From contig JBHLLP010000052.1 in the NCBI GenBank assembly GCA_048885525.1, positions 1 through 23,649 on the forward strand: DNA of 23,649 nucleotides, read 5' to 3'. The position numbers were made by a program, and so were the translations under genes. How positions within the stretch are numbered: the stretch's first letter is position 1; each line of letters starts with the position of its first letter. Below, one piece after another: positions 1-23,649 of this stretch. This DNA is from Candidatus Hermodarchaeota archaeon. Lineage in GTDB: Archaea > Asgardarchaeota > Lokiarchaeia > Sigyniarchaeales > SOKP01. The notes beneath the pieces are model-generated. The model worked only from the letters and a program-made list of their open reading frames with translations, made no database searches and had not been told where the DNA came from.

Positions 1-2
1 TT

Positions 3-674
3 CAGGTCGTTGGAAAATCAACATTATTATTATCTCATCAGAATGAAGGGGATGAGATATTGGATGTTGTAGGTCCATTAGGAAATAGAATACATGGTGA
101 GAAATACGAGAATCCTATAGTTATAATTGGAGGTGGCGTTGGAATTGCACCTTGCTATCCACAAGCAAAAGAATTAAAACAAGTAGGTAATAGGGTTATT
201 TCCATACTAGGAGCTCGTACAAAAGATCTAATATTTTGGAGAGAGAGAATGGCTGATGTCAGTGAAAGAGTTATAATTTGTACTAATGATGGAACCGAGG
301 GAATTGAAGGATTTGTAACAAAACCACTAAGAGAAATAATTAAAAATGAGAAAATTAGCTTGGTTATCGCAATAGGACCTATGATAATGATGAAAAACGT
401 TGCAGAACTGACAAGTGGTATTGAAGGGTTACCAAAGGTAAAAACATATGTATCATTAAATACAATAATGGTAGATGGTACCGGAATGTGTGGAGGATGT
501 CGATTCCCTGCAAAAGATGGTGAAATACATTTTGCTTGTGTTGAGGGTCCTGATGTAGATGGTCATATTGTAGACTTTGATATTTTGTTAAATAGAGAAA
601 AAAGATTTGGTGAATTTGAAAAAGAATCTTATGACATCTACAAAAAAGAATGTAAGAATTTAAGAATCGGATAA
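3..674 (+). CDS. nfnA: Electron-bifurcating transhydrogenase small subunit (NfnA/SudB-like), 5'-truncated by the window edge
   Basis: The frame is open from base 3 (QVVGKSTLLL...DVVGPLG). It has GGGVGIAP, IGPMIMMK and the 2Fe-2S motif MVDGTGMCGGCR...CVEGP, and lies directly upstream of a GltD-like subunit. Confidence 0.9.
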   Translation, partial: QVVGKSTLLLSHQNEGDEILDVVGPLGNRIHGEKYENPIVIIGGGVGIAPCYPQAKELKQVGNRVISILGARTKDLIFWRERMADVSERVIICTNDGTEGIEGFVTKPLREIIKNEKISLVIAIGPMIMMKNVAELTSGIEGLPKVKTYVSLNTIMVDGTGMCGGCRFPAKDGEIHFACVEGPDVDGHIVDFDILLNREKRFGEFEKESYDIYKKECKNLRIG

Positions 675-690
675 AAGAGGGAAATATATT

Positions 691-2079
691 ATGAAGATTC
701 CAAGACAAAAAATGAGAGAACAAGATCCTTTTGAAAGAACTCATAATTTTTCTGAAGTTGCGTTAGGGTTCACTGAAGAAATGGCTAAAACGGAAGTAGA
801 AAGATGTCTCCAATGTGGTGATCCTAAATGTGTAGATGGATGTCCTGTTAATATTGATATCCCTGAATTTATCGGATTAATTAAAGAAGATAATTTACTA
901 GGAGCAATTCGTAGTATAAAAGACTATAATATATTGCCTGCAATATGTGGACGAGTTTGCCCTCAAGAAGTCCAATGTGAAAAAGCTTGCATCTTAAGTA
1001 AAAGATGGGAACCTGTAGCAATTGGAGCACTTGAGAGATATGTTGCAGACTGGGAACGAAAGAATCAATTAAAGGAGTGTCCAGATTGTGAAGCTTCAAA
1101 TAATATAAAAGTTGCGGTAATCGGATCAGGACCAGCTGGTCTCACTTGCGCTGCTGATCTTGCAAGATATGGCTTTGAAGTAACAATTTTCGAAGCATTT
1201 CATAAAGGGGGAGGTGTGTTAGTATATGGGATACCAGAATTTAGATTACCGAAAGAAATTGTTGAAGACGAAATTGAGACACTAAAAATGATAGGAGTTA
1301 ATGTGGAATATAATAGAATAATTGGAAAAACATTGACTCTAGATGATTTGAAAGAACTAGGTTTTAAAGCTTTTTTTATAGGTGTAGGGGCAGGATTACC
1401 TTCAATGAGAAAAATTCCGGGAATGAATCTAAATGGTGTCCTAACAGCGAACGAATTCTTAACACGAACAAATTTAATGAAAGCATATAAATTTCCGGAA
1501 TATGATACTCCCGTTAAAATAGGAAAAGTTATTACTGTCATTGGTGGCGGTAATACTGCTTTAGATTCTGCACGTGTTGCATTACGACTCGGAGCAGAGA
1601 AAGTTATAATTGTGTATAGACGTACTGAGGCTGAAATGCCTGCTAGAAGAGAGGAATATCATCATGCTGTAGAAGAAGGAATTGAATTTCAATTTTTATC
1701 AAATCCAGTAAGATTTTTAGGGGATAATAATGGAAATGTTGATAAGATAGAAGTTCTTAAAATGCAACTAGGAGAACCTGATGCTTCAGGAAGACCAAGA
1801 CCAATTCCTATTGAAAATTCTGAGTATTTAATTAATTGTGATACTCTTATTTTAGCAATTGGTACGAACGCAAATCCAATATTAACAAAATCAATTCCTG
1901 AATTAAAATTGACTAAATGGGGTTATATCGAAGCTGATGACGATGGGAAAACAAATATGGAAGGGATTTTTGCTGGTGGTGATATAGTAACAGGGTCAGC
2001 AACAGTTATTTCCGCCATGGGTGCAGGTCGTAAGGCAGCTAAAGCTATGAATGAATATTTAAGATCAAAATTTCTGTAA
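691..2079 (+). CDS. nfnB: NfnB/SudA-like (GltD-homologous) FAD, 2x[4Fe-4S] large subunit
   Basis: RCLQC...CVDGCP, ICGRVCPQEVQCE, VIGSGPAGL, VIGGGNTALD and FAGGDIVTG motifs. There is no gltB next to it, and it is paired with nfnA. A GAGGG SD-like sequence lies upstream. Confidence 0.9.
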   Translation: MKIPRQKMREQDPFERTHNFSEVALGFTEEMAKTEVERCLQCGDPKCVDGCPVNIDIPEFIGLIKEDNLLGAIRSIKDYNILPAICGRVCPQEVQCEKACILSKRWEPVAIGALERYVADWERKNQLKECPDCEASNNIKVAVIGSGPAGLTCAADLARYGFEVTIFEAFHKGGGVLVYGIPEFRLPKEIVEDEIETLKMIGVNVEYNRIIGKTLTLDDLKELGFKAFFIGVGAGLPSMRKIPGMNLNGVLTANEFLTRTNLMKAYKFPEYDTPVKIGKVITVIGGGNTALDSARVALRLGAEKVIIVYRRTEAEMPARREEYHHAVEEGIEFQFLSNPVRFLGDNNGNVDKIEVLKMQLGEPDASGRPRPIPIENSEYLINCDTLILAIGTNANPILTKSIPELKLTKWGYIEADDDGKTNMEGIFAGGDIVTGSATVISAMGAGRKAAKAMNEYLRSKFL

Positions 2080-2301
2080 AATATTAGAATCCTGTTCTTT
2101 TATATTAAACACACCCAATAAGTGGGAAAGATTTGGGATTCTCTTCAAAGTAAACTTTAATTTCTATTACTTTATTTAAATAATTATTATTCAATTTAAT
2201 TAAATAGAAATATAAAATTTCTTCAGAAAAATTATATTTACTATTGCTGAAATTGAAAAAAATTCAACTTAACAGAGAATTAAAACGAGTGAACTTTAAA
2301 A

Positions 2302-3552
2302 ATGAGTGAAATTTTAGATCCATTCAAAATTTCTCAAAAACAACTTTCTGATGCATGTGAACTAGCTGATTATGATGCTGATATTTATAATGCTTTAAGT
2401 GAACCAGAGAGATTTGTTGAAATTAAGATTACAATGAAGATGGATAATGGTAGGTTAAAAACTTTTAAAGGTTTTCGATCTCAATATAATTCCGCTAGAG
2501 GTCCTATGAAAGGAGGAATAAGATGGCATCCTGAGGAAAGTGCTTCTTTAGTAAAGGCTTTATCAGCTTGGATGACATGGAAAACAGCATGCGTAGATAT
2601 CCCCTTAGGTGGTGCGAAAGGAGGAATTATCTGTGATCCAAAAGGGATGAGTGATAGAGAACTTGAAACTCTCGCAAGGGGTTACATTAGACACCTTGCT
2701 GACTTTATCGGGCCAGCTATTGATGTACCTGCTCCAGATGTCTATACTAATCCTCAAATAATGGCATGGATGATGGATGAGTATGAGAATATAGTCCGAA
2801 GACATGCACCCTCAGTTATTACGGGAAAGCCTTTACCATTGGGAGGAAGTGCAGGACGTTCAATAGCGACAGCAAAAGGAGGAATCTTTACTATTAGAGA
2901 GGCAGCGAGTGATATTGGTTTAGATTTAAATGGAGCAACAGTGGTAATTCAAGGATATGGAAATGCTGGTTCTTGGGCGGCAAAACTACTTAAAGATGAT
3001 TTTAACTGTAAAGTAATAGCTGTCTCTGATTCTAAAGGCGGTATTTATAATAAAGATGGAATAGATCCTAATGCTGCTGGAGAATTTAAAGAAAAAACAC
3101 GATCAGTGGTTGGTTTAAAAAATACTAAAGAAATATCAAATGAAGAATTATTAGAATTAGAATGTGATGTGTTGGTTCCTGCAGCACTTGAAAATGTGAT
3201 TACAAGGAAAAATGCGGATAATATAGACACAAAAATAATTGCTGAACTTGCTAATGGTCCAACAACCCCAGATGCAGACAAAACTCTATTTGAAAAAGGT
3301 ATACTTTTAATTCCAGATTTTCTATGTAATGCTGGTGGGGTTACCGTTTCCTATTTTGAAATGGTGCAAGGATATTATCGATATTTCTGGACGGAGAGAG
3401 AAGTTTTTGAAGCATTAGATAGAGTTATGACAAGAGCTTATCGTTCAACAGTTGAACAATCTCAAAAATACAACACCCATAATCGCATGGGTGCGTATAT
3501 GATATCTCTTGAACGTGTTATTGAAGCTATGCGTTTGAGAGGTTGGTTATAA
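2302..3552 (+). CDS. gdhA: Glutamate dehydrogenase (Glu/Leu/Phe/Val dehydrogenase family)
   Basis: [39 protein letters not shown] and [11 protein letters not shown] motifs. Confidence 0.95.
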
Positions 3553-3595
3553 CAAAATAATATTTATATTTTTCTTTTTTCTAATCTCTATTATT

Positions 3596-4888
3596 CTATC
3601 CAAATATTGGAACTAAAATTAGCAAAAATATTATTGAAATCCCTAAATGTATTAAAGCAAAAGACCCTCCCATTTTCAACAAACGTTTATAGCTCATATT
3701 TTCTACTCCAGAATCTCTTGCTATTTTTAAAGTCATCATATCGCAAGCAGCACCTTGAGGAATAAAGTTACCTCCAAGATTAATACCAATGATAAAAGAA
3801 AAAAATAAGGGAACTGAACTAAAATCACTAATTAAAGTTTGTACTATTGGTATAAAAATTAAGGCAGTTGGTGTATTAGCGACTATCCCTGAGATGAGAC
3901 TAATAATTATAAGGAGAAAAAATGATATTAAAAAGGGATTAAAAGTTTCGAAAGGAATTGATGCAATTAACTCAGCAAAACCAGCTTCCAACATACACCC
4001 TATTACAACATACAAACTAATAAAGAAAAAAATAATTTCCCATTCAATATCCCTTAGAAGTTCACTCATAGATTTTTTTGTATAACTTTTATTTACTAAC
4101 ACTAGAACTAAGGCGGAAAATACTGCTGTTAGGTACAGTAATGGTAGGGAAACAAATAAAATAATTGTTATAATTATTGCAATACTATTAAAGTAAAACA
4201 TTTTTTTATTTTTCACCATAATGTCTGTATCTACTAAATCTATTACAAATTTTTTTTGAAGATCTTCAATTTTTGGTTCTTTCCTTAAAAAAAATCTGTC
4301 TATTAAAAATATGGTTATAAATAATAAAAAAAAAGAAAAGATCCAATAATACTGGATGAAATATAATGTATCAAGATGAAATGCGGTTGAAATTATAATA
4401 TTTTCTCCGCTTGAGAATGGAGTAATTATAGAACCAATATTGATACATATAGTCATTCCTAAAAGATAGGTTCCCGCCCTAATTTTTAGAAAATGACAAA
4501 GTCTTATTACAATTGGCGCTAAGATTAAAACAACCACAACATCGCTAATTATAGCTGCTAAAAGAGTTGTAATTATGCAAAGGAGCCAAAAGAAAATTCT
4601 TTGTTCACCTCTTGATAGTTTAAAAAGCTTAACTGCTACAAATTCTAATATATTTGAATCTTGGGCTATTTTGGTAATAATACTCATGCTTAATATGATG
4701 ATAATTGCTTCCCATTCTATAGATAAAATGAAAGTATCTATTGTTGTCCCTACAACCAGAAATGTTATTGATGCAGCAATAAAGCAGCAGATCAAAGAAA
4801 TAGCGACGAAATCAAGATTAGATTTTGTATAACTAATAATAATAGAGAAAAACAAAATGAAAATTATAATGAGTAATAGGGGTTCCAT
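3596..4888 (-). CDS. ArsB/NhaD/SLC13 (IT superfamily) membrane transporter
   Basis: About 11-12 hydrophobic segments, with NIGSIITPFSSGENII and NLGGNFIPQGAACDM internal repeat motifs. Confidence 0.85.
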   Translation of the reverse strand: MEPLLLIIIFILFFSIIISYTKSNLDFVAISLICCFIAASITFLVVGTTIDTFILSIEWEAIIIILSMSIITKIAQDSNILEFVAVKLFKLSRGEQRIFFWLLCIITTLLAAIISDVVVVLILAPIVIRLCHFLKIRAGTYLLGMTICINIGSIITPFSSGENIIISTAFHLDTLYFIQYYWIFSFFLLFITIFLIDRFFLRKEPKIEDLQKKFVIDLVDTDIMVKNKKMFYFNSIAIIITIILFVSLPLLYLTAVFSALVLVLVNKSYTKKSMSELLRDIEWEIIFFFISLYVVIGCMLEAGFAELIASIPFETFNPFLISFFLLIIISLISGIVANTPTALIFIPIVQTLISDFSSVPLFFSFIIGINLGGNFIPQGAACDMMTLKIARDSGVENMSYKRLLKMGGSFALIHLGISIIFLLILVPIFG

Positions 4889-5061
4889 TATTTTTTGAAG
4901 TTAATTATTCGAAGTCAATTAATAAATTAAATAAATTTCTTTTAATAAATCTAATTAAAATAAGTCAGCTTTACTATAAAAGGAAAAACATTTAATTATT
5001 CAATGGAATTATTAAAATCTAATTTCAAAATATTGGAAATACTAAATAGATTGAAATTAAC

Positions 5062-5907
5062 TCATTTTATTAGAAAAAGTTGCAATAAAAATGTAAACAA
5101 ATTCAAATCATTCAGAAGACTAAAATTTGATAACAAATAATCAAAAATATTTTCTTTAATAAAATATTTTAAACTAGTGAAATATCCTTCTTCATTTTTA
5201 ACTATCTCTACAATTCGCCTAATTAGATTTAGAATTAGTTTTTCTACAACATACACATCACTATTCATTGGATTTATGTTAATGACATTAAACCCTATTG
5301 TTCTTTCAAAAGTTATCTTACTCAACTCAGGACTTTTCTTTACAACATCCAGATTCGAATACATGTTAAACATCTCTTCTATTTGGGTATAAATAACATG
5401 CTTTTTCTTATCATCCAAATGGCCTTCTATTACATTGATGACTAAATTTAATATTTGCTGAAAAATTCCAAGAATATCAAAGAATTCAGCTACGGTTGTA
5501 ATGCGTTCCGCTTGTTTCCACTGAGTATAATAATCATCAATTACTCCTTCGAAGGGTTGATAGATTTCAACATTTCCTGCCCATTTCCCTTTCCAACGAT
5601 TTTTATCTTTTGCATATTGTTGAATGAATGTATGGCGTATTACATCTAAACGAGATCTTAATATATCTCCAGATACATCTTTAGAATCTGCTGCAATAAA
5701 AAGAAGATTAGTGTCTTTATCACTAATATATACCCACCTTAAGCCTCCCATCTCAATAGAATCTATTCCTTGTTTGAATTCAACAATCGTAAATTGATTT
5801 AGAGCAGTTAATAGTCCCTATACTAGGTCCTCGTTTACAGGAAAATCCATATATGGTTTATAAAGCAATGTAATTCCTGAGTCTCCTTCCAAGATCCATA
5901 TATTCAT
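5062..5907 (-). pseudogene. Asgard-type longin-like domain protein (281 codons) interrupted by one in-frame TAG at codon 30 (5818-5820); pseudogene, readthrough or sequence error
   Basis: ATG at 5907 gives MNIWILEGDSGITLLYKPYMDFPVNEDLV*GLLTALNQFTIVEFKQGIDSIE, in frame with the listed ORF 5062-5751. SGxxL...DLVxGLLTAL..F...I.SIEMG is typical of longin-like N-termini. Confidence 0.7.
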
Positions 5908-5982
5908 TTTTTAATCCTATTTATTCAAATCACACTAATAAAAGTAAATCATTTATATTAATTAATAACTTTCATATCAATT

Positions 5983-6474
5983 TTATAATAAATCATCTAG
6001 AGAGTTGGTTTTTAACCATCGCTCTAAATTTCGTAACATCTCTGTGATTTTAGTTCGTAATGCAAGTTCTGCTGCTGCTCTTCCAATTAAACCAAGAAAA
6101 TCACTACTTAGCGTAAAACTGTTTATAAAAACACCTATTTTCGACCTATTAGAAGAAAGTGCCTTTACTCGTATACGACCTTCTAATTCTCTAACATCTT
6201 TATTATTTCGAACATTCAATTCAATTAACCGTCCTTTTCCCTCCTCTTGATCACCCTTATCTTGTAAAACCAATTCACCTTCCATTTCAATTTTAATATT
6301 AATAATTTCATCTGTTATTTTAGTATACAATACGTTTGGGGCGATAAATTCTGCGTGCATTTTTTTAGCAGGGTTAACAGTTAGCCAAAATTCTGGTGTA
6401 TAAAGTGCTTTTAAAAAAATATCTTTATTACAATTCTCAAATTCTACTACCTTTGAAATTAAATTAGCCGACAC
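5983..6474 (-). CDS. Hypothetical protein, possibly START/SRPBCC-like fold
   Basis: 163-aa ORF with a GTG start. Beta-strand-rich core and a C-terminal amphipathic helix (ITEMLRNLERWL). The fold is a guess. Confidence 0.6.
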   Translation of the reverse strand: MSANLISKVVEFENCNKDIFLKALYTPEFWLTVNPAKKMHAEFIAPNVLYTKITDEIINIKIEMEGELVLQDKGDQEEGKGRLIELNVRNNKDVRELEGRIRVKALSSNRSKIGVFINSFTLSSDFLGLIGRAAAELALRTKITEMLRNLERWLKTNSLDDLL

Positions 6475-6567
6475 AGATAATCTACTAAATTTTAATTTTC
6501 TTAAATAAGTGAAATAAAGAAAGCTTATTATCTTTTTGAGTTTTTATTAATTATCTGACATAAAGAA

Positions 6568-6771
6568 TTAAGTTAATCTGAATAATTTACTGCCTTCAAT
6601 ATCATTCTCTTCTTTACATTGAGGGCAAATCCAAATTTTATCATTTTTCTTAACAGAATTAATACATTCATGGCAGATAGCGATATCGCATATGCAATAA
6701 TGTGTGTTTTCCATATCATTTACACAACTATTGCCACAGCTAAAACAAATAGGTGGAGTTCTTTCCGACAT
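6568..6771 (-). CDS. Small RING/FYVE/PHD-like zinc-finger protein
   Basis: 67 aa with CFSC, CIC, CHEC and WICPQC motifs (9 Cys). Confidence 0.75.
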   Translation of the reverse strand: MSERTPPICFSCGNSCVNDMENTHYCICDIAICHECINSVKKNDKIWICPQCKEENDIEGSKLFRLT

Positions 6772-6866
6772 TTTTAAGCAATATTGGTTTTTAATTATTC
6801 TTTATTATACTTTTAATTTTAAGTATTATATTATTTTAATTATTAAATATTAGTTTTTTATTAATC

Positions 6867-7061
6867 ATGGATAAGACAAGATCAACCATTCAATTATTAG
6901 CTTTAATTAGTATTTATTTTATTTATAAAGCAATAATGGGAATATTTACTAATAATAGCATTGAAGTTATGTTATGGTCTATAATTACGCTTGTTTATAT
7001 AATTTCACTTATTATTCTATATTTTGTTATAAAGAAATGGGAATCAGAGAAGACTATATAA
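6867..7061 (+). CDS. Small two-TM membrane protein
   Basis: 64 aa with two hydrophobic helices and a charged C-terminal tail. Confidence 0.6.
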   Translation: MDKTRSTIQLLALISIYFIYKAIMGIFTNNSIEVMLWSIITLVYIISLIILYFVIKKWESEKTI

Positions 7062-7064
7062 AGA

Positions 7065-7343
7065 TCATTTCTTTTTTTTAAAAAAGTCTGGAATCATTCC
7101 ATCAATACCAAGACTCTTTAGAAAAGTATCTCGAATGTTCATTTGAATTGTTAAATCTGACATTGCCTTCATAGTATCTTCTAACGCTTTTGAAAATTTA
7201 TCACTGGCATCCTTGATTGCTTGAGAAGTTTTTTGTAAGGATTCTCTTATAGTGAGATTTGTTTCGTGTAATTCTTCTGTCAATCTTTCCATGCTACTTC
7301 TCATTTCAGAAAGTTCTTCTTTTAACTCTTTTATTCCCGCCAT
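7065..7343 (-). CDS. Small coiled-coil protein
   Basis: Heptad pattern (LKEELSEMRSSMERLTEELHETN) and a basic C-terminus FFKKKK. Confidence 0.7.
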   Translation of the reverse strand: MAGIKELKEELSEMRSSMERLTEELHETNLTIRESLQKTSQAIKDASDKFSKALEDTMKAMSDLTIQMNIRDTFLKSLGIDGMIPDFFKKKK

Positions 7344-7452
7344 TTTTACCCACTATTCTCGTTTATTAAGCTAAATAAAAATTTAACATTTATTAAAATA
7401 ATGAAAACTCGCTTTTTCTAAAATTAAAAAGGAAAAAAAACATAATTGATTC

Positions 7453-8124
7453 TTATAGAAGATTTGCAAAGATACTAAAACCACCAATCCATAAACAGAA
7501 ACCTTGGACAAAGCAAAAGATCATTATAATAAAGGCAATAGGGGGCCAAGATAGAAATTTTGATACTTTCTGAAGTGTTCCAATATAAAATTTAGCGGTA
7601 AGACCCACTAAAATCGTTACAATGATAAATATTATTACAATAGCCCATTTTACTACCTTTGTTCCTATTAAATTCGTAACAGAATCCGGAATTATTAATG
7701 CAATAATAAATGCTGTGGCAGTTCCTGCTAAAAGTCCTAAAATGCTAGAAAGGGGTAAATCTGAAATTGGCTTGAAGAACATGGCTATACCAATAATTAT
7801 TAAGAAAATAGATGTAAAATGGTTTGCTTCATCTGCCGTAACTGCTTCATATTTAAAACTTGGAGGTATATCCAATATCAAACTGACTACACCACTCCAA
7901 ATAACGAAAATCCCTAGAATTAATCCTACATATGATAATCCTCTAAGAAATTTTGTAACATTAAATTGCTCCTCCACTTTTTTTTTGGTGAATGAGCCTC
8001 TTCGCTTCCTTTCAAATCCTAACCAAGTTATTGCCATTGCTCCACTTAAAACCATCATTATTGCTGCTGATTCAGCAACCCAATCAAAAAAACCTCGGAT
8101 TACATCCCAATAGTCAAATAGCAA
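7453..8124 (-). CDS. Hypothetical multi-pass membrane protein
   Basis: 223 aa, about 6 TM segments, TTG start; probably co-transcribed with 7065-7343. Confidence 0.75.
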   Translation of the reverse strand: MLFDYWDVIRGFFDWVAESAAIMMVLSGAMAITWLGFERKRRGSFTKKKVEEQFNVTKFLRGLSYVGLILGIFVIWSGVVSLILDIPPSFKYEAVTADEANHFTSIFLIIIGIAMFFKPISDLPLSSILGLLAGTATAFIIALIIPDSVTNLIGTKVVKWAIVIIFIIVTILVGLTAKFYIGTLQKVSKFLSWPPIAFIIMIFCFVQGFCLWIGGFSIFANLL

Positions 8125-8241
8125 TTAAATCACTTTTATGAAAGATTTAAATTAATTAAAAGTTGGATTTTGATATTAAAAATTTAATGAAAATTTGGTT
8201 TAAAAAAATAATAAAAATGTATTAATTTCCTTAATTGCTTC

Positions 8242-8249
8242 TTTATATA
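8242..8249 (+). promoter_or_regulatory. Putative TATA box for small ORF 1 (probably a leaderless mRNA)
   Basis: TTTATATA ends about 27 nt upstream of ATG 8276, the usual archaeal TATA-to-start spacing. The AT-rich background lowers confidence. Confidence 0.4.
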
Positions 8250-8275
8250 AAAAACTCTTAATTGTAACCAAACTA

Positions 8276-8428
8276 ATGTCAGAATGGAAAAATAAATTAG
8301 ATAATGATATTAATGAATCCTATTACAATGAGATTCGCTGTACTGGATGAGGTATTATTGACGGTTTTATCACATTTATAAAAAATATAAAAAAACGACG
8401 TCAAAAAAAAAAAGTAAACAAAAATTAA
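8276..8428 (+). CDS. Candidate 50-aa selenopeptide 1 (in-frame TGA at 8348-8350, CxxU)
   Basis: MSEWKNKLDNDINESYYNEIRCTG-(TGA)-GIIDGFITFIKNIKKRRQKKKVNKN-TAA, followed directly by structured element 1. Confidence 0.55.
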
Positions 8429-8435
8429 ATTAAAA

Positions 8436-8502
8436 AATCTCAAGGAATAGATTATAAAATGTTAGGATCTAATCCTGTGAATTCCGTGTAGAATTCGAGA
8501 TT
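8436..8502 (+). ncRNA. Structured 3'-UTR element copy 1 (SECIS-like candidate)
   Basis: Outer stem AATCTC/GAGATT; hairpin AGGA-A-TAGATT [ATAAAATGTTAG] GATCTA-A-TCCT; second hairpin GAATTC[CGTGTA]GAATTC. Confidence 0.6.
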
Positions 8503-8662
8503 AAAATAAACAATTTTAATCGATTTTATTGTTAATTAAAATTAACATCAATTTTTTTATAAAAAATGCTTCCATATAATTGAGTTTTTATTTTTTATAA
8601 ACACTATTCTTTTATTATTTATTTCTCTTTGATGAATCAGTAAAATTAAAGGTTTTTAAACA

Positions 8663-8800
8663 ATGGAAGATCAAGAAGATCATTTGAACCTTGAGTTAGA
8701 TGATGATTGTTATAGTACCAGTTGAAATATGTTAACGATGTGGTACAGAAGAGCACAAAAAATCCAAAAAATGCGAGAAAAACAAAAACAAGAAAAATAA
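8663..8800 (+). CDS. Candidate 45-aa selenopeptide 2 (in-frame TGA at 8723-8725, CxxxxU)
   Basis: MEDQEDHLNLELDDDCYSTS-(TGA)-NMLTMWYRRAQKIQKMREKQKQEK-TAA, followed directly by structured element 2. Confidence 0.55.
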
Positions 8801-8807
8801 TCTAAGA

Positions 8808-8871
8808 ATCTCAAAGAATTAAATCGATAAATGCTAGGATTTAATTATAGGTTCTGCAAGAGCCTTGAGAT
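8808..8871 (+). ncRNA. Structured 3'-UTR element copy 2 (SECIS-like candidate)
   Basis: Outer stem ATCTCAA/TTGAGAT; perfect 9-bp hairpin AATTAAATC [GATAAATGCTAG] GATTTAATT; second hairpin GGTTCT[GCA]AGAGCC. Confidence 0.6.
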
Positions 8872-8892
8872 AAAAAATACAATTTTTAAATC

Positions 8893-17797: not shown

Positions 17798-18883
17798 TTA
17801 ATCTGGTACGGATATTGGATAATTACCATATTTCTTTCTGATATTATCCATTGCAATAAATCTGCCAACCGTTACAGCTGGATGAATACTATGTCCAGAA
17901 CCAAATAGATATCCCCCACCTGGTGCCAATTCACGTATTAATCTTTTAGAATATTCTTCAATTTCAGAAATTTCTCCCAATGCTAAAGATACAGGGCTTA
18001 CATTTCCAGAAAAAGTTATTCTATCCCCAAATTTCTCGTGAAGTTTAAAAATATCATAATCAGGATTGTTAGTAGTTGGTTCAATTGGATTTATGACATC
18101 AACGCCACACTTAATAATATCTTCAAAAATTTCTAATATATCACCATCAGAATGAAGCATGATTTTACAATCACGTTTGTGAGCGGCATCACATACTCGT
18201 TTTAGCCAAGGAAATACATATTTATGAAAATATAGAGGTTTCATAAACAAACCATTCTTGAAACCATAATCATCCCACAATAATACCATTTGAGCATCAT
18301 TTTCTGCAAATATTTTAACAATTTCAACCGTGAAATTTCCATAATCATCAAATACTTTTTTAGCTTGTTTAGGGTGTACAAGTATTCTTGAAAAGGTTTG
18401 TAATCCAAAACCCTCTAAGGGTCCTTCTAAAATGCTTGCGGTTGCTGGAATTGAAAAAACCTCGTCATTAAGCTCTTCTTGGGCTTTTTTACCATTGAAA
18501 AATTGTTTTAATCGTTCTTCATAATGGGGATCTGGCTTTTCCCAACTTTCATAATCTTCAAAGGATTTTAAATAACCACCTTGATATGCTAATATTAAAG
18601 TTCCATCTTTTTGATTCTCTAACTTTATTATCCGACCATACTCATCAACATATAATTTACCAAGTTTAAGAGATTTTCGAAGTAAGAGACTAACATAACT
18701 TAACACTAAATCAATTTGGACTTTTCGAAAAAATTTATACATTATTTGATAACCTCGACCACCACTAGGATCGACTCCAAAATGTCTTACAATCGTATTA
18801 TTTGTAAATGCACTTTCAAAAGCTGGAACTCTGTCGGGTTCTTCATGATTTATAGCTTTTAATACTCTTTCTGGTGCTTTTAT
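17798..18883 (-). CDS. Uroporphyrinogen decarboxylase / MtaA-like family protein, apparent ATA start
   Basis: The frame extends 47 codons upstream of the listed ATG to give (M)KAPERVLKAINHEEPDRVP, the family N-terminal motif. Also DDYG, HSDG and GGGYLFGSGHSI. An AGGGG SD-like sequence precedes the ATA. Confidence 0.85.
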   Translation of the reverse strand: MKAPERVLKAINHEEPDRVPAFESAFTNNTIVRHFGVDPSGGRGYQIMYKFFRKVQIDLVLSYVSLLLRKSLKLGKLYVDEYGRIIKLENQKDGTLILAYQGGYLKSFEDYESWEKPDPHYEERLKQFFNGKKAQEELNDEVFSIPATASILEGPLEGFGLQTFSRILVHPKQAKKVFDDYGNFTVEIVKIFAENDAQMVLLWDDYGFKNGLFMKPLYFHKYVFPWLKRVCDAAHKRDCKIMLHSDGDILEIFEDIIKCGVDVINPIEPTTNNPDYDIFKLHEKFGDRITFSGNVSPVSLALGEISEIEEYSKRLIRELAPGGGYLFGSGHSIHPAVTVGRFIAMDNIRKKYGNYPISVPD

Positions 18884-18978
18884 TTTCTTTCCCCTAAATT
18901 CTAAAGTTAAATTAGTTTAAAATTTGTTATAACATTAATTTTGTTAAATAATGAATTCTTAAAAAAAGATCGTGATTT

Positions 18979-19593
18979 ATGACTAAACTTAAACGGTTAG
19001 AAAGAGGCTTCTTTATTAGAGATACAAAGGTTGTAGCAAGAGAGTTACTAGGGAATTATTTAATACGAGAAACATCGAAGGGTCAAATAATTGGAAAAAT
19101 CACTGAAGTAGAGGCTTATCTTGGACCATATGATAAAGCTAGCCATTCATATAATTATAGGAAGACTAATAGAACTGAAGTAATGTATATGGTTCCCGGA
19201 ACTTTATATATTTATTTGATATATGGATTATATCATTGTTTAAATGTTATAACGGAACCAGAAGGGATGCCGTGTGCGGTTTTAATTCGACAATTATATC
19301 CTATTGATGGGATTAAACTGATGATTAAAAATAGAAACATTAAAATTGGAAAAAACTTCAAAAATTTAGCTGATGGACCTGGAAAGCTATGCATGGCTTT
19401 GAATATAACAAAATCAAAATTTAATGGAACAGATTCTTGTTCTCTTAGCTCAAAGTTGTTTTTTATTGAAGGAGAGAAAAATAAGCATATATCCATTGTT
19501 ATTAATAAGAGAATTGGAATTAATTATGCAAAAGAAGATAAAGATCGGCTTTTAAGATTTACTATAAAAAATGAAAAACAATTCACTGATTGA
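18979..19593 (+). CDS. mpg: 3-methyladenine DNA glycosylase (AAG/Mpg family)
   Basis: VARELLG, ITEVEAYLG..DKASH, YIYLIYG...CLNV, AVLIR, GPGKLC and RIGI motifs. Confidence 0.93.
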   Translation: MTKLKRLERGFFIRDTKVVARELLGNYLIRETSKGQIIGKITEVEAYLGPYDKASHSYNYRKTNRTEVMYMVPGTLYIYLIYGLYHCLNVITEPEGMPCAVLIRQLYPIDGIKLMIKNRNIKIGKNFKNLADGPGKLCMALNITKSKFNGTDSCSLSSKLFFIEGEKNKHISIVINKRIGINYAKEDKDRLLRFTIKNEKQFTD

Positions 19594-19726
19594 CATTTTC
19601 TATTTTTTCTCATTACTAATTCGACATTAATGAATAAATTTAAATATCTAATTTTTCCCATATTTCATGTAGTTAGGGTCAATAGTTTGAGAGAATTATT
19701 AAAATTACTTTTAAATGTGATTTGTT

Positions 19727-20170
19727 ATAAAGGATGCTTTAAAGTTTTTTCATGCATATATTAAAGAGATGATTGATGTTGGAGGTAAAAATTTACCAAA
19801 AGCCATCTCTAGTAAATCAGGGTCAAAATTAGGAAAAATGTATAAAGAAAGAGGGTTAACTTTAGATATCGAAACTGCTTTAAAACAAGTATATATTGCA
19901 TTGAACGCAAAACCAGTGATAAAGCAATTAGATGATGGTAATTATGATGTATTAGTAAAATTTGCAAAGAAATTCTGTCCAATCGGAGGTGCAAACAATC
20001 CATCTCGAGCTTCAATTTTTCAAGAAAATATTTGTATTCCCTATATGCGAGGATTTTTAAATGAATTTTTTCCCCATCTCATTTTTGGAGAGGATATTTT
20101 AAATTGTATTCCCCGGGATAATCAAAGAACTTGCCATTACATCCTTAAAGTTCAAAAGAAAACCGTTTAA
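19727..20170 (+). CDS. MetOD1/V4R-like small-ligand-binding protein, paralog A (apparent ATA start)
   Basis: An upstream extension (M)KDALKFFHAYIKE aligns with RDALKFFQNFIYQ of paralog B. Conserved KFCPIGG, ICIPY, IL.CI and C.Y.L motifs. Confidence 0.7.
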   Translation: MKDALKFFHAYIKEMIDVGGKNLPKAISSKSGSKLGKMYKERGLTLDIETALKQVYIALNAKPVIKQLDDGNYDVLVKFAKKFCPIGGANNPSRASIFQENICIPYMRGFLNEFFPHLIFGEDILNCIPRDNQRTCHYILKVQKKTV

Positions 20171-20356
20171 ATTAAATTAAACAACATATAATATTATCCC
20201 ATGATAAAATAAATCAAAATATTTTGAATGGGAAGTGTTTCCCCTATTTATTATTAAATAAATAATACCTTTAACAATAGTTAAATAGTTCAAAATTGAG
20301 ATTTATTTATTCAATTATACTTTTTTTAACTTTAATTAAATTAAGAATCTACGAAA

Positions 20357-20821
20357 ATGTCGAAAAATCGAGATGCCTTAAAATTTTTTCAAAACTTTAT
20401 TTATCAAATGATTGATATTGGCGGGGAAAATCTCCCTAAATCGATATCTACGAGTCTAGGCTCAAAATTAGGCAAAATGTTAAGAGAGAGAGGATTTGTT
20501 GGGATTGATAGCAGTTTAAAAAAAATATATAAGGTCCTCAATGCAAAAACTAAAATGAAATCTATAGATGATAAAACACTGGATATTACACTTAAATATT
20601 CAAAAAAATTTTGCCCAATTGGGGGTAAGTTCAATCCTGATAAAGCTGAACTTATCCAGAATACAATTTGTATTCCCTATACTTCGGCTATATTAAATTC
20701 TTTTCATCCTGGCTTTAAATATGATTACGAAATATTAGAGTGTATTCTCAAATCTAATAATAGGCATTGCAGATATAAGTTAATTAAAGAACCAAAACCT
20801 ACAATTGAAAGTGGAGAGTAA
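20357..20821 (+). CDS. MetOD1/V4R-like small-ligand-binding protein, paralog B
   Basis: Tandem paralog of 19727-20170 with the same four conserved Cys. Confidence 0.72.
   Translation: MSKNRDALKFFQNFIYQMIDIGGENLPKSISTSLGSKLGKMLRERGFVGIDSSLKKIYKVLNAKTKMKSIDDKTLDITLKYSKKFCPIGGKFNPDKAELIQNTICIPYTSAILNSFHPGFKYDYEILECILKSNNRHCRYKLIKEPKPTIESGE
20755..20821 (+). repeat. Direct repeat copy 1 (3' end of paralog B)
   Basis: 57/67 nt identical, ungapped, to 23437-23503. Confidence 0.85.
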
Positions 20822-20874
20822 TTAAAGGGCTCTTTTAGATTCGCATATAATATATCCACCTTGTATTCATCGAA

Positions 20875-23289
20875 TTATCTTGTTTTTCGTCTTAAAAAAA
20901 CTATGGATATGATAAATGCTAAACCTAAAAAAGCAAATAAAGTAAATAGAAAAATAAGAGTAAAATTCACAGGAATCGGAATTATTTCTTCAAAATTTTT
21001 AAACCATATAGCTACAAAACTATATTTTGGGACATTAATTTCTAGTTTTGAATCTAGCCGTGAGTCCATCGATTTATCAACTCTACCATTATTAAATATC
21101 ATAATTGAAGCTTTGTGATTTTTAAGGTTGTTAACTCCTGATAAAGCAAGTAAATTGCCTAATTTTCCAACCCAAGTAAGATCGCTATAACCTCGATTAG
21201 CAAAAAGTAAAAGGATCTCATTATCTGGATTTCTGAATCCCTGTATTGATCCCTGATTGACAATCATCGATTTATAACCCTCAGATATAGTTTTTGTAGG
21301 GCTATCATCCCATTCGATTGGTAATAGTAGATCTCCATCCCTAAAGAAACTATAATTCCCTATTTTACGTGTCGTATAAGCGTTTAAAAGAAAAGAATAT
21401 GGATTAGGATCATAGTTTTCAACTGAAGGTAAACCACCAGTTCCACCTGGAATATATCCTCGTTCTAAATCCTCACTTATTGACCAAACATAATAATGAA
21501 AGTTACCTGGGTGAACATCAGCCCGTCCGCTAAATAATGTAAACTTATGATATATATAGCTAAATAATGGTATTGAAATACCATGAGGAAACCATCCAGA
21601 ATAACTCAGATCATATGATGTTTGATAATTCCAGAAAAGATCTAAGGGATTTAGATATGTCTCTATTATATTTTCAGAGCTTAAAGCAACTTGTGGATTA
21701 TGCAAACTCAACTTTAAACGAATATTTGATAATAATTTATTCTCTGCTTCTTGCCACCATGATCCCCCTCCGGGAGTATGTGTACTAATATTTCGATAAT
21801 CAAATTTTGGTGGGGCAACAGAAATTTGATCTAAAAACACAACATCAGCATTAAAATCACGAACTGCTCGGAAACTAAAATTAAGAACAACTTCTTGCCA
21901 CCATTGTGATGATGGATCTGGTATTGCAGCTGTAAAGTAAGGACTATATGATTCCGTATAAATAGAATCATAATAACCTGTCATATATTGAGTATTATTA
22001 GAATATGTCGCTGTTGTTATATCTACCAGTCTTCCATTGAAATAAAGCATGACTTTAGATTGCTCATTATGAACATCATTGATACCTTGTGATAAAGCAA
22101 GATCACCATCTCTGGGGGGATAATATTCAGGGTACCCTCGATCGTGGCCTTCTTTTTGCCATCCCCACCATTCTAAGAGAAAATTTGAGGATAATCCCTT
22201 ATTTTTGAATTCAAGTGGAAATTGACCCATCTCATCTACAGTGTGTCCTTCTAAAATAACATTTCCTGCATAATCTGTAGCATAAGAAGAACTTTTCCAA
22301 ATATAATCAATTATTTTTAACCATTGGGGGACATCATCTCGCTGATAAACTGAACCTTTCTCTACATACCATTGTTTAGTAGCCCATTCACGATATAAAT
22401 TAGCTGCTTCAGCCCAAGTTCGCCCTTGATAGCTTTCAAAAACTACCCAATAATCCATAGTAAAATTATTTGCTTTTTCAAAGCGCATATTATTTGATGA
22501 ATGAGATATTTCGATCTGTATTGTTTCTTTACCCCAATTATCTCCGGTTATCATAAAATATTTGTGCCTACTATTTGAATCAAGAGATGATAACATGAAT
22601 CCTCCTATGTTTGGTTCAACAAAAATTAAGAATTGCATAGAAAGGGTTCCCGGATATTCTCTATAGAATCCATAATCTAATATCGAAGAAATGGCATCCT
22701 TTATTAACCAACCTTCTCTATCTGGAACAGCAATTTCTTCTTGATTAGATGTGATAGACCAACCTTTTATGGCTGAAATATGAGGTAGGTTAACCCAACT
22801 AATACCTGTATGATTTTCATTTGCTATGACATTAATATTCATATTAATTCCAGGATGAGGAGTGTCTACTTGTATAGTAATTAAAACATACATTGGACCT
22901 TGTACTAATGGTAATTCATACTCAAGAGTGACTTTCGCTGAAGAAACAATATTGTAAATAAATGAAGAACTTGAGAGAGAATCCCATCGACTTGAATCCA
23001 TGAGTTCAATCGACCAAAACGATGTATACGAATCAGGATCAAAATTAAAATTTTGTGAAGTTATTAGATTTTCAATAGAAATAATAGTTCCTTTAGTATT
23101 CAGATCTAACACTAATTTTGTGTTATTACTTTGAATAATAAGGGATCCATTATTCATTTTAATTCCATTATTATGTGTAGAATTAATATTAGGGTCATTA
23201 ACTTGATTTTTTAAATTTATATTAATTGCAGAGATCGCAAATATTAAAAGAACTATTAAAGAAACAAAGAATTTCGAGCATTTATTCAT
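20875..23289 (-). CDS. Large secreted, C-terminally anchored glycoside-hydrolase-like protein (DUF6259/GH36-like)
   Basis: N-terminal signal/TM segment and a C-terminal TM followed by RRKTR. The TIM-barrel-like core has WWGWQ...YPEYYP, VMLYFNGRL, DVVFLDQI and SSEN..E motifs. Confidence 0.7.
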   Translation of the reverse strand: MNKCSKFFVSLIVLLIFAISAININLKNQVNDPNINSTHNNGIKMNNGSLIIQSNNTKLVLDLNTKGTIISIENLITSQNFNFDPDSYTSFWSIELMDSSRWDSLSSSSFIYNIVSSAKVTLEYELPLVQGPMYVLITIQVDTPHPGINMNINVIANENHTGISWVNLPHISAIKGWSITSNQEEIAVPDREGWLIKDAISSILDYGFYREYPGTLSMQFLIFVEPNIGGFMLSSLDSNSRHKYFMITGDNWGKETIQIEISHSSNNMRFEKANNFTMDYWVVFESYQGRTWAEAANLYREWATKQWYVEKGSVYQRDDVPQWLKIIDYIWKSSSYATDYAGNVILEGHTVDEMGQFPLEFKNKGLSSNFLLEWWGWQKEGHDRGYPEYYPPRDGDLALSQGINDVHNEQSKVMLYFNGRLVDITTATYSNNTQYMTGYYDSIYTESYSPYFTAAIPDPSSQWWQEVVLNFSFRAVRDFNADVVFLDQISVAPPKFDYRNISTHTPGGGSWWQEAENKLLSNIRLKLSLHNPQVALSSENIIETYLNPLDLFWNYQTSYDLSYSGWFPHGISIPLFSYIYHKFTLFSGRADVHPGNFHYYVWSISEDLERGYIPGGTGGLPSVENYDPNPYSFLLNAYTTRKIGNYSFFRDGDLLLPIEWDDSPTKTISEGYKSMIVNQGSIQGFRNPDNEILLLFANRGYSDLTWVGKLGNLLALSGVNNLKNHKASIMIFNNGRVDKSMDSRLDSKLEINVPKYSFVAIWFKNFEEIIPIPVNFTLIFLFTLFAFLGLAFIISIVFLRRKTR

Positions 23290-23436
23290 TAAATAACTTT
23301 AATAGATAAGACTATTAAAGATTTTGTCGAAGGAAATAGAAAGATAAAAAAAGTTTAGTAAATATACAATTTAAATATTGACTTTAATCCATACTGAAAT
23401 CAAAAATAAATTCTTTTAGCCTTTTAATTGAACATT

Positions 23437-23503
23437 TAATAATCGACATTGCAAATATAAGTTAGTTAAAGAACCAAAAACAACAATTGAAAGTATAGAA
23501 TAG
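23437..23503 (+). pseudogene. Direct repeat copy 2: orphan 3' fragment of a paralog-B allele
   Basis: Encodes NNRHCKYKLVKEPKTTIESIE*, compared with NNRHCRYKLIKEPKPTIESGE* in paralog B. No homologous 5' part is present. Confidence 0.8.
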
Positions 23504-23564
23504 TTCAAAATAGGTTTAAAAACCTGAACCTCGATGCCAATCCTAATATTATGACCAAATTATC

Positions 23565-23649
23565 TCATACCCCTCCACACCCGCACTACAAAGCGTGAAC
23601 TACTATTCGTACGGATGCTCCCGCCAGGGCCTGTCCGGTTTTGAAATTA
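23565..23649 (-). ncRNA. ffs: Signal recognition particle (7S) RNA, 3' portion; continues past the window edge
   Basis: GC-rich island. The minus strand reads CGGA-CAGG-CCC-TGGC-GGG-AGCA-TCCG, the SRP helix 8 (domain IV) CAGG/AGCA symmetric loop. The 3' end is approximate. Confidence 0.78.

Follow-up and report, generated by a model that had tools for sequence, protein, structure and literature searches.

The published selenoproteomes of Asgard archaea are homology-based, and they count seven families in Asgard archaea and eleven in all archaea (PMC11227280, PMC13188914). The SECIS of Lokiarchaeia contains a kink-turn with an AUGA/GA core, which is the basis for arguing an Asgard origin of the eukaryotic SECIS and is presumed to be a protein-binding site; these archaea are not known to possess an SBP2 homologue. 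HdrA and MvhD share one SECIS (PMC4989117), an arrangement that is also seen in the data of the genome studied here. VhuU of the Methanococcus [NiFeSe] hydrogenase is a selenopeptide of about 25 residues, in which Sec and Cys act as Ni ligands; it is the split C-terminus of the hydrogenase large subunit and is encoded together with the hydrogenase genes. The CxxU selenoproteins SelW, SelT and SelH (Rdx type) depend on a thioredoxin-like beta-alpha-beta fold that takes at least 85 residues.

We analyzed a stretch of 23,649 nucleotides (the window) from a Loki-type Asgard archaeon and propose that a gap at positions 8125-8892, bounded by two minus-strand ORFs, encodes two small selenoproteins whose UGA is read as Sec. 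We consider this reading likely, with a probability of roughly 0.8. A sequence-only reading had described a gap of about 770 bp with two TGA-containing ORFs that continue for 25 and 24 codons past the TGA, which held in every detail (the gap is 768 bp), and a common RNA element less than 10 nt from the stops and about 83-86 nt past the TGA, which also held: E1 and E2 start 8 and 7 nt past the stops, or 86 and 82 nt past the TGAs (Table 1).

Table 1. Features of the two mini-genes and their flanking elements in the window
Feature	Position	Strand	Basis
TATA-box-like putative promoter of mini-gene 1 (TTTATATAAAAAAC)	8242..8255	+	Sequence; promoter function inferred
Mini-gene 1 (ORF1)	8276..8428	+	Translation: 50 codons, Sec codon 25 (inferred), motif CTGU
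ORF1 in-frame TGA, inferred to be read as selenocysteine	8348..8350	+	Orthologue conservation
E1, 3'-UTR three-way-junction RNA, SECIS-like without kink-turn	8436..8502	+	Fold
Promoter-like region of mini-gene 2, two TATA-like boxes (TTTTTTTATAAAAAAT, TTTTTATAAAC)	8550..8604	+	Function inferred
Shine-Dalgarno-like AAAGGT, 9 nt upstream of the mini-gene 2 ATG	8648..8653	+	Sequence and alignment; inferred
Mini-gene 2 (ORF2)	8663..8800	+	Translation: 45 codons, Sec codon 21 (inferred), motif CYSTSU
ORF2 in-frame TGA, inferred to be read as selenocysteine	8723..8725	+	Orthologues
E2, 3'-UTR three-way-junction RNA, SECIS-like without kink-turn	8807..8872	+	Fold

Translation with table 11 ends both mini-ORFs at the TGA. 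Beyond it, ORF1 runs to a TAA through an amphipathic stretch and a Lys/Arg tail, while ORF2, which has an acidic N-terminus, has in-frame ATG codons soon after the TGA and reaches its TAA through a basic amphipathic helix (MLxMWYRRAQKLRKLRE). The TATA-like block of mini-gene 1 is kept in the alignments of 17 of 19 relatives and lies about 27-30 nt upstream of the ATG, which makes a leaderless or almost leaderless mRNA probable. The two TATA-like boxes ahead of mini-gene 2 are the best-conserved non-coding spacer blocks in the 20-genome alignment, and at the Shine-Dalgarno-like site the relatives carry GGAGGT or GGTGAT. The mini-genes are flanked by a 223-aa ORF of unknown identity and by a gene for UDP-glucose dehydrogenase; the latter is convergent and is the conserved neighbor, and no same-strand gene lies downstream. 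A radical-SAM gene is located about 3.5 kb off, at 12388-13512. The runs containing this stretch are of sediment and soil DNA only.

In the model that we propose, the two mini-genes would be distant paralogues, each its own transcription unit, and the ribosome would decode one UGA in each as Sec, at codon 25 within CTGU and codon 21 within CYSTSU. The three-way-junction RNA of about 66 nt right behind each stop would act as the Sec-insertion signal. Direct evidence is lacking for transcription, for translation and for selenium in the peptides; the actual incorporation of Sec, the mode of action of the element and the function of the peptides are all inferred.

Comparison with relatives shows that both frames are coding through the TGA. 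Nineteen other genomes of the genus contain the whole 660-bp unit, with identities of 69-80%; the ORF1 TGA is invariant in all 20 orthologues, and that of ORF2 is present in 19 of 20, the remaining one having TGT, a Cys codon (genome G022). Upstream and downstream of the TGA, dN/dS is 0.26 and 0.24 in ORF1 and 0.10 and 0.22 in ORF2, whereas the control values are 0.6-1.4 in the shifted sense frames and 0.4-1.6 in the antisense frames, which also contain 26-63 stops. The codons past the TGA show synonymous AGA/CGA and TTA/CTN swaps and a third-position bias, and the indels upstream of the TGA are multiples of three in every case. Because no Met follows the TGA in ORF1, re-initiation cannot account for its conserved tail. 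Invariant residues are W4, D29 and I32 in ORF1 and W27, Y28 and R30 in ORF2.

Six-frame profile searches of 151 genomes of the order extended these observations. ORF1 was matched in 102 genomes from 10 genera, all of one family, and every significant match has exactly one TGA; ORF2 was matched in 63 genomes, all of one family too, with the TGA kept in 59 of them. No TAA or TAG was found at the Sec site among the significant homologues of either ORF. In two genera (g16 and g19) the ORFs are bicistronic, with ORF1 27-33 nt upstream of ORF2 and a single element past the second ORF. A phylum-wide search gave a marginal ORF1 match outside the family, which falls within a 575-aa frame and was discounted. 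The conservation of the two-ORF unit is far beyond chance. Two limits apply: the relatives cannot be taken as independent of each other, and one alignment (A8) had been adjusted to fit the model.

E1 and E2 fold as the same three-way junction, with z scores of -3.8 and -2.7 against shuffles. In E1, the basal stem P1 is AAUCUC/GAGAUU, the long stem P2 carries the loop AUAAAAUGUUAG, and P3 is GAAUUC/GAAUUC; in E2, P1 is AUCUCA/UGAGAU, P2 has 9 bp (AAUUAAAUC/GAUUUAAUU) and the loop GAUAAAUGCUAG, and P3 is AGGUUCU..AGAGCCU. In E1, 94.3% of the alignment cells are paired among 20 orthologues, with double changes at 7 pairs; in E2, 93.6% are paired, with double changes at 6. When 65 copies were compared, the pairing was 95.2%, and 19 of 21 pairs had changed on both sides in a compensatory manner, while the slid-alignment controls gave only 22-60% pairing. 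The 9-bp P2 stem runs as an unbroken, bulge-free A+U-rich helix (96.7% paired in the 65 copies), and its apical loop has 11 nt in 17 copies and 12 nt in 48, ends in AG in 64 of 65, and has at least three A among its first 5 nt in 58 of 65. The ORF1 stop of most relatives falls within the element. The model built on E2 (R2) scores E1 at 50.4 bits and E2 at 87.8 bits, and searches with it place an E-type element in this genome behind these two genes only. Further R2 matches (C10:30280, 34.9 bits; C39; C12) were rejected, since they lie behind or inside ordinary genes and fold poorly, and a third copy of the loop motif (C1:101572), behind a transporter gene without a TGA, was judged to be chance. 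Rfam returned no SECIS or other credible family, either for the window at the gathering threshold or for the gap at E values up to 10.

It seems that these elements are relatives of the canonical SECIS. The genome has eight canonical SECIS (one of them at C64:13421-13491), whose P1/P2/P3 layout and loops are as in E1 and E2; both kinds share the 9-bp stem, the side hairpin and an A-rich loop of 11-12 nt with AG at its end. We built separate models for them because a MAFFT alignment of canonical and E elements together misaligned them; a strict eSECIS descriptor was dropped, as it missed even the SECIS of SelD. With the canonical model (R1), E1 scores 9.1 bits and E2 15.4 bits, the latter being the top match in the window, and the best matches in E-element loci are the E elements themselves (13-24 bits); overall, canonical elements score 30-93 bits versus 9-24 bits for E elements. 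However, the AUGA/GA core is found in none of the 65 E copies, and the E elements are therefore not standard Loki SECIS. AUGA 5' of the main stem is likewise absent from all 65, the commonest flanks being CAAG, AAAG and CAAA; on the 3' side the flanks are UU, CU, UA and GU, while GA is seen in a single copy and AA in five, none of which has a 5' UGA as well. The position of the would-be G.A pair covaries as a Watson-Crick pair (GU/GC/AU/UA/CG in E1). No kink-turn in other registers, at the P3 base or as a k-junction whose C helix is P1, is conserved across genera, nor is the euryarchaeal GAA_A bulge with its G+C-rich upper stem conserved in E elements. We conclude that the E elements are non-standard relatives of the Loki SECIS which fit no described SECIS consensus. 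By inference, they would descend from, or have common ancestry with, the Loki-type SECIS, retaining the basal stem, the P2 stem and loop and a side hairpin whose loop is YGCAA, with the kink-turn swapped for ordinary base pairs. If they do act as SECIS, recognition would have to go through the loop and the junction and not through the kink.

The link between element and UGA is shown by natural Sec/Cys exchange. Cys stands for Sec in the ORF2 of four genomes (G022, G069, G104 and G080), and a database protein of the ORF2 family (P0011) also has Cys at this site. In three of these genomes (G069, G104 and G080), where the motif reads CYYTSC, the RNA element downstream of ORF2 is gone, while the neighboring ORF1 retains its TGA and element. 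These three are close kin and perhaps reflect a single event, and G022 has the Cys form yet retains the element. Among the 102 genomes with ORF1, no Cys homologue of it was found. Among the homologues, the UGA is replaced by Cys and by no other residue; gene calls with table 4 put W there.

The genome also contains the machinery for Sec. We found a tRNA-Sec (63.6 bits) adjoined by SepSecS (385 bits) and a SelD with its own in-frame TGA, as well as PSTK-like (155 bits) and SelB-like (226 bits; C8:71870) matches, both of which are below the strict curated cut-offs. TGA still ends 13% of the long ORFs, indicating that the code is not reassigned. Other small Sec ORFs in the genome are a GGGGUAC membrane peptide (C35), a two-helix peptide (C70) and a zinc-ribbon peptide (C40).

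The members of the two families have 45-57 residues, and the C-terminal helix is their most conserved part. AlphaFold2 modeled both peptides as single helices (pLDDT 72 for ORF1 and 68 for ORF2, with the ORF2 helix at residues 20-44 reaching 80-92), and Sec is predicted to lie at or near the helix start in both. Pfam and NCBIfam gave no match except one below threshold to a Vps36 zinc finger (E = 0.02). In the protein database, the ORF2 family is represented only by unnamed hypothetical proteins with W or C at the site, and neither family is in any published selenoprotein list in the literature searched. In our model, each peptide would have an acidic head and a Lys/Arg tail, with a Cys...Sec pair sitting where a basic amphipathic helix begins. 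The peptides would most likely provide a selenenylsulfide with redox activity or a metal site built from Cys and Sec, maybe formed jointly by both. A redox or metal site at the helix start is no more than a possibility, guessed from the motif position and from helix models of moderate confidence.

These results support most of what the sequence-only reading had further claimed. Its argument that the frames open past the TGA are not chance held against the 19 same-genus genomes and the dN/dS values, which also gave a positive answer to its proposed check of codon-level conservation after the TGA; the TGA/TGY interchange that it suggested looking for was found for ORF2 but not among the 102 genomes with ORF1, the TAA or TAG that would have refuted it did not appear in significant homologues, and the Sec machinery that it named as a check is present as described. 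A family of tiny selenoproteins missed by gene callers is supported, with Sec incorporation itself inferred. One refinement concerns its shared RNA element, which resembles the Loki SECIS but lacks the AUGA/GA core, and its suggestions of redox, metal-binding or modified-peptide precursor roles remain conjecture without functional data.

The rival explanation that survives best, though we regard it as unlikely, is programmed UGA read-through without selenium, in which the 3' structure would favor a near-cognate or suppressor tRNA inserting Trp, Cys or Arg. In its favor, the E element has no kink-turn core, which all known Loki SECIS have, it stands behind these two genes alone, and table 4 callers yield intact ORF2-family peptides with W at the UGA site. 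However, the genome has complete Sec machinery along with further Sec genes, and TGA otherwise serves there as an ordinary stop; the UGA of the two ORFs is found in CxxU and CxxxxU contexts, its sole replacement is Cys, the classic Sec counterpart, and the loop, stem length and side hairpin are those of true SECIS.

A second alternative takes the UGA as a true stop, leaving peptides of 24 and 20 residues or none, followed by a structured non-coding RNA or a separate tiny ORF. Table 11 closes both ORFs there and ORF2 has ATGs that could fit this, but we find it hardly tenable: the dN/dS of 0.22-0.24 and the third-position bias continue past the TGA with the frame unchanged, ORF1 offers no Met, the pre-TGA indels keep the frame, and the Cys forms of ORF2 fuse both halves in one frame. 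Equally remote is the view that these are selenium-sensing leader ORFs, whose UGA decoding would report the Sec-tRNA supply and regulate in cis or trans, with the peptide unimportant. The ORFs are very short, the position of the ORF1 stop within the element in most relatives means that translation must melt it, and the spacing in g16 and g19 permits coupling; nevertheless, purifying selection acts over the full peptide length, including the invariant residues, there is no same-strand gene downstream, the next gene converges, and the Cys forms persist without a sensor codon. A RiPP-like precursor of a post-translationally modified selenopeptide, for which the small size, the acidic leader-like N-terminus, the Cys/Sec in a short core and the radical-SAM gene might speak, is very improbable as well, given that the adjacent genes include no maturase, protease or exporter, that the conserved neighbor is the UDP-glucose dehydrogenase, and that conservation peaks in the C-terminal helix and not in a short core.

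Returning to the selenoprotein reading, these loci add two new peptide families, which about 100 genomes of a single Lokiarchaeia family carry and which current gene callers skip or render with Trp at the UGA. Together with the other mini-ORFs, they suggest that a SECIS-first or UGA-first search exposes a hidden layer of very small selenoproteins. The E RNA retains all of the Loki SECIS but the kink-turn, and this natural variant, combined with the natural Sec-to-Cys experiment, makes it testable which part of the SECIS the decoding machinery recognizes. A bolder reading, for which we see the arguments as evenly balanced, is that E1 and E2 are working SECIS without a kink-turn, a second dedicated Asgard class, and that the peptides may pair as a Cys2Sec2 redox or metal center. 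If this is true, the Asgard Sec machinery would read the apical loop and the three-way junction and not the G.A quartet, and peptides of this length would be among the smallest known selenoproteins.

Among the known systems, SelW, SelT and SelH are similar to ORF1 in the CxxU motif with Sec at or near a predicted helix start, but they have a thioredoxin-like fold, while ORF1 and ORF2 are predicted single helices of no Pfam or NCBIfam family. VhuU provides an archaeal precedent for a very small Sec polypeptide with Sec and Cys acting jointly; no VhuU-type hydrogenase motif was found in the ORF1 and ORF2 translations, and no hydrogenase neighbors in the locus. The HdrA-VhuD/MvhD operons of Lokiarchaeia and Methanococcales are alike in that one 3' SECIS serves the UGAs of two adjacent cistrons, as the single element would in g16 and g19, but they use a canonical SECIS and encode large iron-sulfur/flavin enzymes whose function is known, unlike the short peptides here, which belong to no known family. 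Closer at hand, the C35, C70 and C40 genes of the same genome are likewise mini-ORFs that lack annotation, contain a UGA in frame or at the end, and have a SECIS no more than tens of nt away; their SECIS have the AUGA/GA core, however, and their peptides are unrelated in sequence to ORF1 and ORF2. On the RNA side, the euryarchaeal SECIS is defined by its GAA_A bulge with three G-C pairs above, which the E elements are without. The closest relative is the lokiSECIS, or Asgard type I eSECIS-like element (Mariotti et al. 2016, PMC4989117; Huang et al. 2024, PMC11227280). Both lie directly 3' of a UGA-containing ORF, both have a 9-bp stem and a loop of 11-12 nt that is A-rich at the start and ends in AG, one element of either kind is able to serve two cistrons, and the canonical SECIS of this genome likewise sit within a basal stem accompanied by a side hairpin. 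They differ in that the lokiSECIS has AUGA before the stem and GA or AA after it, where the E elements form a covarying Watson-Crick helix, and in that the E element is dedicated to the two mini-genes only.

A gap of 768 bp in the window, bounded by minus-strand ORFs (7453-8124 and 8893-10257), contains two plus-strand mini-ORFs with an in-frame TGA, ORF1 and ORF2, each followed by an RNA element, E1 and E2, respectively. All details of this arrangement, which had been noticed from the sequence alone, held in sequence and folding. The analysis supports, with a probability of about 0.8 and without direct evidence that the peptides contain selenium, the reading that ORF1 and ORF2 are two real, undescribed mini-selenoprotein families. 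Both are served by a conserved SECIS-like RNA without a kink-turn, whose mode of action is unproven. The conserved neighbor of the mini-genes is a UDP-glucose dehydrogenase convergent on them, and their gene neighborhood reveals no operon with any enzyme. About 3.5 kb away, a SAM-dependent methyltransferase (11732-12391, +) and a radical-SAM protein (12388-13512, +) overlap by 4 nt. Elsewhere in the window, a 251-aa ORF of this Asgard genome (13980-14735, -) carries a bactofilin domain (E = 3.7e-8; polymer-forming cytoskeletal family).

Mini-ORFs and RNA elements of the window, and canonical SECIS elements on other contigs (C) of the same genome
Feature	Coordinates	Strand	Product or description	Remark
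ORF1	8276-8428	+	MSEWKNKLDNDINESYYNEIRCTGU-GIIDGFITFIKNIKKRRQKKKVNKN	TGA at 8348-8350
ORF2	8663-8800	+	MEDQEDHLNLELDDDCYSTSU-NMLTMWYRRAQKIQKMREKQKQEK	TGA at 8723-8725
E1	8436-8502	+	~66-nt element	starts 7-8 nt past ORF1 TAA
E2	8807-8872	+	~66-nt element	starts 7-8 nt past ORF2 TAA
SECIS, HdrA	C64:13421-13491
SECIS, HdrA-MvhD	C5:23508-23582
SECIS, HdrA-MvhD	C6:106986-107052
SECIS, HdrA-MvhD	C24:2961-3031	-
SECIS, SelD	C16:21551-21625

The genome holding the window as its contig C52 (3.58 Mb, 29% G+C) possesses the Sec machinery that the sequence-only reading presupposed: a tRNA-Sec (63.6 bits) directly adjoined by SepSecS, with PSTK-like and SelB-like (GTPase) genes nearby, and SelD, whose gene has an in-frame TGA in the context HGUSCKLG. 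Reassignment of the codon is excluded because TGA still terminates 13% of long ORFs.

The whole unit is present in 19 other genomes of the genus at 69 to 80% identity. In codon alignments of the genus, the ORF1 TGA is invariant (20/20), and the ORF2 TGA is found in 19/20, the sole exception being TGT, which gives CYEINC. Third positions are the most variable, and AGA/CGA and TTA/CTN swaps occur, both before and after the TGA, which is a coding pattern; the indels upstream of the TGA are whole codons. Nei-Gojobori dN/dS values before and after the TGA are 0.26 and 0.24 for ORF1 and 0.10 and 0.22 for ORF2, so the expected codon-level conservation past the TGA held for both; the two shifted sense frames give 0.6 to 1.4, and the antisense frames give 0.4 to 1.6 with 26 to 63 stop codons over the 20 sequences. 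A separate downstream ORF cannot account for the conservation in ORF1, since no Met occurs after its TGA.

The predicted Sec/Cys interchange held for ORF2. Three genomes (G069, G104, and G080) encode ...CYYTSCSLINMWH..., in which Cys occupies the Sec position, and no element follows their ORF2, the sequence passing straight into the convergent neighbor, but ORF1 at the same loci keeps both TGA and element, which ties the element to UGA decoding. These genomes are close kin, and the loss may be a single event. In G022, ORF2 has Cys (TGT), yet the element is retained with an altered P3 (side hairpin) loop.

Profile searches of all six frames, in which stops were read through, covered 151 sampled genomes of the order and detected ORF1 in 102 genomes (one family, 10 genera; exactly one TGA per significant match) and ORF2 in 63, belonging to four genera of that family, with one TGA in 59 and none in 4. 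In a phylum-wide sample, ORF1 occurred in 43 of the family's 54 genomes; the only match among the 196 other genomes was marginal and was discounted. In an hhalign comparison, the ORF1 and ORF2 profiles gave a weak alignment (probability, 64%) that matches Sec with Sec, and the two may therefore be old paralogues. A closed relative genome (G006) has three ORF2 copies with the element (C1:189978-191487 and 2131804-2132445; loci L086 and L033), two of which form a tandem, spaced by about 1 kb, at a second locus that lacks ORF1.

Neither peptide matches a Pfam or NCBIfam family. AlphaFold2, run on the 20-sequence alignments, predicted one long helix for ORF1 (pLDDT 72) and, for ORF2, a disordered acidic head and then a helix that starts at residue 20 (pLDDT 80 to 92); this would place Sec in the first turn of that helix, which is basic and amphipathic. 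Hydrophobic stripes (I27/I28, [F/V]31/I32, I35, and I38 in ORF1; M23/L24, W27/Y28, A31, L34, and L37 in ORF2) are compatible with pairing to a partner or surface. We favor either redox activity of the Cys-Sec pair or a shared Cys/Sec metal site, which is inference only, without functional evidence.

The Asgard selenoproteome was searched by homology to known families (PMC11227280), giving SelD, FrhA/VhuU, HdrA, FrhD/VhuD, Prx-like, AhpF-N-like, and DsbA-like proteins, and a 2026 review counts eleven archaeal selenoprotein families (PMC13188914). No paper on mini selenopeptides or kink-turn-less SECIS was found in the literature searched. As to the claim that gene callers overlook these genes, the members of the ORF2 family in public protein sets are all unnamed hypothetical proteins that have W or C at the UGA site, the W being a table-4 gene-calling artefact.

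The published definition of the lokiSECIS comprises AUGA, a 9-bp stem, an 11-nt loop, and GA/AA (PMC4989117). Behind HdrA, three HdrA-MvhD operons, and SelD, all five loci inspected show this core (A-rich 11-nt loop with terminal AG, then GA or AA) embedded in a three-way junction with a basal stem and a small side hairpin, the latter 3' of the kink-turn arm with a UGYA-type loop. In the literature searched, lokiSECIS descriptions cover the kink-turn arm only. The HdrA-like genes of the operons (C5:21340.., C6:104729.., C24:49474..[-]) carry DDCSIU or DDCGIU, and within about 15 nt each is followed by an MvhD-like gene with two in-frame TGAs, in CWKUGYG (C24, CDKUGYS) and in (N/G)AUY or ISUKEGECE; only one SECIS is present per pair, 3' of the second gene.

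A covariance model built on three canonical SECIS (R1) recovered three more (30 to 55 bits; C35, C70, and C40), each behind an unannotated mini-ORF with UGA. The one at C35:26520-26587 (L018:1501-1569; AUGA/GA, 54.8 bits) directly follows an ORF of about 82 aa that is predicted to have a single membrane helix, carries the motif GGGG-U-A-C, terminates at a second TGA immediately before the SECIS, and is possibly a small membrane selenoprotein. At C70:462-530 (L019; 46.5 bits), about 60 nt separate the SECIS from a preceding hydrophobic mini-ORF of 61 aa (MRVNEHLL...VLAUGNRITSF..., in-frame TGA), a tentative two-helix membrane selenopeptide. At C40:22980-23046 (L020; 30.1 bits), it follows a zinc-ribbon mini-ORF (MIFCLKCGN...CSTCGK...SFK-TGA-TAA), whose penultimate TGA could be a C-terminal Sec or a plain stop.

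E1 and E2 fold into the same three-way junction, in which P1 is the basal stem, P2 a long arm with a 12-nt loop, and P3 a short hairpin, with energies 2.7 to 3.8 sd below shuffles. When counted on structures specified by hand, pairing reaches 94.3% in E1, where 7 pairs have changes on both sides, and 93.6% in E2, where 6 do; slid controls reach 20 to 57%. Genome-wide, a model built from E2 (R2) had no accepted matches other than E2 and E1, further matches having been rejected; it gave no match at canonical SECIS loci and identified a single element for each UGA-bearing mini-ORF unit in all ten genera (35 to 96 bits). Among 65 aligned elements, 95.2% of cells pair and 19/21 pairs show compensatory changes, in an alignment fitted to the model. 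The ORF1 stop (UAG) lies inside P2 in most relatives; therefore, terminating ribosomes must melt the element. In 11 of the 20 genus members (loci L024-L042, relatives), ORF1 ends ...NLKE-UAG, its last five codons forming the 5' strands of P1 and P2 (overlap of about 15 nt); the window's ORF1 has an earlier TAA from a length change in a poly-A tract.

E1 and E2 have the same layout as the true SECIS of the genome and the same loops in P2 (AAAAUGYUAG) and P3 (YGCAA), but carry ordinary base pairs in place of AUGA...GA. Scores with R1 are 9.1 bits for E1 and 15.4 bits for E2, the latter being its top match in the window; the canonical model detected no standard SECIS at any ORF1/ORF2 locus searched, its best weak matches (13 to 24 bits) being the E elements themselves. 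None of the 65 elements has xUGA before and GA/AA after a 9-bp stem; their P2 loops are 11 to 12 nt, with terminal AG in 64. In E1, the pair at the would-be G.A site varies as GU, GC, AU, UA, and CG, which shows selection on a helix rather than a kink. E1 and E2 form an RNA class of their own. In genera g16 and g19, ORF1 and ORF2 are bicistronic, 27 to 33 nt apart, with GAGGTG ahead of ORF2 and one element 3' of ORF2, the same arrangement as in the HdrA-MvhD operons, which have one SECIS for two genes.

Follow-up and report, generated by a model that had tools for sequence, protein, structure and literature searches.

What does a Y-shaped RNA structure do directly behind each of two very short open reading frames (ORFs) that carry an in-frame TGA? 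The question is raised by contig C52, analyzed here over its whole length of 23,649 nucleotides (the window) and belonging to a Lokiarchaeia genome of 3.58 Mb (29% G+C, 99% completeness), whose closest public relatives are the MAGs Loki_b31, Loki_b32, bin41, and AMARA_1S (Promethearchaeota/Promethearchaeia archaeon). A sequence-only reading of this DNA had described the structure as a duplicated three-stem element, either a new recoding element or some other 3′-UTR motif, such as a stabilizing one; the element was found in both copies as described, on the plus strand (Table 1). The answer favored here, at a probability of roughly 0.8, is that the two copies, El1 and El2, function as SECIS elements of a subclass without a kink-turn and serve two unreported families of selenoproteins.

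Table 1. Mini-genes, RNA elements, and upstream blocks of the locus, in window coordinates
Feature	Position	Strand	Remarks
A/T-rich block 5′ of ORF A	8230..8275	+	includes ..TTGYTTYTTTATMTAAAAAAC..; conserved in alignments
Mini-ORF A	8276..8428	+	50 codons and TAA; in-frame TGA at 8348-8350 (predicted Sec, codon 25)
El1	8436..8502	+	Y-shaped 3′-UTR element with three-way junction
El1 outer helix	8436-8441/8497-8502	+	
El1 J1	8442-8443	+	AA
El1 main helix	8444-8453/8466-8475	+	
El1 apical loop	8454-8465	+	12 nt, AUAAAAUGUUAG
El1 J2	8476-8478	+	
El1 side hairpin	8479-8484/8491-8496	+	loop CGUGUA
Block 5′ of ORF B	8575..8662	+	includes ..TTTTTATTTTTTATAAAC..; conserved in alignment
Mini-ORF B	8663..8800	+	45 codons and TAA; in-frame TGA at 8723-8725 (predicted Sec, codon 21)
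El2	8808..8871	+	second copy of the element; Y-shaped 3′-UTR element
El2 outer helix	8808-8812/8867-8871	+	
El2 J1	8813-8815	+	AAA
El2 main helix	8816-8825/8838-8847	+	
El2 apical loop	8826-8837	+	12 nt, GAUAAAUGCUAG
El2 J2	8848	+	
El2 side hairpin	8849-8854/8860-8865	+	loop UGCAA
El2 J3	8866	+	

The two copies share one plan. AUCUC/GAGAU forms the outer helix, the main helix runs without a break for 10 bp and carries the apical loop, and a side hairpin, capped by a loop of the CGCAA/CGUGA type, lies 0-1 nt from the outer helix. The main helix of El2 consists of nine pairs plus a variable basal pair, which is G·A in this genome and A-U, G-C, or G·U in orthologues. The loop-closing stem had been given as 6 bp with compensatory changes; the covariation holds, and the helix is longer, at 10 bp. 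Of 62 apical loops, 50 have 12 nt, 11 have 11 nt, and one has 10 nt; their 5′ half is A-rich with an invariant AAA, and 58 of the 62 end in UAG at the 3′ side. The description of this hairpin as flanked by GAA does not survive the alignment, as the GAA lies inside the main helix and the A-A mismatch responsible for the flanking look is private to this genome. Covariance models R1 and R2 score El1 at 90-94 bits; a model built from El1 orthologues alone detects El2 at 50 bits, and R2 scores El2 at 73 bits. T-rich tracts follow both elements on their 3′ side.

Minimum free energy folds of El1 and El2 are exactly the Y shape, with z-scores of -3.8 and -3.2, respectively, against dinucleotide shuffles, none of 200 of which folds as stably as either element. 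The reverse strand of El2 folds poorly (z = -0.9), and the plus strand is assigned because G·U pairs are frequent and the stability is strand-specific. When 20 orthologues of each element were aligned by MAFFT blind to structure, 94.1% (El1) and 95.5% (El2) of cells were paired, with double changes at five and six pairs, respectively; sliding the partners by 1-3 columns as a control left only 21-60% paired. RNAalifold recovers the same three helices from 82 copies, and main-helix variants in distant genera include GGAGUAAAGC/GUUUUAUUCC, CAGUUAAUUC/GAAUUGGCUG, and UCUUCAAAUC/GAUUUUAAGA. The structure conservation index (SCI) is 0.72 and 0.83 for the elements and 0 for neighboring coding sequence; no conserved structure was found in the coding sequence before and after each UGA (alifold energy 0), and the elements are the only conserved RNA structure in the transcript units of about 230 nt.

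The outer helix, present in both copies as first described, is practically invariant in sequence rather than covarying, so the argument for it is one of complementarity and conservation alone. An apparent covariation in this helix was traced to El2 rows that stood one column out of register, and was not counted. By its covariation the fold of El1 and El2 is a real structure, and the earlier suggestion of selection on RNA structure in a 3′ UTR is borne out by the main-helix covariation, the slide controls, and RNAalifold.

The position of the elements ties them to UGA codons. Each begins 7 nt past the stop codon of its mini-ORF, and the distance from UGA to element start is 88 nt for ORF A/El1 and 85 nt for ORF B/El2. 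The 600-nt locus with both mini-ORFs and both elements is found in most genomes of the genus at 66-81% DNA identity, and R2 finds elements of this type in 104 of 131 genomes of the family, a Promethearchaeia (Lokiarchaeia) family, in 10 of its 13 sampled genera; none was found with R2 and strict filters in 19 genomes from the order's three other families. The fold is supported by covariation in over 100 orthologous copies, all from MAGs of this one family. In 78 named MAG loci the elements have a convergent UDP-glucose dehydrogenase gene as their neighbor, and in other genera each R2 match is again 3′ of an A-type or B-type UGA ORF. A scripted search of the 78 loci placed an ORF with a C-x(2-4)-U motif upstream of 76 of 82 element copies, the TGA being 73-93 nt before the element. 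In the whole 3.58-Mb genome R2 reports (E < 0.001) only El1, El2, and the 3′ UTR of a PrxL selenoprotein gene. The sequence-only reading had named copies behind ordinary genes and stems without covariation as evidence against itself; because every copy found lies after a UGA-containing ORF and the stems covary, neither was seen.

Both mini-genes are present in MAG bin41, whose record is cited as the largest archaeal selenoproteome (PMC13188914, a 2026 review). Three more element copies, one of the El1 type and two of the El2 type, the latter with ORF B, lie at a second locus (L039; G006:C1:189978-191487) in one complete genome of the genus, where the ORF A copy is mostly masked by a run of N.

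The genome carries Sec machinery. Its tRNA-Sec (anticodon TCA) scores 63.6 bits against a gathering score of 47 bits and adjoins the gene for SepSecS (385 bits). As lokiSECIS elements do, El1 and El2 lie in the 3′ UTR after a gene with in-frame UGA in a genome with Sec machinery, and their upper helix and loop fall within the sizes of that class (helix of about 9 bp, range 7-15; loop of about 11 nt, range 8-20).

Among the alternatives, the one that survives best is that the structure is conserved for another job, such as 3′-end formation, protection from exonucleases, or binding of a regulatory protein, while Sec insertion is directed otherwise. The elements do lack the kink-turn core of the published Asgard and eukaryotic SECIS models, their sequence-invariant outer helix suggests sequence-specific recognition, and T-rich tracts lie behind both. 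Something else would then have to direct Sec insertion, however, and the units of about 230 nt hold no further conserved structure, nor is there a canonical SECIS nearby: R3, a covariance model of canonical SECIS, finds none, and a hairpin at 8138-8175, 5′ of ORF A, that mimics a lokiSECIS (AUGA, 9-bp stem, 12-nt loop, GA) is a chance match in A/T-rich DNA, since it is absent from all 18 orthologous loci. It also speaks against this alternative that in the whole genome the element is confined to the 3′ side of UGA-containing ORFs from three gene families, and that it has its apical loop and side hairpin in common with bona fide SECIS elements. This alternative is judged improbable, and with it the earlier suggestion of a mere stabilizing motif, which is the less likely reading.

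A SECIS function presupposes that the UGAs are read through. The predicted ORF A protein starts with MSEWK and continues through C22-T-G-U25 and GIIDG to a hydrophobic stretch and a basic tail; that of ORF B has an acidic N-terminus, C16-Y-S-T-S-U21, NML.MWYRR, and a basic tail, with xML.MWYRR conserved after U in its orthologues. In a plain MAFFT alignment of 20 loci both TGAs are unchanged in all 20 orthologues of the genus, and for both ORFs every orthologue examined keeps the frame open past the TGA as far as a conserved stop region. The peptides after the TGA (GIIDG..IKKR in A and ML.MWYRRA in B) are conserved across about 10 genera, indels after the TGA are multiples of three, and variability by codon position increases from second to first to third, after the TGA as before it. 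A profile of the ORF A protein (A7) matches in 107 of 134 genomes of the family, with exactly one TGA in every match; in 400 genomes of the phylum it gave no convincing match outside the family. No convincing Cys-containing homologue of ORF A was found across the phylum, and so a classic Sec/Cys pair is not available in support of the Sec reading. The mini-ORFs belong to no Pfam family. A homology between ORF A and ORF B was considered and set aside (hhalign probability 13%), the Sec positions nonetheless aligning. From these patterns both TGAs appear to be read through, and the mini-ORFs are evidently translated.

The opposite view, that the UGAs are ordinary stops of ORFs of 24 and 20 residues, or that there are no genes here at all, with El1 and El2 as SECIS relics or non-coding RNA genes, could appeal to the tiny size of the ORFs, their absence from the annotation and from Pfam, and the lack of a Cys-form homologue. 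An ordinary stop would leave unexplained the conserved open frame beyond it, with its conserved residues, its indels in threes, and the same codon-position variability on either side, and covarying helices retained in about 10 genera are not what a relic would show. The view is therefore considered very unlikely.

In many orthologues (L013, L014, L015, L017, L019, L021-L023, and L025) ORF A is 6-7 codons longer, ending ..KIKLKNLKE* (orthologous to window 8426-8453), and its UAG stop lies within the 5′ arm of the main helix (GGAGUAGAUU). With the stop inside the helix, coding sequence and element overlap by about 14 nt. This arrangement is compatible with Methanococcus, in which the SECIS may directly follow the coding region (PMC9622424).

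Conserved sequence also precedes the mini-genes. The A/T-rich block before ORF A is likely an archaeal promoter region, and the conserved block before ORF B suggests that ORF B has a promoter of its own, in which case each mini-gene and its element would be a separate unit. The divergent intergenic region at 8150-8275, between ORF A and a 223-aa ORF (7453-8124, minus strand, without Pfam match), is unusually conserved across the genus (for example ..GGTTTAAAAYWATAAYAAAAAYATATTTATTTCC..); its conserved sequences may be promoter or regulatory elements.

Whether El1 and El2 might be standard elements in disguise can be judged from the canonical lokiSECIS of the same genome. A pattern search (AUGA, 9-bp stem, 11-nt loop RAAAAUNNUAG, stem, GA or AA) finds these downstream of HdrA, of VhuD-like genes, and of some other UGA ORFs, with loops that include AAAAAUGUUAG and AUAAAUUCUAG. 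At the canonical loci L002-L008 an outer (basal) helix is always joined by a side hairpin on the 3′ side, whose loop is UGUGA, UGCAA, or another YGNRA-like sequence; the canonical element of this genome thus forms a three-way junction, one arm of which holds the kink-turn. Because all canonical copies have it, the three-stem shape is the normal SECIS architecture of this genome. No description of this architecture for lokiSECIS was found in the main text of the published accounts consulted.

Neither form is convincingly recovered by a covariance model of the other. With the El1-orthologue model no canonical copy is reported at E up to 10. R3 was trained on five canonical sequences (training members 75-82 bits) and scores a held-out canonical element on contig C1 at 43 bits; it does not find another, the VhuD-linked L008 on contig C5 with its 12-nt loop, at E up to 10, and is narrow, since it misses this left-out member. 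With this narrow model El1 goes unreported at E up to 10, and the 27.8 bits given to El2 are about the score of an unstructured A/T-rich spacer at 17769-17822 (27.4 bits).

The kink-turn consists of a C helix, a 3-nt bulge, and tandem sheared G·A/A·G pairs. El1 and El2 have no tandem G·A in any conserved register, and their consensus main helix is continuous. A GA_[G/A]A core flanking the loop-bearing helix occurs in one of 62 copies at offset 0 and in none after 1-3 pairs are peeled off, in keeping with the sequence-only reading, which had noted by eye that an AUGA/GA core is lacking; the would-be G·A/A·G positions covary as Watson-Crick pairs (G-C, A-U, G·U), and this genome's canonical elements, used as controls, do have the core.

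A standard kink-turn lokiSECIS that has been misread, or a kink-turn in another register or within the junction, is likewise very unlikely. It could draw on an AUGA in the 5′ arm of some orthologues (L010, L011), on the fit of Huang's loose GA_[G/A]A model somewhere in 29 of 62 copies, and on the R3 score of El2. The loose fits, however, fall at inconsistent places, and their helices compete with those supported by covariation; the R3 score is matched by the unstructured spacer just mentioned. Huang's loose eSECIS-like descriptor was set aside as evidence for a kink-turn, being too permissive at 29% G+C and giving fits that clash with the covarying helices.

A dispersed MITE-like repeat or a generic intrinsic terminator, which two similar copies 370 nt apart with terminal inverted complementarity might bring to mind, is highly improbable, as there are only two strong and one weak copy in 3.58 Mb, dozens of MAGs show the elements in synteny next to the gene for UDP-glucose dehydrogenase, the loop sequence is conserved, the stems covary, and there are neither flanking target-site duplications nor a G+C-rich stem and U-run. 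A structural-descriptor scan of the whole genome for Y shapes gave 72 matches, mostly noise, and recovered the known elements, but is too noisy to serve for discovery; one further candidate from it, C41:19905-20000, was rejected because there is no convincing UGA ORF upstream.

The weak copy belongs to the PrxL selenoprotein gene (...NIN-U-PFC...), whose 3′ UTR gives an R2 match of 37.5 bits at C27:19359-19434 (locus L031:1501-1576). It is a Y shape without an AUGA_GA core, with a 9-bp helix and a 12-nt loop (AAUAAAAGCGAG), and the genus conserves it. A neighboring family has the same kind of fold behind the PrxL homologues of two complete genomes (L199:1405-1492, minus strand, and L200:1983-2070, plus strand); there the helix again has 9 bp and the loop 12 nt, the side hairpin covaries, and there is no kink-turn core. 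From these features we infer that the PrxL gene uses the kink-turn-less form of El1 and El2. In a published description, by contrast, the lokiSECIS elements of PrxL have an AUGA (PMC4989117), with which the present finding seems to conflict.

Canonical AUGA_GA elements were also seen at C1:79762-79833, C70:461-532, C35:26518-26590, and C40:22979-23048, behind ORFs absent from the published Asgard lists: one has two neighboring U residues (..HADUUADV..), one is a small membrane ORF (..VLAUGNRI..), one is a gene on C35, and one is a small Cys-rich ORF on C40.

A mechanism can be proposed for the favored reading, in which El1 and El2 are SECIS elements. Two short mRNAs would each encode a mini-selenoprotein, ORF A with C-T-G-U and ORF B with C-Y-S-T-S-U. 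With the ribosome at the UGA 85-88 nt upstream, the element would bring in the Sec-specific elongation factor and its Sec-tRNA(Sec), either by direct contact or by way of an adaptor, and the UGA would then be read as selenocysteine. Since the kink-turn is missing, recognition would have to rest on features that both SECIS classes share; these are the AAA...UAG apical loop, the upper helix of 9-10 bp, and the junction with its GNRA-like side hairpin. It is slightly more probable than not that cells of the Lokiarchaeia hold two SECIS classes side by side, a eukaryote-like one with the kink-turn and a three-way-junction one without it, the latter used in at least three selenoprotein families (the two mini-selenoproteins and PrxL).

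If this is true, the Asgard Sec machinery needs no kink-turn and reads the AAA...UAG loop, to which the junction and the GNRA-capped side hairpin may contribute; the kink-turn would serve as an add-on, perhaps one for proteins of the L7Ae type, and the accepted picture of how the eukaryotic SECIS/SBP2 system arose would change. The two classes in one genome form a natural experiment, because the loop and side hairpin that they share are the features open to an Asgard SECIS reader. Published Asgard SECIS models require a GA quartet, and about 15% of Asgard selenoprotein genes lack such a structure (PMC11227280); a second form, supported by covariation and invisible to GA-quartet searches, bears on both the definition and these genes. 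Seven Asgard selenoprotein families are listed (PMC11227280), and a review adds none (PMC13188914). Neither mini-proteins A and B nor a SECIS class without kink-turn was found in these published accounts, so that two candidate mini-selenoprotein families are missing from the lists.

SECIS classes tested in archaea and eukaryotes all depend on a kink-turn or a kink-turn-like loop (PMC4989117, PMC11881835), and for this reason the continuous main helix of El1 and El2 is unexpected. A comparison with the other classes shows what is shared and what differs.

Eukaryotic SECIS elements (type I) are bound by SBP2 via the kink-turn. El1 and El2 have in common with them the 3′-UTR location, unpaired adenines in the apical loop, and, it is inferred, action at a distance on an upstream UGA; they differ in having neither kink-turn nor AUGA, in their shorter helix, and in the three-way junction. 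Asgard archaea are not known to have an SBP2 homologue (PMC4989117, PMC11227280).

With the SECIS of methanogens (PMC9622424, PMC11881835) the elements share a 3′-UTR hairpin close to the stop codon and one to three mostly adenine residues (J1) between basal and upper helices, and the distance of about 88 nt from UGA to SECIS is the same as in fruA of M. maripaludis (PMC9622424). In contrast to the methanogen elements, El1 and El2 have no conserved GAA/A asymmetric loop and no G-C clamp, and they possess a long A/U-rich upper helix with a large conserved loop, whereas the methanogen loop is not conserved. The kink-turn-like GAA/A loop is essential in methanogens, and a lokiarchaeal SECIS was non-functional in M. 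maripaludis (PMC11881835). The GAA that had looked reminiscent of a SECIS is plain helix sequence, paired in orthologues, and Huang's eaSECIS-like GAA_A descriptor fits only three of 62 copies, all in the side hairpin and none in the main hairpin.

Rfam SECIS families, a comparison that the sequence-only reading had proposed, give no match to the elements even at E up to 10, a result of little discrimination given that canonical lokiSECIS controls are likewise unmatched. The bacterial SECIS is a hairpin within the coding sequence, immediately 3′ of the UGA; here neither UGA is followed within 85 nt by any conserved structure (alifold energy 0, SCI 0).

The nearest likeness is to the lokiSECIS, or Asgard eSECIS-like element (Mariotti et al. 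2016, PMC4989117; Huang et al. 2024, PMC11227280). Both lie in the 3′ UTR directly after the (predicted) selenoprotein coding sequence, and both have an outer helix, a GNRA-like side hairpin, and an upper helix of 9-10 bp under a loop of 11-12 nt that is A-rich on its 5′ side and ends in AG (apical motif RAAAAUNNUAG), as in type I lokiSECIS. The difference lies in the core, 5′-GGAAUGA...GA-CU-3′ in the canonical element and 5′-GGA(A/G)U...AUUCC-3′ in the continuous helix of El1 and El2, the AUGA/GA quartet and the C-helix of 2-3 bp being replaced by Watson-Crick pairs (5′-GGA...UCC-3′). The outer helix varies among canonical copies and is invariant AUCUC/GAGAU in the El1/El2 type. Of the earlier proposal of a new recoding element, recoding stands as the best reading, and the novelty does not: El1 and El2 are clearly related to the lokiSECIS, as a variant of it rather than a recoding element of another kind.
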